Part shown: positions 1 to 64,000 of the stretch, piece after piece
Layout: each line of letters begins with the position of its first letter
How positions within the stretch are numbered: the first letter of the stretch is position 1
Source of the DNA: a virus
Reading direction: 5' to 3' (one strand)
Length of the DNA: 64,000 nucleotides
Virus record (IMG/VR): IMGVR_UViG_3300034980_000520
Coordinates: 8,249-72,248 of that record
Program-made: the position numbers and the translations under genes
Notes under the pieces: generated by a model
The model's database searches: none
What the model was told of the DNA's origin: nothing
What the model saw: the letters and a program-made list of their open reading frames with translations, nothing else

Positions 1-2
1 GA

Positions 3-737
3 CGCAGCAAAGTTGTTTCTGTCATTAAAAAGCACTTTAAGCCCGGAACAATATTAAGAAAGGATCTAGAGTGCTACCAGTCCTTATATGAAAACCAAGT
101 AGAAAACAAGGATGATTGCAAGAGTATTCTTAAAGAGGCTCGCCTTCAAAAGAGCTTTTTAAATCCCGAAATATTATTCAAAGAGCAGACTTCCCTGATT
201 CATGATATAAACAAAGAGATTAAAGCTGATGTCTTTGGCAATTTTGTCCCAAACTATAAGTCGCTAGCTAATATTTATCAAATGTTTTCTTTCTCTTCGT
301 CTCCCAAAGACAAGGTTTTGTTAGAAAAACTTGTTATTGGCAACATGCTAATTGAAAAAACAGATCAAGAAGAAGTGTTGCACATAGACGACATCGTGAT
401 AGAATCTTTTGTTAAGAAATTTAATGAAAAATATGACAAGGAATTATTGCAAGAACAAAAAACTCTTTTGAATCTTTATATAAAATCATTTGTAGATAAT
501 TCCCTTGAGTTTAAAATTTACTTAAACGAGGAAATTACCCGATTAAAAGAGGGCATCGAATCAGCCAAGACGCTTGAAGAATTTGTGGCAGATCCCGACA
601 TGCTGGAAAAAACATCTCAGGTTCTGAACAAGTTAGACAGCTTTAAGGAAACAGAGATTAATGAAAATATAATTCTTTCTGTGTTAAAAATTCAATCACT
701 CCACAAGGAAACCATGGAAGATGGCAGTAGTAATTAG
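3..737 (+). CDS. Conserved hypothetical head-region phage protein, 5'-truncated
   Basis: The frame of ORF 282..737 is open back to the window start (RSKVVSVIKKHFKPG...LFKEQTSLIHDINK...FVPNYKSLANIYQMF). Helical, Glu/Lys-rich. Confidence 0.75.
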   Translation, partial: RSKVVSVIKKHFKPGTILRKDLECYQSLYENQVENKDDCKSILKEARLQKSFLNPEILFKEQTSLIHDINKEIKADVFGNFVPNYKSLANIYQMFSFSSSPKDKVLLEKLVIGNMLIEKTDQEEVLHIDDIVIESFVKKFNEKYDKELLQEQKTLLNLYIKSFVDNSLEFKIYLNEEITRLKEGIESAKTLEEFVADPDMLEKTSQVLNKLDSFKETEINENIILSVLKIQSLHKETMEDGSSN

Positions 738-1260
738 AGTTGGCGAGAAAGCCAATGAGAAAAAAGTTAGATTAGATCTGGATGCTCGCAAGAGCCTTGC
801 TGGTGATATAATGATTTTTGATCACGGTGACATTGACATTGTTCTGTCGCCCACAACAAAAAAAGTAGTGGCATTTCCCAAAGAGTCGATGTCGGATTTG
901 GTATATGGCGCTCAGAATAGACTCATGACACACTTAGTTAAAAGGGGAATTCTTACCCCAGAGTCTGTTCAAGCCGGCTCATTTTATGGAGCGCTCGAAG
1001 CAACAATTCAAGAGTCATCCACCCCAGATATCAGTGGTCCAAAGCTAGCACTTATTAATATTTCTCAATTCATAGAAGAAGAGCGTCCATATTTTGAAAA
1101 TACGGAAGCTATCATTTCTATGGAAGATGGAGAACTGGTACACCCAGATAAAACAGACTCAACAGAACTGGGTGAAGTACCGCAATCAACCGATCAGGGC
1201 TCGATCTCCAACAGATACATCAGAGATCCTTACGCTCTGGACTACATGTATACATTTTAA
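721..1260 (+). CDS. Hypothetical protein
   Basis: 179-aa ORF overlapping the previous stop, GGA(A)G upstream. Confidence 0.75.
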   Translation: MAVVIRVGEKANEKKVRLDLDARKSLAGDIMIFDHGDIDIVLSPTTKKVVAFPKESMSDLVYGAQNRLMTHLVKRGILTPESVQAGSFYGALEATIQESSTPDISGPKLALINISQFIEEERPYFENTEAIISMEDGELVHPDKTDSTELGEVPQSTDQGSISNRYIRDPYALDYMYTF

Positions 1261-1270
1261 TAGAGGAAAC

Positions 1271-1579
1271 ATGGAATTATTAACATTTATACTTGCCGCC
1301 TATGGGCTTACGCAGGTAGTGGTGTATGGGAAGATATTTAACAAAGTACGACCAACGAAAGGAAGGCTTGGAGATTTATTTAAATGTCCAATGTGCATAG
1401 GATTTCATGTAGGTTGGTTTTTAATGCTACTTTCCCCGTTTACAGAACTATTTAATTTTGACGTTTCTGTAGCCAATTTCTTTTTACTAGGTTGGTTGTC
1501 CTCGGGAACATCGTATATTTTAAACATGGTTTTTGGAGACGAAGGGATTAAATATGAACACAAATATTTGGACAAATAA
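1271..1579 (+). CDS. Small membrane protein, DUF1360-like
   Basis: SD AGAGG before ATG 1271; hydrophobic helices flanking LFKCPMCIGFHVGW (CxxC). Confidence 0.65.
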   Translation: MELLTFILAAYGLTQVVVYGKIFNKVRPTKGRLGDLFKCPMCIGFHVGWFLMLLSPFTELFNFDVSVANFFLLGWLSSGTSYILNMVFGDEGIKYEHKYLDK

Positions 1580-1622
1580 ATGGATGCTCCAGCCAGTTAG
1601 ACATTGCTGCAAAGGGAGTTAG
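1554..1622 (+). CDS. Putative 22-aa peptide MNTNIWTNKWMLQPVRHCCKGS
   Basis: Fills the gap between two genes, GAAGGGA upstream; below the ORF-track cutoff. Confidence 0.35.
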   Translation: MNTNIWTNKWMLQPVRHCCKGS

Positions 1623-1627
1623 CTAAA

Positions 1628-2044
1628 ATGAAAATAACAGAATCAGAAATTAAAAATCTTATCGACGAAGAAATTCAGGCGATGATTGACTCAGGCGATA
1701 TCGACGAGAACGTTCTCGCTCGAATGGCACGAGGCGCCGGCAGATATGCGCGCAAGGCGCAAGGCGCACTCCAGTCCAAAGTCGCTGGTGCTATCGGCGC
1801 CCAGGACATGGCGGCCGCCGGCCAAGCTAAACAGATGTACGCCGCCCTTATGGGCCCGCTGGAGACGATTCAAGCCAACGCTAAAAAGATGGGATTACTC
1901 TCAGGGGCTAGCAAGGATCAAGAGTTGTATGATACAATCAAGGCTTTAGCGGATATTGCAAAGAGATACAAATCAAGCGGCAATGTCAAAGGTTCAGTTG
2001 GCAGCATCCAGCAAGGATACCGCGAGCATCAGGAAGCAGAATAG
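1628..2044 (+). CDS. Hypothetical, probable internal head protein
   Basis: SD AGGGAG, N-terminus MKITESEIKNLIDEEI, adjacent to the prohead protease. Confidence 0.65.
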   Translation: MKITESEIKNLIDEEIQAMIDSGDIDENVLARMARGAGRYARKAQGALQSKVAGAIGAQDMAAAGQAKQMYAALMGPLETIQANAKKMGLLSGASKDQELYDTIKALADIAKRYKSSGNVKGSVGSIQQGYREHQEAE

Positions 2045-2045
2045 A

Positions 2046-2657
2046 ATGGCTAAACAGCTACTAAGAGAGTACCATGCTTTATGTGAGGGAGGAATCTGTC
2101 AAGATCTCCTCACTGAAGAAGAAAAACGTTATGTCGCTGCCGGCGGCATGATTCTGTCGGGCATCATGCAGATGACAGAGACGAAGAACGGAAACGGTAG
2201 AATGTATATGCATGAAACAATGGTACGAGAGATTAAGCTTTACCAAAAGCTCGTAAAAGAAAACCGAGCGCTGGGAGAACTTGATCATCCTGATGACTCG
2301 GTTATCAACTTAAGAAATGTTTCTCATTCGGTAACGGCGATATGGATGGAAGACAAAAATGTAATGGGCAAGATCAAAGTTTTAGACACCCCTTCCGGCA
2401 AAATTCTACAAGAATTAGTCAACGGCGGCGTGACAGTTGGCGTATCCTCTCGCGGCATGGGATCAGTGTCGGAGGCTAACGGGCAAACAATCGTAGAAGA
2501 TGATTTCCAACTGATATGTTTCGATATGGTATCGGAACCCTCTACTCCCGGCGCCTTCATGATGCGCGAAGCTAAAGACTTAAACAATTCGGTTGTGCAC
2601 ACGCGTGCAGATCGTCTTAACAGATTACTAAATGAGGTTTTAGATGAAGAAGGATGA
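2046..2657 (+). CDS. Prohead core protease (T4 gp21-like)
   Basis: Motifs KNGNGRMY, ALGELDHP, LDTPSGKIL, GVSSRGMGS, FDMVSEPSTPGA; likely start ATG 2046. Confidence 0.93.
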   Translation: MAKQLLREYHALCEGGICQDLLTEEEKRYVAAGGMILSGIMQMTETKNGNGRMYMHETMVREIKLYQKLVKENRALGELDHPDDSVINLRNVSHSVTAIWMEDKNVMGKIKVLDTPSGKILQELVNGGVTVGVSSRGMGSVSEANGQTIVEDDFQLICFDMVSEPSTPGAFMMREAKDLNNSVVHTRADRLNRLLNEVLDEEG

Positions 2658-3054
2658 TTTAAAAAGAATTATCAAACCCTTGGTTAAGGAATGCATTAAC
2701 GAAGTTTTGCTCGAAGAAGGCGTATTATCAAATATAGTTTCGGAAGTTGCGCGAGGAATGGCGAATACCAACATGGTGGTAGAATCGCACGCGCCCAAGC
2801 AAGAGCCTAAACGAAGCACCCCCGCACCAACGAACAATGCGGCGGCACTTGAAAAAAGGAAGAGATTAATGGATGCAATCGGTAACGACTCATATAACGG
2901 CGTTAATTTATTTGAAAATACACAGCCCATGAGTGGTTATGAGGCAGCAGAAGCAAAACCCGGCTCAGTTGATTTAGGTGATCCTAGGGACGCCGGAGTC
3001 GATATTAGTTCCATTGTGGGCAATGCCGGACGCTTGTGGGAGGCATTGAAATAA
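2644..3054 (+). CDS. Hypothetical protein, possible head core protein
   Basis: SD GAGG; N-terminus MKKDDLKRIIKPLVKECINEVLLEEG. Confidence 0.7.
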   Translation: MKKDDLKRIIKPLVKECINEVLLEEGVLSNIVSEVARGMANTNMVVESHAPKQEPKRSTPAPTNNAAALEKRKRLMDAIGNDSYNGVNLFENTQPMSGYEAAEAKPGSVDLGDPRDAGVDISSIVGNAGRLWEALK

Positions 3055-3056
3055 AG

Positions 3057-3305
3057 ATGCCCCGAACGAAAGCAAACGTTTTAGTAACCTCAAAAGAATG
3101 CCGCGGCAACCACGAGCGCATGATTCGAAGATTTATTAAGAAGACAAAGAAAGAGAGAATAGTAGAAGAAGCTAAGGATAGAAGATACTACAAAAAGCCT
3201 TCTATTCGCAAAAGAGAAGAGCGCGCCAAAGCCGAGCGCCGTCGCAAAAGAGACGAATTAAAAAAACAAAGAGCAGAAGAAAGGCGCACTAGAAAAAATA
3301 GATGA
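3057..3305 (+). CDS. rpsU: Phage-encoded 30S ribosomal protein bS21
   Basis: ERMIRRFIKKTKKERIVEEAKDRRYYKKPSIRKRE matches the bS21 pattern (lrrFkr...R.yyeKPs.krk); very basic; SD GGAGG. Confidence 0.82.
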   Translation: MPRTKANVLVTSKECRGNHERMIRRFIKKTKKERIVEEAKDRRYYKKPSIRKREERAKAERRRKRDELKKQRAEERRTRKNR

Positions 3306-3312
3306 CTATTTA
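3306..3312 (+). promoter_or_regulatory. Putative late promoter motif CTANTTA (representative copy)
   Basis: The same heptamer recurs upstream of structural genes at 4442, 5528, 7424, 8581, 10752, 13922, 14641, 15098, 17819, 21229, 22989, 41766, 49623, 55434 and 63287. Confidence 0.7.
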
Positions 3313-3344
3313 TCTTGAACAATAAAATTTACGGAGATTTTTAA

Positions 3345-3764
3345 ATGGCAGATACAAACTTTACACCCTCATGGGCAATTCCGGTAGGGATGAACCACGT
3401 ACCCGCTTATCAAGTGAGCGGCATTCCATGGGCAACGGGCTCTATAGATGTTCAAACCGCCACTAAGATCACATTCCCCTCTGTTACCAGATGGGTGGTT
3501 ATCAACAATTGGGATCTGAATGACAATTTAAAAGTCGGATTTTCACAACGCGGAGTCACTCATAATAGTAACTATTTTGAAGTCGGCAAGCAGTTTTCCA
3601 ACGCCGGAGGCCCGGGCAGCGTACGCCTTGAGCTTAAAGTTTCTGAACTCTGGCTTTCGGGTTCAGCGAAAGTTGATGTAATTGCTGGCTTAACTTCAAT
3701 CAAGCCCGGAAAGATTGCAACATCAGACGGTCCAAGTTTCTCAGGCTCAGCCGGGGTTGGATAA
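3345..3764 (+). CDS. Hypothetical virion structural protein
   Basis: Late motif plus SD GGAG; beta-rich, Gly/Ser-rich 139 aa. Confidence 0.65.
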   Translation: MADTNFTPSWAIPVGMNHVPAYQVSGIPWATGSIDVQTATKITFPSVTRWVVINNWDLNDNLKVGFSQRGVTHNSNYFEVGKQFSNAGGPGSVRLELKVSELWLSGSAKVDVIAGLTSIKPGKIATSDGPSFSGSAGVG

Positions 3765-3767
3765 TCG

Positions 3768-4445
3768 ATGGCGAAGTTTGGCTGGGCATATGTAAGCTGC
3801 ACCGGTTCCGATGACGGTGGTGCATATGGACCGACTGGATCGGTTCAGTTTTTAACGGGTGCTGGAAATACTTCCGGCACTTTGAACTTTATGTATCATA
3901 CCGCAGCGTATGGTTCTTCGTATGCAGCCAATAGCCTTGTCTTAACTGGCACGCTGGTAGTGAGTGGGACGATCTCTGCAAGTCACTATCACATTGATAA
4001 CGTAACTGTTATCGATTCTACTGGTTCTACCTACTTTGGTAACTCCAACGACGACAGACACATCCGCACAGGCAGCTTAGAAGTTGCCAAGGTTGCGGGC
4101 AATGTAATACTGAGAGCCGATAATACAACTGAGACAGTTAGCGTGAGAGGCTTCCGCGGAATGTATACTGCTGTAGGTACCGCTAAAGCTACCGCTAGCG
4201 TCCCAAGTTATATTTTAGGAGTGAGTCTCAATAACAACGTTGAAATTAATATCCCCGCCGCATCTACATATGGATCCGGCGCCATTTTGATTATTAAGGA
4301 CGAAGTCGTTGGTCGCGGAGGAACAAATATTCGCTTGACTGCTTCGGCTGGCTACAACATCGACAACAGCAGTTTCTATATCTTAACGGGTTCAAATCCT
4401 GCAATTAGTTTGTATTCTAATGGCGCCAATTGGTTTGTCTTCTAA
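3768..4445 (+). CDS. Fibre/decoration-like virion protein (paralog 1)
   Basis: GPTGSVQF module; C-terminal IPAASTYGSGAILIIKDE...LYSNGANWF domain shared with neighbours. Confidence 0.65.
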   Translation: MAKFGWAYVSCTGSDDGGAYGPTGSVQFLTGAGNTSGTLNFMYHTAAYGSSYAANSLVLTGTLVVSGTISASHYHIDNVTVIDSTGSTYFGNSNDDRHIRTGSLEVAKVAGNVILRADNTTETVSVRGFRGMYTAVGTAKATASVPSYILGVSLNNNVEINIPAASTYGSGAILIIKDEVVGRGGTNIRLTASAGYNIDNSSFYILTGSNPAISLYSNGANWFVF

Positions 4446-4464
4446 TTAATAAAGGAGACACCCC

Positions 4465-5505
4465 ATGGCGTATAATGCTATATCTGGCACCATCATTGCA
4501 GCGCAAAACTATTTGCCTGCAGTTGACTCGATCGTTGCCAACATTGTTTCGGGTAACCTGAGCACTTCCGACGGCGCAAGCATAATAAACATTCCACGTG
4601 TTTCCAACGCTACCAACAACTCTATCTTAACAAATGTAGGTGGAGATGCCAACACATTAACGTGCGAGTCAAACCTGTTATTCGACGGCACCACTCTCAA
4701 TATCACAGGACACCTCACTGCCAGCATTGGAATGTCAGCTTCCTTCTTATATGGTGACGGCAGGCATCTCACCAATATAACCGCTAGCAGTGGAGGCTCT
4801 GCGGATGGACAGGGACCCAGCGGCTCCCTTCAATTCCACACGACTGGTGGCTCTATTAGCGGCTCTGCTCGCATGATGTATGTGAATGATACATTAAAGA
4901 TTACGGGAAGCATTTTCGCTAGCGGAGCCATGGAATTGGATGGGGATTTTCTTCCTGCGGTGGGGAATACTAAGAATTTGGGATCTTCTGCTAAGCCGTG
5001 GGGCGCTCTATACGTTTCGAGTAGTTCTATTTATATGGGCTCTGATAAGATTAGTGTACAAGATAACAACCTCCGCTTTGGATCCGGCAGTACCAACCGG
5101 GGATTTCAGGTAGGCTTCATGAGGTTCCGCGATAAAGGGATCGCCATGGCAAACGATTTGGTATTTCAAATAAATGCCAAGCAAATGTTGTTTGCCGGCG
5201 GCATTGCTTACAAGAGGCGCGTTGTATCGTGGGATTATACGATCACGAAAATGGATTATATTGTGTGTGTTCAAACAAACACTTTAACATCTTCGGTAAC
5301 ACTCACACTGCCCTCTGCGGATGCCTGCACAAATGGGCAAACCTTCGTAATAAAGGACGAGGGAGGAGCAGCTAATACTCACGAAATCGAAGTACAGTGT
5401 GCTGGCAGCGATGTTATTGATGGACTAAATTCGGTACTTTTGAGATCTCCTTATGCGGCAATCCAGCTTTATTGTAACGGCGCCGATAAATACTTTATTT
5501 ACTGA
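4465..5505 (+). CDS. Fibre/decoration-like virion protein (paralog 2)
   Basis: MAYN start; LLFDGTTL and GPSGSLQF modules; C-terminal LTLPSA..GQTFVIKDEGG domain. Confidence 0.65.
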   Translation: MAYNAISGTIIAAQNYLPAVDSIVANIVSGNLSTSDGASIINIPRVSNATNNSILTNVGGDANTLTCESNLLFDGTTLNITGHLTASIGMSASFLYGDGRHLTNITASSGGSADGQGPSGSLQFHTTGGSISGSARMMYVNDTLKITGSIFASGAMELDGDFLPAVGNTKNLGSSAKPWGALYVSSSSIYMGSDKISVQDNNLRFGSGSTNRGFQVGFMRFRDKGIAMANDLVFQINAKQMLFAGGIAYKRRVVSWDYTITKMDYIVCVQTNTLTSSVTLTLPSADACTNGQTFVIKDEGGAANTHEIEVQCAGSDVIDGLNSVLLRSPYAAIQLYCNGADKYFIY

Positions 5506-5535
5506 CGCTGTTCTCTGCAGTCTCACACTACTTAA

Positions 5536-5594
5536 AAGACGAGCGGAGTCTCATGACTCGGCTCAAATCTGGATAAGTACGTCTTATTCAGATT
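5536..5594 (+). promoter_or_regulatory. Structured 5' leader (two hairpins) after a late promoter motif
   Basis: GAGCGGAGTC-TCAT-GACTCGGCTC and AATCTGGATAAG-TACGT-CTTATTCAGATT inverted repeats. Confidence 0.5.
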
Positions 5595-5634
5595 ACCATA
5601 AAAAAAACTTAATTAATATGGAGGGTTTTATAAA

Positions 5635-7332
5635 ATGGCTTATAAATTTCAAGTGGGGCCCGCTAGCTTAAGCGGCTCCCTCAAACGTTCAGGTTCTATG
5701 GATATCATGAACGCATCTGGCGTGAGTTCATTCACGGTAGACTCATCAAGCGGTAATATTTCCGGCTCTGGTACTCTTATCAACGTCGGCGCCGCATCTT
5801 TCGGCTCCACTATCGCCGCCACCGGTTCTATTACCGCTGGCTCATCTTTCATCATCGGCTCTGCTGATTTGAATGAAGTAGATATGGAGAAGCTTGACGG
5901 CATTACCAACGGTACTGCTGCTGTTAACAAGGCTGTCGTTCTCGACGGTTCTAAAAACATTGCCACTCTCGGCACTGTTGGTTGTGGCGCTATCACCTCA
6001 ACCGGTGCTTCCACCATGGGTTCGCTGAACATCGGCGGAACCTTGGCATGTGACACCAGCTTCACTCTTGACGCTGTTGTAATCAACGCCACCGAGCTTG
6101 GCTTTATCGACGGTGTTACCGCTGGTACTGCTGCAGCTTCTAAGGCACTTGTCGTGAGTGCTGATAAGGATATCGGCACAATTCGTAACCTTACGATTGA
6201 CGGTACTTTCTCCGATGGTAACTACACCTTTGACACTAGCGGAAACGTTACTGGCTTAGGAACTGTTGGTTGCGGTGCTGTTACCTCGACAGGTAATGTC
6301 TCTGGTACCACGCTCACTGGTTCTACCGCTGTTCGCACCGGTGGTGCAGATGCATGGGGCTTTAGCTCCGCCGGTACTGGTAAGTTCCACTCTATGAACG
6401 TAGGAACATCCTACGGTATCAGTAACAGTGGCGCGCTGACAGCTTCCGTCGCGACTGTGTCGGGTCTGTCATCTCTTCAAGCAGTTACTGCCTCTAGCAC
6501 CCTAGGTGTTGAAGGTGCGACTAGCCTTAAGGGTACTGTTGCGCTTCCTGGTGTTGCTGTGGAGGCTATCGCTGTAGCTTCCGATTCTATGTTCTTCCTT
6601 GATGCCGATGGTCTCATGAAGAAGACGACGAACGCGCTTTATGCTGCAGCCTTAGTTGCTTCGGAGCCCGGCTTGGCATCAAGTGGTGGTAAGCTTCTCT
6701 TCGATCCAAGCAGTTGCGCTGCTGTGACTCCTGCTACTGGTGATTCATTAGTCTTCGCTGACGCTGATGATACTGACATTCCAAAGAAAGCAACTCTTGA
6801 TGCTTTTGCTGGCGTTCTCGCTGGTGGAGCTGGTATCGCTGCTTCTGGTGTTGCATTGTCTCTCGACCTTAACGGGCTAGCCGCGTACGCCAACGTCACC
6901 CCTGCCTCCGATTCATTTGCAATTCTGTCTAATGCGTCTGGTAGTGTAAAGTCAACTTTCACTGAAGTTGCTTCGCGCATGGCTGGTGCCGGTATTACCG
7001 CTACCAACGGTGTGTTCTCTGTAGATACCACCGGTGGTGACAGTATGTCTCGCGCTGCTATTGCAAACGGTGGAACTGTTGCTGTTGGTCTCAACTACTT
7101 TGCGGCTCTTGTCGCTGATGCTACGGTTACGCTTCCTGCGTCTCCGACTGCAGGTGATATTTGTGTTATCAAGGCACATACAATCGCCGCTGGTAAAGAG
7201 ATTATCATTAACCGCGGTCACAGTAGTCAAACAATTGACGGTCTCGCAACAATCTCGATGCGCTCCAACTATGGCGCAGTAACCCTTATTGCTGCTACTG
7301 CTGGCAATACTGCTGATTGGCGACTCGCTTAA
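5635..7332 (+). CDS. Fibre/decoration-like virion protein (paralog 3)
   Basis: Ala/Gly/Ser/Thr-rich, internal repeat LGTVGCGAxTSTG, C-terminal VTLPASPTAGDICVIK domain. Confidence 0.65.
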   Translation: MAYKFQVGPASLSGSLKRSGSMDIMNASGVSSFTVDSSSGNISGSGTLINVGAASFGSTIAATGSITAGSSFIIGSADLNEVDMEKLDGITNGTAAVNKAVVLDGSKNIATLGTVGCGAITSTGASTMGSLNIGGTLACDTSFTLDAVVINATELGFIDGVTAGTAAASKALVVSADKDIGTIRNLTIDGTFSDGNYTFDTSGNVTGLGTVGCGAVTSTGNVSGTTLTGSTAVRTGGADAWGFSSAGTGKFHSMNVGTSYGISNSGALTASVATVSGLSSLQAVTASSTLGVEGATSLKGTVALPGVAVEAIAVASDSMFFLDADGLMKKTTNALYAAALVASEPGLASSGGKLLFDPSSCAAVTPATGDSLVFADADDTDIPKKATLDAFAGVLAGGAGIAASGVALSLDLNGLAAYANVTPASDSFAILSNASGSVKSTFTEVASRMAGAGITATNGVFSVDTTGGDSMSRAAIANGGTVAVGLNYFAALVADATVTLPASPTAGDICVIKAHTIAAGKEIIINRGHSSQTIDGLATISMRSNYGAVTLIAATAGNTADWRLA

Positions 7333-7366
7333 TCATTCTTTCCGATATTTTATATTGGATTCTTTT

Positions 7367-7399
7367 GGATGCCCTCCCTGTGGGGGCATCCTTTTTTTT
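7367..7399 (+). terminator. Rho-independent terminator
   Basis: GGATGCCCTC-CCTGT-GGGGGCATCC followed by a T8 run. Confidence 0.85.
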
Positions 7400-7449
7400 A
7401 TGTGCTTAATAAGCAGAAATTATCTATTTATTGGTGACGAGGATAAAAA

Positions 7450-8577
7450 ATGGCATATAACGTTTTAAAAGGCAAAGTAGACGGCTCCGTCGATCAACAC
7501 GCGAATCAAGAGATCGGAGGCGTTAAAATATTTAAAAACGCAATCAGTGCTAGTGTTTTTTACGACACTGACGCACAAAGCCCCTGCGCAACGATAAAAG
7601 ACATCGCAGTCCAAAAAGTTAAAAGTCAAACCGTCGGCGGCGTAATGGTATGGGATGGCAACGGCGAAGCTGCCACAAATCGAAAATTAAGATTTAATGG
7701 AGACACATTAACAACCTATAATCTTGTCGCCAAAACTCTTAGAGGATCCGCCGCTGGGCTAACTAATATTCCGCCCGACCAGTTCGACGCTGAAATAAGT
7801 GCCAAGTATATAAATCATGGCGCAGGATTGCACAATGTCCGAGGATCCCTTCAGATAAAAGCTTCGCACGGCATTCAAGTAGAGGACGGCTCCCTATCGC
7901 TAGCTCTGCAGCCAAATAGTGGACTCGCCCTTAAGTCTAATAAGTTGCTTATAAATCCAGCACTCACCCCTCCAATCAATACAGGCGGCCAGAATTTAAG
8001 TGATCAAGATGTTTTAATGGTGGCGGACATATCGCGGAACAAGACAACCAGCACCACACTACAAAATCTATATGATAATTATATTCGCCTTAAGATGCCC
8101 CAAGCCGCCGGCGAAAAACACCAAATTCAATTTAGAGGCGCCGCAGGATTTGCTGCATCTCCTAATCTAATGTTTGATGACAAACACAATACAATGGAGA
8201 TATCTGGGAAAGTAAAGGCTCACGAAATTTCAACTGCGATCGCATTACGGTGTAATGGTGCTGTATATAAAAACATAACCAAGACGACTGACAAAAACTA
8301 TGCAGTTGATCCCGAAGACTACACGATTGTTTGCGATACATCTAAGAATTCAGTCAATATAGAGTTGCCAACGCCTTGCAATAATGAGGGAAGACTTCTT
8401 GTAGTTAAAAAAATTGACGCCAATAAGTATAAGCTAGCATCTAACACTCTTAAGATAACTTGTGAAGACGGCAGAGTAGAGATTAGCAACGAGATCACAG
8501 TTAAGATGAACTACTCAAGCCGGACTCTACAATGCGATGGTGAAAACTGGTGGATTATCGGCAGTAACGGCAGTTGA
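7450..8577 (+). CDS. Fibre/decoration-like virion protein (paralog 4)
   Basis: MAYN start; QIQFRGAAGFAASPNLMFD module; C-terminal IELPTPCNNEGRLLVVKK...CDGENWW domain. Confidence 0.65.
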   Translation: MAYNVLKGKVDGSVDQHANQEIGGVKIFKNAISASVFYDTDAQSPCATIKDIAVQKVKSQTVGGVMVWDGNGEAATNRKLRFNGDTLTTYNLVAKTLRGSAAGLTNIPPDQFDAEISAKYINHGAGLHNVRGSLQIKASHGIQVEDGSLSLALQPNSGLALKSNKLLINPALTPPINTGGQNLSDQDVLMVADISRNKTTSTTLQNLYDNYIRLKMPQAAGEKHQIQFRGAAGFAASPNLMFDDKHNTMEISGKVKAHEISTAIALRCNGAVYKNITKTTDKNYAVDPEDYTIVCDTSKNSVNIELPTPCNNEGRLLVVKKIDANKYKLASNTLKITCEDGRVEISNEITVKMNYSSRTLQCDGENWWIIGSNGS

Positions 8578-8608
8578 ATTCTACTTAATATAAACGGAGA
8601 AATAGTAA

Positions 8609-10714
8609 ATGGCATATAACAGTACGACAGGCAGTCAAATGTCGGGCGACATAAGATACGAGAACGATCCAGAGGATACTCAGATAGATTTTGAAAATGA
8701 CTCTATCACATTAAGAGCCGGCGGCGCCAACAACATGGTAATCTCGACGACTTCGATCACCGCATCAGTATTGTTGTCTTCGTCAATGCCTATTTCAGCA
8801 TCTTCCTTTTGGGTAGACGGGGTTCAAGTAAGTGGCGGAGGAACTCCCGGCGGCTCCAGTACACAGGTGCAATATAATAATGGAGGCAGCTTTGCAGGCT
8901 CCGCTAATTTAACATTTAATGGAACGACGCTTACCGCCGCCGGAATTTCTTCTACTGGAAATACTACGCTCGGCGATGCCGGCGCCGATTCAGTCACCAT
9001 TAATGCGGCAACCGTCAATATTCCCAATGTTGCAGCCGGTACAGATAACACGGTAGTAGTCTACAATGGAACTACACTTGTGACAGATGAGATTGATTCC
9101 CGCGTGTGGGGAAGTACGCTGGTGGACGCTACCGGCACGCCTGTTGCGAATCAAATAGCCACATGGAGTGACGCTAATACTGCACAGGGGCTCGCTACTC
9201 TGACTTATGACGGCACCACGTTAGCGATAACGGGCTCTATTTCTGGCTCTGGCAACATATCTGGTTCTGCTTTCTATGGAAGCGGAGCAAATCTCACAGG
9301 ATTGCCATCAGCAGCTATTACGACTTATAATAATTCAACTGACAATAGAGTCATTACATCGGTAAATTCGACAACGGTTCAGGGTGAAGCCAATCTCACT
9401 TTCGATGGCACGACACTTGCAGTTGTGGGCGACATGTCGGGTTCGGGTGTACTATCGGCTGATCAGATTAAGTGTTCAGGTTCTGTAGCCGCGGTATCTT
9501 TTGCTGGCGATGGTTCCGCATTGACGGGACTACCCTCGGCTGCCATCTCTACTTATAACACCTCCGGAGATAACAGGATCATAACTTCGGTGGACGCCAC
9601 GACTGTACAAGGCGAGGCTGATCTTGCTTTTGATGGAACCAAGCTGACTGTAAAGGGAGCTAACAGCATAATAAACGTGACTGGCAGTCTCCAGATCGGC
9701 ACCAACGTTGATACACCTCACAAACTGCACGTTAGCGGAACGGAATCGCAAGTATTATGTCTGATAGGGAGTGATCTCTATGAGACTATTTTTGCAGTAA
9801 CCGGATCCGGAAAAGTTACAGTAGGTGGTGTCCATTTAGATGCTAAATTTAATATTACGGGATCCGACGCCGATGTCCTTATGTCAGCCAAAAGCAACAC
9901 TAAGAGTCCTGCTTTTGTTATATCAGGCAGTGGCAACGTTGTTGTAGGAAATCAGCTTTCCGCTTCGAGCGGCATCACAGGATCCGCGCTATACACCGAA
10001 CATACAGTTATAGATGCTATTCACGTTTCAAGTTCGCTCCCCGTTTCGGCTTCATCTTTTTGGGTAGATGGTGTTCAGATAACCGGCGGTGGGGGAGGCG
10101 GAACACCCGGAGGCGCTGATGGGCAAGTCCAGTACAATAATGGTGGCTCTTTTGGCGGAGAAGCCGAGCTTGTGTACGATGACAGCAACAACAGACTCGG
10201 TGTCGGCACTGCAGTCCCAACCCACACGCTTTCTGTGACTGGATCGGCAGCAATCTCCGGAGATCTTACAGTCAGTGGATCGCTGAGAGCGGCCAAGAGA
10301 ATAGAAATGACAACTCATTATTTTGCATATGGAGGTAACGGCGAAACATTCATACCGTTCGGCTACGGAAATACAGATGACGCTACCAATCCGACAGAAA
10401 AGAACCAATTTATTGCGCCTTATCCGGGATCTCTTAAGAAATTAATGGTCCGCACTCATAATACTCAAAATGGGCATGCTACTGCGAGTTTGTGGGTAGG
10501 GAATGACGGTACCGAAGACTTCAACGTCGGCGGCTCGGTAGTAGAACACGTAACCGCATCGATGGCTAGCGCAAATACTACATACACTTTTAACTTTACC
10601 GGAACTTCGCACTTTACATCAAGTCAAATTGTTGGCGTATCGTTCGATTTTAGATTGAACCCCGGCGAGGTAAATATGACATGCGTTTGGGAATACGACG
10701 ATAGAGAACTTTAA
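8609..10714 (+). CDS. Long fibre-like virion protein with internal repeats (paralog 5)
   Basis: MAYN start; duplicated GTPGG..QVQYNNGGSF and LTGLPSAAIxTYN..DNRxITSV..TTVQGEA modules. Confidence 0.7.
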   Translation: MAYNSTTGSQMSGDIRYENDPEDTQIDFENDSITLRAGGANNMVISTTSITASVLLSSSMPISASSFWVDGVQVSGGGTPGGSSTQVQYNNGGSFAGSANLTFNGTTLTAAGISSTGNTTLGDAGADSVTINAATVNIPNVAAGTDNTVVVYNGTTLVTDEIDSRVWGSTLVDATGTPVANQIATWSDANTAQGLATLTYDGTTLAITGSISGSGNISGSAFYGSGANLTGLPSAAITTYNNSTDNRVITSVNSTTVQGEANLTFDGTTLAVVGDMSGSGVLSADQIKCSGSVAAVSFAGDGSALTGLPSAAISTYNTSGDNRIITSVDATTVQGEADLAFDGTKLTVKGANSIINVTGSLQIGTNVDTPHKLHVSGTESQVLCLIGSDLYETIFAVTGSGKVTVGGVHLDAKFNITGSDADVLMSAKSNTKSPAFVISGSGNVVVGNQLSASSGITGSALYTEHTVIDAIHVSSSLPVSASSFWVDGVQITGGGGGGTPGGADGQVQYNNGGSFGGEAELVYDDSNNRLGVGTAVPTHTLSVTGSAAISGDLTVSGSLRAAKRIEMTTHYFAYGGNGETFIPFGYGNTDDATNPTEKNQFIAPYPGSLKKLMVRTHNTQNGHATASLWVGNDGTEDFNVGGSVVEHVTASMASANTTYTFNFTGTSHFTSSQIVGVSFDFRLNPGEVNMTCVWEYDDREL

Positions 10715-10792
10715 GCCGTATTAAAAAAATGGGTTTTCATCTACTATAATACTATTTATTTTTGAAATATGTTGTGATTCAGGAGATACTAC

Positions 10793-12019
10793 ATGTCTAA
10801 TTTGCTTAGTGAAGCCATAGTCGATGCAAAAGCATTGAGAGATGCTGCGTTAAAAAACGCCGAAACGATTGTAATTGAGAAATATTCCACAGAAGTGAGA
10901 GATACCTTGGAGAAATTGCTAGAGCAGCCCGAAGCACCCCCACCTGTGGATCTCGATGCCGATATGGGCCCAGATTCAGAGGTACCCGTTGGAGGCGAAG
11001 AAGCCGCCATGCCACCAATGGAAGAGCCGCTCGATCCCATGGCAGAGACAGAAGAGCCAGCCGAAGAGATTTCGGAAGATGATATTCCGCTGGGAGCCAC
11101 CAACGGCTTCGCGGATCTCGATGGCAAAAATTTGGGCTCATTCCCAGCAGACGGACAAGATGTGGAACTTAACATCAACCTTGGCGCCCTTCAAGAGAGC
11201 GTCGACGAATTGACAGCAGCACTGCAAGAAGAAGAGGAATATGACATCTCTGAAGAGAACATTGCTGCGATGGTAGCAGAAACGCTAGGCGCCGCCACCA
11301 AGGAAGAGCTTGAAGAGGCAGCAACAGTTACTACCGCGCCCAGCGCCGGCATTGCCGCAGCACAGCAAACGAAAGCTGAGGATGATGAATTTAAAGACTC
11401 TGATGACGGCGACTTGGCTGAAGGCGAAGATGAAGATCCCGAAGCTAAAAACACAGACATGGGTTCCCTTGTAGACGCGGTGATGGAAAGACTTACCGTA
11501 GACATGGGTGCTACTCTTTCGGGATGGGCGGGACGCTCATCTGAAAGCATGCGATGGGAGATTGAGAAAGCTCTCGCCCACCGACGTAGCACAGATGTCG
11601 ATGAAGAATTAAAAGATTTGAAGAAAGCTCACGAAGAGTTGGTATTTGAAAATAACCAACTCACCGAGCACAACAATAAATATAAGCAAGCAACAGTAGA
11701 GTTGAAGGAGAGTTTACATGATGTAAACCTTTCTAACGCTCGCTTGCTTTATACGAACCGAGTATTGAGAAATGCCTCCTTGAATGAGCGACAAAAAGAT
11801 AAAATTGTCGAAGCTATTTCTGGCGCCGGTTCAGTAGCAGAAGCACGTACGATATATGATACGCTTCAAAGCACAGTGGAGGCTGCCCCTAAGAGAAGTC
11901 CACAATCACTGAGCGAAGCAATTGGTCGTCGTTCTACTGTTCTAAGGGCTTCTCGTGAAGAGAAGCCTTCATCCGATCCGTTACAGGATAGGATGAAAAG
12001 ACTAGCTGGAATAAAATAA
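10793..12019 (+). CDS. Prohead core/scaffold protein (gp22-like)
   Basis: Very acidic, C-terminal coiled coil, ends RMKRLAGIK, directly upstream of the MCP. Confidence 0.75.
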   Translation: MSNLLSEAIVDAKALRDAALKNAETIVIEKYSTEVRDTLEKLLEQPEAPPPVDLDADMGPDSEVPVGGEEAAMPPMEEPLDPMAETEEPAEEISEDDIPLGATNGFADLDGKNLGSFPADGQDVELNINLGALQESVDELTAALQEEEEYDISEENIAAMVAETLGAATKEELEEAATVTTAPSAGIAAAQQTKAEDDEFKDSDDGDLAEGEDEDPEAKNTDMGSLVDAVMERLTVDMGATLSGWAGRSSESMRWEIEKALAHRRSTDVDEELKDLKKAHEELVFENNQLTEHNNKYKQATVELKESLHDVNLSNARLLYTNRVLRNASLNERQKDKIVEAISGAGSVAEARTIYDTLQSTVEAAPKRSPQSLSEAIGRRSTVLRASREEKPSSDPLQDRMKRLAGIK

Positions 12020-12052
12020 TCATAATTTATAAAAAAAAGGAGGTGATTTAAA

Positions 12053-13855
12053 ATGTCTAGTATTATCGAAAGATTGACCGAAGGAGTTGTCAATCGTGAT
12101 ATGCGCGCCGAAGGCTCAGCTCTTCTTTCTAAATGGGAGAAGACTGGTTTGTTGGAGGGTCTTACCAAGGATCGTTCAAGAACTGCCATGGCTCGCTTGC
12201 TTGAAAACCAAGCAAAAGAACTGCTTCGCGAGAGCAGCAGCATGAGCGCTGGTGATGTTGAGGGCTTTGCAGCCGTCGCGTTCCCCATCGTACGTCGTGT
12301 ATTCGCAGGCTTGATCGCAAACGATCTTGTCTCTGTTCAGCCCATGAGCTTACCCTCGGGTCTGATTTTCTTCCTCGACTTCGTGTTCTCACCGAACATC
12401 GGAGCTAGCGGAACTCAGACTGGTAGATTTGGTAACGAACCTAACCAGTCCATCTATGGTGGTGATAAGGTTGGTTCTGCTCTTACCGGCGGATTGGATC
12501 TTGTCGGCTCTAAGGGACAGGATCTTTCTGGTCCTCGTACCGTAGGCGCCCGTGGTTATGCATATGCATCCCCAAGTGGCTCTTGCGCAGTTTCGAGTTC
12601 TCAGATTACTGCTTCTGGTTGGCTTGTCGGTAACGAAACAGCCGCTCAGAAGAAGTTGATCCAATACGATCCGGATCTTGAATCTCTCAGTGGTTCTTCT
12701 ACTGCTGTATACGTGCTTCGTCTTGTTCTTGAGAAAGAGCAGGTTAATAGCGCTGCAACCGGCGATGGAACTCAAATTGATTATCTCAACTTGGGTGCTG
12801 TTTCCGCTTCGATCGGCTCTATCAACTCAATGACTAGTCTCACTCTTACGTCGGCTGACACTGCTCAGTTACGTCGCTTGACTCAGGCTACAGAGGGCGT
12901 TGATCGTGATAGTGGTACTCTTTCACTGTACTTCACTACTACTGTTGACACAACTTCAGTTGCCACCACTGCTGGTAGACTTACTGCAAGTTTCCCAATT
13001 ATCGATGATATCGCTGCTGGCGGTGCTGTCGGTGCTGTTACCGGTCAAGAAGTGTGGGGCTTGGAAGGAAATGCTGACATCCCAGAGATCGACATCAAAG
13101 TCGATTCAGTGGCTGTCACCGCTCAAACCAAGAAGCTCAAGGCTAAGTGGACTCCGGAGTTAGGGCAAGATCTTAACGCCTACCACAACCTTGATGCAGA
13201 GGTTGAGTTGACAAGTATCCTTTCGGAGCAAATCGCTCTTGAAATCGATCGTGAGATCCTTGCGGATCTCGTCAATGGTGCAACTGCTAGTACTTACTAC
13301 TGGTCACGTTCCCCCGGTCTCTTCGTGAACCGTACAACTGGTGCTGAAATCGGCGCTAGCTCTGCGGCTCCCGACTTCACTGGTACCGTGTCTGAGTGGT
13401 ATGAGACTCTTGCAGAAACCATCAATGATGTATCTGCTCAAATTCACCGCAAGACTCTTCGTGGTGGTGCCAACTTCATCGTCTGTGGACCAGAAGTTGC
13501 CAACATCCTTGAGTTCACCGCTGGATTCCGTGCCTCCGTCACACATGATGACGAGGTTGGTTCCGTTGGTGCTGTTAAGGTGGGTTCGATGAGTAAGAAG
13601 TTCGACGTTATCGTTGATCCTTACTTCCTGCGCAACGTGGTTCTCGTTGGACGTCGCGGTTCCTCTTTCCTTGAAAGCGGATACGTGTACGCACCATACG
13701 TACCACTGCAGACTACACCAACAATCTTCGGTGTCGAAGACTTCGTGCCTCGCAAGGGTGTGATGACTCGCTACGCCAAGAAGATGGTTCGTCCAGATAT
13801 GTACGGATTGGTTGTGGTTCAGGGCATTATCGGTCAAGCCGGCGCAACTAGCTAA
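12053..13855 (+). CDS. Major capsid protein (T4 gp23-like)
   Basis: LVSVQPMSLPSG, KKLKAKWTPELGQDLNAYHNLDAEVELTSILSEQIALEIDREI, GYVYAPYVPL, GVMTRYA; SD AGGAGGT. Confidence 0.96.
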   Translation: MSSIIERLTEGVVNRDMRAEGSALLSKWEKTGLLEGLTKDRSRTAMARLLENQAKELLRESSSMSAGDVEGFAAVAFPIVRRVFAGLIANDLVSVQPMSLPSGLIFFLDFVFSPNIGASGTQTGRFGNEPNQSIYGGDKVGSALTGGLDLVGSKGQDLSGPRTVGARGYAYASPSGSCAVSSSQITASGWLVGNETAAQKKLIQYDPDLESLSGSSTAVYVLRLVLEKEQVNSAATGDGTQIDYLNLGAVSASIGSINSMTSLTLTSADTAQLRRLTQATEGVDRDSGTLSLYFTTTVDTTSVATTAGRLTASFPIIDDIAAGGAVGAVTGQEVWGLEGNADIPEIDIKVDSVAVTAQTKKLKAKWTPELGQDLNAYHNLDAEVELTSILSEQIALEIDREILADLVNGATASTYYWSRSPGLFVNRTTGAEIGASSAAPDFTGTVSEWYETLAETINDVSAQIHRKTLRGGANFIVCGPEVANILEFTAGFRASVTHDDEVGSVGAVKVGSMSKKFDVIVDPYFLRNVVLVGRRGSSFLESGYVYAPYVPLQTTPTIFGVEDFVPRKGVMTRYAKKMVRPDMYGLVVVQGIIGQAGATS

Positions 13856-13880
13856 ACACTAGAAACGTAATGCACAGTGT

Positions 13881-13907
13881 AAAGCCTCCGTTTTTAACGG
13901 GGGCTTT
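13881..13907 (+). terminator. Terminator-like hairpin after the MCP gene
   Basis: AAAGCCTCCGTT...AACGGGGGCTTT inverted repeat. Confidence 0.7.
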
Positions 13908-13993
13908 CCTGTATCTAAGAGCTACTTATATGCGAGGAGAGAAATCTCTTCGTTAATTGACCTAATTAATATTTATATAAGGAGAAATATATT

Positions 13994-14500
13994 ATGGGAA
14001 CCAAAAGAGTAGGTTGGGCACGAATTCGTAGCCTGATTAACGAAAATCAAAATCAACTTAAGACACGAAACGATCAAATTAAAGCGGTGTCTTCCGCTAC
14101 CACTTTAACCGCTGATGATTCCGGCGCAACTATTTACTGGACACACAGTACATCGAATCATGACATTACACTTCCGGCCGCTAAAGTTGGCTTGAACTTC
14201 AAGTTTGTCATTGCTGAAGGGTTTGCTAAGAATCACCACATTACTTGTGCTGGTTCAGACGAGGTTTTTGGAAAGGTGACGGTTACTTCTACAACGGCAG
14301 ATAAAACCGACACACAAACCGAGGACAAAGACACAAGCAATTTTACTGAACTAAGACTTCATTCATCCGGGAACACCCTAGGCGGCGGCTCGGGCGATGT
14401 CATCGACATGGTTTGTGTTGAAGACGGCTACTGGCTCGTTAGCGCAGTGCTCCACACCACCGGTACTGCTCCGGCAGCAACTGTGGTAATGCAGGCTTGA
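13994..14500 (+). CDS. Putative capsid decoration protein
   Basis: Follows the MCP, has its own late motif; TLTADDSG...ITLPAAKVGLNFKFVI resembles the C-terminal domain of the fibre paralogs. Confidence 0.55.
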   Translation: MGTKRVGWARIRSLINENQNQLKTRNDQIKAVSSATTLTADDSGATIYWTHSTSNHDITLPAAKVGLNFKFVIAEGFAKNHHITCAGSDEVFGKVTVTSTTADKTDTQTEDKDTSNFTELRLHSSGNTLGGGSGDVIDMVCVEDGYWLVSAVLHTTGTAPAATVVMQA

Positions 14501-14542
14501 TGTGATCGCATAGACTGTTTTTAGAAAAATATAACTTTATTT

Positions 14543-14575
14543 CCCCCCCTCTCCTTTTGGATTGGGGGGTTTTTC
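14543..14575 (+). terminator. Rho-independent terminator
   Basis: C-run/G-run stem followed by TTTTT. Confidence 0.65.
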
Positions 14576-14676
14576 TTGAAAATGTCGATCCCCCCAAAAA
14601 TACCGCCCGCAATTTTTTGAGATTTTTGCACCCGCGATTACTATTTACTGTTGAACTAAACACATAGGAGTTCCAA

Positions 14677-15057
14677 ATGGGAAAGAAAAGAAGAATGCTG
14701 TCAGCAACTAAGAAGTTTGCTAAAAAGCACAGCCAACACCCTCGAATGAGAATGTTAAACAGCAGAAACACCGCGACAACAACCGCACCAGTGGAGGAAG
14801 TAGTCCTGAGCACCCCTGAGCCTGTTAAGCTGGCGCCAGAACCTACCACTACGCCTGCTACCCCAATAATGGCGCCCAAAGCCACACCAGCGCCTGCAGC
14901 GACAGTTTCAGAAACCATAGAGGCTAAAGCCGCTACAATTACCCCGAAGAAGACAAAACTGAAGGCTCCAAAGAAAGCGGCTCCCAAAACAGCCAAAAAA
15001 ACGTCAACACGACGACGCAAAACAACCAAAAAGAAAACCAATAACGCAACTGCATAA
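14677..15057 (+). CDS. Basic Lys/Ala/Pro/Thr-rich protein, histone H1-like tail
   Basis: KAPKKAAPKTAKKTSTRRRKTTKKK; SD AGGAG; late motif at 14641. Confidence 0.7.
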   Translation: MGKKRRMLSATKKFAKKHSQHPRMRMLNSRNTATTTAPVEEVVLSTPEPVKLAPEPTTTPATPIMAPKATPAPAATVSETIEAKAATITPKKTKLKAPKKAAPKTAKKTSTRRRKTTKKKTNNATA

Positions 15058-15125
15058 AATAAACGTTTTCATGCATTGAGTTTTGCAGCGCTCTTTACTA
15101 TTTAATGGGAGAGGGAATTTCTTTA

Positions 15126-16394
15126 ATGCCAACTAATCTTAGCCCAAAATCAACAACAAGCGCCGTCATACTCACATCCACAGGCTCCGCAGCCAATGTG
15201 GGAACTGCTGTTCCGTTTGGTATTTATACCGGATCTGTTGATTTCTTAAGCGGCGCCTCGCTGCAAGTTAATTACGTTTACAAGAAACTTGGTGGCGACG
15301 TCGTTGACATTGAATTAACGCCCGCAAACGTATATTCGGCTTATGAAGAAGCGGTATTAGAATATTCTTATATTATTAATCTGCACCAAAGCAAGAATGC
15401 GCTTGGTGATTCACTGGGCGATGTTACCGGTACGTTTAACCACAAGGGTGAGCTATTAACGGGCCCGACAGGCTCGAATCTAAGATTCCCGAGGTTTCAG
15501 GTATCATATGCTCAGCGTGTGGGAGATGGACTGTCAACCAAATCAGGCTTTGGTGGCACCACTACAATATACTCAGGATCTTTTACGCCAGATGAGAACA
15601 CTCAAGACTATGATTTGCAGTCTATTATTGAAGCGGCATCGAGCACGGGCACAGATGAGTCAGGAAATTCGGTGCCCTTTTCGGGCTCTGTGGGTTCTAA
15701 GAGAATCTTCGTAACGAAGGTGTTTTTCAAGACGCCACGCGCTATGTGGCGTTTCTACGGGTATTATGGAGGCATTGGTGTGGTGGGCAACCTGAGCACC
15801 TACGGACAGTTTGCAGACGATTCGACGTTTGAGTTAATTCCAACGTGGCAGAATAAATTACAGGCGATTATGTATGAAGATTCTATCTATACACGAACAT
15901 CGCACTATTCCTATGAGTTAAAGAACAATAAGTTGAGATTGTTTCCCAATCCGATGAACTTTCCTTATGAAAATAATGAAGTTTGGTTCAATTTTTATAT
16001 TAAGCAAGATGCAACCGCCGATGAAGCCGGATATGACGATGGGGTTCGCGGAATTAACAACATGAATACGCTGCCCTATGACAATTTGCCCTATAATAGT
16101 ATCAACTCGATTGGTAAACAGTGGATCCGCAAATACGCTCTTGCACTGTGCAAAGAGATGCTTGGGCAAATCCGTGGAAAATTTACTACTATTCCAATTC
16201 CCGGCGATACTGTCACCTTAAATCATAGCGAGTTGCTAACTCAAGCAAAAGCAGAACAACAAGATCTGAGAGATAAACTTAAAGAAATGCTTCAGGGGAT
16301 GGAATATCACGAACTGGTTAAGATATCTGCACAGAAGGCAGACTCAACGGCTAAAACGTTTGTATTTTCTCCTGTGCCAATATTCGTGGGGTAA
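15126..16394 (+). CDS. Neck protein (gp13-like head-tail adaptor)
   Basis: KLGGDVVDIELT and WIRKYALALCKEMLGQIRGKF...VTLN motifs; position after the MCP; alternative start 15105. Confidence 0.75.
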   Translation: MPTNLSPKSTTSAVILTSTGSAANVGTAVPFGIYTGSVDFLSGASLQVNYVYKKLGGDVVDIELTPANVYSAYEEAVLEYSYIINLHQSKNALGDSLGDVTGTFNHKGELLTGPTGSNLRFPRFQVSYAQRVGDGLSTKSGFGGTTTIYSGSFTPDENTQDYDLQSIIEAASSTGTDESGNSVPFSGSVGSKRIFVTKVFFKTPRAMWRFYGYYGGIGVVGNLSTYGQFADDSTFELIPTWQNKLQAIMYEDSIYTRTSHYSYELKNNKLRLFPNPMNFPYENNEVWFNFYIKQDATADEAGYDDGVRGINNMNTLPYDNLPYNSINSIGKQWIRKYALALCKEMLGQIRGKFTTIPIPGDTVTLNHSELLTQAKAEQQDLRDKLKEMLQGMEYHELVKISAQKADSTAKTFVFSPVPIFVG

Positions 16395-16399
16395 TTTAG

Positions 16400-16888
16400 A
16401 TGGGAAATGAATGGAAAAGACCAGAACAGCCGCCACCACCGCTCTTCTTAGGTAAAAAAGAACGAGATCTTGTAAAGCAAGTCAACGATGAGTTGGTTGA
16501 GAATGTCATTGGGCAGGCAATCCTCTATTATCCAATTGATATGGATCGTACTAATTTTCATGACATGTATGGAGAAGCAGTCGAGAAAACCTACCTTTCT
16601 CCTATTCGCGTATACGCTTTAATTAAATTTGACGAAGAAGCAACAAGTTATATGGAAGGAATGGGCATCGATGCAGATTCAGTAATCACCGTTAACTTTC
16701 ATCGTCGACGACTCACCGAAGATCAAGATTTATATGTCCGTGAGGGTGACTTTATTTTATATGGTAAAACATATTACGAGATAGTTAAGTTATCGGAGCC
16801 AAGAAAGTTGTTCGGACAAGTCAACCACACGTTTGAAATTACAGCAATCTGCAAGCGCGCCAGAAAGGGGTTATTCGATGCTTCCTGA
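16400..16888 (+). CDS. Neck/head-closure protein (gp14-like)
   Basis: MYGEA, REGDFILYG..YYEI motifs; synteny. Confidence 0.65.
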   Translation: MGNEWKRPEQPPPPLFLGKKERDLVKQVNDELVENVIGQAILYYPIDMDRTNFHDMYGEAVEKTYLSPIRVYALIKFDEEATSYMEGMGIDADSVITVNFHRRRLTEDQDLYVREGDFILYGKTYYEIVKLSEPRKLFGQVNHTFEITAICKRARKGLFDAS

Positions 16889-17762
16889 TAATTTTGATTT
16901 TGCAATGCTGCCGGACGTTGCCCACACTGGCTCAGCCACTCTCCAAGAAATTGGAATGCTTGCTTCTACTTTGGAGAATATTGATTATTCCCTTACATCA
17001 TGGGTTAAGGAAGATCTGGCACTAACTGCGCGCACCAATGAGGGTAGGATCACTGTTCCCGTGCTATGGCAGGCACCAGAACGAGCATACCAAGTGAAAA
17101 ACTCTAAAGAACTTCGAGATCAGCAGGGTTCGCTAAAATTACCCCTTATAAGTATTGAGCGCACCGGACTCGTTAAGAATCCGGAACATAAGGGAGCTTA
17201 TCAGGCTCAGACATATTCCAACGACAGAGACGGTAGAACAGGAAGAATTGTGATCGCACGCCGAATCGTTCAAGACAAAACACGTAATTTTGCGGCTGCC
17301 GAGGCAATGAGACAGCTTCCAAAAGCTACCAGTTTTCAAAAATATTACCCACGTGTTAACAAAAAGATCGTGATCCAAACACTCTCCATTCCCATCCCAA
17401 TATATGTGGATGTGAATTATAAGATCATGATCAAATCAGAATACCAACAACAAATGAATGATCTTGTAGCGCCCTTTATTGGAAGAACAGGACAAATTAA
17501 CTCTTTTGTAATGAGACGCAACGGGCACTTATACGAAGCGTTTATAGATCAAAACTTTACACACACTAATAATGTCGCTGCTTTGAACGAAGATATTCGC
17601 ATGTTTGCGACAGAAATCAGCATCCGCGTACTTGGCTATCTTATCGGCGAAGGCAACAACGACGATCGTAAAATTGTTAAGATCGAAGAAAACGCAGTAG
17701 AGGTGACATTTCCTAGGGAGTCTATACCGATGCCCGGCGATCCCGGCTTCATCGAAGATTAG
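16878..17762 (+). CDS. Tail terminator/sheath stabiliser (gp15-like)
   Basis: LPLISIERT, IPIPIYVDVNY, QQMNDLV motifs; between neck and sheath. Confidence 0.6.
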   Translation: MLPDNFDFAMLPDVAHTGSATLQEIGMLASTLENIDYSLTSWVKEDLALTARTNEGRITVPVLWQAPERAYQVKNSKELRDQQGSLKLPLISIERTGLVKNPEHKGAYQAQTYSNDRDGRTGRIVIARRIVQDKTRNFAAAEAMRQLPKATSFQKYYPRVNKKIVIQTLSIPIPIYVDVNYKIMIKSEYQQQMNDLVAPFIGRTGQINSFVMRRNGHLYEAFIDQNFTHTNNVAALNEDIRMFATEISIRVLGYLIGEGNNDDRKIVKIEENAVEVTFPRESIPMPGDPGFIED

Positions 17763-17880
17763 TTCCTGAAGTGCACTCATTTTCTTTAATACGTTGAAGA
17801 CTTTTGAAAATGCGTTAACTATTTATTGATGATTAACCTATGATTTTTCGAAATTATAACACTAAGAGGATATAGTAAAG

Positions 17881-20800
17881 ATGTCAGTTAAAAACTTTAA
17901 GTTCGTATCTCCCGGAGTATTCATCAATGAGATTGATAACTCGTTTATTCCGCAATCGCCAGATGCAATTGGACCCGTCGTAATCGGCCGCTCTAGAAAG
18001 GGCAAGGCAATGGAGCCTGTAAAAATCGAGTCCTACTCTGATTTTGTAAACGCTTTCGGAGATACCGTACCCGGCTTCGGCGGCGGCGATATTTACCGCG
18101 CCGGAAACCTTCAATCCCCAATGTACGGCACATATGCCGCAAAAGCGTTCCTGAACTCAAATGTAGCGCCTCTTACCTACATTCGACTTCTCGGACAACA
18201 GACATCTGTAGGTTCGGCCGCCGGCGGTGATGCTGCCGCAGGCTGGAAGGCTTCTGGCTCTGCCCCCACCGTGCAAGCTGGAGGTGTTGGAAACAACACA
18301 AACGCCGGCGCCTTTGGAATGTTCCTCTTCACGAATACCGGCGAAACAGTCGCAACAGGCTCCATTGACTTTACATCTATGGGTAATGTTGCCGCAACCA
18401 CTGCATCAATATTCACAATCGTAAGCACCGATGGGACAAGTAAAACTTACGTAGCAAAATCAGGCTCTACCGCCGGCGCTCTCGATAACGGGAACGTATC
18501 GTTTAACTTTATTGAAAACGCAGCCGCCGGCGCCTCCAGATACTACGCAATGACACAGTTGTCATCAGCAATTAACTCAGCTAATGGTCACAATGCAGGA
18601 TCAGCCGGCTCAAAGATTAAACTTAACGCAACCGCAACGGGATCGGCACCAGTGCTGTCCCTCATACAAGCTGTGGGAGGTACCGACGGAAACGTTGAAA
18701 TCACGGGCAACGCCGCCGCAAAATCGAGCGGTATTGTTTCCGGCGGTTTTGGCGGCGGCTCAGGAGAGCCTGCCATCGGAACTGGTTCACTAGCAGCAGT
18801 CTGGTATCTCCAAAACGGTGTGGTTCAACTTAGTGGAACCCTTTGGGGCGGTAGTAGTACCACTGTCACTGCTTCTAATGCAGCATTCATCACGTCAGAT
18901 TCCTCCGGAAACTATAAGATGCTTATTTCAGGCTCCGCCCAAGGTTCGCAAACGTTTACCTTCAACTTTAACGATAACAGCGAAAACTTCATTCGCAACC
19001 AGTTTAACACGAACCCGCAGCTAAAGAGTGGAAACGAAAAGACGTTTTATCCCGCTGCCACACAAGTTGATTACTGGCTCGGTGAGACATACGAACAACA
19101 CGTCAGAAACGATGGGCTTGCTGCCTCTACGTCTAGTGTCGGTATCATTGTTGCGCTAGGTTCCGGCTCAGCCGGCTCCACCCAAAACTGGGGTAATATG
19201 AAGAAGCAGGCTTCACGCGAAGCTGTTGCTGGATGGTTCATCGCACAGGATACCGGCGTAGCTACCTCCTATAACCCAGCTAATCAACAAAAGCTTTTCC
19301 GACTTGTTGGAAGCGGACACGGTGAGTGGTTGCACAAGAATCTCAAGGTTTCGATCGAAAGAGTGCGCCAATCCAATACGAACACGAACCCTTACGGTAG
19401 TTTCTCGGTGGTACTTAGAAATATTCTAGACACAGATACCGCCGTCGAGGTAGTTGAAAGATTCGATAATCTTAACTTGGACCCCACATCCCCCGATTTC
19501 ATCGCCCGCAAGATTGGCGACAGATACTCTCAATGGGATACTACCAACCGTCGCTTGCGCTACTACGGAGAATATGCCAACAAGTCTAGATTCATTCGTG
19601 TAGAGATGAACCCTGACGTCGAAGCAGGAGCAACTGATCCTTCACTGCTTCCCTTCGGCTACTATGGACCCCCTGCACCTCGCGATATTATCGATGTCAC
19701 TGGAAGGACAGAGCAATCGGCCGAAAAGCTTAAAGACAGATATATCGCGTATAGTGGCTCATACGCCGGCGGCTTCGGTGTCAGCAATGATTATCAGTTG
19801 CTTAGCGGATTGGCGGATCCTGACGAAGTAACCGGCTCGTTCAAGTTCCCGACAGATCTTCTCCGCTCTTCTAGCACAGATGGTGGTTTAACTCAACCTA
19901 CCAATGCATACTTCGGCTGGCGCACAACACGCACGGCAACGTCCAACACACCGGACGCCAGCGTGGCAGATCCACATCGCCTCCTGTTCCCAGATTTCCC
20001 GGATGATCCTACCACCGGTGGGAGCGCGACTGCAGCAGGCCGCGGCGTTACCCCTTACACCTACATCTTCAGTCTTGATAATGTTAAGAAGGACGGGGAT
20101 GATATCTACATCTATGTGTCGGGTTCACGCACAAACGACATTTCAGTCACTGCTGGCGGAACCTATAAGACGCTTCTTGATGCCAACTACAACCGATTCA
20201 CTGCACCGTTCTGGGGTGGTTTCGATGGCTGGGATATCACGAAGCCCGATCCCGTGGCTAACTCGCTTATGAGTTCTACGTCTACCGAAGACAATGATTA
20301 TGTATATCACACAATTCGTCGCACACTGGAAACAGTATCGGATGTTGGGCTTCTGGACTTCAACTTGCTGTCAATGCCCGGTTTGACTACCGATGCGCTG
20401 ACGCAATACATGATGGAAGTTTGCCAAGATCGCGCTGATGCCATGGCACTTCTGGACTTGAGCAGCGTATATACTCCTCCGCACGAAGAGTACTTAGCAA
20501 AGACGGCTAGAGCCAACAAGAATGTTGTCACAACCGCTAATGCACTCAAGGATAGAAGGCTCGATAGCTCCTATGGCGCCACATTCTACCCATGGGTTCA
20601 GACTAGAGACGCGAACACCGGACAACTTGTCTGGATTCCGCCATCCGTCGCCATGATGGGTGTTCTGGGCTCTTCTGAGTCTAAGTCTGCCGTCTGGTTC
20701 GCTCCCGCCGGCTTCAACCGCGGAGGACTTACTGAAGGCGCCGCTGGAATTCCAATTACAAATGTTTCCGAGAGGCTTTCTTCTCGCGAGCGTGACACTC

Positions 20801-21213
20801 TCTATGATGCCCGAATTAACCCCATTGCCTCGTTCCCCTCAAGTGGAATCGTGGTATTTGGACAGAAGACTCTCCAAGAGCGTCCATCGGCACTCGACAG
20901 AATTAACGTCCGTCGACTTGTCATCTACTTGAAGAAGCAAATCTCCGTCCTTTCGACGCAGATTCTCTTCGAGCAAAATGTGCAAGCCACATGGGACAGA
21001 TTTAAGGGACTTATTGAGCCATTCTTGGCAAACGTCAAGGTTCGGTTCGGTATTACCGACTATCGCTTGATTTTGGATGAGAGCACAACAACCCCCGACT
21101 TGATTGATCAGAACATTCTTTATGCGAAGATTATGGTCAAGCCAGCAAGAGCAATTGAGTTCATCGCAATTGACTTTGTTATTGCATCGACTGGTGCATC
21201 TTTCGATGACTAA
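17881..21213 (+). CDS. Contractile tail sheath protein (gp18-like) with large insertion domains
   Basis: FVSPGVFINEID N-terminus; WFAPAGFNRG, INPIASF, FGQKTL, DRINVRRL, PARAIEFIAIDF C-terminus. Confidence 0.95.
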   Translation: MSVKNFKFVSPGVFINEIDNSFIPQSPDAIGPVVIGRSRKGKAMEPVKIESYSDFVNAFGDTVPGFGGGDIYRAGNLQSPMYGTYAAKAFLNSNVAPLTYIRLLGQQTSVGSAAGGDAAAGWKASGSAPTVQAGGVGNNTNAGAFGMFLFTNTGETVATGSIDFTSMGNVAATTASIFTIVSTDGTSKTYVAKSGSTAGALDNGNVSFNFIENAAAGASRYYAMTQLSSAINSANGHNAGSAGSKIKLNATATGSAPVLSLIQAVGGTDGNVEITGNAAAKSSGIVSGGFGGGSGEPAIGTGSLAAVWYLQNGVVQLSGTLWGGSSTTVTASNAAFITSDSSGNYKMLISGSAQGSQTFTFNFNDNSENFIRNQFNTNPQLKSGNEKTFYPAATQVDYWLGETYEQHVRNDGLAASTSSVGIIVALGSGSAGSTQNWGNMKKQASREAVAGWFIAQDTGVATSYNPANQQKLFRLVGSGHGEWLHKNLKVSIERVRQSNTNTNPYGSFSVVLRNILDTDTAVEVVERFDNLNLDPTSPDFIARKIGDRYSQWDTTNRRLRYYGEYANKSRFIRVEMNPDVEAGATDPSLLPFGYYGPPAPRDIIDVTGRTEQSAEKLKDRYIAYSGSYAGGFGVSNDYQLLSGLADPDEVTGSFKFPTDLLRSSSTDGGLTQPTNAYFGWRTTRTATSNTPDASVADPHRLLFPDFPDDPTTGGSATAAGRGVTPYTYIFSLDNVKKDGDDIYIYVSGSRTNDISVTAGGTYKTLLDANYNRFTAPFWGGFDGWDITKPDPVANSLMSSTSTEDNDYVYHTIRRTLETVSDVGLLDFNLLSMPGLTTDALTQYMMEVCQDRADAMALLDLSSVYTPPHEEYLAKTARANKNVVTTANALKDRRLDSSYGATFYPWVQTRDANTGQLVWIPPSVAMMGVLGSSESKSAVWFAPAGFNRGGLTEGAAGIPITNVSERLSSRERDTLYDARINPIASFPSSGIVVFGQKTLQERPSALDRINVRRLVIYLKKQISVLSTQILFEQNVQATWDRFKGLIEPFLANVKVRFGITDYRLILDESTTTPDLIDQNILYAKIMVKPARAIEFIAIDFVIASTGASFDD

Positions 21214-21257
21214 AATTAAAATTACAAACTAGTTAAATTCAAGGGAGAAAACTAAAA

Positions 21258-21851
21258 ATGCCATTCTGGTCACAATCATTCAAGGACGATGTAAATCTCA
21301 AAGATCCTAAGAGACAATTTAGATTTACAGTATCTATTACGGGTATCAACTCGCAAAATGGAGGGCCGCTCCTCTGGTATGCAAAGAGTGTAGACAAACC
21401 TACCTTTACCCTCAGTCACACTGAGCACAAGTACCTAAACCATACATATAATTATCCCGGCAATGTAACTTGGAATGAAATTAGCATGAAGATGGTAGAT
21501 CCCGGCGGCGATCCCGACGTGACAGCCACGCTAGCAGCAATTGCGCAAGCATCTGGCTATTCGATCCCCTCCACTCCCGATGATTTAACGAGTGTCTCCA
21601 AAGCGAAAGCAACAGCGGCTATTGGACAGATTACTATCACTCAAATTGATGCTGACGGTGTTCCCGTCGAGCAGTGGACACTCTGGAATGCGATGGTGGC
21701 TGAGATCAATTTTGGTGGCACCCTTGAGTACGGAAAAGAAGAATTAGTAGAATTGTCCTTAAAAGTTAAGTACGATTGGGCTAGAATAGAGACACCGAGC
21801 AGCACTTCTTCAGCGATTGCGCTTGGTGGAAACAGTTTCTTCAACATATAA
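21258..21851 (+). CDS. Tail tube protein (gp19-like)
   Basis: DPKRQFRF, YPGNVTWNEI, EQWTLWNA, YDWA motifs; follows the sheath. Confidence 0.85.
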   Translation: MPFWSQSFKDDVNLKDPKRQFRFTVSITGINSQNGGPLLWYAKSVDKPTFTLSHTEHKYLNHTYNYPGNVTWNEISMKMVDPGGDPDVTATLAAIAQASGYSIPSTPDDLTSVSKAKATAAIGQITITQIDADGVPVEQWTLWNAMVAEINFGGTLEYGKEELVELSLKVKYDWARIETPSSTSSAIALGGNSFFNI

Positions 21852-21868
21852 AAAAATAGAGGTGTATA

Positions 21869-22726
21869 TTGTCTAGAAATAGAGACAGGACGGGCGGTGC
21901 TAACTCAGGCGCGCCCCAAGGCGAAGCCCCTGTCAATCAAATGATGAATAACAACGAGAATCAACAATCATTCTCCTTTGTTGTTCCTACTGAGTTTGTG
22001 GAATTGCCGTCAGAGGGTAAATATTACCCTTCTGGTCATCCACTCCACAATCAACCAAACATTGAAATTAAGCAGATGACAGCCAAAGAGGAAGATATCC
22101 TTACCTCACAGTCGCTGCTCAAGCAAGGTGTTGCGCTCGATCGAGTACTACAGAGTATTGTTACTGACAATCGTATCAACGTAAATTCTCTCTTGGTTGG
22201 CGATAGGAATGCTCTTTTGGTGGCATGCCGCGTTTCCGGTTACGGGAGTGATTACGAGACGCAGGTTACTTGTCCAAGTTGTCAGACGAAACAACAATAT
22301 GTTTTCGATCTTAATTCGCTTGAAACACATCAAGGTGGAAATTTTGAAAATGTGACGCCAAACGATGATGGGACATTTACAACGCCACTCCCCAGATCTA
22401 AGCTTACTGCTACATTTAGACTTCTTACGGGAAATGATGAGAAAAACCTAGAAAAACTTCGAACCAAAAACAACAACAAGCGCGACAGACTGATTACAGG
22501 ACAATTGCGGAGTATGCTGGTGGCTATTGAAGATAACGACACCGCCGAAGCTCTTAATTATGTGGTTGAGAATATGCCATCCTTAGATTCCGCCCACTTG
22601 CGTAAGTGTTATAAAGAAGTCACCCCAGATCTTGAGATGAAGCAATATTTTGAATGTACAGGTTGTGATCATGCACAGCACATGGAGGTTCCGTTAACAG
22701 CGGACTTTTTTTGGCCTAACCGCTGA
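21869..22726 (+). CDS. Baseplate hub/tail assembly chaperone (gp26-like)
   Basis: VELPSEGKYY, MTAKEEDIL, CPSC and CTGC Zn motifs, ends FFWPNR; TTG start with SD GAGG. Confidence 0.8.
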   Translation: MSRNRDRTGGANSGAPQGEAPVNQMMNNNENQQSFSFVVPTEFVELPSEGKYYPSGHPLHNQPNIEIKQMTAKEEDILTSQSLLKQGVALDRVLQSIVTDNRINVNSLLVGDRNALLVACRVSGYGSDYETQVTCPSCQTKQQYVFDLNSLETHQGGNFENVTPNDDGTFTTPLPRSKLTATFRLLTGNDEKNLEKLRTKNNNKRDRLITGQLRSMLVAIEDNDTAEALNYVVENMPSLDSAHLRKCYKEVTPDLEMKQYFECTGCDHAQHMEVPLTADFFWPNR

Positions 22727-22730
22727 ATAC

Positions 22731-22958
22731 ATGGAGAGTGTATATGAGGTGTTTTTCTTCCTGAAATATTCAGGAGGATGGTCGTTCTCGGAAGCATATA
22801 ATTTGCCGGTAGGACTAAGGAAATGGTTCGCCGAACGCTTAATAAAGCAACTGGAAATGGAGTCCGAAGCCCGCGAGTCATCAAGAAGTTCCAAAAAACA
22901 GTCTTCGCACACTCTATCCTCACAGAATCAACCTCGCGGCATAGGCCCGAACAGATAA
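22731..22958 (+). CDS. Small tail assembly chaperone C-terminal module (gp51/GT-like), probably reached by frameshift
   Basis: FFLKYSGGWSFSEAYNLPVGLRKWF; no SD; frame open back through the T7 run at 22706-22712. Confidence 0.6.
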   Translation: MESVYEVFFFLKYSGGWSFSEAYNLPVGLRKWFAERLIKQLEMESEARESSRSSKKQSSHTLSSQNQPRGIGPNR

Positions 22959-22963
22959 AGTTC

Positions 22964-22987
22964 AAAAGCCCAACTTTTTGGGCTTTT
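22964..22987 (+). terminator. Bidirectional-type terminator hairpin
   Basis: AAAAGCCCAA-CTTT-TTGGGCTTTT. Confidence 0.7.
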
Positions 22988-23014
22988 ACTATTTATTATA
23001 ATAAGGTTTTTTAA

Positions 23015-25336
23015 GTGGCAACATTAGACGACATTAAATCAGTATTAGAGGGCATTAGATCCGATTTGGGATCAGGCACCGGCTCAACATCTGGTGGCAC
23101 CCCGCTTAGCGCCGCCGATTTAGCCGATCACGCCCAAGCCTTGCGAGACAACACTGCAGCAACAGAGGAGTTGGGCAGAGAAACAGAGCGCTCCACCACC
23201 CGCATGCGGGACATGGATGAGACGACTCGAGAAGCCGATGGCACCTTGCAAAAGCTCGCCCGCAACATAAAGCACGTTGGCAGTTCGATGCTTTCAATGC
23301 AGGGCTCCCTCAACATGATGGTGGATGGCTTGATCAAAATTGGAAAGGGCCTCGTACAAGTAGCTAAAAAATCCCTCGATGCCACCAACAAACTAAACGA
23401 ACTAACAACAGGTATGAGGGCACAAACGGGCGCCAGTGACGCTCTCGTTAATTCCATTGGCAAAGTATATGACAGGACTCTCATGATGGGAGTGTCCTTA
23501 GAAGAAGCTGCGTCAGCAACCAACACATTAATGCATGGTATGTCCGATTTCACGAAGATAACGGAGGATCAACAAGAAGCCCTTGTTAGAGATTCCGCTA
23601 CCCTTCAAGAAATTGGTGTGAGTTTCGAGGCATTTTCGAGCATCGTGGAGACTGGAACTAAGCTTTTAGGAATGGGAGCCTCCGAATCTGCAGACATGGT
23701 GTATAAGCTTCGCGGCGCTTCAAGAGATATGGGCATACCCCTCGACACCATGATGCAGAAACTGCCCCAGTTGACAGATAAATTGGCAGATATGGGCGAT
23801 CAAACGTTTCAGACTGCCATTGACATGATGAAGCTCAATAAGGAAACGGGAGCATCGCTGGATGCCATTTCTCAGCTTGATAGTCAAATGTATTCATTCG
23901 AGGGTGCCACCAAATTTGCTGCCGGCATGAACCAGGCGCTCCAGGGTACCTTCTTTAATCCCCACGAACTGATGCAAGCATATGACGAAGGCGCTCCTGC
24001 CGTCGCCAAGTTGATAGCGACAACCTTTAACGACGCCGGCAAAGATATAGGTTCAATGGGTCGTCGAGAATTGAAATTCTTCGCAGATCGCGCTGGCATT
24101 GGTGTAGCAGATTTCAAGAAGCTTCTTGGAAATGAAATGGGAACCCTCGATTCGGAAATGGGCAAGACTGCAACAGATCGCGCCGCGGCAGAAGCTGATG
24201 CCAGCTATGGGATGAAAAGCCAGGTGGATCAGATGAAAAACTTCAAGAAGGCTTTTGAAGAATTGCCCGTCGCAGCAGTTGAAGAGAAAGTGCGCCAGAT
24301 ACAAAATCACCTTGGCCCTGCGGCACTTGATACCGCTAAAATGGCTCGCGATTTCGAAATCGTGGGAGCGGAAGCGAATGCGATCGAAGGAGCCTTAGCG
24401 GCAACCGCGGCAAATGCCGCGACAGTCGCCAAAGAAGGAGCCTCCGGCGAGATCATCGGCGGTATAGGGCTCTTCATCGCAGGAATGGCGAGATCTATCC
24501 CGTCGCTTATCGTAAAAATCCCAGCATTCTTCATGAGCGTCATGGGAGGTATCAGCAGTATGATCTCTGCTGTATATTACGCGATCTGGGCGGGGATGGT
24601 TGATTTCTTCGCACTGAGCACCGGTGCGATGGCGGGGGCGATCGCGGCAGTTGCAACCTTTGTTTACGGCACTTATAATGCAATTACAGATGTGCATGGT
24701 GCAATTTTTGAAGTAATTGCCGCCGGCGGTGATTGGGTAGATCAGATGATTGCAGCCCCAATAGCTATTATGCACGGCTTCGGCAGGGCATTAGACTTCA
24801 TTCTGAGCGGCTTCGGATTATTTGAAGAAGGCTTCCTCTCGTGGATCAGTCGCATGTTTAATCCCGGCGGCAAAAGTTTCTTAGAGGCTTATCTGGAGAT
24901 TGATTGGGGTCATATGAGCGAGGGGATGGACGAATCATTGATCGCAATTGCAAAAAATCTGGAAGAGTTCGGCTATGAATTTGCGGATCTGTTCGCCCGC
25001 CCGATCTCCTGGATTAAAGATCAATGGGGTTCTATGGTTGGTTGGTTCGCGACGACGTTCGCGACACTCGGTCCAGAGATAGAGTCAGTTATGAATGATA
25101 TGATCGCGGAGATGCCGGCACCAATACGTTACGCGATCAATAATGCCGGCAAGCTGGGAGACTTAGCATCCGGCGCAGCTACGGCAGCATCAGAAAGTTA
25201 CGATGGGCTGATAGAGGCTCTCACCGGAAAGGATGCCGAACAAAATATAACGGTTGTTCAGGAATTGGATGGTGAACCAATGAAGAAGACGATACTTAAG
25301 GTAGTGGGCGGCGTAGTACAGCCGCTAACACAATAG
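23015..25336 (+). CDS. Tape measure protein
   Basis: 773 aa, helical, Ala/Gly/Met-rich, with hydrophobic segments; follows the tube and chaperone genes. Confidence 0.8.
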   Translation: MATLDDIKSVLEGIRSDLGSGTGSTSGGTPLSAADLADHAQALRDNTAATEELGRETERSTTRMRDMDETTREADGTLQKLARNIKHVGSSMLSMQGSLNMMVDGLIKIGKGLVQVAKKSLDATNKLNELTTGMRAQTGASDALVNSIGKVYDRTLMMGVSLEEAASATNTLMHGMSDFTKITEDQQEALVRDSATLQEIGVSFEAFSSIVETGTKLLGMGASESADMVYKLRGASRDMGIPLDTMMQKLPQLTDKLADMGDQTFQTAIDMMKLNKETGASLDAISQLDSQMYSFEGATKFAAGMNQALQGTFFNPHELMQAYDEGAPAVAKLIATTFNDAGKDIGSMGRRELKFFADRAGIGVADFKKLLGNEMGTLDSEMGKTATDRAAAEADASYGMKSQVDQMKNFKKAFEELPVAAVEEKVRQIQNHLGPAALDTAKMARDFEIVGAEANAIEGALAATAANAATVAKEGASGEIIGGIGLFIAGMARSIPSLIVKIPAFFMSVMGGISSMISAVYYAIWAGMVDFFALSTGAMAGAIAAVATFVYGTYNAITDVHGAIFEVIAAGGDWVDQMIAAPIAIMHGFGRALDFILSGFGLFEEGFLSWISRMFNPGGKSFLEAYLEIDWGHMSEGMDESLIAIAKNLEEFGYEFADLFARPISWIKDQWGSMVGWFATTFATLGPEIESVMNDMIAEMPAPIRYAINNAGKLGDLASGAATAASESYDGLIEALTGKDAEQNITVVQELDGEPMKKTILKVVGGVVQPLTQ

Positions 25337-25346
25337 GAGATAGGAA

Positions 25347-26417
25347 ATGGCAGGTAATAGCGACGACACTAACTTTTTTTGGCAATCTAAGTACGGTACT
25401 GAAACGTGGGTGGGGACAGAAAACCTTGTAGACGTCACAGATTCGTATGCAAACAATCTCAAATACAGAATAGGCTTCTATCATGTTCCATCTGGAAAGA
25501 TGGTATATTTTAAGGCATTCATAACCAATTACAAAGAAGATTTCGTAAGCGACTGGAAAGAAGAACCCATCTTCGGTAGAACCGACGGCATCTATACTTA
25601 TAGCTCCACCAAGCGTAAAATTAGTCTTTCTTTTGATGTTCCTGCTGCATCCGAAAGCGAAGCATACGAAAACATGGGAAGAATCCAACGATTAATCCAG
25701 TTTCAGTATCCCTCTTATGATGAAACAGGGCAATCGATCGGTGCCGGTGGAGAGCACCACAAAGAGCGTGTAATTGGACAATCTCCGCTAGTGAGAATTA
25801 GTGTTATGAACCTGCTACAACGCCCCCCGGTGGGCAAAAAAATGAAAAATGGCAGCGACGAGAGAACAAAGAAATCTAGAAGAGATTTGCTGAATGGTTA
25901 TACTCGAGAGGATCAGACAGCAGCTGCCGGCATCCTAGCAGCAATCAACAGCCTCTCCTTAGATACGGACGTCGGCAAGCATGCAATATTCGAAAAAGCA
26001 CCCGGGACAGTGCTCCCTCAGTTTTTTAGCGTTAGCCTGGACTTCTTTGTGATTCACGAAGATACGCTCGGCTTTGATCAGCAAGGCAACTCGTTGCTTC
26101 CAAATTATCCATGGGACGTGTGGCTCAAGGAGCCTTCCGATGCTGAAGTGCAAGCAACCGAACAAAGCACCGCAGCCCGTACCGAAATGCTGCTCAATAA
26201 CCAAGCTGCCGAAGACATCGCTAAAGCGCGCTACAGCGGGCTCGGTGCCAAAGGCAGAGCCAAGAGGGATATGAGAAAGTATGGGCGTATTGCTAAGCGC
26301 GCTGAAAAGCGGGGTCCAAATTCACGTGCAGCAGGAAGAATTCAAGAAGGCTCCTTCGATCGCGAGTTGTTCGAGGAAGCGGCTGATGCAGCACAAGACA
26401 ACGATTGGGACTGGTAG
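25347..26417 (+). CDS. Baseplate tube-initiator-like protein (gp48/gp54-like)
   Basis: FKAFIT...W....FGRTD.IYTY..TKRKISLSF tube-fold motif; position after the TMP. Confidence 0.6.
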   Translation: MAGNSDDTNFFWQSKYGTETWVGTENLVDVTDSYANNLKYRIGFYHVPSGKMVYFKAFITNYKEDFVSDWKEEPIFGRTDGIYTYSSTKRKISLSFDVPAASESEAYENMGRIQRLIQFQYPSYDETGQSIGAGGEHHKERVIGQSPLVRISVMNLLQRPPVGKKMKNGSDERTKKSRRDLLNGYTREDQTAAAGILAAINSLSLDTDVGKHAIFEKAPGTVLPQFFSVSLDFFVIHEDTLGFDQQGNSLLPNYPWDVWLKEPSDAEVQATEQSTAARTEMLLNNQAAEDIAKARYSGLGAKGRAKRDMRKYGRIAKRAEKRGPNSRAAGRIQEGSFDRELFEEAADAAQDNDWDW

Positions 26418-26427
26418 GGACATATAA

Positions 26428-26760
26428 ATGAGATACAAGGGAACTAAAATATTTTCAAACAATGAAGACTATTATGAGTATTTGCGCCGAGAGCGCAAGC
26501 TGAAGTCTGTGGATCATTACGCAACACCGATCCTTAGAAATCCCACAGTAGGCCAGCGCGCATCTCTCGTAACCAATCAACATATCTGGAAATATGGCGA
26601 TCGGTTATCCAATCTCGCCTTTAAATATTATGGCGATGTGAGATACTGGTGGGTGATTGCATGGTACAACGCAGTACCCACCGAAGCATCATTAGAAAAT
26701 GGCGACTTGATAGCCATACCAGTCAACTTAGGAAAAACTTTGGCTGTTTTAGGGGTATAA
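26428..26760 (+). CDS. LysM-domain baseplate protein (gp53/tail X-like)
   Basis: GDRLSNLAFKYYGDVRYWWVIAWYN...GDLIAIP. Confidence 0.8.
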   Translation: MRYKGTKIFSNNEDYYEYLRRERKLKSVDHYATPILRNPTVGQRASLVTNQHIWKYGDRLSNLAFKYYGDVRYWWVIAWYNAVPTEASLENGDLIAIPVNLGKTLAVLGV

Positions 26761-26761
26761 A

Positions 26762-29700
26762 ATGGCAGACAATGAATTTTTAAATTGGGAATTGCCTTCG
26801 GGAGATCTAACCGCGGCAGATATTGCAGCGTTCCAAGAGAACTATAAGCTAGCCTTCGAATACTATCTTGTAGAGGGACAAGCAGAACTAGCGGCAACGT
26901 CGGGTTATTTGACACCCGGCGATCTCGCCGGCGAATCCAGTCTCCAACCGATCATGTTCCCCAGTACAATTGAGGAGTTAGTACTCCAACTCGATGCGGA
27001 TCTTCGATATGAGCCATCAGCAGTCTGGGTTGCCGGAAATTTAAAAACAGCACCCAGCGATGCTACACGAATAAAAGCGGCGATGGAGGGATCCGAGAAT
27101 CTGGGATTCTTGGCGCTCAGGCTTTACAAAGAGTTTCTCGCCAAGAAACTCGTCGATGAGGCTAACGCCGCGACAGGCTACGATGCTGGGCGGGGCGAGA
27201 GCGAAACCGATCCAGAAGCAATTGAGTCAGATCCCGCTGCCGAAGACGATAGAGAGGAGCAGGAGGCACTTAGAGCCCAAGCCCTCAAAAAAGCAGAAGA
27301 TGAAGCAAGCCGCCAAGTTGCCCTCATCGACGACTTACAAACAGCTCATTTTGATGAGAAACACTTTGTACAATCAAATTTGGTAAATCTAATTGATTTA
27401 AAATTAAATGTTGTAGATTTTTATGAATCAAAAGCCTTCGCATATGTTGACGGAAAACCTAATGCATGCATTATGATGCAGGGAGATCCATTTAATTTTT
27501 TAAATCAGCTAACCACCTACCGTGACGATTTATATTTTAGGATGCCTTCGTCAGAAATAGCGAACTTGCAGCCTAAAATCAGACTTTACAAATCTGTTCC
27601 CGCGTACGCGACCACAGGGGAGAGCTTCAAGCTTAATGTTCCCATTCACTTTGATACCTCTTTTACTGGCGCCAATTTGCAATCTCTACTTGAGAATAAA
27701 AACAGGCGAGCAGTGGGAGTCGGCATCAAAAGCTTTTCAGTTGATTATACCGGTGTGGACGCATTTTCTATGCATAAATCTTTTGAAGCGACATTGAAGA
27801 TTTATGCTGCTAGTATGGGCGAGCTATTTAAGCCGCGCCATCACGCACCTACTGGAGTTATGTATCGTTATATTGATTTAGCGTTGATGGCAGATCCTTT
27901 GAAGCGCCCTTCGAAAACGCCCCTTAGTCCAAAGGCGATGGGCATCGCGGCAACTGATGTATCGGCGCTGGATTTTGAGATCAAAGCACAACTTGGAATT
28001 AGTCCGCTTAGTAATGTGGGTGCCGCAAAAGCCACTTATGACAGGGTACTGAAAAGAAATTCCGTCACCCTTACGATGAAGGCAGTCGAGCATTCTTTTA
28101 AATTCGTTCAGGCGAATGGAGCAGTCGAGCTAACTATTAAATATATGCCCTACGTAGAAAAAAGATTTGCTGGCTCCGATTACAATGTTCTTAGCGATCG
28201 AGAGTCTCTTAAATATAAACTGAAGCAAGAATTACATGCCAAGATCGCCGAAGAAACATGTGATGCGAAAGTTGACGAAAAGCAGATTAAAGCGCGCATT
28301 GAAGAAGAAAGAATGATTAATACCACGGCTGCAGCCAACTTAATAAAAGAAATATCATGCGCATCCAAAATTCGATATTTGCCCCTTGATGCCCAAATCG
28401 TTCAGGACTTTATGGATCTCGGGCCTAAGCTAGATTGGGGGAAAACGATTAAGTTGGCGCCATATGCGGCATTTGTTGGAAAGGAGGGTAACCAAGAAGC
28501 TTTAAAAAAAGATATTGCAAAAGCTGCCACCAACACGAGCAAGAAATTCCGCGGCGCCCTTCAGACAGGCTTTACTACTCCCCTCACGTCCTCTGCAAGA
28601 TTTATCTATTTGGGCGACTTGGTGGATTTACTTATGGCTAAGATGACAAAAGCAAATTCTGCAGGAGAAATGGGAATGCTTATTTTCGAACTTCTAGAAA
28701 AAGATCCCGACATCAAAAAGTTTAACGCGTCCCACCCACTCGATATTGAATCCTTAATAGAGCGCTTCGCGCAATCGAGCCAAGATTTTGGCAGATTGAG
28801 GGTGGTCCTCGGCCCTATTGAGATTGTTGATCCCGGAAGCCCTAGTGAAAATATTCGGGTTGTGAGTATAGGCGATTTGCCAATTCCAGTTAGTCTTTTG
28901 TTGGAATATATGGTAAAAATGGCAGGCGAGAAAAGCACTAAACACTTTGATTTTATAACATTCATCACACATCTGATTAAAACTACAATTAGCAACTGGC
29001 TAAATGATGATACAGCGTTTGACGGAACCTTGAGTCAGCGTGTGAGAATTCAATCAACAACGATCACGGCTTTTGACGGCCAGTATGAAAAGGACGATTT
29101 GACACAGGAGCTAGTAGCGCTCAACGCCAAATTCAAACGCGCCGATCCCAGCCGCGTTGCTGGCAGCGCCGCAGGCACCCCAGCGGTTGGAGACGTCAAA
29201 AGAATACATGCGCATCGCTTATACATCGACGATATGGCAAAACCAGCGCTCGACACTGCGCCCGGAAAAGATGTAGAAGATATTGATGTTCGAACAGAAA
29301 CGACATATTTGGTATTCTACAGCACCGCAGCGTGCCCCATTGAAGCTACCGCCGCAGGCCGGGCTGAGCGCTCAGTCCATAGCTATATGGTGGGGAAAGA
29401 TCGTGGAATTATTAAGGATATCCAATTAGACGTTTACAAAGATGACGGGGGAATGAAGGCTTTACGATATTCACAGTCCAACAACGCTGGATTGTCGCAG
29501 CTGCATGAAATTTATAATGTTAATATCAAGACTTATGCCAACTTAAATATGTGGCCCGGGACGACAATATATGTAGATCCACGTGGCTGGGTCCCGGATT
29601 TGGATCTCAAGACGAGGGGGATATATGGAACTGTTGATGCCGTTGATGATTTGGGCCTAGGCGGATATTATAATGTCATAAAGTGTGGGCATGTGTTCGA

Positions 29701-30013
29701 AAGGGGGAATTTTGAAACTTCCATATTTGCCCAATGGTTCTCGAATGGCGGCACCGGCCCCAAGCTGGAAGATGCTGAGCGCTCATCACCTGCCGAGGCT
29801 CCCGTTACTAAATGCGGTACCGGCGCCACAACACAGCCGCAAGGGACAGATAAGAAAGAACCCATGGGCCCGTGCGAAGGCAACTCCGCTCACCGTCTCC
29901 GTGCCCTAAAGGGAGCATACGGCATTCAGCAAGTGGCAAGACGTTTACTAGTCGATGCCGGAGACTTCGGACAGCATCCTTCTCCCACCACCAACGACAC
30001 CGAGACTAACTAA
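26762..30013 (+). CDS. Large baseplate hub-like protein (gp27/gpD-like)
   Basis: 1083 aa; C-terminal NLNMWPGTTIYVDP...GGYYNVIKCGHVF..GNFETSI hub-fold pattern; synteny. Confidence 0.55.
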   Translation: MADNEFLNWELPSGDLTAADIAAFQENYKLAFEYYLVEGQAELAATSGYLTPGDLAGESSLQPIMFPSTIEELVLQLDADLRYEPSAVWVAGNLKTAPSDATRIKAAMEGSENLGFLALRLYKEFLAKKLVDEANAATGYDAGRGESETDPEAIESDPAAEDDREEQEALRAQALKKAEDEASRQVALIDDLQTAHFDEKHFVQSNLVNLIDLKLNVVDFYESKAFAYVDGKPNACIMMQGDPFNFLNQLTTYRDDLYFRMPSSEIANLQPKIRLYKSVPAYATTGESFKLNVPIHFDTSFTGANLQSLLENKNRRAVGVGIKSFSVDYTGVDAFSMHKSFEATLKIYAASMGELFKPRHHAPTGVMYRYIDLALMADPLKRPSKTPLSPKAMGIAATDVSALDFEIKAQLGISPLSNVGAAKATYDRVLKRNSVTLTMKAVEHSFKFVQANGAVELTIKYMPYVEKRFAGSDYNVLSDRESLKYKLKQELHAKIAEETCDAKVDEKQIKARIEEERMINTTAAANLIKEISCASKIRYLPLDAQIVQDFMDLGPKLDWGKTIKLAPYAAFVGKEGNQEALKKDIAKAATNTSKKFRGALQTGFTTPLTSSARFIYLGDLVDLLMAKMTKANSAGEMGMLIFELLEKDPDIKKFNASHPLDIESLIERFAQSSQDFGRLRVVLGPIEIVDPGSPSENIRVVSIGDLPIPVSLLLEYMVKMAGEKSTKHFDFITFITHLIKTTISNWLNDDTAFDGTLSQRVRIQSTTITAFDGQYEKDDLTQELVALNAKFKRADPSRVAGSAAGTPAVGDVKRIHAHRLYIDDMAKPALDTAPGKDVEDIDVRTETTYLVFYSTAACPIEATAAGRAERSVHSYMVGKDRGIIKDIQLDVYKDDGGMKALRYSQSNNAGLSQLHEIYNVNIKTYANLNMWPGTTIYVDPRGWVPDLDLKTRGIYGTVDAVDDLGLGGYYNVIKCGHVFERGNFETSIFAQWFSNGGTGPKLEDAERSSPAEAPVTKCGTGATTQPQGTDKKEPMGPCEGNSAHRLRALKGAYGIQQVARRLLVDAGDFGQHPSPTTNDTETN

Positions 30014-30027
30014 AATAAGGCTTTAAC

Positions 30028-31221
30028 ATGACATATTTTTTTCGAGAAGACAATAGCGAAAGCACCATAGACTTATATAATAAGAAGAGAATATACGATA
30101 GTATAATCCGCGGCACTTCTCCAAATCTTGTTAATTTTCAATTTGCCGAAAAGGCACTTTATGGGAGAGTAGATCGCCTCTACCGCCCAATGGTACTTAC
30201 TAACTATATACCGCTCCAACTAAAGGGCTTCGGCGCAGAAGGAACACCTGCCCAATCGGCACGTGCCTTAAACTTTGTGGCAGACGCTTTCGCTGATTTG
30301 AGAAATCAGTTTTTAAAAAAGAGGCTGACAAATGAAATCTCCCCAAATGAAGATTTTCTGAGTAGCCCTGTTGTTTATAAAGCCTATGTGAATCCCAAGA
30401 AAACTTACGATGAATATATTCAGATATATTTAGAGGCATTTCAAGATGTTGTCCGCACCAAAAGGCTGACATTCGGCAATTTTCAAGAATTTATAGACAC
30501 GATCATGCCATTTTTAATGAAAACGATTCGCAAAAAGCCATTCACCTATACTGCATTCGTCAAGAGTACATTTTGCCCAATCAACGCGTCCGGACTCGTG
30601 GTAGAGATAGCGGATATTGATCCCGTGAATGATGTAGAAAAGGTGAAGAAGTTCATCAAGAGCCCCAATTGGCAGTTTTATTTAACAGCATGCGGTAATT
30701 TTGGCTTCATGGTAGATCGCAACACCCCTTGGCGCCTCGTTGCTGACATCGGTTCGGCAAACATGCTACAGTATGCTGAGCGCTATGGAGTTTATTCGAC
30801 TGATGGGGTTTTAGTAGCAGCATATGGCCGGGCATATAAAAACTACTTGACAACCTTTCGCTCTATATTGTATAATATGTACATGAAACTAAAGCGCCCT
30901 CGATATTCTCGCTATGTTGAAGTTGATTCATTGGGAGGAAAGGTTGTGACAGTAACCCCGAAGCGATACAGGCCAGAAGACTATTTATTAGAATTTCCGG
31001 ACTCTTACTTTTTAAGTCTCTATTGTAAAATTAGAATGGTGGAGGAGGAGTCGTCTTTTTCGGAAGCGCAGAAGTACCAATTAATAGACAACACTATCGA
31101 ATTGGCACAGGTTAATCCGACTAGGGCGTTAGATACATTTGAAATTATTGTGAATAAAACGTTTGACTATAACGGCTCATTGAGTTACATTAAGGATACA
31201 TTGGCAAAGCTGAGAGAGTAA
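30028..31221 (+). CDS. Hypothetical protein
   Basis: 397-aa ORF; YGRVD and FGFMVDRNTPWRLVAD conserved-looking blocks. Confidence 0.7.
   Translation: MTYFFREDNSESTIDLYNKKRIYDSIIRGTSPNLVNFQFAEKALYGRVDRLYRPMVLTNYIPLQLKGFGAEGTPAQSARALNFVADAFADLRNQFLKKRLTNEISPNEDFLSSPVVYKAYVNPKKTYDEYIQIYLEAFQDVVRTKRLTFGNFQEFIDTIMPFLMKTIRKKPFTYTAFVKSTFCPINASGLVVEIADIDPVNDVEKVKKFIKSPNWQFYLTACGNFGFMVDRNTPWRLVADIGSANMLQYAERYGVYSTDGVLVAAYGRAYKNYLTTFRSILYNMYMKLKRPRYSRYVEVDSLGGKVVTVTPKRYRPEDYLLEFPDSYFLSLYCKIRMVEEESSFSEAQKYQLIDNTIELAQVNPTRALDTFEIIVNKTFDYNGSLSYIKDTLAKLRE
31163..31191 (+). promoter_or_regulatory. sigma70-type promoter upstream of the mini-PolA
   Basis: TTGACT-17-TACATT inside the 3' end of the preceding gene. 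Confidence 0.55.
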
Positions 31222-32423
31222 TGTATTTTCAATCTATTGATGATAAAGAGGAATGTCTAGGCATATACCACGATGGTGTTTTGGAATTTGATAAAGACAG
31301 AATGCCCACGGATTTTTCCGGAATGAGAACGTGGAAATATTCAGGATCTATTATAAATAAAGATGTAGAATATGGTTGGCTATGGGCATCGGGTAGCAAC
31401 CTAAAGGAAATGTGCCCACCTGAACTACAGTCAGAATTGTCGCGCATGCAAAAGAAGATGTCGGCATTTAAAAAATCATTTGAGATCGCCAAAATCGATT
31501 TTCGTCAACATTGCTTTTTTGATCTGGTACCGCACGATTTTTTGACTGCTTTTTTAGAAGTTAAAAATAAGATAACTCAGCATGTATTTGAAACAACAGA
31601 AAAGCCTGTTATCTACGATCACCTGTGCCAATTGGAAAAACTGTTGTATAAGATAAGGTATCAAGAGATGAACATTGACCCTACCGACTGTCGACACCTT
31701 TTCATCAAGTCTGCCCACCGATCCCGAGCAAACAAAATTATGGGCGGCTCTCGGTTCATCGATTACAACATTTTTGGAACAAAAACAGGACGATTAGCAA
31801 CGTATCCGGGATCTCTCCCTCTACTGACGATGCAGAAAGAATTGCGTGCTTTCATTAAACCACGCAACGATTGGTTTATTTCTCTTGACTATAATGCAGC
31901 AGAGGCGCGAACTGTAATCGGATTACTTGGAAAGTCACAACCAACGGAAGATGTGCACGAATGGCATATGGATACTATTTTTAAGAACACGGAAATCTCC
32001 ACCCGAGAAGCTGCAAAAACCGCTTTTTTCGCGTGGCTGTATAATCCTGCATCTAGTCAATTCACCCAACAGCCATACGAGAGAGATGAATTGCTGGAAA
32101 AGTTTTATAAAAATGGATGCATAGAAACTCTTTTCGGAAGATCGATAGAAGTAGATGAATTTAAAGCACTTAACTACCTGATTCAAAGCACGACGGCAGA
32201 TTTAGTGAATGAGCGCGCCGTTGCATTAGACAGCTTCCTAGAAGGCACGAAAAGCTTTGTGTCGCACATCGTGCACGATGAGGTGGTTTTGGATATGCAT
32301 GACGAGGATCGTCAATTGTTGCCTGAAATTAAAGATATCTTTGCGCAAAACCGTTTGGCGAAATTTGAGGTTAACTTTAAAGCGGGTAAAGATTATTATA
32401 ACTTAGAAAGGTTGAACGTATGA
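31221..32423 (+). CDS. Compact family-A DNA polymerase (polymerase domain only)
   Basis: TKTGRL, motif A SLDYNAAEAR, motif B REAAKTAFFAWLY, NYLIQST, motif C IVHDE. Confidence 0.8.
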   Translation: MYFQSIDDKEECLGIYHDGVLEFDKDRMPTDFSGMRTWKYSGSIINKDVEYGWLWASGSNLKEMCPPELQSELSRMQKKMSAFKKSFEIAKIDFRQHCFFDLVPHDFLTAFLEVKNKITQHVFETTEKPVIYDHLCQLEKLLYKIRYQEMNIDPTDCRHLFIKSAHRSRANKIMGGSRFIDYNIFGTKTGRLATYPGSLPLLTMQKELRAFIKPRNDWFISLDYNAAEARTVIGLLGKSQPTEDVHEWHMDTIFKNTEISTREAAKTAFFAWLYNPASSQFTQQPYERDELLEKFYKNGCIETLFGRSIEVDEFKALNYLIQSTTADLVNERAVALDSFLEGTKSFVSHIVHDEVVLDMHDEDRQLLPEIKDIFAQNRLAKFEVNFKAGKDYYNLERLNV

Positions 32424-33283
32424 TATCGATCGTGGGAATAGGTAATGCCGGCTCTGCCATCGCGGAGAAGTTTAAGTCGCAAAAGAACAACTATAAGGTG
32501 TATCAGCTAAATAGCAAATGTGGTAAATCCAAATCTTGCCATAAACTGAAAGAATTTGACACACCAGAAGAATACGAGAACAGCATACCGAATCTTAAAA
32601 CATTCTTTAAAGATATCACCGACAAGGTACAAGTATTTGTGGTGGGCTCCTCCAAAAGCTCCGGCTATGCTTTGGGTATCTTGGAGCAAATAAAAGATAA
32701 AAATTTAGAGATATTCTATATAAAGCCTGATACCGAGTTGCTGACAGGTATTCCCAAGCTGTTAGAAAACATGACATATGGAATACTACAAGAATATGCC
32801 CGCTCAGCTATGTTTACATCGCTGACAGTTTTTTCGAATTACGAGATTGAAAAAAATCTGCCCAATATATCAATTAAAAATTATTTTGATACCCTTAATC
32901 AAACCATTTTTTCTTCCGTTCATTATCTCAATTTTTTTACGCACACGGAGCCGGAAATAGGACAAGTTTCGCGCCCCGCTCCGATTAACAGGATCCGCAG
33001 TGTTGGGATGCTTAATTTAAAAGATATGTCAGAAAAATGGCTCTTTAACCTTGACAGCCCGCGTGAAACATGCTATTATATATGTATAAATCAGGATAGA
33101 TTAGAAAAAGAATCGGGCTTGCATAAACAGTTGGTAGATATGCTCAAGGAGAAGCCTCGAAATGCTTACAGAAAGATCTCATATGGTATATGGGAGACAA
33201 ATTTACAAGACTTTGGGTTCTGCGTTGCCCACACTAACGCAATTCAACAACAAACTACCCTTGACAAGCTAGAGCAAGGGTGA
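32420..33283 (+). CDS. Divergent tubulin/FtsZ-like protein
   Basis: N-terminal IVGIGNAGSAIAE (T1 loop); the GGGTGSG signature appears replaced by GSSKSSG; KPDTE, FSN and F..LN positions compatible. Confidence 0.6.
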   Translation: MISIVGIGNAGSAIAEKFKSQKNNYKVYQLNSKCGKSKSCHKLKEFDTPEEYENSIPNLKTFFKDITDKVQVFVVGSSKSSGYALGILEQIKDKNLEIFYIKPDTELLTGIPKLLENMTYGILQEYARSAMFTSLTVFSNYEIEKNLPNISIKNYFDTLNQTIFSSVHYLNFFTHTEPEIGQVSRPAPINRIRSVGMLNLKDMSEKWLFNLDSPRETCYYICINQDRLEKESGLHKQLVDMLKEKPRNAYRKISYGIWETNLQDFGFCVAHTNAIQQQTTLDKLEQG

Positions 33284-33289
33284 TACATT
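33261..33289 (+). promoter_or_regulatory. sigma70 promoter for the SSB-recA unit
   Basis: TTGACA-17-TACATT with an extended TG; a hairpin at about 33292-33312 follows. Confidence 0.65.
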
Positions 33290-33343
33290 AGATATCGAGG
33301 AAAGCTCGGTATACTTTACAACAACAAATAGGAGAAAAAACTA

Positions 33344-34111
33344 ATGTCAATCAATATGGAACTAATGAAGAAGAAGCTCGCATCTCTGCGTGGAGAAGGC
33401 GGCAACGAAAACTCAGTGTGGTTTAAGCCACAAGAGGGCGAACAAGTGGTTCGCATCGTCCCCACTGCAGATGGGGATCCACTTAAGGAAATGTTTTTCC
33501 ACTACAATGTGGGTGATCACAAGGGGGGCATTGTATGTCCTAAACGAAACTTTGGCGATCGTTGCCCCGTCTGCGAATTTGCATCCTCAGTATGGAAAGA
33601 GGCTGTAGCAACAAATGACGAAGAAGCGAAGAAGCTTGCAAAGTCATTGTTTGTACGTGCGCGATACTTCTCCCCCGTAGTACTTCGGGGATCAGAAGAG
33701 GAAGGAATTAAATTCTACGGCTACGGAAAGCGCGCCTACGAACTTCTTTTGGGATACATTTTGGATCCCGAATACGGTGACATCACCGACAAACTGGAAG
33801 GTACCGATATTACCTTAGTGTATACTAAGCCCACATCCCCCGGTGCCTATCCACAAACAAGCCTTAAGATGAGAAGAAATACTTCGACTCTACTTGAGGA
33901 TCAAGACGCTATCCCCGCCCTCCTTGATCGTATGCCCGATTTTGATAGCCTCTTTGAGCGACTTTCCCCCGAGGAAATAGACGCGATTCTTGATGAGCAA
34001 CTTGCTGGTGATCTTAGTGCGGAAACACGATCATCGGAAACTGGGCGTTATAATGTTGACACTCAAAACCCAGTTGATAAGGCATTTGATGAGCTGATGG
34101 CCACCAAGTAG
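33344..34111 (+). CDS. Single-stranded DNA-binding protein (T4 gp32-like)
   Basis: WFKP..G..VVRIVP, H..CPK..GDRCPVCE Zn site, YGDITD..EGTDI, acidic tail DKAFDELM. Confidence 0.85.
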   Translation: MSINMELMKKKLASLRGEGGNENSVWFKPQEGEQVVRIVPTADGDPLKEMFFHYNVGDHKGGIVCPKRNFGDRCPVCEFASSVWKEAVATNDEEAKKLAKSLFVRARYFSPVVLRGSEEEGIKFYGYGKRAYELLLGYILDPEYGDITDKLEGTDITLVYTKPTSPGAYPQTSLKMRRNTSTLLEDQDAIPALLDRMPDFDSLFERLSPEEIDAILDEQLAGDLSAETRSSETGRYNVDTQNPVDKAFDELMATK

Positions 34112-34122
34112 CGGGCTTGTTT

Positions 34123-34160
34123 AAGCCGCTGGCAGATCGGCTTTAAGTAAATAGTCTGCC
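34123..34160 (+). promoter_or_regulatory. H-type RNA pseudoknot, copy 1
   Basis: S1 AAGCCG/CGGCTT, S2 GGCAGAT/GTCTGCC, L1 2 nt, L2 0 nt, A-rich L3. Confidence 0.65.
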
Positions 34161-34191
34161 GCAATTTTCTATAAACAAAAAGGAGAATGTT

Positions 34192-34434
34192 ATGGAATGG
34201 TTAAAATCCCTATGGGCTAAATGGAAGGTTCAAATTAGCGTAGCAGGAGGCGTCCTGGTGATTGCCACCGCCTACGGAACCTGCAGCGTAGATCCCACTA
34301 CGGTTTCTGACAATAGTAGCACAGATATCAACACGACTGAGACAGTCGAGGTATCAGCCACCACAGAGACAGTTGGAGAGACAACAACCACGGGTGATAC
34401 CACAGGTACCACCACCACAACTACAGGCGAGTAG
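34192..34434 (+). CDS. Small membrane-anchored Thr-rich protein
   Basis: SD AGGAG; amphipathic plus TM N-terminus, AYGTC, Thr/Glu-rich tail. Confidence 0.75.
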   Translation: MEWLKSLWAKWKVQISVAGGVLVIATAYGTCSVDPTTVSDNSSTDINTTETVEVSATTETVGETTTTGDTTGTTTTTTGE

Positions 34435-34440
34435 TAAAAA

Positions 34441-34470
34441 AGCCGCTGGCAGACCGGTAAAAAGTCTGCC
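34441..34470 (+). promoter_or_regulatory. H-type RNA pseudoknot, copy 2 (recA leader)
   Basis: S1 GCCG/CGGT, S2 GGCAGAC/GTCTGCC, L3 AAAAA; direct repeat of copy 1. Confidence 0.65.
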
Positions 34471-34496
34471 GCCATCACAAGCTTTAAGGAGGGCAC

Positions 34497-35648
34497 ATGG
34501 CAAAGAAAGTTACGGCTAAAGCAGGACGTGTAGCAATGCAGGATCTGATGAAATTAGTCAATAAAAAAGCCGGCAGAAATGTCGCACACGATTTAACGGG
34601 AGATAATCCCACGTCCGTCAAGGAATGGATCCCAACAGGATCAAGATGGCTTGATTCTATTATCTGCAAGGGGTACGTCGCCGGCATCCCAGTAGGCAAG
34701 GTTACAGAGATCGCCGGGTTGGAATCAACAGGCAAATCTTACATGGCTGCGCAGATCGCAGCAAACGCCCAGAAACAGGGCAAGCTTGTCGTTTACTTCG
34801 ATTCTGAGTCTGCCATCGATCCAACCTTCTTAGAGCGCACAGGGTGCGATTTAGGGCGTTTAATGTACGTTCAGGCGTCCTCTGTGGAGTTTGTGCTGGA
34901 GACGATCGAAGAACTTCTCGGTGCGTCCGATGACAAGCTCGTATTTATCTGGGATTCGTTGGCGTTTACGCCATCTGTGTCTGATGTCGAAGGAGACTTC
35001 AATCCCCAGTCGTCAATGGCGGTTAAGGCACGTATTCTGGCTAAGGGAATGTCTAAGCTGGTAATCCCCGTTGCTGATAGACAGGCGACACTGATCGTTC
35101 TGAATCAGCTTAAAACAAACATCCCGCAAGGACCGAACGCTAGAATTGTTGCGATGACAACACCATACACAACACCCGGCGGGAAGGCAATGCATTATTC
35201 ATATTCATTGCGCATATGGCTAACAGGGCGAAAGGCAAAGTCTTCCTTTATTGAAGACGAGAAGGGCTTTCGAATCGGATCAGAGGTTAAGGTAAAACTT
35301 GAGAAATCTCGCTTCGGCACTCAAGGTAGATCGTGCGCATTCCGCATTCTATGGGGCACCGAAGAGATTGGTATCCGAGACGAGGAAAGCTGGTTTGACG
35401 CTATTAAGGGCTCCGAGAGTCTTACCTCTGCCGGAGCATGGTATACGCTAGCTACTCCAGATGGATACACCAAGAAATTTCAGCCATCTAAGTGGACTGA
35501 CTTGATTACATCTGATGAAGAGTTCCGCGGAAAGGTTATTCAAATAATGGATGAAGAGATCGTTCAAAAGTTTGAGAAAAGAGAAGGCGATGCAGCCAGT
35601 TTTTATGAAGATCCGGAAGACTTGACAGTCCCCGTAACTTCAAAATAA
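34497..35648 (+). CDS. recA: RecA/UvsX recombinase
   Basis: IPTGS..LD, Walker A GLESTGKS, YFDSESA, WDSLA, LNQL, TPGGKA. Confidence 0.93.
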   Translation: MAKKVTAKAGRVAMQDLMKLVNKKAGRNVAHDLTGDNPTSVKEWIPTGSRWLDSIICKGYVAGIPVGKVTEIAGLESTGKSYMAAQIAANAQKQGKLVVYFDSESAIDPTFLERTGCDLGRLMYVQASSVEFVLETIEELLGASDDKLVFIWDSLAFTPSVSDVEGDFNPQSSMAVKARILAKGMSKLVIPVADRQATLIVLNQLKTNIPQGPNARIVAMTTPYTTPGGKAMHYSYSLRIWLTGRKAKSSFIEDEKGFRIGSEVKVKLEKSRFGTQGRSCAFRILWGTEEIGIRDEESWFDAIKGSESLTSAGAWYTLATPDGYTKKFQPSKWTDLITSDEEFRGKVIQIMDEEIVQKFEKREGDAASFYEDPEDLTVPVTSK

Positions 35649-35651
35649 ACG

Positions 35652-35680
35652 TTGACATGTCTTTGGTGATAGGTTATAAT
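35652..35680 (+). promoter_or_regulatory. sigma70 consensus promoter
   Basis: TTGACA-17-TATAAT, perfect consensus. Confidence 0.85.
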
Positions 35681-35707
35681 AAGATATAAGCTTGTAGGAG
35701 GGCTATT

Positions 35708-36172
35708 ATGAATATATTTGTACTGGATAGGGATCCGGTAATTGCAGCCACAATGATGTGCGACAAACACGTGGTAAAGATGATAGTAGAAACTGCGCAG
35801 ATGCTGTGTACGATTGCTCGTAATATGGGCTATGATGGCGCGCCCTACCGTTCAACCCACAAGAATCACCCTTGCACCGTCTGGGCTGCCAAGACATCTT
35901 CAAACTGGAGTTGGCTGCTACGTCATGGATTTGCTTTGTGTGATGAATATACAAAGAGATATGGTAAAAATCATAAATCTAAAAAAGTTATAGAGTGGTG
36001 TAGCCAAATGCCGACTCGCCCCAAGCCGGGACCACTGACACCGTTCGCCCAAGCTATGCCCGAACAATACAGAAACGAGTGTGTTGTGACGGCTTACCGC
36101 GATTATTACGTGGGAGACAAATCTTCTTTCGCAACATGGAAAACACAAACGCCAAACTGGTGGAGAGTATAA
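35708..36172 (+). CDS. Pyrimidine-dimer DNA glycosylase/endonuclease V family protein
   Basis: MNIFVLD.DP, CDKHVVKMIVETAQML, THKNHPC, EYTKRYGKNH, QAMP, AYRDYY. Confidence 0.8.
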   Translation: MNIFVLDRDPVIAATMMCDKHVVKMIVETAQMLCTIARNMGYDGAPYRSTHKNHPCTVWAAKTSSNWSWLLRHGFALCDEYTKRYGKNHKSKKVIEWCSQMPTRPKPGPLTPFAQAMPEQYRNECVVTAYRDYYVGDKSSFATWKTQTPNWWRV

Positions 36173-37143
36173 TGACACAAACTGATAAAAAACGCGTCAT
36201 CATTATTGATGCGCTAAACATGTTCTTAAGAGCATACATCGTGGATCCGTCTCTTTCTTCTAATGGGCAACCAATTGGTGGACTTAAAGGTTCGATAAAG
36301 ATCCTCCAGAAACTCGTACGGATAAGTCAGCCCGACTCTATCGTTATTGTGTGGGACGGTCCGAATGGATCGCGAAAACGCAAAACCATGGACAAGAATT
36401 ACAAGGCAGGACGCAAGCCGATCCGCCTGAATCGAGCCTTCCATAATCTAACGGATAATGAAGAGCTACAAAATAGAATTTGGCAGCAAACTAGAGTGAT
36501 TGAGTATCTGAATGAGATGCCAGTTGTTCAGATTATGCTCCCTGAGATTGAAGCCGACGATGTCATTTCTCATGTGAGCCAGCTCAGTCATTATGATGGC
36601 TGGCAAAAGGTAATCATTTCAAATGATAAAGATTTCCTCCAGTTGTGTGACGATGAGACGGTTGTTTACCGCCCCACGGTAGATGTGCTCTTAAATAAGG
36701 TGCGAATCGTTGATGAATATGGTATTCATCCAACTAATATGGCATTGGCCCGAGCGATCGCCGGCGACACTTCTGATAACCTTCCCGGGATCAAAGGAGC
36801 GGGACTGGCAACTATTAAGAAAAGATTGTCTTTTCTCGCATCTGAAAAAGATTATACAATTCAAGAGGTTATAGAATTCTGCGAAAATTCAGCCAATAAA
36901 TTGAAATTTTTTACTGGTATTGTTGAGGGAAGAGAGATAATTGAGCATAATTATAGAATGATGCAACTTTATTCTCCGATGCTCTCAATTAACTCAAAAG
37001 ATTTTGTAAAAACAGCAGTCGTAGATTTCGAATGTAGCTTCAATAAGACAGCCATTATCAAAAAGATGCGAGAAGATGGTTTCGGCGAATTAAATTGGGA
37101 AGAGTTAAGAACTCGTCTTAATAATATAGCAGTAAGCTGTTGA
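36172..37143 (+). CDS. 5'-3' exonuclease/flap endonuclease (T4 RNase H / PolI N-terminal-like)
   Basis: IIDALN, WDG, YKAGR, EADDVI, ISNDKDFLQL, GDTSDNLPGIKGAG; TAATG overlap start. Confidence 0.92.
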   Translation: MTQTDKKRVIIIDALNMFLRAYIVDPSLSSNGQPIGGLKGSIKILQKLVRISQPDSIVIVWDGPNGSRKRKTMDKNYKAGRKPIRLNRAFHNLTDNEELQNRIWQQTRVIEYLNEMPVVQIMLPEIEADDVISHVSQLSHYDGWQKVIISNDKDFLQLCDDETVVYRPTVDVLLNKVRIVDEYGIHPTNMALARAIAGDTSDNLPGIKGAGLATIKKRLSFLASEKDYTIQEVIEFCENSANKLKFFTGIVEGREIIEHNYRMMQLYSPMLSINSKDFVKTAVVDFECSFNKTAIIKKMREDGFGELNWEELRTRLNNIAVSC

Positions 37144-37149
37144 GTGTAC

Positions 37150-37177
37150 TTGACATGGGATTGGAATGTGTTATGGT
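37150..37177 (+). promoter_or_regulatory. Probable sigma70 promoter for helicase-RNR
   Basis: TTGACA-16-TATGGT with TG extension. Confidence 0.5.
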
Positions 37178-37198
37178 TATCACTATGAGGAGTGACCC

Positions 37199-38569
37199 TT
37201 GAACGAAAATGTAGGTTTTGCGAAGTATGGAAAAGTCTTTCAAGAGGGCTTGGTTCAACTCATTTTAGATGATCGCCCATTCGCCGATCAGATCTCTGAA
37301 GTGTTGGATATATCTTTCTTAGAATTAGAATACCTCCGAGTTTTTGCACGCAAGGTTATCAACTATCGCAACCGCTATTCTAAGCACCCCTCCCACGAAG
37401 CTGTCATAACAATGCTTCGCATTGAATTGGATGCGGAAGACGAGGTTGTGAAACAGCAAGTAAAAGAGTATTTTGCGAAGATTCACGCATCCGAAGTCCA
37501 AGATGCAGAATATATTAAAGAACAGTCGTTAGATTTTTGTCGCAAGCAAAACCTAAAAGAAGCCATGCTAAAGTCAGTCGATCTTCTCCAAAATAGTTCT
37601 TTTGATGAAATTTCGAAAGTCATCAATGAATCTTTAAAGCTGGGATCCGAAACCAATTTTGGATACGATTATCTGGCAGATTTTGAAGAGCGCTTTTTAC
37701 CCAAATTTAGAAATCCTGTATCGACAGGCTGGCAAGACTTAGATTCAATCACTTCCGGCGGCTTAGGTAAGAGCGAGCTTGGGGTGGTGATCGCTCCCAC
37801 CGGCGCCGGAAAATCAATGGTTCTCGTTCACTTGGGAGCGCAAGCTGTAGTGGAAGGGCAAGTAGTAGTCCACTATACCCTAGAGTTGCAGGACACTATC
37901 ATTGCAAAGCGTTATGACAGTTGTATTACCGGATATCCTCTCTCTGACTTGACATCCTTTAAGGAGGAGGTTTTTGACGAGATCAAAGATATCGAGGGGC
38001 GCCTGATCGTAAAAGAGTACCCCACCAAATCAGCGTCCACAGAGACGATCCGCAACCACCTTAGTCGTTTGCACAAAAGAGGCATTAAGCCCGGCTTGAT
38101 TATAGTAGACTATGCAGACTTGCTTAAGCCGGTGGTTGTTCGGAAAGAAAAGAGAGACGAGCTTGGCTCCATTTATGAGGAATTGAGAGCCATTTCTACT
38201 GAGTACTCTTGTCCGATATGGACAGCATCCCAAACAAACCGCGCTGGGTTGAGTGCGGAGGTGATCACGATGGAGCAAATCTCAGAAGCCTTTAATAAAT
38301 GCTTTGTCGCAGATTTCATATTTTCCGTATCACGTACAATTGAAGACAAACAAAACAACCAAGGAAAGATTTTTATTGCAAAAAATAGAAACGGACCGGA
38401 CGGAATGGTGTATGATATATTCATGGACACCTCTAATGTCAAAATAAGAGTCTTACCAAGGGTAACGCACCCTAGCACAAATTCTGTAGCGACGAGCCCA
38501 GTTGTATTGACAGCCGGCATGCAGCAGAACTTGCTAAAAAGCAAATATGAAAAATTTAAAAGGAAATAA
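37199..38569 (+). CDS. Replicative DNA helicase (DnaB/gp41-like)
   Basis: Walker A APTGAGKS, TLEL, IVDYADLL, WTASQTNR, AKNRNG. Confidence 0.92.
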   Translation: MNENVGFAKYGKVFQEGLVQLILDDRPFADQISEVLDISFLELEYLRVFARKVINYRNRYSKHPSHEAVITMLRIELDAEDEVVKQQVKEYFAKIHASEVQDAEYIKEQSLDFCRKQNLKEAMLKSVDLLQNSSFDEISKVINESLKLGSETNFGYDYLADFEERFLPKFRNPVSTGWQDLDSITSGGLGKSELGVVIAPTGAGKSMVLVHLGAQAVVEGQVVVHYTLELQDTIIAKRYDSCITGYPLSDLTSFKEEVFDEIKDIEGRLIVKEYPTKSASTETIRNHLSRLHKRGIKPGLIIVDYADLLKPVVVRKEKRDELGSIYEELRAISTEYSCPIWTASQTNRAGLSAEVITMEQISEAFNKCFVADFIFSVSRTIEDKQNNQGKIFIAKNRNGPDGMVYDIFMDTSNVKIRVLPRVTHPSTNSVATSPVVLTAGMQQNLLKSKYEKFKRK

Positions 38570-38574
38570 ATCAC

Positions 38575-40542
38575 ATGAGAACAATTGAGAACATACGCAG
38601 ATTCAGACTATCAGATACTTTTATTGAACCCTACAAAGATGCCGAAGTGCCTTGGGGTCCCCTCGGGTACGTTACGTACAAACGTACCTATTCGCGAAGA
38701 CTCAGTGAGTTCGAACCAGAGGCAGTAGGTTCCGAAGAGTGGTGGCAAACCTGTCGTCGAGTTGTCGAGGGTATGTTCAACATGCAAAAGCGACATGTGT
38801 TTATGCTTAGCTTAGAGTGGAACGACAATAAGGCACAAAAAACGGCGAAGGAGGCATACGATCGATTATTCAATCTCAAGTGGACTCCCCCCGGCCGCGG
38901 TCTTTGGATGATGGGAACTAAGTTTATTGAGGAAAGAACCGCTGCTGGTCTGTTCAATTGTGCTTTTCGCTCCACGCGTGATCTAGGAACCAAGGGTGGT
39001 TATCTCTTTGCGTGGATGATGGATGCGCTAATGGTTGGCATCGGCGTCGGGTTTGATACAGAGGGCGCCGGCTCTCTTTCGATTAAAGAACCCCAGTACA
39101 CCAATGATACTTTAGTGATTGATGACTCACGAGAAGGGTGGGTGGATTCTGTACACATGCTTCTCGATGGATTCTTTTTTGGTTCCAAAGTACCGAAGTT
39201 TGATTACTCGGCGATTCGTAAATTTGGAGCAGAGATCCGCGGATTCGGAGGGACATCCTCTGGGCCCGATCCTTTAGTCGAGCTACATGAAAGCTTGAGA
39301 GAACTTTTTTCTGCTAAAATTGGTGAGAACATTACCTCCGTGGACATTGTAGACACCGAGAATCTCATTGGCAGGTGTGTGGTATCGGGAAACGTTCGAC
39401 GCTCCGCCGCCCTTGCAATGGGCAGATATGATGATACACCTTATTTAGAAATGAAAAACGATCAAGAGAAGCTGTATCACCATCGCTGGGGATCTAACAA
39501 CTCTTTTAATGCTGAAGTTGGAATGGACTATGAATGGCATGCTTCGCAGTCGCAAAAGAATGGCGAACCGGGCTATATTTGGCTCGATAATGCGCGCACA
39601 CTTGGGCGATTCAAAGACGGGCGCCGCTATGATGATGTAAATGTGGCAGGCTTCAATCCGTGTGTGGAACAGCAACTAGAAGATGCGGAGCTTTGCTGCT
39701 TGGTAGAAACATACCCAGCTAAACATGAAGATTTAGAAGATTACTTGCGGACACTTAAAATTGCCTACCTCTATGGCAAAACAATAACGCTGTCAAATAC
39801 ACACTGGCCAGAAACAAATGCCAAGATGTTAAAGAACCGACGAATTGGACTGTCACAGTCGGGAGTTATTCAAGCATTTAATAAGTTCGGACGTCGAGAG
39901 GTATACGACATGTGCGACAAAGCCTACGGCTACGTTAAACAATTGGATGAAGAATACTCTAATTGGCTGTGCATTCCCAAATCAGTACGCATGACATCAA
40001 TTAAGCCTTCTGGCACTGTATCTTTGCTCAACGGCAGCACTCCCGGGATTCATTTTCCTGAAGATGAGTATTACATTCGAAGGATTAGATTTTCTACAGA
40101 CAATAAAATGCTTGACGCTTTGAAAGATTGCGGTTATAATATTGAAGATGACAAATATTCTCCGAATACTGTTTGTGTTGAGTTTCCTGTACATGAGCCC
40201 TATTTTTCAAAGGGAAAAAGATCTATTTCAATGTGGGAGCAGCTTGAGATTGCAGCCCAGTATCAATATTATTGGGCCGATAACTCAGTGTCTATTACAG
40301 TCACTTTCAAACCTGATGAAGCAAGCCAGATCAAAAGTGCCTTGGAGTTATATGAAACACGCCTTAAGGCGGTATCCTTCTTGAAGTTTGAAAAAACCGG
40401 CTATGAGCAGGCTCCATACGAGCCAATTACAGAAAAAGAATATAAAAAGTTATCCGCAAAAATAACACCCCTTACCCGAATAACGGACGAAGAAGGCGGC
40501 AGTGGGACAAAGTTTTGCACAAACGATACCTGTACAATTTAG
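38575..40542 (+). CDS. nrdJ: Class II (B12-dependent, monomeric RTPR-type) ribonucleotide reductase
   Basis: KRTYSR, PPGRGLW, FNCAF, GNVRRSA, NPCVEQ.L...ELCCLVE, TSIKPSGTVS, C-terminal FCTNDTC. Confidence 0.92.
   Translation: MRTIENIRRFRLSDTFIEPYKDAEVPWGPLGYVTYKRTYSRRLSEFEPEAVGSEEWWQTCRRVVEGMFNMQKRHVFMLSLEWNDNKAQKTAKEAYDRLFNLKWTPPGRGLWMMGTKFIEERTAAGLFNCAFRSTRDLGTKGGYLFAWMMDALMVGIGVGFDTEGAGSLSIKEPQYTNDTLVIDDSREGWVDSVHMLLDGFFFGSKVPKFDYSAIRKFGAEIRGFGGTSSGPDPLVELHESLRELFSAKIGENITSVDIVDTENLIGRCVVSGNVRRSAALAMGRYDDTPYLEMKNDQEKLYHHRWGSNNSFNAEVGMDYEWHASQSQKNGEPGYIWLDNARTLGRFKDGRRYDDVNVAGFNPCVEQQLEDAELCCLVETYPAKHEDLEDYLRTLKIAYLYGKTITLSNTHWPETNAKMLKNRRIGLSQSGVIQAFNKFGRREVYDMCDKAYGYVKQLDEEYSNWLCIPKSVRMTSIKPSGTVSLLNGSTPGIHFPEDEYYIRRIRFSTDNKMLDALKDCGYNIEDDKYSPNTVCVEFPVHEPYFSKGKRSISMWEQLEIAAQYQYYWADNSVSITVTFKPDEASQIKSALELYETRLKAVSFLKFEKTGYEQAPYEPITEKEYKKLSAKITPLTRITDEEGGSGTKFCTNDTCTI
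40112..40140 (+). promoter_or_regulatory. Internal sigma70 promoter within nrdJ, upstream of groES
   Basis: TTGACG-17-TATAAT. Confidence 0.55.
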
Positions 40543-40553
40543 GAGATAAAAAA

Positions 40554-40823
40554 ATGTTTAAACCAGTTAATCGACACATCTTGGTAGAAATGGTAGACGG
40601 GGAAGAATCGCCTACTCCTTTGATAGTTCTTCCGGAAGATTTCAAACCAGCTATGGAAAAGTATGCTGTGGTGAAAGTACTCAACTTTGCTGATGACATT
40701 CGATTTGAGCTAAAGAGCGCCCCGCGCATAGTGGTGGATCAGTCAATGATAGAAGAAATTGTTGTGAATAAGACTACTTATAACGTGATACAAGACAACT
40801 ATGTGGTGGGCATCGTCACTTAG
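40554..40823 (+). CDS. Divergent GroES-like co-chaperonin
   Basis: MFKPVNRHILVE, LIVLP loop, C-terminal YNVIQDNYVVGIV; SD AGGAG. Confidence 0.7.
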   Translation: MFKPVNRHILVEMVDGEESPTPLIVLPEDFKPAMEKYAVVKVLNFADDIRFELKSAPRIVVDQSMIEEIVVNKTTYNVIQDNYVVGIVT

Positions 40824-40844
40824 TTGAGCCTGTAGGTTATCTCT

Positions 40845-41750
40845 ATGGATAAGAATTTTTATAATGAAGCTTCCGCCAAAAAACTTGGCTGGGCTCCTTC
40901 GTGGTTCGGCGAGAAATATTTTGATGATAAGCTGCTGCGCGCCATTAAGAAATGGCAACGCGCACGCCACTTAGCTGCCGATGGTTTGTGTGGTCCGATG
41001 ACATTCCGCAGACTGTGGACAGAGCGCCAAGAGATAGTGGGCGATTATTGTCCCAATGAGGACATGTCCTACTCCAATTACATTGTATACAATGGAGAAT
41101 TTCATCCTATTGAGTGGGACAAGTTTGTTCTGTGGTCGGATGACGGCGCCCTTGTCTCAAAGCCCGGACACTACTATGATTATTCCGGACGTCCAAAGCG
41201 CAAGATTCGCTATTTCGTGAATCACTGGGATGTGTGCCTTAACTCCACATCATGCCAAAACGTTTTAGACAAAAGAGGAATTTCAGTACACTTCTTGATC
41301 GACAATGACGGGACGATTTACCAAACCCTAGACATGCAACATGCAGCATGGCACGCAGGCTCCGCAAGAGCCAACCGAGCCTCAGTGGGAGTTGAGATTT
41401 CGAATGCTTATTACCCAAAATATCAAGATTGGTATGTTAAAAATGGGTATGGCAAGCGCCCAATGATTGACGATGCGTGGGTACACAGTTCCCAATTAGA
41501 ACCATTCATGGGCTTTTATCCCCAACAAATTGAAGCCCTTAAGGCGCTCTGGAAAGCTATTAATAGTGCAACAGGAATTCCTTACGAATGCCCAACCAAT
41601 CAATTTGGCAATACCTCAACGAAATATGAGCAGCAGGTTACTTATGGTAAATTTAGTGGTTTCGTAAGTCATTACCACGTCAGCAAGGCAAAAATTGATT
41701 GCGCAGGCTTGGATCTAAAGAAAATTCTAGAAGATATAAAAGAAGAATAA
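40845..41750 (+). CDS. Endolysin: PG-binding domain plus N-acetylmuramoyl-L-alanine amidase (Amidase_2)
   Basis: WQRARHLAADGLCGPMT; VNHW, SVHFLIDNDGTIYQ, AWHAG, SVGVEI, SHY, KIDC. Confidence 0.88.
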   Translation: MDKNFYNEASAKKLGWAPSWFGEKYFDDKLLRAIKKWQRARHLAADGLCGPMTFRRLWTERQEIVGDYCPNEDMSYSNYIVYNGEFHPIEWDKFVLWSDDGALVSKPGHYYDYSGRPKRKIRYFVNHWDVCLNSTSCQNVLDKRGISVHFLIDNDGTIYQTLDMQHAAWHAGSARANRASVGVEISNAYYPKYQDWYVKNGYGKRPMIDDAWVHSSQLEPFMGFYPQQIEALKALWKAINSATGIPYECPTNQFGNTSTKYEQQVTYGKFSGFVSHYHVSKAKIDCAGLDLKKILEDIKEE

Positions 41751-41777
41751 AGTTATTTTAACCCACTACTTACGGAT

Positions 41778-42320
41778 ATGGGGTGGCTTTTATTTTTGAT
41801 TCTGGGGCACGGAAGTGCGCCTCCAGACAGCACCGTGCCAGAACATTTTCAGAATGTAGCGCACATGCAAGAAACCATGGTAATAGGGAAACCTAACCAA
41901 AAAGCGACTTGGGGGGCACCTCCTATGATAAGAGTGTGCACGGATTCGGGCGTCTCGGTAAGTCGTGCCACTCGCGCTGTTAAATATTGGGAGCGCCTAG
42001 GCTATGAATTTGGTAGGATTGTGGGAGATCCCTTCTCGATGTGCATGACACCCAAATCTGGCGAGGTTCTCATCAGTATTCCCGATGGGGGTTTTAGCAG
42101 CACTCACATGGCAGCTACCAGATTGTATACCGACACTGCCTCGGGAGAGATTGTAAGAGCTAAAATTCAAATTCTTCCTCATAATGCCGCCAAAGATAGA
42201 GTGTTGGAACACGAAATAGGACACGCACTCGGCTGGGAACACTACCCACAGCGATACCATATCATGCACCCCACATGGAAGTACGGAGGATATGATTCTT
42301 ATGGTGTTCGCAAAAGATAG
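41778..42320 (+). CDS. Secreted matrixin-like zinc metalloprotease
   Basis: HEIGHALGWEH zinc motif plus Met-turn IMHP; hydrophobic N-terminus. Confidence 0.82.
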   Translation: MGWLLFLILGHGSAPPDSTVPEHFQNVAHMQETMVIGKPNQKATWGAPPMIRVCTDSGVSVSRATRAVKYWERLGYEFGRIVGDPFSMCMTPKSGEVLISIPDGGFSSTHMAATRLYTDTASGEIVRAKIQILPHNAAKDRVLEHEIGHALGWEHYPQRYHIMHPTWKYGGYDSYGVRKR

Positions 42321-42349
42321 TTGACATTACTGAGATATTGAGTTATACT
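42321..42349 (+). promoter_or_regulatory. sigma70 promoter
   Basis: TTGACA-17-TATACT. Confidence 0.8.
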
Positions 42350-42374
42350 GTATCAAACATAAACTAGGAGAAAC

Positions 42375-42647
42375 ATGTTTACAACTTTATTAGCACTAGC
42401 TGTGCTTTCTTGCTCCCCTGTGGGAGAAATACGGGATACCGGCCCACAACCGGCTACATTTGATGAGACAATTGAACGTCTCGATCGTATGATCTTGACG
42501 TCAGAAAAAATGTTGGAGGATTTGAAAAAGATGAATCACAATTCTGAAATGATTTTTCGTGCCGTAACCGGCTGTCCTTCGGATCACCGGTGCGAGGAAT
42601 TAAAGAACCACATCGAGGCACAAATTGACACGAGAGGTGAAAAGTGA
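42375..42647 (+). CDS. Putative lipoprotein
   Basis: Signal peptide with lipobox VLSC; coiled coil; SD AGGAG. Confidence 0.7.
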   Translation: MFTTLLALAVLSCSPVGEIRDTGPQPATFDETIERLDRMILTSEKMLEDLKKMNHNSEMIFRAVTGCPSDHRCEELKNHIEAQIDTRGEK

Positions 42648-43822
42648 GGTTTTTATCCCTTTTAACAGCGCTAGCGCTGACTGGCACCGCACACGCTGAC
42701 GATTTTAGCGACAGCGAGACGTCCTATTCGGGCGCATCTATCTTAGAAGGAGACTGGGACGTATCGTTTGAAGCCGCTACCGACATCGCTGGCAGTGAGG
42801 ACCGATTTCCGTACGCCTTTTTTGAAGGGAACACCCTTTATGTGGGCAACTCAGATCCGCAGGATAACACCATTGACGCCATCGTGGAGTTTTTCTGGTT
42901 TCAATCGTCTATCGATAGAGGCACAGATTTTTATGTTGCCGTCATCAAGACAAGAGTTACGCCCGGGCACAACTGCTTTTATGCCCCTTGGGGCTGGGCA
43001 GATGGTGCCCAGTGCAAACTATGGGCAGACGAGTGGAGTGATTGGGGCGAGCATCCAGTTTTATCGGTAGAGGCACTGACAGACATTGAACGCGAACAAG
43101 GTGCCTTCCGCTGGGACTGGTCCGTTCCATTTGAGTCCTATGGCATCGATGCTTATGGACAAGTAACGTTTCAGAATGCATACGGAATTGGATCTGATTC
43201 AGAAGGCGCCGTCATGGCTCATGGGGAGTACCCCATTAACGAAGATGGGGAAGTAGAGGCGGAGGGCAATGTACAGATCAAGGGCTATCACTCATCAGAG
43301 TATTCAGTTCAAACACAATACGAAGTCACACTTTATGAGTGGGATGTGTTTGTGGATGGAAGAGCTGATCTAATGGCTTGGGACATGTACTTAAACCTTG
43401 GAGCAAGAGAAACACAATCGGCTTACCACGAATACTTTTTGAGTGTTCAGGTTGAGGAAGGCATGCCGTTCATGATAGATGAGTTAAACTTTATGGGAAA
43501 CTTCGATACCGGCTGGTATGATCCCTTCCATCACGAACTTGGTGTGACACTTACAGACTTGGTTATTTCACAGCCGTTCTTTATTCCCGCAGAAGAAGAA
43601 GAGGAAGAAGAGCCCGCTGTTACGGAGAGCGATACGGGAAACTCACAGGAGCACGAAGACACTGGTGATGACGACACGAGCACTCCTTTTGAGTTTGCTG
43701 ACGATGAGTCTGAGCCGGGAACAAAGTCTTCCGCCGGCTGCAGCGGCAGCGCCACTAACCGTGGTAGTCTGTATGTTATCTTTATGGCTGCCTTGCTAGC
43801 AGGGTTCAGAAGGGAAGATTGA
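42644..43822 (+). CDS. Secreted acidic surface protein with MYXO-CTERM-like C-terminal sorting signal
   Basis: Signal peptide ending AHA; acidic DTG linker; SSAGCS...TM (SLYVIFMAALLAGF)-RRED. Confidence 0.7.
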   Translation: MRFLSLLTALALTGTAHADDFSDSETSYSGASILEGDWDVSFEAATDIAGSEDRFPYAFFEGNTLYVGNSDPQDNTIDAIVEFFWFQSSIDRGTDFYVAVIKTRVTPGHNCFYAPWGWADGAQCKLWADEWSDWGEHPVLSVEALTDIEREQGAFRWDWSVPFESYGIDAYGQVTFQNAYGIGSDSEGAVMAHGEYPINEDGEVEAEGNVQIKGYHSSEYSVQTQYEVTLYEWDVFVDGRADLMAWDMYLNLGARETQSAYHEYFLSVQVEEGMPFMIDELNFMGNFDTGWYDPFHHELGVTLTDLVISQPFFIPAEEEEEEEPAVTESDTGNSQEHEDTGDDDTSTPFEFADDESEPGTKSSAGCSGSATNRGSLYVIFMAALLAGFRRED

Positions 43823-44715
43823 TATTAGAGCGACAGCATGTAGTGCTTGGAAGCTCTCTTAGCGCTCTTCTATTCGCCTATATTAATGATTATGCTGTTG
43901 TTTTTACAAAGCCAAGAACGCCCTTTAAGTTCGATTATTTGAGTACTAAATTAGATCTTTCGAGCCTCAAAATACCTTTTAATAATTTAACGCTTAAAAG
44001 TTTCGACAGTAAAATGCAAGTTGGTATACAAAAGGTGTTATTATGGGAACGCATATTGTTTCTGCAGTCGTTACGAGGAAATATAATATCCACTAAGGAC
44101 GCTCACAGCTTACGTCTTGCCGGCAACACGATAACGATATCCAACGAGTATTCTAAAATATTAGATTTGGTTTTTGAAAAGTGTTATTATTATGGCGACG
44201 ACGGGGCAGCAGGATTTACAGAGAAAACAGATCTTGACGAAGCTACCTATATATGTTATGATTATATAGCATTCAATAGTGGAGGAAAACATGAAATTGA
44301 TTACATCAGAACAGGTGATGATTTTGTCAGCGAGATATGGTTTTATAGTTCCGACCGTATTGATGGAAATACTCCTGTTAGAGATGCTTGTGCGGTATCA
44401 ACACTAACCAAGCAGCAACTACAGGACTTTGATTTTTCAGAAACTATGGCGAGGTTTAAAACACTTCAAGTTATGAAAGATAATGGAATGAGAGGAAAAT
44501 TCAATGGATACACAAAAAAAGGAAAGGCTCGGCACTATGATTTTAGAACATCTAGCATTAGGCGCTCAACGCAGCGCGACTACCATGAACCGAGAGCGCA
44601 CTCCTCTTGTATCGAGATTAAAGCCCCCGATGAAGAAAATTTACTTAAATCTTTGCCGAATGCTGCAGCCAACACCTGTAGACTTTTAGAGAGATTAGAT
44701 GAAAACTCATCTTAG
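43819..44715 (+). CDS. Hypothetical, possibly degenerate Rossmann/FAD-fold protein
   Basis: HVVLGSSLSALLFAY resembles a degenerate GxGxxG beta-alpha start. Confidence 0.5.
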   Translation: MILERQHVVLGSSLSALLFAYINDYAVVFTKPRTPFKFDYLSTKLDLSSLKIPFNNLTLKSFDSKMQVGIQKVLLWERILFLQSLRGNIISTKDAHSLRLAGNTITISNEYSKILDLVFEKCYYYGDDGAAGFTEKTDLDEATYICYDYIAFNSGGKHEIDYIRTGDDFVSEIWFYSSDRIDGNTPVRDACAVSTLTKQQLQDFDFSETMARFKTLQVMKDNGMRGKFNGYTKKGKARHYDFRTSSIRRSTQRDYHEPRAHSSCIEIKAPDEENLLKSLPNAAANTCRLLERLDENSS

Positions 44716-45580
44716 CGGTATAATTCCGCTTGCAAATCATGAAAACGATTTGGGAGTCGACTTCCCAGCGCCACTGATTCCAGTTGAAAATGGTTTCACA
44801 GCTGTTCAAAAATCGGTATTTGAATGTACCATGGCGGGCTGCGACACTATATGGATTGTCGCGAATGATGATCTCTCCCCATCCATAAGGGCAATCGTGG
44901 GGGACTGGGCATATGATCCAGTATACTTTAAGAGAGACATGGCAAGTAAATATTATTCCGAACTTAGGAAAGAAGTGCCTATTTATTATGTTGCGATTAA
45001 TCCTAAAGATCGCGATCGTCGCGATTCATATGGCTGGTCGGTGTTGCATGGCATCCACACAGCATATATGACGTCTTATAAGATTTCAAAATGGATTGTG
45101 CCGGAAAAATATTTTATTTCTTTTCCCTTTGGGGTTTATGATCCGCATATTTTAAGAGACTATCGCAAAATAATCAGAGATAAGAATAATAATTTTTTCT
45201 TAAAACACGACAAAAACTATATAAAAGATAATGTGCCGCTAGCGTGCACGATGACAGGAGAAGACTTTAAATTATGTCGAAGAGCGATAAACAAAAAGAC
45301 AACAAGGGAGTATTTACCCCCTTTACCGAACCAGCAATACCCTACCCAAAAGTTGCCCCTCCACGAAAGGTGGTCAGCACGGACGTTCAATTTCAAAGAA
45401 ATTTTCGATAGTATTGACGAGAAGGGTGCAACGTACGTAGACTTACCGTGGCATTATGATGTGTCAGGGTGGGACGGCTATGTAGCGTACATGCGATCAG
45501 AAAATAAGATAAAAAAGCCCATTGAAGCATTGACAAAGCCCCACCAACATGTTAAGATACCATATGATTCGGAGGGATAA
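44699..45580 (+). CDS. Nucleotidyltransferase-like protein (GT-A/NTP_transferase N-terminal fold), divergent
   Basis: GIIPLA..., P.LIPV, ECTMAGCDTIWIV, late WHYDVSGWDGY. Confidence 0.5.
   Translation: MKTHLSGIIPLANHENDLGVDFPAPLIPVENGFTAVQKSVFECTMAGCDTIWIVANDDLSPSIRAIVGDWAYDPVYFKRDMASKYYSELRKEVPIYYVAINPKDRDRRDSYGWSVLHGIHTAYMTSYKISKWIVPEKYFISFPFGVYDPHILRDYRKIIRDKNNNFFLKHDKNYIKDNVPLACTMTGEDFKLCRRAINKKTTREYLPPLPNQQYPTQKLPLHERWSARTFNFKEIFDSIDEKGATYVDLPWHYDVSGWDGYVAYMRSENKIKKPIEALTKPHQHVKIPYDSEG
45530..45558 (+). promoter_or_regulatory. sigma70 promoter upstream of dnaE
   Basis: TTGACA-17-TAAGAT with TG. Confidence 0.65.
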
Positions 45581-48500
45581 GTGAATCGTATAAATTCTAA
45601 AATTAAATTCGTAGGCTTGCACGCACACAGCGTGGCAGGATCTATTTTTGATGCCATTGGGTATCCGCAAGATCATATGGATTTTGCATATGAAAACGGC
45701 TGTGACGCCTTGGCATTAACCGATCATGGAAACATGAATGGTTTGGCATATCAGGTACTGCATGCAAAAAAGATGCAGGAAGCAGGAAAGGAGTTCAAGC
45801 CTATCTTTGGTTGTGAGGCATACTTCACGCCATCCATTGCTGAATGGCATGATGCCTACAACAAGGCGATGGAAGACAAGAAGCGCGCCCGCTCGATCAA
45901 GAAGGACGAGCAATCTGGCGCCACCGTCGAAGACGAAGGCGACAGCAAAAAGATTCAAGGGATTCTTAAGCGCCGCCGACATCTAGTGCTGCTGGTGCAG
46001 AACCAGACAGGGCTTAATAATCTATTCAAGCTTGTATCGGAATCATATCAGCCAGAGAACTTTTACCGCTACCCCCGAATTGACTACGCACTGCTGAAGA
46101 AGTACAATGAGGGTATCATAGCCTCGTCAGCATGCCTAGGAGGCGTTTATGCCGGCAACTACTGGGAGCATCGGGAGGAAGGCGAAGAAGCCGTCCTAGA
46201 GGCAATGCGAGAGTCTACGCGACAAATGGTTGACATCTTTGGAGATCGCTGGTACGCCGAGATTCAGTGGAACAATATTAAAGAGCAACATGAGTTAAAT
46301 CAATATGTCATTCAGATTGCTAAAGAGTTTGGCGTTGGACTGGTGACGACAGCCGACAGCCATTACCCCAACCCTGACGCTTGGAAGGACAGAGAGCTTT
46401 ACAAGCGTCTTGGTTGGCTTGGTAAGGGGCGCCCATCTTGGGCAGAGGAGGAGTCGCAACTACCTGCAGGCGTTGAAGAAATTGGTTATGAGTTGTATCC
46501 AAAGAATGGCGATCAGATGTGGGAGAGCTATAAACAATACTCCGAGGAACAAGGCTTTGAGTATGACGATGAGATAGTATTAGAGAGCATCGAAGAGACA
46601 CACAGAATTGCGTTCGATCGAATTGAATCATTCTTGCCAGATAACACGGTGCGTTTGCCAGAGTTCGTTGTGCCAGCCGGCTATACTGCCACGCAAGCGC
46701 TCGTCCAGTATGCCCTTGAGGGCTTAAAAGAAAGAGGTATGCACACCAACAAGGAGTATACCGATAGACTCAAGCGTGAATTGAATGTGATTGATGATCG
46801 AGGGTTTTCCAAGTATTTCTTAACGATGAAATCTATTGTTGATGTTGCATCGCAAATGATGCTCCCCGGCCCAGGCAGAGGATCTGCCGCCGGTTCTCTA
46901 GTGGCGTATGCTCTTGATATCACGCAAGTTGATCCCATCAAGCATGGGCTCCTCTTCTCTCGCTTTCTGCGCTCAGACGCCACGGACTACCCTGATATCG
47001 ATTACGATGTGTCGGACAGCATGGCACTCAAGGAGAAGCTCGTTGACATGTGGGGAGCCGATTGTGTTGCGCCTATTTCTAACTGGAACACGCTGCAGCT
47101 CAAAAGTTTAATTAAAGACATCTCAAAGCTTTATGATATTCCATTTACGGAGGTGAATACGGTTACCTCCATTATGATCCGCGAAGCCACACCCGAAGCA
47201 AAGCGCAAGCACGGAATCAAGTCAGGCGTGTATGCGCCCACGTGGGAGGAGGTGATCGAGTTTTCACCATCCCTGCAATCCTATCTTGCGAAACACCCAG
47301 CAGTTAAAACACACGTTGAAGGGCTAGTGGGGCAAGTTCGCTCTTGCTCTCGCCACGCCGGCGGCGTTGTGATTGCAGAGAATCTGGACGAAAACATGCC
47401 GCTTATTAATTCTGGTGGAGTGCGACAGGCACCATGGGCAGAGGGGCAGAACGTCCGACATCTTGAACCAATGGGATTCATTAAGTTTGATTTGCTAGGA
47501 CTGTCGACGCTAAAGATGATGGAGGGTTGTATCGAGCATATTCTCCAGCGCCACCACGGAGTCGAGAAACCTACCTTCGCACAAGTTAGAGAATATTATG
47601 ACAAGAACCTTCACCCCGACGTCATTGATACCAATAATCAAGAGGTGTATGAAAATGTATTCCACAAAGGTAAGTGGGCAGGCATCTTTCAGTTTACCGA
47701 GCAGGGAGCACAAAAGTTCTGTGTTCGCGCCAAGCCTCGCAACATCATCGATGTGTCGGCTATCACTTCCATCTATCGTCCTGGGCCGCTTGCAGCTAAT
47801 GTCCACGACGAATACGTAGAAGCAAAAGAGAGCCCACATCATATCAAGTATTTGAACGATGACTCGCACGATATCACGCAGGAGACATTCGGTTTCCTAA
47901 TTTTCCAAGAGCAAATTGCTCTGCTAGCACACAAGCTTGGAGGCTTGACTCTCGATGAGGGTAATATGCTTCGCAAGGTGCTGACTAAGAAGGGTACCGG
48001 TAAGGGATCCGTGAAGGGGAGGCTACATGATAAGTTCATTTCCGGCTGCTTTAAGAACAAGATCTCAAAAGACGAGGCACAAGCGCTTTGGGACAAGTTT
48101 GAATATTTCTCAGGATATGGTTTTAACAAGTCTCACGCAGTATCTTACAGCTTGATTTCGTTTCAGTGCGCGTGGCTTTGGAACTACTATCCTGCCGAAT
48201 GGATGGCAGCGTTTCTAGACAAAGAGCCAGAGAGTCGGAAGGAAAAGGCAATCAATACTGCCAAGAAGTTTGGGTTTGAGATTGAGCCTTTGGACGTTAA
48301 CAAATCGGGCACGGTGTGGGAGATTAGTGCTGACGGCAAGACACTGATCCAGCCTCTTACTTCTATTAAGGGATTGGGAATGTCAGCTATTGAACAAATT
48401 TTAGCTAACCGTCCATTCCTGAATGCAGAGGATCTTTTATTCCGAGAAAGTGTTTCATATAGCAAGCTTAATAAAAAGGCGTTAGATGCGCTGTGTCGCG

Positions 48501-49012
48501 GAGGCGCCTTGGACAATATTGTTGATGATAGATTCTCGGGACGCAAGCATTTTTGGTCGGCTTGTGTGGTGGATCGGCCGAAGAGCCTCAAGAAATTCGG
48601 AGAGAATATGGAAACATATTACCCAGAAGGAGACTTCAGCGAAGAAGAGGTAATTCAGTTTAAAACGGATCTAACAGGAGTGTTCCCTCTTAACTTGGTG
48701 GTTAGCGCCGAGATGATTCAAGCGCTCCAAGAAAGATTCATCCCGCCCATCTCCGAGTTCGATCAAGAATTGCAGGTGTGCTGGTTTATCCCAAGAGCCA
48801 TCACCGCACGGAAGACTAAAAATGGAAAACTTTATTGGATCTTAGACGTAGTTGACTCCAACAACGAACTAACTAGAATAAGATGCTGGGGAGTTAAGCC
48901 AGAGAAAGATCGTTTGCATTTGAATCGCGCTTACATGGCGAGATTGAATTACGATCCTAATTGGGGCTTTAGTACCTACGCTATTGGTAGAACATTCAAA
49001 CTGTTAGGGTAG
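45581..49012 (+). CDS. dnaE: DNA polymerase III alpha subunit (family C)
   Basis: PHP domain LHAHS, ALTDHG, SACLGG, DSHY; GPGRGSAAGSLVAY; PDIDYD; HAGGVV; KFDLLGL; YGFNKSHA. Confidence 0.96.
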   Translation: MNRINSKIKFVGLHAHSVAGSIFDAIGYPQDHMDFAYENGCDALALTDHGNMNGLAYQVLHAKKMQEAGKEFKPIFGCEAYFTPSIAEWHDAYNKAMEDKKRARSIKKDEQSGATVEDEGDSKKIQGILKRRRHLVLLVQNQTGLNNLFKLVSESYQPENFYRYPRIDYALLKKYNEGIIASSACLGGVYAGNYWEHREEGEEAVLEAMRESTRQMVDIFGDRWYAEIQWNNIKEQHELNQYVIQIAKEFGVGLVTTADSHYPNPDAWKDRELYKRLGWLGKGRPSWAEEESQLPAGVEEIGYELYPKNGDQMWESYKQYSEEQGFEYDDEIVLESIEETHRIAFDRIESFLPDNTVRLPEFVVPAGYTATQALVQYALEGLKERGMHTNKEYTDRLKRELNVIDDRGFSKYFLTMKSIVDVASQMMLPGPGRGSAAGSLVAYALDITQVDPIKHGLLFSRFLRSDATDYPDIDYDVSDSMALKEKLVDMWGADCVAPISNWNTLQLKSLIKDISKLYDIPFTEVNTVTSIMIREATPEAKRKHGIKSGVYAPTWEEVIEFSPSLQSYLAKHPAVKTHVEGLVGQVRSCSRHAGGVVIAENLDENMPLINSGGVRQAPWAEGQNVRHLEPMGFIKFDLLGLSTLKMMEGCIEHILQRHHGVEKPTFAQVREYYDKNLHPDVIDTNNQEVYENVFHKGKWAGIFQFTEQGAQKFCVRAKPRNIIDVSAITSIYRPGPLAANVHDEYVEAKESPHHIKYLNDDSHDITQETFGFLIFQEQIALLAHKLGGLTLDEGNMLRKVLTKKGTGKGSVKGRLHDKFISGCFKNKISKDEAQALWDKFEYFSGYGFNKSHAVSYSLISFQCAWLWNYYPAEWMAAFLDKEPESRKEKAINTAKKFGFEIEPLDVNKSGTVWEISADGKTLIQPLTSIKGLGMSAIEQILANRPFLNAEDLLFRESVSYSKLNKKALDALCRGGALDNIVDDRFSGRKHFWSACVVDRPKSLKKFGENMETYYPEGDFSEEEVIQFKTDLTGVFPLNLVVSAEMIQALQERFIPPISEFDQELQVCWFIPRAITARKTKNGKLYWILDVVDSNNELTRIRCWGVKPEKDRLHLNRAYMARLNYDPNWGFSTYAIGRTFKLLG

Positions 49013-49014
49013 AC

Positions 49015-49620
49015 ATGAATATACTTAAAAACTTTAGCCCGCTCTTAAAAGAGCCAAAATTCATCGATGACTTGCCTGTTGTTATAAGGTTGACAAAGTT
49101 TGATGAGACATCCGCCAAGGGTTTTTCTGCAGCCGTAATGAAGGCGCAGAACACAGGGCAGCCTGTCTTGCCAATTATTATCGACAGTTATGGTGGGCAA
49201 GTATACAGCTTGATGTCTATGATATCAGATATTAAGCACAGTCGCATTCCTGTTGCAACTATCGTTCAGGGAAAAGCGATGTCTTGCGGGGCAATCCTCT
49301 TCAGCTTTGGAGCCGAAGGCAAGAGATATATGGATCCGGATGCGACAGTTATGATTCATGACGTTAGCTCGATGGATCACGGGAAAGTGGAAGAACTCAA
49401 AGCCTCTGCGGAGGAAGCCGAGCGCCTTAACCAGAAAATATATTCAATGATGGCGGAAAATTGTGGACAGCACAGGGACTATTTTTTAGACATTGTACAC
49501 GAAAAGGGACATGCCGATTGGTTCTTAGAGGCAGACGAGTGTTTAAAACACAATCTTGCCAATCACCTGAAGGTACCAGAATTAAAAATTGAAGCAAAGG
49601 TTAAGTTCAGTTTCGAATGA
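49015..49620 (+). CDS. clpP: ClpP-like protease 1
   Basis: IDSYGG, AMSCGA (Ser), VMIHD (His), ADWFLEADE (Asp). Confidence 0.85.
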   Translation: MNILKNFSPLLKEPKFIDDLPVVIRLTKFDETSAKGFSAAVMKAQNTGQPVLPIIIDSYGGQVYSLMSMISDIKHSRIPVATIVQGKAMSCGAILFSFGAEGKRYMDPDATVMIHDVSSMDHGKVEELKASAEEAERLNQKIYSMMAENCGQHRDYFLDIVHEKGHADWFLEADECLKHNLANHLKVPELKIEAKVKFSFE

Positions 49621-49633
49621 ATCTATTTAATGT

Positions 49634-50338
49634 GTGATTAAAACCGAAAAAATTAAATTGCGCCGAGTAATGAACGAGCTACACTATCTCTATGAGGAGA
49701 TGGAGCTTATCGGAGATCTCTGTGGGACAGCCGCCGGTGACTTCGAAAGTTATTACCGAGCCTTTTGCGCAGAGAACGATATTGATTTAAAGAAGCTGAA
49801 CAAAGAAAACTCAGAACAGCTTAAAGAAATTTATGGTGTCAAAGATTTGGAAGAAGACGAGGTACCCTCCGAGCTTCCACGCTCTGGCTCCGCCGAACTG
49901 ATTCCACAGAGTGGAGAAGCCAGCGATGCTGATCAGTTTATCCCCGATGATGACGTTGTATACAAAGAACTCCACTCAATGTTTAATAAGATTTTTAAGA
50001 AGCTCGCCATGAAACTCCACCCTGATCGTATCGAAAATCATATACTTGATAATGACGAGAAGATTAAGCTACGTAATGATTTTTCGAAAGCCAGAACATC
50101 CTTAGAAAAGAAGAAGTATTTCCATTTAGTAGAGATCAGCCGCCGCCACGGTATTTATGTTACCGAGAGATATGGGCTGCAACTAAGATGGTTTAGAAAA
50201 GAGAGGGATAACGTACGCAAGCACGTAAATCATGAAAAATGCACATACAATTATAAGTTTAGCGAATGCGAGACTGATGAGCAAAAAGATGCCCTCATCC
50301 GAGAATTTCTCCAGCAACTTTTTGGGATTTTAGCATAA
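49634..50338 (+). CDS. J-domain (DnaJ-like) protein
   Basis: KIFKKLAMKLHPDR motif. Confidence 0.65.
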   Translation: MIKTEKIKLRRVMNELHYLYEEMELIGDLCGTAAGDFESYYRAFCAENDIDLKKLNKENSEQLKEIYGVKDLEEDEVPSELPRSGSAELIPQSGEASDADQFIPDDDVVYKELHSMFNKIFKKLAMKLHPDRIENHILDNDEKIKLRNDFSKARTSLEKKKYFHLVEISRRHGIYVTERYGLQLRWFRKERDNVRKHVNHEKCTYNYKFSECETDEQKDALIREFLQQLFGILA

Positions 50339-50355
50339 ATAACAACCAAAAACGG

Positions 50356-50384
50356 TTGACAGCCGCATCCGCGGGTGTTATACT
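50356..50384 (+). promoter_or_regulatory. sigma70 promoter
   Basis: TTGACA-17-TATACT with TG. Confidence 0.8.
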
Positions 50385-50411
50385 ATTAGTATAGTCATCA
50401 AGGAGGTATTA

Positions 50412-50666
50412 GTGGCTAACACAAACGAAGAAAAACAACAATATGTCAAGGAGTATATTCGCTCTTTGGCAGCAATCGAGGGGTGCATTGAACCCTATCA
50501 GGAGCAAAAGCGCGAACTGCGCACTGAATTCCGAGAGAACGGATGGCTCAACACGGATGAGATCCGAGCAGCAGTAAAGGCATATCGTCTTTACAAGCAC
50601 AAAATCAACATTGACGAGGTGGTTGATAACTTCCACGTTATTTCAGGAGAAGGAGAAGAACAATAA
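50412..50666 (+). CDS. Small coiled-coil protein, possible DNA-binding (GapR/T4 DsbA-like)
   Basis: SD AGGAGG, GTG start; YIRSLAAIE...KRELRTEFRENG...IRAAVK pattern. Confidence 0.55.
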   Translation: MANTNEEKQQYVKEYIRSLAAIEGCIEPYQEQKRELRTEFRENGWLNTDEIRAAVKAYRLYKHKINIDEVVDNFHVISGEGEEQ

Positions 50667-50776
50667 TGGACAAATTTTTAAGTTCTATTTTATCAGTACC
50701 ATGGATTCTTAAGGCAACGCTCTGGCTTTGTCACCTAGGAGAAGACTGGGGCGAAGAAGTCGAAGGCGAGGCATGA
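50666..50776 (+). CDS. Unannotated 36-aa ORF MDKFLSSILSVPWILKATLWLCHLGEDWGEEVEGEA
   Basis: TAATG overlap with the upstream stop and ATGA overlap with the downstream start; SD AGGAG. Confidence 0.6.
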   Translation: MDKFLSSILSVPWILKATLWLCHLGEDWGEEVEGEA

Positions 50777-51501
50777 GAGCGAATCGTTTACCATTGACAA
50801 AGAAGCAAGTATTTAAGATCTTCCGCAGCAAGCCGTATTGGCTTGCCGTCGTCGACGCAGTGGAGAGCATGGCAGGTTGCCATTTTAAGAGTCTCGTCGC
50901 TGCAGATTCTTCAATAAAGACAGTTGGCGAATGGGCACGCTCAAAAGAAGAAGACAAGCGACAGCAAACTTCATCGTTGACTGTCCCCTTTGCATATGAC
51001 TTTGAAGCTTGGATCCGCAAAATTGCTGTTGAGTTTGGAATTGAAATCTTGCAAAAGGACGAGAGTGAAGAAGGAAATGATTTTCGTGTCCGGACATCTG
51101 ATGCCGGCATCATTCCCTTTGAGGTAAAGACAACCCAGTGCGCACAAGGATGGACGGGTTCAACTCACTCTGAGGGTAAGGGCAAGGCGCTCAACTATGT
51201 GCTAGCAAGCTTCGGACTAGATTTGGATTATCCAATCACTGCCGATCTTACGCAGCCGGCGTTACCCGGTGTGATTACCGCTCTCCACGCTTCGGTGTTT
51301 GGACAAGATGTTCCTGTCAAATGGTCAGGAGCAGCTTCGGAGAGCAACAGCAGCACCAAGGGTAGGATTCCAGTATCAGCATTTCGTCAATATCGCCAAG
51401 CAGTGGCATTTGGAAATGTTAAGAAAAATAGAGTATGGTGTAAGTGCGAACGAGCAAATCTCGCAGAGCATCGGACACTGTTGCAGGAGAGAGCGGCATG
51501 A
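50773..51501 (+). CDS. Putative PD-(D/E)xK restriction-type endonuclease
   Basis: GNDFRV...IPFEVKTT motif; ATGA-coupled to a methyltransferase. Confidence 0.5.
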   Translation: MRANRLPLTKKQVFKIFRSKPYWLAVVDAVESMAGCHFKSLVAADSSIKTVGEWARSKEEDKRQQTSSLTVPFAYDFEAWIRKIAVEFGIEILQKDESEEGNDFRVRTSDAGIIPFEVKTTQCAQGWTGSTHSEGKGKALNYVLASFGLDLDYPITADLTQPALPGVITALHASVFGQDVPVKWSGAASESNSSTKGRIPVSAFRQYRQAVAFGNVKKNRVWCKCERANLAEHRTLLQERAA

Positions 51502-52340
51502 ATCATATCAATCAGATCATTAACAGCGATAGTATAACTGCGCTGCAGGAACTCCCAGAGAACTCAATAGATATGGTAGTGACGTCACCGCCTTATGATA
51601 ATCTGCGAGCATATCAGGGATTAATCGATGACATGAAGGAAGAGTATAATGGCTATTCCTTTCCCTTTGAACAAATTGCAACCGAGCTATCTCGCGTTGT
51701 GAAGAAGGGCGGCGTAGTCGTATGGGTAGTCGGAGATGCAGTGATGAAGGGTGGCGAAACAGGTTCGTCCTTCCGGCAGGCACTATACTTTATGGAGAAG
51801 GGGTTTAAACTTCACGACACCATGATTTATGAGAAGAACGGAAGCTCCTTCCCAGCCAGACGAGACGGCAACAGATACTCCCAACTCTTTGAATACATGT
51901 TTGTGTTCAGCAAGGGAGGGAAACCCAAGACATCAAATCTTATTTGTGATAAGCCTAACCGATGGGCAGGCTACACGCATTTTGGGAAAGGATCGATTAG
52001 AAACAAGAAGGGAGAGCTAGTGGAAAGAAACATTAAGCCCATCCCTGAATTTTCCCCCCGAAATAATATTTGGAAATATAACACTGGAAAGAATTACTCT
52101 ACCAAAGACAAGGTAGCATTTGAGCATCCTGCCATTTTCCCCGAACAATTGGCAGCAGATCATATTCTAACGTGGAGCAATCCCGGCGATGTAGTTTTAG
52201 ATCCCTTTAATGGATCTGGCACAACTACGAAGATGGCAGCACTGCACGATAGAAATTATGTGGGCATTGATATCTCAGACAAATACTGTGATATTGCCCG
52301 CGAACGTTTGGAAATTATAAAAAAAAAGAGAGCAAGTTAA
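51498..52340 (+). CDS. DNA methyltransferase, N4-C/N6-A beta class
   Basis: VTSPPY, HPAIFPE.L, VLDPFNGSGTT. Confidence 0.92.
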   Translation: MNHINQIINSDSITALQELPENSIDMVVTSPPYDNLRAYQGLIDDMKEEYNGYSFPFEQIATELSRVVKKGGVVVWVVGDAVMKGGETGSSFRQALYFMEKGFKLHDTMIYEKNGSSFPARRDGNRYSQLFEYMFVFSKGGKPKTSNLICDKPNRWAGYTHFGKGSIRNKKGELVERNIKPIPEFSPRNNIWKYNTGKNYSTKDKVAFEHPAIFPEQLAADHILTWSNPGDVVLDPFNGSGTTTKMAALHDRNYVGIDISDKYCDIARERLEIIKKKRAS

Positions 52341-52814
52341 ATGAATAAAAGTACACAAGTAGTAATGTTCTCGTCTGAGACGGGAGATTGGGCAACGCCC
52401 AAGGAATTTTTTGATAAACTGGACTGGAGGTTTGGACCATTTGATCTGGATCCCTGCGCCACCCCATCGAATACAAAATGTTCGAACTTCTTCACAGAAG
52501 CTGAAGACGGTTTGTCTAAGGATTGGGGTGGTTTTACCGCCTTCATCAATCCGCCATATGGCAGAGGGATTGACGCATGGATTAAGAAGGCATACGAAGA
52601 ATCCCGAAAGGAAAACACCAAGATAGTAATGTTGATTCCATCGCGAACCGACACAAAGTACTGGCATCAATATGTGATGAAAGCGGATGAAGTACACTTT
52701 ATAAAAGGACGCTTAAAGTTTGGCGACAGCAGCAATAGCGCCCCCTTCCCATCAGCAGTCGTTGTATTTGACGGCAGCAATAGGCAACAGATCATTGGAG
52801 CACTGAACCGATGA
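52341..52814 (+). CDS. Phage N6-adenine methyltransferase (phage Dam family)
   Basis: WATP..FF, FDLDPCA, NPPYG, LIPSRTDT, GRLKF, APFPS. Confidence 0.9.
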   Translation: MNKSTQVVMFSSETGDWATPKEFFDKLDWRFGPFDLDPCATPSNTKCSNFFTEAEDGLSKDWGGFTAFINPPYGRGIDAWIKKAYEESRKENTKIVMLIPSRTDTKYWHQYVMKADEVHFIKGRLKFGDSSNSAPFPSAVVVFDGSNRQQIIGALNR

Positions 52815-53200
52815 AACAAGATCTTTTACAGGGAGCGCTCTTACGGCTTCAGGGCTCCATCCTTGAAACATTCGAAGCTTTGAAGGATGAATATGCGGCG
52901 CCCGCAAATGAGGGTACTGTGGACAGGATAGCGTCACTCGCCGCAAGATTAGCCAATCTAGAGGGCGCCCTCATAACATTGCAACAATACTCTCAAAGAA
53001 TTGTGGAAACCGCCAAAGCAGAAGCCATGGAAACGTCATTGGCAGCAGCCCGCATGGCAATCGCGGAAGCCAAAAGCGCCTCCGAAGGAGAGTCGGCAGT
53101 CATTACCGAGGAGAATTCAAAAACAATGAAGAAAGTGAGGGCAGTCCAAAAAGAACAGAAGAAGCCCAAGAAGACAAAGAAGAAGGATACAAAAGAATGA
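52811..53200 (+). CDS. Hypothetical coiled-coil protein
   Basis: ATGA overlap, SD GGAG. Confidence 0.65.
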   Translation: MKQDLLQGALLRLQGSILETFEALKDEYAAPANEGTVDRIASLAARLANLEGALITLQQYSQRIVETAKAEAMETSLAAARMAIAEAKSASEGESAVITEENSKTMKKVRAVQKEQKKPKKTKKKDTKE

Positions 53201-53454
53201 ACCGGCAACACCGCCGCGCTCTCAAGAAGCAGACAACCTCACCGGCAGAGCAGAAGATGGCAGAACAAGTGGCAAAATTTGGTAAAATGCCAGAGAAATG
53301 TTGCGCCTGCGAAAAAGAGTTTGACAAGAAAGATCGTTCCATGATAGAATCATGGAGTGTTGTTGTGAAGCAGGAAGTAGTACGTCTATTCTGCCCAGCA
53401 TGCATTAATAAAACAAAGGAGGCTCTCAATGGCAGTCACACGAATATCAAATGA
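53197..53454 (+). CDS. Hypothetical Zn-binding protein
   Basis: CxxC...CxxC, MNRQHRR start. Confidence 0.7.
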   Translation: MNRQHRRALKKQTTSPAEQKMAEQVAKFGKMPEKCCACEKEFDKKDRSMIESWSVVVKQEVVRLFCPACINKTKEALNGSHTNIK

Positions 53455-53803
53455 ATCTTTGGACATGCTGCTCCAAGGAAAAGTAAAGGAAGCAGCAACT
53501 TGCGTGCTTAAGTTCTATTCTAATGGCTGTGATATGTGTCATGCCTTGAGTGATTATTACGCACAAATATCGCAAGAAGATAAGTATAAAGATTTGCATT
53601 TCTTTGCCGTAAACATTGATGATTATCCTGAAATAGAACGTAGGTTAAACTTTAAGGGAGTGCCAACAATTTTTATTCTGCATTCCAATATTGGAAACCG
53701 CGCCCCCACGATCCGAGTCATAGAGGAGCCCGAGAAGCCCAATGATAAAACATGGTATAAGGTGTCAGACATTAAAAAGTTTATTGACAGAGAGGGACTG
53801 TGA
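53429..53803 (+). CDS. Thioredoxin-like protein
   Basis: KFYSNGCDMC, VNIDD, GVPTI. Confidence 0.8.
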   Translation: MAVTRISNESLDMLLQGKVKEAATCVLKFYSNGCDMCHALSDYYAQISQEDKYKDLHFFAVNIDDYPEIERRLNFKGVPTIFILHSNIGNRAPTIRVIEEPEKPNDKTWYKVSDIKKFIDREGL

Positions 53804-54840
53804 AAAAGTCCTTATCATATGATGACGTTTTGCTACTCCCCCAATACTCAGACATTCGAAGCAGAAGCGAAGTCTCAACAGAAGTTGATCTCGGCAACGG
53901 ATTGAAACTCGCTCTCCCGGTGTTAGCGTCACCAATGGATACGATTTCAGAGGCTCCGATGGCGATCGCGCTTGGTGGTGCCGGCGGTGCAGCAATTATT
54001 CATAGATATGCTTCTGTTCAGGAGCAGTGCAAGATGGTAAGCTGGGCACAAGAGGGTGGCATTAGAAATTTTAAAACCGAAATCAATGTTGGAGCCGCTG
54101 TGGGTGTCACTGGAGATTATCTTCTGCGCTCAAGAATGCTTTTAAACGCCGGCGCAACCTTCCTATGTGTGGATGTTGCACACGGGCATCATGTTTTAAT
54201 GAAAGAAGCCCTCCGGGAGATCCGCGATGAAGTGGGCGCCGATGTTCATCTGATGGCAGGAAACGTTGCCACCCTGCAAGGCATCAATGATCTGGCAGAG
54301 TGGGGCGCCGATAGCGTAAGATGCAATATTGGAGGGGGCTCGATTTGTTCGACGCGCATTGAAACGGGACACGGAGTCCCGGGCTTTCAAACGATAATGG
54401 ATTGCGCGCAGACTAGTCGCGACATCACCATAATTGCCGACGGCGGCTTGAGAAATTCTGGAGATATTGTCAAGAGTTTAGGCGCCGGCGCCGATGCTGT
54501 AATGTGTGGATCCTTATTCTCTGGTACGGATGAGAGCCCCGGCAAAATAATAGAAGAAGCCGACGGCACTCGATGGAAGATATATCGCGGCATGGCATCC
54601 AAAGAGGCGCAAGTTAATTGGCGAGGCAGCTTTTCTTCAGCAGAAGGCATATGTGCTCGCGTTCCTTATCGCGGTTCTGTAAGAAAAATTATAGAAAGCC
54701 TAGAGAGGGGAATTCGTTCCGGACTATCTTATAGTGGCTGCCGCACAATCTCTGAGCTTCAAAGTTCTGCAACTTTCACTTTGCAAACCCCCGCCGGCAT
54801 GGGTGAGAGCCGAACCCACATTCTTAATAGGAAGTGGTGA
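53800..54840 (+). CDS. IMP dehydrogenase/GMP reductase family protein (no CBS domain)
   Basis: [49 protein letters not shown]. Confidence 0.9.
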
Positions 54841-55163
54841 TGAGCGAAAACACACTTGGACAGAACACTAAAAGGATCGTCTTTACTGAAAACGATCATC
54901 GCCATGCACAACTAATTGTAAAACTTAAAATGGATGGCATGACACAGGCGAAATTTTTCAGACAAATGATTACAGGATATCTGGAAGATGATGAACGGAT
55001 CCGAAGTTATGTGCTGGACAACTCTTCTCTCTCTAAAGTAAAGATTAACAAAAGCATGAAGTTGATCGAAAAAGGAAGAGAGACGGCAACTAATTTAGGG
55101 CTCAATGAAGATCAACTTGAAAATATATTTGATATGATAGCCGAGGAATTCCCAGAGTTATGA
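54840..55163 (+). CDS. Hypothetical, possible ribbon-helix-helix regulator
   Basis: KRIVFTE...LK.DGMTQAKFFRQMI pattern. Confidence 0.55.
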   Translation: MSENTLGQNTKRIVFTENDHRHAQLIVKLKMDGMTQAKFFRQMITGYLEDDERIRSYVLDNSSLSKVKINKSMKLIEKGRETATNLGLNEDQLENIFDMIAEEFPEL

Positions 55164-55414
55164 AAAACGGCTTACGTCAATGCAGCCTAGATTGCATAAA
55201 GGCACAGAAACCTTGCAAATCTAAAGAATGCCGCCACTATATTGAGTTCGAAGGTGAGTATAATTGTACTTTAGTCTCTATATATGAAAACGGCCCCATG
55301 ACTCTGCGTCAAGTCGGCGATAGAATTGGGGTGTCGTTTGCTAGAATTAAACAAATTGAAGAAAAAGCGTTGAAGAAGATAAAACACAGCGATTTAATTT
55401 CTTTTCTAAATTAG
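55160..55414 (+). CDS. Stand-alone sigma region-4 HTH protein with Cys-rich N-terminus
   Basis: MTLRQVGDRIGVSFARIKQIEEKALKK matches sigma70 region 4.2. Confidence 0.8.
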   Translation: MKNGLRQCSLDCIKAQKPCKSKECRHYIEFEGEYNCTLVSIYENGPMTLRQVGDRIGVSFARIKQIEEKALKKIKHSDLISFLN

Positions 55415-55471
55415 GATATTGAAAAAAATAATACTATTTATACTAGGAACTCACGTAAGGAGAAAATGTAG

Positions 55472-56095
55472 ATGTCCCGTAAAACTTTATTAACCGAAAC
55501 TGAGATTAGGCAGTTTCTCAAGCTTGCCAACTTAGGTGCGGTAGGCGACACACGAATTCAAGAGATGAGCATGTCTCCGGATCTTGAAGATCTCGAAGAA
55601 GAGGCAGACCCAGAAGAGTTAGATAAATTCGCTGCTGATGATTTGGAGGACGACACCGCTCTCGGCGACGAAGAAGCCGGAGCCGATGAGCTTGAAGCTG
55701 ACTCCGAACTCGACGCAGAGATGGGCGGCGACATGGGCGGCGCCCCCGATGGCGAACAAATGGTATCGGTAAGTAATCTTATGTCAGCTCTGGAGGGCGC
55801 CCTTGAGGACGTCATCGGAGAGCCAGTCGAAACTGAGGTTGATATGGCCAAAGAGCCCGCGCCTGATGACGAGATGGAAATGGATCTGGATGTCACCGGT
55901 GACGGCGGCGAAATGGATGTTGCCATGGACGTCGAGGAAGAGCCCGGCATACGTGATAGTGGTGTGTACGAGAGCCAAGATGCACTTGTCAAAGAAGTTG
56001 CCCGGCGTGTTGCGACACGACTCAAGGCTAAGAACGATAAGACTGAGATGGTTGACGCTCTCGCTGAGCGAATCATGAAAAGACTCACCAAATAG
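55472..56095 (+). CDS. Acidic low-complexity protein, probable internal head/core protein
   Basis: Late motif at 55434, SD AGGAG, D/E-rich, IRQFLKLANL and RIMKRL motifs like the scaffold C-terminus. Confidence 0.7.
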   Translation: MSRKTLLTETEIRQFLKLANLGAVGDTRIQEMSMSPDLEDLEEEADPEELDKFAADDLEDDTALGDEEAGADELEADSELDAEMGGDMGGAPDGEQMVSVSNLMSALEGALEDVIGEPVETEVDMAKEPAPDDEMEMDLDVTGDGGEMDVAMDVEEEPGIRDSGVYESQDALVKEVARRVATRLKAKNDKTEMVDALAERIMKRLTK

Positions 56096-56096
56096 G

Positions 56097-56125
56097 TTGA
56101 CATTAGTTTTATTTTGATATATAAT
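56097..56125 (+). promoter_or_regulatory. sigma70 consensus promoter
   Basis: TTGACA-17-TATAAT. Confidence 0.8.
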
Positions 56126-56152
56126 AACCACCCTAGGGTGGTTATTTTTTTA
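56123..56152 (+). terminator. Palindrome/terminator overlapping the promoter start
   Basis: Perfect 24-bp palindrome AATAACCACCCTAGGGTGGTTATT plus a T-run. Confidence 0.6.
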
Positions 56153-56160
56153 AGGTAGAT

Positions 56161-56544
56161 ATGCAATACATTTTATATGCTCTCTTATTTCTTTTTGGAT
56201 ATATTACGTGCCGCACGTTTTATTTTCTAAGAGCCGTCCGATTAAGTGTCTCGCTCATTGTATCGGGACACCTTGTATACCTCTCTGCCATTGAAAGAAT
56301 AATTGAAAAATGGCGGCAAAATTTAGAAGAAACAGATTTAGAAAAAAATGATAAAATAATTCTAGAATTTAAGCTGGATAGAGAGGTGGAAGCCCTCCAA
56401 TCTAACTCTATAGACTACTTATTAAGGCTGCATCCGAGTTTCTATCGAGAAGCTTTGAAGTTCCATGACTGGCCAAGCGCTGCAGCCTATTTAGAGCAGA
56501 ACAGAGATTTGATGAACGAATTTTGGCAGGAGGAAAAGTCGTGA
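56161..56544 (+). CDS. Membrane-anchored hypothetical protein
   Basis: N-terminal TM helix. Confidence 0.7.
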   Translation: MQYILYALLFLFGYITCRTFYFLRAVRLSVSLIVSGHLVYLSAIERIIEKWRQNLEETDLEKNDKIILEFKLDREVEALQSNSIDYLLRLHPSFYREALKFHDWPSAAAYLEQNRDLMNEFWQEEKS

Positions 56545-57182
56545 TTAAAAGAATAAAAGATTTTGTAGACGGAAAAAACAAACCAGAGGCAGTCGAGTTG
56601 ACAACGGAGATGCTAGAAGAATTAGCGGCAGCGCTCCCTCCCAAAGAACCCGACATGCGCACCATAGGGATCTTTACAGAAGTAGCGGAAGAGAAGTGCG
56701 CAGAGCTTGTGCATGCGATGTTGTACTTAGATGAGTTAAATGCGCTCGATCGCACCGGAAATAACCAGCACCCCATCCAGTTTTATATCTCCACATATGG
56801 AGGCTCCGCAGATGATATGTTTGGTTTGTATGACGTGATGCGACAAGTTAAAGAGAGAACAGAGATTCACACCATCGGTGTAGGAAAAGTAATGTCTGCC
56901 GGCGTCCTTTTATTAGCCGCCGGAACTAACGGGCATCGCAAAATTGGCAAGAACTGTCGCGTCATGATTCATTCCGTCATCGGTGGCAACCATGGCTCTT
57001 TGCACAACATGGTGAATGAGATGGAGGCGATTGAGCAGTTACAAGAGATGTTTTGCGCGGCGCTGATTTCTGAAACCAAGATGACAAGAAAGCAGTTAAA
57101 GAATATGCTTGAACGCAAAGTGAATGTCTATTTATCTGCAGAAGAAGCAGTCGAATTAGGGATTGCTGACATAATTATTTAG
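56541..57182 (+). CDS. clpP: ClpP-like protease 2
   Basis: ISTYGG, VMSAGV, VMIHS, NVYLSAEEAVELGIAD; GTG start after AGGAGG. Confidence 0.88.
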   Translation: MIKRIKDFVDGKNKPEAVELTTEMLEELAAALPPKEPDMRTIGIFTEVAEEKCAELVHAMLYLDELNALDRTGNNQHPIQFYISTYGGSADDMFGLYDVMRQVKERTEIHTIGVGKVMSAGVLLLAAGTNGHRKIGKNCRVMIHSVIGGNHGSLHNMVNEMEAIEQLQEMFCAALISETKMTRKQLKNMLERKVNVYLSAEEAVELGIADIII

Positions 57183-57192
57183 AGGAAAGAGA

Positions 57193-58881
57193 ATGTTAAA
57201 TTTTATGAAAGATATGTTTATTGAGGTGAGGGAACAAAAAGAGACGCCTACCCAACTACAAACATTAACGGAAATGATTGAAGAGATCATGGCGATCCCC
57301 CTTGCTGGGATTCAAGAACAAGGATCCGCAAAACCCAAAGTACGCACCTATCATATCTCAGAGATCCCCATGATTCCGATTTCAGAACTTGGATGGGCAA
57401 ACGCAGACGACGATGCCGAGTCAGATGATCCTAATGCTCCGCCATCACAGCGCCAAGGCTTAGAGCAATATCTAGCCCAGATCCCGGGAACCGGATTCGA
57501 AGACAAGCTGAACGCTGTCTCTCGAATAATGGAAGAGGGGATAAATTCAATCCCGAAGGATAACCCTAAAGAATTTATACAGCAAGCAATGGCATATCTA
57601 GTATTTTATAAGACACTAACAATGGCAATTACAAACTTTAACGCATCCGCGGCAGGCTTCAACTTTGAAGCATTTCTTGCAGCATTAATGAAAGGAAGGC
57701 AAATCCCCGCGGGGGGCGCCAAGACTATCGCTGATATTACTGCCAACGTAGATGGGGAAAGAATCCCAGTTAGCCTTAAGCTGTATACCGACAAGGGGCT
57801 TGAAGTCGGAGGCAGCTTCTTTGATTTGTGTAATGATATGCTTCAGCCTAATGTTGAGTGGGCTGCGTGGGTAAATGCAAACCCTGAATTTGAGGGGGGC
57901 GCCATGAGGTATATAGCATGCACCAAGACATTGGATGGCGATGGTGTCGAGCAAGAAGGGCACATCGATTTTTACCAGTTCGACATCACACGCAACAATC
58001 TATTTGAGTTGTTGTCTGTAACAGACAAGGGCCGAAAAGCAATATTGTCGAATACGAATTTTATGGCAGCTTTAACTGAGTACATGAAAACCGGCGAACA
58101 AACTGATGCACTCAATTGGGCAGACGACATGCCTGCGCGCAGTGACACCAGCGATTCCGCTGAAATCTCCAGTTTATGGGCTGATTATCTTTCTAAAGCT
58201 GACTTATCTTCTATGAGAGACGCAGGAGTCAGCCAACAACAAGAGAAAACAATTCTTGATACATTGGTTAAAATGTACACGGACAACATAGAGGCATCCC
58301 AGAGCGCTTTAAAGCTCGCGGGTGACGGCGCACTAGCCACGCAGATAGCACTCGCTCTTAATAGCGATCCCACCCGCGAAGATGTAGCTGCTGCCCGCGC
58401 AATTAGAGATCAGATTGTTAAGCCTCTTTTCGACAACTTCAAGAAAGGGGTAATAAAAACCCGCGATGCTCGCGGACAATTTCTTGATAAGTCAGGGGAA
58501 TGGGCCACGGGCCCAGCAGTGGTAGAGTGGTATAATTCTTTAACGCCTGAGCTTAAAGCCATGGCAATTAAAAACACTAAAGGATATTTAACTCACTCTC
58601 ACTGGGTATTATCACGAGGGGCGACAATCAAGCTTGGCGGCGGCAAGCCCTTTGCAAAGTTAGAGATCGGAGCACGACAGGTAATGAAGGTATTAGAATC
58701 GGCCCGCGGCGAACTTATGGATGAGGTATTTGGCATCTTCGATCAGGTTGCACAAATGTCTAACAGGCTCAATTCTTTCTTTGCTAATGGGCTAAAAGAG
58801 GATGATGAGGCTAAAATGGCTGCTCAATCTGCGGATAAAGTTGGAACTGATACGAGAAAAGTTGCCGGCGTGAAAGAATAA
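57193..58881 (+). CDS. Hypothetical large protein, possible PD-(D/E)xK-fold virion protein
   Basis: GFNFEAFLA...IADI...VSLKL; late motif at 57128. Confidence 0.55.
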   Translation: MLNFMKDMFIEVREQKETPTQLQTLTEMIEEIMAIPLAGIQEQGSAKPKVRTYHISEIPMIPISELGWANADDDAESDDPNAPPSQRQGLEQYLAQIPGTGFEDKLNAVSRIMEEGINSIPKDNPKEFIQQAMAYLVFYKTLTMAITNFNASAAGFNFEAFLAALMKGRQIPAGGAKTIADITANVDGERIPVSLKLYTDKGLEVGGSFFDLCNDMLQPNVEWAAWVNANPEFEGGAMRYIACTKTLDGDGVEQEGHIDFYQFDITRNNLFELLSVTDKGRKAILSNTNFMAALTEYMKTGEQTDALNWADDMPARSDTSDSAEISSLWADYLSKADLSSMRDAGVSQQQEKTILDTLVKMYTDNIEASQSALKLAGDGALATQIALALNSDPTREDVAAARAIRDQIVKPLFDNFKKGVIKTRDARGQFLDKSGEWATGPAVVEWYNSLTPELKAMAIKNTKGYLTHSHWVLSRGATIKLGGGKPFAKLEIGARQVMKVLESARGELMDEVFGIFDQVAQMSNRLNSFFANGLKEDDEAKMAAQSADKVGTDTRKVAGVKE

Positions 58882-58884
58882 TAT

Positions 58885-58913
58885 TTGACATTTATATTAA
58901 AAGCGATTATAAT
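58885..58913 (+). promoter_or_regulatory. sigma70 consensus promoter for groEL
   Basis: TTGACA-17-TATAAT. Confidence 0.85.
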
Positions 58914-58936
58914 ATAAACATAATTATGAGGTATTA

Positions 58937-60520
58937 ATGAGTCGAGAGTACGACAATAATCAATCACTACAACAAAAAATAATGAATGGCGTTAACGTGC
59001 TAGCTGATAATGTAGCTTCCACTCTTGGACCCAGAGGCAGAAATGTTCTGCTACAGGAGAAGGACAAGCAGCCATTTATCACAAAGGATGGCGTCACGGT
59101 TGCTCATTTTGTAGCGCTCGACGATCCAATTGAAAATGCTGCCGCTCAAATCATAAAACAAGCCGCAGTCGAAACCAATAATAATGCGGGCGATGGCACC
59201 ACCACCGCCACAGTATTAGCCCGAGCCATATTATCTGAGGCTCAAAGATATATCGCCTCCGGTATTTCTCCCATTGAATTGCAGCGAGGCATCCACGCCA
59301 CAGTTAAGGAGATAAACAATAATCTTTCCGAACTTGCTTTACCGGTGACGAGTCTCGATGATATTCGTCATATTGCAACCATTTCGGCTAATAATGATCC
59401 TTCGATCGGAAGGCTAATCTCGATGGCAATTGATCGCGTTGGGCAAGATGGATCGATTACTATTGAAGAGTCGCGCTCAGTTGAGACGAGTATCGACATA
59501 GAGGAAGGGTTTAAGTTTAAATCTGGATATTGCGCTGGAGCGTTTGTGACAGACGAAAGGCGATCATTGATGTATCATGACGATCCTCTCATACTCGTTA
59601 CTGATCAAAAGGTAGATGCTGTAGAGCCAATTATCCCCATCTTAGAGATGGTTGCACGAGAAGGGCGCCCCCTAGTTGTTATTGCTGAAGAGATCGAAGG
59701 ACAGGCATTGGCGGCGATGATTATGAATGCGATGCGCGGCACCTTAAAGGTTGCCGGCATCAAAGCACCCTATTATGGAGATGAACGCAGAAACTCACTA
59801 AGCGATTTGGCACTTTCGACGGGAGCAACATTTATTTCACGATCTTCTGGGAAGAAATTATCAGAGGTAAAGCTCGCCGATTTGGGGAGCGCAAAGTTTA
59901 TCGAAAGCAATAGATATGCTACTACGATCGTCGGCGGGGCAGCTAATCACGAAGAAGTAGAGAAGAAGCTTGACTCCCTTAAGAGCGATGTTGAGAATAC
60001 AGACAATTTGTCCGAGGCAGAGGCGGTACAAGATCGAATTACTCGCCTAATATCGGGAGTGGCAGTCATTAGAGTTGGCGGCACTACTGCGGTGGAAATG
60101 ACAGAGAAGAAGCATCGTATTGAAGATGCTCTAGAGGCAGTTCGAGCCGCGCAAGACGATGGTGTTGTGCCCGGTGGAGGCTCTGCTCTTCTCCGTGCTG
60201 CCCAAAAAATTGTAATCGTTACTGAGGAAGGACACGCAGAACAGGCACATGGCGCCTCCATTGTGAAAAAGGCATGTTATGCTCCTGCAAGGCAGATGGC
60301 GCTTAATGCTGGATCTTCTCCTGACTTAATTATTAAACAAATTTTAGATGCCGACGTCGGCTTCGGCTGGGATTTCCGCAACGATCGATTGACAAACCTC
60401 ATAGAAAGTGGTATAATAGATCCAGTGAAGGTTACAAGGACAGCACTCCAGAACGCAGCATCAGCAGCAGGAACCTTGATGACAACTAATTATGGTATAA
60501 TCCAGACGGAGGACAAATGA
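58937..60520 (+). CDS. groEL: Chaperonin GroEL
   Basis: TLGPRGRNV, TKDGVTVA, AGDGTTTATVLA, EDAL, GVVPGGG, GIIDPVKVTR; no GGM tail. Confidence 0.96.
   Translation: MSREYDNNQSLQQKIMNGVNVLADNVASTLGPRGRNVLLQEKDKQPFITKDGVTVAHFVALDDPIENAAAQIIKQAAVETNNNAGDGTTTATVLARAILSEAQRYIASGISPIELQRGIHATVKEINNNLSELALPVTSLDDIRHIATISANNDPSIGRLISMAIDRVGQDGSITIEESRSVETSIDIEEGFKFKSGYCAGAFVTDERRSLMYHDDPLILVTDQKVDAVEPIIPILEMVAREGRPLVVIAEEIEGQALAAMIMNAMRGTLKVAGIKAPYYGDERRNSLSDLALSTGATFISRSSGKKLSEVKLADLGSAKFIESNRYATTIVGGAANHEEVEKKLDSLKSDVENTDNLSEAEAVQDRITRLISGVAVIRVGGTTAVEMTEKKHRIEDALEAVRAAQDDGVVPGGGSALLRAAQKIVIVTEEGHAEQAHGASIVKKACYAPARQMALNAGSSPDLIIKQILDADVGFGWDFRNDRLTNLIESGIIDPVKVTRTALQNAASAAGTLMTTNYGIIQTEDK
60389..60417 (+). 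promoter_or_regulatory. Internal perfect sigma70 promoter within groEL
   Basis: TTGACA-17-TATAAT about 100 nt before the next gene. Confidence 0.7.
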
Positions 60521-60729
60521 TGCAGCAAGGAGATTTGGTGCATATTCCACAAGGTGTTGAAATGTGGCACGAAACCGAAAAAGGAATGAAAATGCTTACA
60601 ACACACAAACCAATCACTGGTGTGTATTTGAGCGGTGAGAGGCACATCTATCGCGTGTACGCTGACGGTGACTGGAGCGTTAAAAGACGGGACGTGTACC
60701 CGATGGAGAACAGTCGTGGGATTAGTTAA
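60517..60729 (+). CDS. Small hypothetical protein (SH3/KOW-like)
   Basis: GDLVHIP start, SD GGAGG. Confidence 0.6.
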   Translation: MMQQGDLVHIPQGVEMWHETEKGMKMLTTHKPITGVYLSGERHIYRVYADGDWSVKRRDVYPMENSRGIS

Positions 60730-61012
60730 ACTTACGGAAGTGTGCCACAACACTTACACAATACCGACAGCAGATGATTACACGCTTAGAGAGGTATATG
60801 TGAACCCTGAACATGTGGTAATGATTAGAGAAGAGGCGCGTATGCAAAGGTTGAATGAGGAGGGAGTTCTCCCCGACGGCCTAAAACAATCCCATCAGTT
60901 CACTAAGCTCACTATAAATCGCGGACACACTGGTACAGAGATTGTAGTGGTGGGTGCCCCCGATATAATCGAGAACACTCTCAATTCAAAAAGAAAATTA
61001 ATTAAAGGTTAA
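60716..61012 (+). CDS. Hypothetical protein
   Basis: GTG start after GGAG; LREVYVNPEHVVMIRE. Confidence 0.6.
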   Translation: MGLVKLTEVCHNTYTIPTADDYTLREVYVNPEHVVMIREEARMQRLNEEGVLPDGLKQSHQFTKLTINRGHTGTEIVVVGAPDIIENTLNSKRKLIKG

Positions 61013-61014
61013 AA

Positions 61015-61404
61015 ATGTCAGAAGAAAACAAAAGAATCACTATACAATATTCAATTAAGCTGGGGGATCTCGCTTCGGAAGTGGAGAGGCTGTATATTCA
61101 GGCTGCTGAGAAACTGAAGGCACTCTCTCTTGAGGAAACAGGCACAGATGCTATTTTAGATTCTTCGCTCGTCAAGAAGGTTGATGAAATCAGAAAAGAA
61201 TTGGCGTCCACAGATTTAATGCTAATGGATATACAATCTATCGTTAGTTCATATATCCAATATGAGGTGTCTCTTAACTCGCCTGAAGTGGCTGAACATG
61301 ACGCGGAGATGACGGCGCCCCCCAATGGGCCAGCCATGCCCCGCGGCCCTGCCACTCTCACAGATTTAGCGGAAATGATATCCCATGTTGCTGAGCCCGC
61401 TTAA
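61015..61404 (+). CDS. Hypothetical coiled-coil protein
   Basis: 129-aa ORF in operon. Confidence 0.65.
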   Translation: MSEENKRITIQYSIKLGDLASEVERLYIQAAEKLKALSLEETGTDAILDSSLVKKVDEIRKELASTDLMLMDIQSIVSSYIQYEVSLNSPEVAEHDAEMTAPPNGPAMPRGPATLTDLAEMISHVAEPA

Positions 61405-62164
61405 GAGTCCCGACGGATTTGTCTGCGGCTCATATCTGAAAGAGTTAATCAAGCCGGCAAAAGCGATCCGAACATTTTTGCCCTTTAGTGGCGAGGTGGA
61501 GTTGGCACTCCTAGCAGACAATAGAGATGTAATTATCAATACAAATAATTATGTGATATATGAGTTCTGGTCGTGCTTCAGGACGGATCCCGTGCGCATT
61601 TCAGATCAGGCGCTAGAACTCCACAAACGCACCATACCGGGAATGATTAAAACCTACCAACAAGACTGGCCAGGAGTTAGAGATCCTTATCTAAGATCCG
61701 CCATTTTCTTTTTACTAAACAGATATTCAGAGACGGGTACCCTTTCTTCGGGCAACGTCAGCATGAATAATTATTCGCCGATGTGTCTTAATAATTTGCG
61801 AAGATGTGACGAGAGCGTGACACAAATTAAAATACTCTATCACAAGACGGAGGATTATTTAGAGGGAATCGATGAATGCCCGGCAGATGGGGTTGCTCTT
61901 CTCATGGCGGGACAATTTAATGCGGGCCCGCTCGGTGGGCGATCGAATAACGGGCATGAGACGTATGATATAAATCATCGAAATTTAAAAAAGAGACTGT
62001 TAGCAGCAGGAAAAGATTTTGTATTAGTCTACAAAGCGCACCGTGGGTTATTGCACCTATATAAAGGGTACACCATAATTTTATTAAACAAATTTGGCAA
62101 AGTTACGAAAAACATCGGATTGGCAGAAGAGATGATCATCACTACCTTACCGGCACCCCCATGA
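61385..62164 (+). CDS. Degenerate D12-class (Dam-like) adenine methyltransferase homolog
   Basis: FLPFSGE (motif I-like), IYEFW, AIFFLLNR, EDY; no DPPY motif. Confidence 0.55.
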   Translation: MLLSPLKSPDGFVCGSYLKELIKPAKAIRTFLPFSGEVELALLADNRDVIINTNNYVIYEFWSCFRTDPVRISDQALELHKRTIPGMIKTYQQDWPGVRDPYLRSAIFFLLNRYSETGTLSSGNVSMNNYSPMCLNNLRRCDESVTQIKILYHKTEDYLEGIDECPADGVALLMAGQFNAGPLGGRSNNGHETYDINHRNLKKRLLAAGKDFVLVYKAHRGLLHLYKGYTIILLNKFGKVTKNIGLAEEMIITTLPAPP

Positions 62165-62508
62165 CACACAAATTAATAGTGGCATGCACGCTGTTTGCCA
62201 TCGGACAGACTCTGGCGTGGTTCCAGATCAATAGTCAGTTTGTGTGGGAATGGTGGAAGCATCACCCAGCGGCAGCTGTTTTGCTTTACGGGATACCCAC
62301 CGGCTTCTGTTTTTATTATGGCGTGCGATTCGCCTATGAAGAGATGGGACAGGTGTGGGGCCCAAGGTTTCTGATTTTCAGCATGTCTTACTTGACTTTT
62401 CCGTTGCTGACGTGGTATTTCCTAGGCGAGAGCATGTTTACCGCCAAGACTATGATATGTGTGGCGCTCTCTTTTATGATTGTTAGCGTCCAACTATTTT
62501 GGAAATAA
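62161..62508 (+). CDS. Four-TM small membrane protein (DMT/SMR-like)
   Basis: Four hydrophobic helices, FLGE..TAK pattern. Confidence 0.6.
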   Translation: MTHKLIVACTLFAIGQTLAWFQINSQFVWEWWKHHPAAAVLLYGIPTGFCFYYGVRFAYEEMGQVWGPRFLIFSMSYLTFPLLTWYFLGESMFTAKTMICVALSFMIVSVQLFWK

Positions 62509-62511
62509 AAT

Positions 62512-63270
62512 ATGAGTAATATTTATTTGTTTGATGTGGATGGCACACTGACTCCCGCCAAGTCTAAAATTGACTCGGGATTTAAAAAAGTATTTGTTGA
62601 ATGGACACATGGAAAAGAGGTATACATTGTATCAGGAGGATCTTTTGTACGCTTAATCGATCAACTGGGGCTCGACGTCATCGACGGTACTGCCGGCATT
62701 TTTCCTTGCATGGGTAATATTTTTTATCAAAAAAGAGATCAGATCAACGAGAATGGATATAGAGAGTTTGACACAATTTACGAGAACAAATTTGTTTCCC
62801 CTAAAAATCTTAAGCGCTCATTAAACTCTGTTGTTGCGAAATCTGAATTTTTAATTAAGACAGGTAATCATTATGAAGAACGCACTGGGATGATGAACTT
62901 CTCGGTAGTGGGAAGAAACGCAGACAAAACCCAAAGGAAGCACTACGAACAGTGGGATGCAAAAAATCACGAGAGAGAAGCCATTGTGCAAAAACTGTGT
63001 GATATATACCCTACCCTCGATTTTGTGATCGGTGGCGCAGTCAGTATTGACATCTTCAACAAGGGGAACGACAAGGCTCAGGTTATTGGGCGCTATTTTA
63101 AGGAAGCCTTAGGGCATAACCAGATTCACTTTGTGGGTGATAGGATTCCCTTTCCCGGAAACGACCATTCGCTTGCTGAAGTATTACGCAGCCACAAAAA
63201 TGGGCACGTCTATGAGGTTAATAGATGGCAAGACACGGCGGAACTATTAAAGACTAAGGCTTTTGTGTAG
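62512..63270 (+). CDS. Phosphomannomutase (HAD-IIB, eukaryotic PMM-type)
   Basis: FDVDGTLT, VSGG, ERTGMMNFSVVGR, GGAVSIDI, DKAQ, FVGD..PGNDH. Confidence 0.85.
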   Translation: MSNIYLFDVDGTLTPAKSKIDSGFKKVFVEWTHGKEVYIVSGGSFVRLIDQLGLDVIDGTAGIFPCMGNIFYQKRDQINENGYREFDTIYENKFVSPKNLKRSLNSVVAKSEFLIKTGNHYEERTGMMNFSVVGRNADKTQRKHYEQWDAKNHEREAIVQKLCDIYPTLDFVIGGAVSIDIFNKGNDKAQVIGRYFKEALGHNQIHFVGDRIPFPGNDHSLAEVLRSHKNGHVYEVNRWQDTAELLKTKAFV

Positions 63271-63312
63271 ATACCCCTAAAAACAACTATTTATAATGAT
63301 GGAGTTAAATTA

Positions 63313-64000
63313 ATGGACATATCTACAGGCAGTTGGTTCGAGTATCTTCGAGAAGAAGTTTTAATAGAGGGGCTGCGAGACATAGGACTCCCCGAGAGAA
63401 TCGTGGACTTTATTGAGAACGCAATGCCGCAGGCACCCGAGAAGTCAAAGACATACGTAGGTAACCAGTGGAAGAAGTGGAAGCTGAATCCTGCCTACGC
63501 TGCGCGCCCGCAACTTTTCTGGGTTAAGTGGATGCAGGAGAACTTCGAGGACCAGATACAGGTAAACATCGACCCAACGTCTGGCGTAAACCAGGGCGAG
63601 ATTGTCGCACGCACAATCACCCCCTACCGCGTCGACCGCGACGTTGGACCGCAGCAGCGCGAGCAATACGATGAAGAAACCATCGAGCAAAACAAGAAGA
63701 TCGCTTTCGTTGTACAGAATGTAAAAGCTGCTATCGCCAAGCCCCCCGGTACATGGCGCAAGTCATTCATGAAGGCAACCAAGGCGTTAAGCAAAGCCGG
63801 CACACCTTCTGAAAAGGTCGAGAAAGCAAAAGAATTCCTCCAAGAATTTTATATATCAGAGTTCCGTAGGTATTGGAATAGTTTTAGTGAGTTGTTCTCG
63901 TGGTTAAACAGCGAGCCAACCAACTATGAAATGATCAAGGGCGAAGATGATCTTTATGAAGCTCAGAAGATCGCCATCGAGGACTTAAACACCCGAGAAG
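63313..64000 (+). CDS. 3'-truncated hypothetical late protein
   Basis: Late motif at 63287, SD GGAG, ATG 63313, open frame MDISTGSWFEYLREEVLIEGLRDIGLP... running off the window end. Confidence 0.7.
   Translation, partial: MDISTGSWFEYLREEVLIEGLRDIGLPERIVDFIENAMPQAPEKSKTYVGNQWKKWKLNPAYAARPQLFWVKWMQENFEDQIQVNIDPTSGVNQGEIVARTITPYRVDRDVGPQQREQYDEETIEQNKKIAFVVQNVKAAIAKPPGTWRKSFMKATKALSKAGTPSEKVEKAKEFLQEFYISEFRRYWNSFSELFSWLNSEPTNYEMIKGEDDLYEAQKIAIEDLNTRE

Follow-up and report, generated by a model that had tools for sequence, protein, structure and literature searches.

Two short sequences lying between an SSB gene and recA in this viral DNA are copies of one conserved RNA element, a small H-type pseudoknot. 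Many unrelated phages carry this element just behind genes for very abundant proteins, where it probably tunes the output of the genes that follow. The reading we favor, to which we give a probability of about 0.45, is a leaky terminator reinforced by the pseudoknot that also protects the 3' end of the upstream message and fixes how strongly the genes on either side of it are expressed relative to each other. The window referred to here is the whole 64-kb stretch of DNA that was analysed, and the coordinates of its relevant features are collected in Table 1.

Table 1. Features of the SSB-recA locus and parts of the two element copies (window coordinates)
Feature	Position	Strand	Description
Sigma-70-like promoter before SSB	33261..33289	+	TTGACA, 17 nt, TACATT; conserved in relatives
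gp32-like SSB gene	33344..34111	+	255 aa ORF; Pfam PF08804 gp32, E 3.5e-13
Element copy 1 (long-loop type)	34123..34170	+	model R1 match E 1.2e-9; covariation; tail statistics
Copy 1, S1a	34123-34128	+	conserved core 34125-34128
Copy 1, L1	34129-34130	+	
Copy 1, S2a	34131-34137	+	
Copy 1, S1b	34138-34143	+	
Copy 1, L3	34144-34153	+	A-rich
Copy 1, S2b	34154-34160	+	
Small ORF between the two copies	34192..34434	+	80 aa; hydrophobic N-terminal segment; Thr-rich tail
Element copy 2 (short-loop type)	34441..34478	+	model R1 match E 7.5e-11
Copy 2, S1a	34442-34445	+	
Copy 2, L1	34446-34447	+	
Copy 2, S2a	34448-34454	+	
Copy 2, S1b	34455-34458	+	
Copy 2, L3	34459-34463	+	five A
Copy 2, S2b	34464-34470	+	
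recA/UvsX-like recombinase gene	34497..35648	+	Pfam PF00154 RecA, E 5.2e-36

The SSB gene is the upstream cistron and presumably highly expressed, while the recA/UvsX-like gene is the downstream cistron. The promoter before SSB is predicted from its sequence to place SSB, the small ORF and recA on one transcript, and a promoter scan from SSB to the recA start found no promoter-like site for recA. The small ORF is a variable cassette gene which matched no Pfam family, and relatives carry genes with homologous N-termini after their copy 1. No match to the locus was found among cultured phages by blastn, and the best tblastn match to its RecA is 32% identical.

Re-reading the sequence placed both copies at the positions where the first-pass annotation had described them, with identical letters, and upheld its distances to the next start codon, which are 31 nt for copy 1 (ATG 34192) and 26 nt for copy 2 (ATG 34497), each with an SD. 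The element is about 40 nt long. Its body is the 7-bp hairpin S2, which is G+C-rich with 4-5 G-C pairs and can gain one further pair, and S1 forms between the first four loop bases of this hairpin and the four bases just 5' of it. Beyond the A-rich third loop come a purine, then a C, then a G-poor, U-rich tail. The pseudoknot core spans about 29-38 nt, a size in keeping with the T4-type H-type fold of about 28 nt, and the folding energies of the two copies are -12.4 and -13.2 kcal/mol. The S1 core of copy 1 pairs 34125-34128 with 34138-34141, and its extension to 34123-34128/34138-34143 is found in this phage only. A search of the window with the S2 pattern returned these two places alone, counted as 3 matches since copy 2 fits the pattern on the minus strand too; 0.01 matches were expected, and none of 100 shuffles reached 3. 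The whole 72-kb record likewise contains the pattern at these two places only.

The first-pass annotation had claimed a classic H-type pseudoknot and proposed that covariation, S1 included, be examined. With this analysis run, S2 (7 bp) and a 4-bp S1 are both seen to covary in relatives, which supports the H-type pseudoknot, and the geometry is indeed classic. Among 149 phage instances, both sides have changed in 5 of the 7 S2 pairs. The fourth S1 pair was tallied over 150 instances from other phages and bacteria as CG 55, GU 35, GC 14, UA 12, AU 6, UG 3 and other 25, a level of covariation matched by 0 of 500 shuffles and far above that of slid controls. Counted in Python, this pair is formed in 103/125 viral instances (expected 55) and 37/44 bacterial ones (expected 26). 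A divergent lineage replaces CCG/CGG with CCC/GGG. The instance sets were chosen by patterns that required S2 pairing and a CCG/CGG core, so the near-invariance of the element is partly by construction. In 25 instances of the clade, an A lies opposite a G at the fourth S1 pair.

Two details of the earlier description held less well. An S1 of 4-6 bp had been proposed; four pairs stand in relatives, while the fifth and sixth pairs of copy 1 do not, since the fifth forms no more often than in shuffles (53 of 154 instances; shuffle mean 54.5) and the sixth is likewise unsupported. A competing hairpin over the SSB stop codon had also been suggested, but of 56 unique SSB 3' flanks just 2 contain its 5' arm, both from the closest relatives, L083 and L084.

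In this marine phage clade the element comes after every SSB gene. The strict pseudoknot pattern is present in 50 of the 56 unique SSB 3' flanks (1/1120 shuffles and 14/640 coding windows in the controls), and the other 6 have a 6-bp S2. All 138 of 138 model matches are on the gene strand. Between SSB and recA there are 1-4 copies, one per inserted small gene, with 1 copy in 31, 2 in 26, 3 in 20 and 4 in 6 of 83 unique intervals, and the interval is longer where the copy number is higher; the long-loop type represented by copy 1 always comes first after SSB. The minimal locus, SSB-element-recA within 66-90 nt, is found in 11 of the 83. An SD and start codon follow within 60 nt in 150 of 179 unique clade instances, and across the clade the stem lies a median of 25 nt from the start codon (range 17-47 nt). 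The next feature is instead a promoter in 15 of the 179, neither window copy being among them, and a tRNA gene in 3. A complete 196-kb relative contains no element outside SSB-recA, and a generic phage terminator was rejected as an identity for the element, as only the SSB-recA locus matches in its own record and in four large relatives.

The same element sequence is found in at least 120 other viral contigs and in 45 bacterial contigs from several phyla; a control with the reversed pattern returned 0 viral and 6 bacterial contigs. About 15 bases are invariant across phyla. The element is usually single-copy, including in the three complete genomes of a set of five unrelated phage records. A repeat family of bacterial genomes was considered and rejected, with 1 match in three of five genomes and none in the other two (150 first-look candidates scored per genome). 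Three versions of the element, used as short blastn queries against phages and plasmids, produced marginal matches only.

Genes that precede the element include those for SSBs of at least four families, major capsid proteins and tail tube proteins. Pfam assigned 13 of 102 upstream ORFs to gp32, 4 to Enc34 ssDNA-binding and 3 to SSB, along with 11 and 8 to capsid families, 3 to tail tube and 2 to solute-binding protein, and PHROGs agreed with Pfam while adding gp2.5-like SSBs. The 89 downstream ORFs include DNA polymerase A (8), RecA (6) and Dam methylase (5), as well as helicases, primases and adaptors.

The tail after the stem resembles that of an intrinsic terminator to a degree that depends on context. 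A run of at least 4 T within 14 nt follows 71 of 124 viral instances (2 and 3 in control windows) and 15 of 44 bacterial ones (0 and 1), although the control windows are partly coding sequence and part of this enrichment may therefore reflect intergenic A+T richness. G occupies positions +2 to +6 in 0-1% of viral instances. Runs of at least 5 T are found in 11/15 instances where a promoter comes next versus 36/151 where an SD does. Position +2 is C in 123 of 149 instances and can pair with the invariant G before L1, lengthening the stem up to the U tract. In the window, the tail of copy 1 (34161-34168) reads G-C, two A and four U; that of copy 2 has no U-run, its longest T-run being 2.

We propose that the element is transcribed within the SSB-ORF-recA operon, where the pseudoknot would stiffen a leaky intrinsic terminator so that a fraction of transcripts end just past it. 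The upstream message, SSB here and capsid or tail tube elsewhere, would gain a compact 3' end that is a poor substrate for exonucleases, and the remaining transcripts would read through to genes needed in smaller amounts, such as recA here. Partial ending combined with read-through would set a protein ratio within the operon, so SSB binding would not be necessary. Structure, position after genes for abundant proteins and a U-rich tail graded by context are properties of the sequences themselves; from there we infer termination, 3'-end protection and leakiness. In a marine RNA library, a 477-nt contig runs across copy 1, a weak sign of read-through past it; the RNA libraries were seen as contigs, in which gaps or contig ends near the element say nothing about RNA 3' ends.

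Several observations count against a terminator. The loops of the element, at 8-17 nt, are longer than those of typical terminators, copy 2 lacks a U-run, a T-run of at least 4 is missing from 29 of 44 bacterial instances, and a simple terminator scan of the window listed neither copy. The sequence of ordinary terminators is not conserved. Plain termination does not explain an element that is nearly invariant across phyla and mostly present once per phage genome, and this near-invariance is left unexplained by the terminator reading.

An unlikely alternative is the one put forward in the first-pass annotation, in which SSB would nucleate cooperatively on the pseudoknot and the A/U-rich stretch leading to the RBS, and free SSB would repress translation of the small gene and recA. 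The geometry is like that of the T4 gene 32 operator, described as a pseudoknot of about 28 nt followed by A/U-rich ssRNA up to the RBS (PMC535899), the clade instances mostly lie close to an SD and start codon, and the minimal locus contains nothing but the element between SSB and recA. The upstream gene is moreover an SSB, from at least four unrelated families (gp32-like, bacterial SSB, Enc34-type and gp2.5-like), much more frequently than expected by chance, and some link to SSB may exist. However, the same element is also found after capsid and tail tube genes, and a promoter or a tRNA gene comes next in some of the clade instances. It is located 3' and not 5' of the SSB gene, whose leader contains no copy by pattern and model R1 searches and carries a different conserved hairpin of its own. 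The spacer of 17-47 nt compares with more than 40 nt reported for T4 (PMC535899), the tail is U-rich and terminator-like, and invariance across hosts and SSB families would be odd for proteins that bind without sequence specificity. This context argues against control of recA translation in trans by SSB level as a general mechanism, and the SSB-based reading as a whole is weakly supported.

It is distinctly unlikely that the element is a regulated terminator whose invariant pseudoknot acts as a sensor or dock for a ligand, RNA polymerase or a host factor, with the partner switching between termination and read-through to time the downstream genes. Occurrence in several phyla, a pseudoknot and many near-invariant nucleotides are three features given as marks of biochemically sophisticated RNAs (PMC5737381), and the element has all of them. 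One invariant G has a possible partner both in S1 and in the extended stem, allowing two alternative folds, and the single copy in complete phage genomes fits the same idea. Against it, the downstream genes share no common metabolic theme in Pfam (89 ORFs), no Rfam 15 riboswitch family was matched, and none of the results here hints at a ligand or factor. In its most far-reaching form, similarly a long shot, this reading would make the element a new class of pseudoknot riboregulator of about 35-40 nt, with the invariant bases forming a pocket or dock for a universal partner such as RNA polymerase or, alternatively, a small molecule. Where the gene for the most abundant protein gives way to the enzymes or adaptors behind it, the partner would pick whether transcription terminates or reads through. 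Such a class would be common to marine, freshwater and soil phages and to prophages of several bacterial phyla, with one copy in most genomes.

A processing or translation signal is very unlikely. An endonuclease cut near the element would leave a protective 5' hairpin, or the element would bring ribosomes to the gene that follows. The tight spacing to the next start codon, the conserved U just before the stem and the purine just after it are consistent with this, and stabilisation of downstream operon segments has been reported for structured 5' ends that RNase E generates (PMC5927463). There is, however, no RBS near the instances followed by a promoter or tRNA gene, and a tRNA-like 3' end was rejected, with R-C-C-A after the stem in only 11/149 and 3/150 instances; ARAGORN found no tRNA-like gene anywhere in the window.

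Most doubtful of all is a DNA-level recombination joint, comparable to PeSL or attC, by which small cassettes are swapped between SSB and recA: copy number does track the inserted small genes, the one extra gene of the closest relative, L003, is flanked by copies sharing the stem, loop and about 20 nt of 3' flank, and PeSL promoter-terminator motifs are described as acting so in T4-like phages (PMC4122927), but most phages have a single copy with which exchange is impossible, the fold is strand-specific, with many G-U pairs that become C-A mismatches on the other strand and matches confined to the coding strand, no integrase adjoins the element in the window (ORFs, Pfam), and any repeated terminator is expected to recombine between its copies as a by-product. 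The repeated copies that flank small variable genes probably do serve as joints for cassette gain and loss, as a side effect.

If the leaky terminator and 3'-end protector is the correct reading, many phages fix the ratio of a bulk protein (SSB, capsid or tail tube) to the downstream products with one compact, portable RNA device, and the element, at 40 nt, becomes a candidate component with which synthetic operons could be tuned. An RNA that is nearly invariant across phyla, forms a pseudoknot and occurs once per genome is usually more than a passive hairpin, and as Rfam 15 has no family for the element, a family model is warranted. The Rfam search proposed in the first-pass annotation gave no Rfam 15 match at gathering score in the window; at E <=10, the interval 33250-34550 returned four chance-level hits, none from a plausible family and none at the element. 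The element in 18 bacterial loci matched nothing in Rfam either, and the covariance models for STAXI RF01728, the preQ1 classes, radC and Mu-gpT-DE did not match it. Our literature searches found no description of the motif, and the IMG/VR catalogue of 8,495 candidate RNAs may hold it (PMC10690425).

The closest known likeness, the T4/T2 gene 32 operator, is one of shape and not of position or context, which corrects a tempting analogy. Each is a small H-type pseudoknot whose first loop is short, whose stem has about 7 bp and whose last loop is A-rich; A/U-rich ssRNA leads from it to the RBS, and a gp32-type SSB gene is associated with it. In T4 the operator is 5' of gene 32 itself, whereas the element lies 3' of SSB, with both window copies beyond its stop codon, and 17-47 nt before another gene; it also occurs after capsid genes, and a U tract follows it. 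The T4 operator is reported to need an unstructured leader of more than 40 nt rich in UUAAA/UAAA (PMC535899), compared with the 31 and 26 nt in the window. Rfam is described as having no model of the T4 pseudoknot (PMC10690425). STAXI (RF01728) likewise consists of pseudoknotted hairpins that are often repeated and are located on mobile DNA close to genes for SSB and other DNA-handling proteins, but is reported from Enterobacteriales as two or three tandem repeats with UUCG tetraloops (PMC2864571). The element has A-rich loops, is not arranged in tandem and had no RF01728 match at E <=10. The PeSL of T4-like phages are likewise stem-loops present in several copies around small variable genes; they are described as points of cassette exchange, each coupled to an early promoter (PMC4122927), while a promoter comes next in only 15/179 instances of the element. 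Unlike PeSL, the element keeps to a single locus, and its conservation extends far past one phage group.

The preQ1-I riboswitches are the smallest pseudoknot aptamers and resemble the element in their length of about 35 nt, H-type fold, A-rich strand and location near a terminator or RBS; their fold pairs through the 3' tail, while the element pairs its 5' flank with the loop. The element is found after genes, and preQ1-I in the 5' leader of a metabolic operon. T7 T-phi is located after the capsid gene, and REP hairpins follow malE. Neither is known to be pseudoknotted or, as the element is, to be conserved in sequence between distant organisms. Both nevertheless lie, as the element does, directly 3' of a high-abundance cistron and before genes needed in lesser amounts, where differential expression is presumed, and hairpins that bring about differential expression within one transcript are described as a general principle (PMC5927463).

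The two sequences that the first-pass annotation had singled out between the SSB gene and recA are present in the window letter for letter. Its spacing also holds, with the stems ending 31 and 26 nt ahead of the next start codon and an SD at each. Both in the window and in the whole viral record that holds it, which is 72 kb long and estimated to be ~40% complete, the stem pattern occurs at these two places only (expected 0.01; no shuffle out of 100 gave as many). Nested folding of either copy returns the 7-bp hairpin alone, lengthened by 2 pairs beyond a bulged U; the energies are -12.4 and -13.2 kcal/mol. Since the z-scores of both copies against shuffles are unremarkable (-0.84 and -2.75), folding energy by itself is no proof of structure. 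Upstream of this locus, at 30028-32423, a family A DNA polymerase is recognised by Pfam in its C-terminal part only, in a 400-aa ORF (31221-32423); the preceding 397-aa ORF matches no Pfam family, and the region may encode a split or highly divergent polymerase. A 287-aa ORF directly upstream of SSB (32420-33283), with a glycine-rich IVGIGNAGS stretch at its N-terminus, matches no Pfam family either.

Features of the SSB-recA locus in window positions
Feature	Position	Strand	Basis or remark
sigma-70-like promoter	33261-33289	+	promoter scan; precedes three plus-strand genes
gp32-like SSB gene	33344-34111	+	Pfam gp32, E 3.5e-13
element, copy 1	34123-34170		
80-aa ORF	34192-34434	+	N-terminal segment hydrophobic
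element, copy 2	34441-34478		
RecA-family gene	34497-35648	+	Pfam RecA, E 5.2e-36

No cultured phage gave a blastn match to the locus, and RecA of cultured phages is at best 32% identical. IMG/VR holds hundreds of relatives of the window phage, a marine clade from which we fetched 80 loci by RecA (84-98% identity) and 80 by SSB (76-100% identity). A structure-aware regular expression found 185 unique instances of the element, and removal of 6 unrelated stems within coding regions left 179 with 154 unique cores. Alignment A1 contains 147 of these cores and the two window copies.

Support for S2, the hairpin body, is strong. Its cells are 99.5% paired in A1, partly by construction since the expression required at least 6 of 7 S2 pairs, and both partners vary in 5 of its 7 pairs (among them G-C 119 and C-G 30, A-U 122 and C-G 20, C-G 126 and G-C 20). 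Inside the clade the evidence for S1, in which loop bases pair 5' of the hairpin, is more mixed. The three core pairs are invariant, again partly by construction, and the fourth reads GU 74, GC 22, AU 11, CG 5, UA 1, UG 1, unpaired 30 and gap 5 in A1. By a Python count this fourth pair forms in 118 of 154 clade cores, where shuffles average 104 and none of 5000 came as high, though sequence relatedness inflates covariation counts and such shuffle figures are not probabilities. In 25 cores, which make up one sub-lineage, A faces G at this position. A divergent lineage missed by the covariance model replaces CCG/CGG with CCC/GGG and has a different, likewise compensated S2.

Sequences beyond the clade provide the decisive data on S1. 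One-genome-per-species bacterial contigs and viral contigs were searched with a 22-base pattern in which the fourth S1 pair is unconstrained, and it matched 45 stretches in the former and at least 120 in the latter. The same pattern read backwards, with equal composition and hairpin potential, matched 6 and 0. In alignment A4 (150 of 168 unique matches from outside the clade), the fourth pair reads CG 55, GU 35, GC 14, UA 12, AU 6, UG 3 and other 25, a result reached by 0 of 500 shuffles, and slid controls were much lower. Counted over all unique matches, it forms in 103 of 125 viral instances (shuffle mean 55) and 37 of 44 bacterial ones (26). Because all four Watson-Crick types occur at this pair, an H-type pseudoknot with a 4-bp S1, a 1-2 nt L1, a 7-8 bp S2, no L2 and an A-rich L3 is well supported. 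S1 thus covaries, which the first-pass annotation had named as the check on its fold; it had allowed an S1 of 4-6 bp, of which 4 bp covary and pairs 5 and 6 find no support.

Within the clade the element is locus-specific. Searches with R1, a covariance model of the hairpin, covered the window's own record and four large relatives, including a 195,690-bp record rated 100% complete, and no match fell outside the SSB-recA locus. Across the 80 SSB loci R1 gave 138 matches, every one of them on the same strand as the genes. The element is found 3' of every SSB gene in the clade: among 56 unique SSB 3' flanks, 50 carry the strict pseudoknot pattern and the other 6 a 6-bp S2, and as controls the strict pattern turned up once among 1120 shuffles and 14 times among 640 coding windows. 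Many of these flanks, by eye, also have a CTTGT/TTTGT word after the SSB stop codon and ahead of the first copy (34117-34121 in the window). SSB and recA are separated by 66 to 2787 nt, and the 83 unique intervals hold one copy (31), two (26), three (20) or four (6). The minimal state is SSB, element, recA, with one more copy per inserted small gene; the window, with 2 copies in 385 nt, shows a common state. After 150 of the 179 unique instances comes an SD and start codon no farther than 60 nt away (median 25 nt, range 17-47), after 15 a promoter-like site, after 3 a tRNA gene (ARAGORN) and after 11 something else. Relatives in which a tRNA gene, in place of a protein gene, comes directly after the element include L054:2872, L104:4095 and the L236:257 region, and tRNA-like starts are visible in the flanks.

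Elsewhere, the upstream ORFs of 100 aa or longer (102 unique) include, by Pfam, gp32 (13), two capsid families (11 and 8), Enc34-type ssDNA-binding protein (4), bacterial SSB (3), tail tube (3) and periplasmic solute-binding protein (2). By PHROGs, where some members may match two families, they include SSB families (13, 3, 2 and 2), gp2.5-like SSB (5 and 1) and major head protein (11, 10, 1 and 1). Among 89 downstream ORFs, Pfam names DNA polymerase A (8), RecA (6), Dam methylase (5), AAA_30 helicase (5) and SNF2/DEAD helicase (4), together with primases, exonucleases and head-tail adaptors. Five unrelated phage records, three rated complete with terminal repeats, have exactly one copy each, and five bacterial genomes gave one match each in three and none in two. 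By record title the bacterial matches belong to Verrucomicrobia, Lentisphaerae, Alpha-, Beta- and Gammaproteobacteria and others, in mostly phage-like gene contexts. Among the Methylocaldum and Methyloversatilis contigs (L170, L183, L204), the upstream ORFs of L183 and L204 end alike and are presumably the solute-binding protein named by Pfam in two members; these contexts do not look phage-like. L170 shares only a 285-aa downstream ORF with L204. On a Parvibaculum MAG contig (L177:3562-3666) the element lies immediately upstream of a suhB/mmgR sRNA match on the same strand (RF00519, 42.8 bits).

The common denominator is position: the element stands directly 3' of a gene for a bulk protein, and the genes that follow it on that transcript are needed in small amounts. 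The stem is followed by a purine, a C and a G-depleted, pyrimidine-rich stretch, with G at 0-1% from +2 to +6 in viral instances. A run of at least 4 T within 14 nt is present in 71 of the 124 viral instances and 15 of the 44 bacterial ones, against counts of 2 and 3 in the viral control windows and of 0 and 1 in the bacterial, although these controls lie partly within coding sequence, so that A+T-rich intergenic composition may contribute. The invariant G that closes S1 can instead pair with the C at +2 (G-C 123, G-U 20, other 6; n=149), and the two bases flanking the stem, a U on its 5' side and a purine on its 3' side, can also pair (U-G 91, U-A 33, C-G 3, other 22), so that the RNA has an alternative, longer hairpin reaching right up to the U tract. 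In the clade, T-runs of at least 5 follow 11 of 15 promoter-followed instances versus 36 of 151 directly followed by an SD, the grading expected if operon ends call for complete termination and cistron junctions for leaky termination; in the window, copy 1 has four U and copy 2 none. Position, hairpin and U-rich tail together point to a terminator that is leaky, also protects the 3' end and would set expression ratios inside the operon. For operons of E. coli, differential stability through protective structures is documented (PMC5927463). One 477-nt contig, assembled from a marine RNA library, runs across copy 1; this fits read-through, with DNA carry-over as a possible alternative source.

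A leaky terminator does not explain why ~15 bases are nearly the same in marine phages as in prophages of distant phyla, or why most genomes have a single copy. Occurrence in several phyla, a pseudoknot and highly conserved nucleotides are the criteria of Weinberg and colleagues (PMC5737381), by which the element is a candidate for a more demanding job, and we therefore keep alive a regulated terminator or sensor. No Rfam 15 family matches the element, and the literature searched contains no description of it; it may be listed among the 8,495 candidate RNAs catalogued from IMG/VR (PMC10690425).

The proposal of the first-pass annotation, that SSB controls downstream translation through T4-operator-like pseudoknots, we consider unlikely. 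The element repeatedly adjoins SSB genes of unrelated families, so some SSB link is possible, but it also lies 3' of capsid genes, and promoters or tRNA genes can come after it. Moreover, the SSB gene has its own leader (33258-33343), conserved in relatives, in which a predicted 8-bp hairpin unlike that of the element, at the transcript start (33292-33299 with 33305-33312, loop GAAAG), covaries among relatives and precedes an unstructured A/C-rich stretch up to the SD. This leader looks like a better candidate for SSB autoregulation. Its promoter -35 hexamer lies within an inverted repeat, CCCTTG ... CAAGGG. Several of the promoter-like sites after the element (L160:1914, L140:3219, L017:842, L019:846) likewise have their -35 hexamer in a short inverted repeat, examples in relatives being CCTTGA ... 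TCAAGG and GTTGTTGA ... TCAACAAC, which suggests an operator or hairpin feature common to the clade's promoters.

Among described motifs the nearest in spirit is STAXI, a repeated pseudoknot near ssb (PMC2864571), whose model gives no match at the element. The T4 gene 32 operator, a ~28-nt pseudoknot with more than 40 nt of UUAAA/UAAA-rich leader (PMC535899), is alike in shape; it lies 5' of gene 32, whereas the element lies 3' of the SSB gene and has a shorter spacer to the next start codon.
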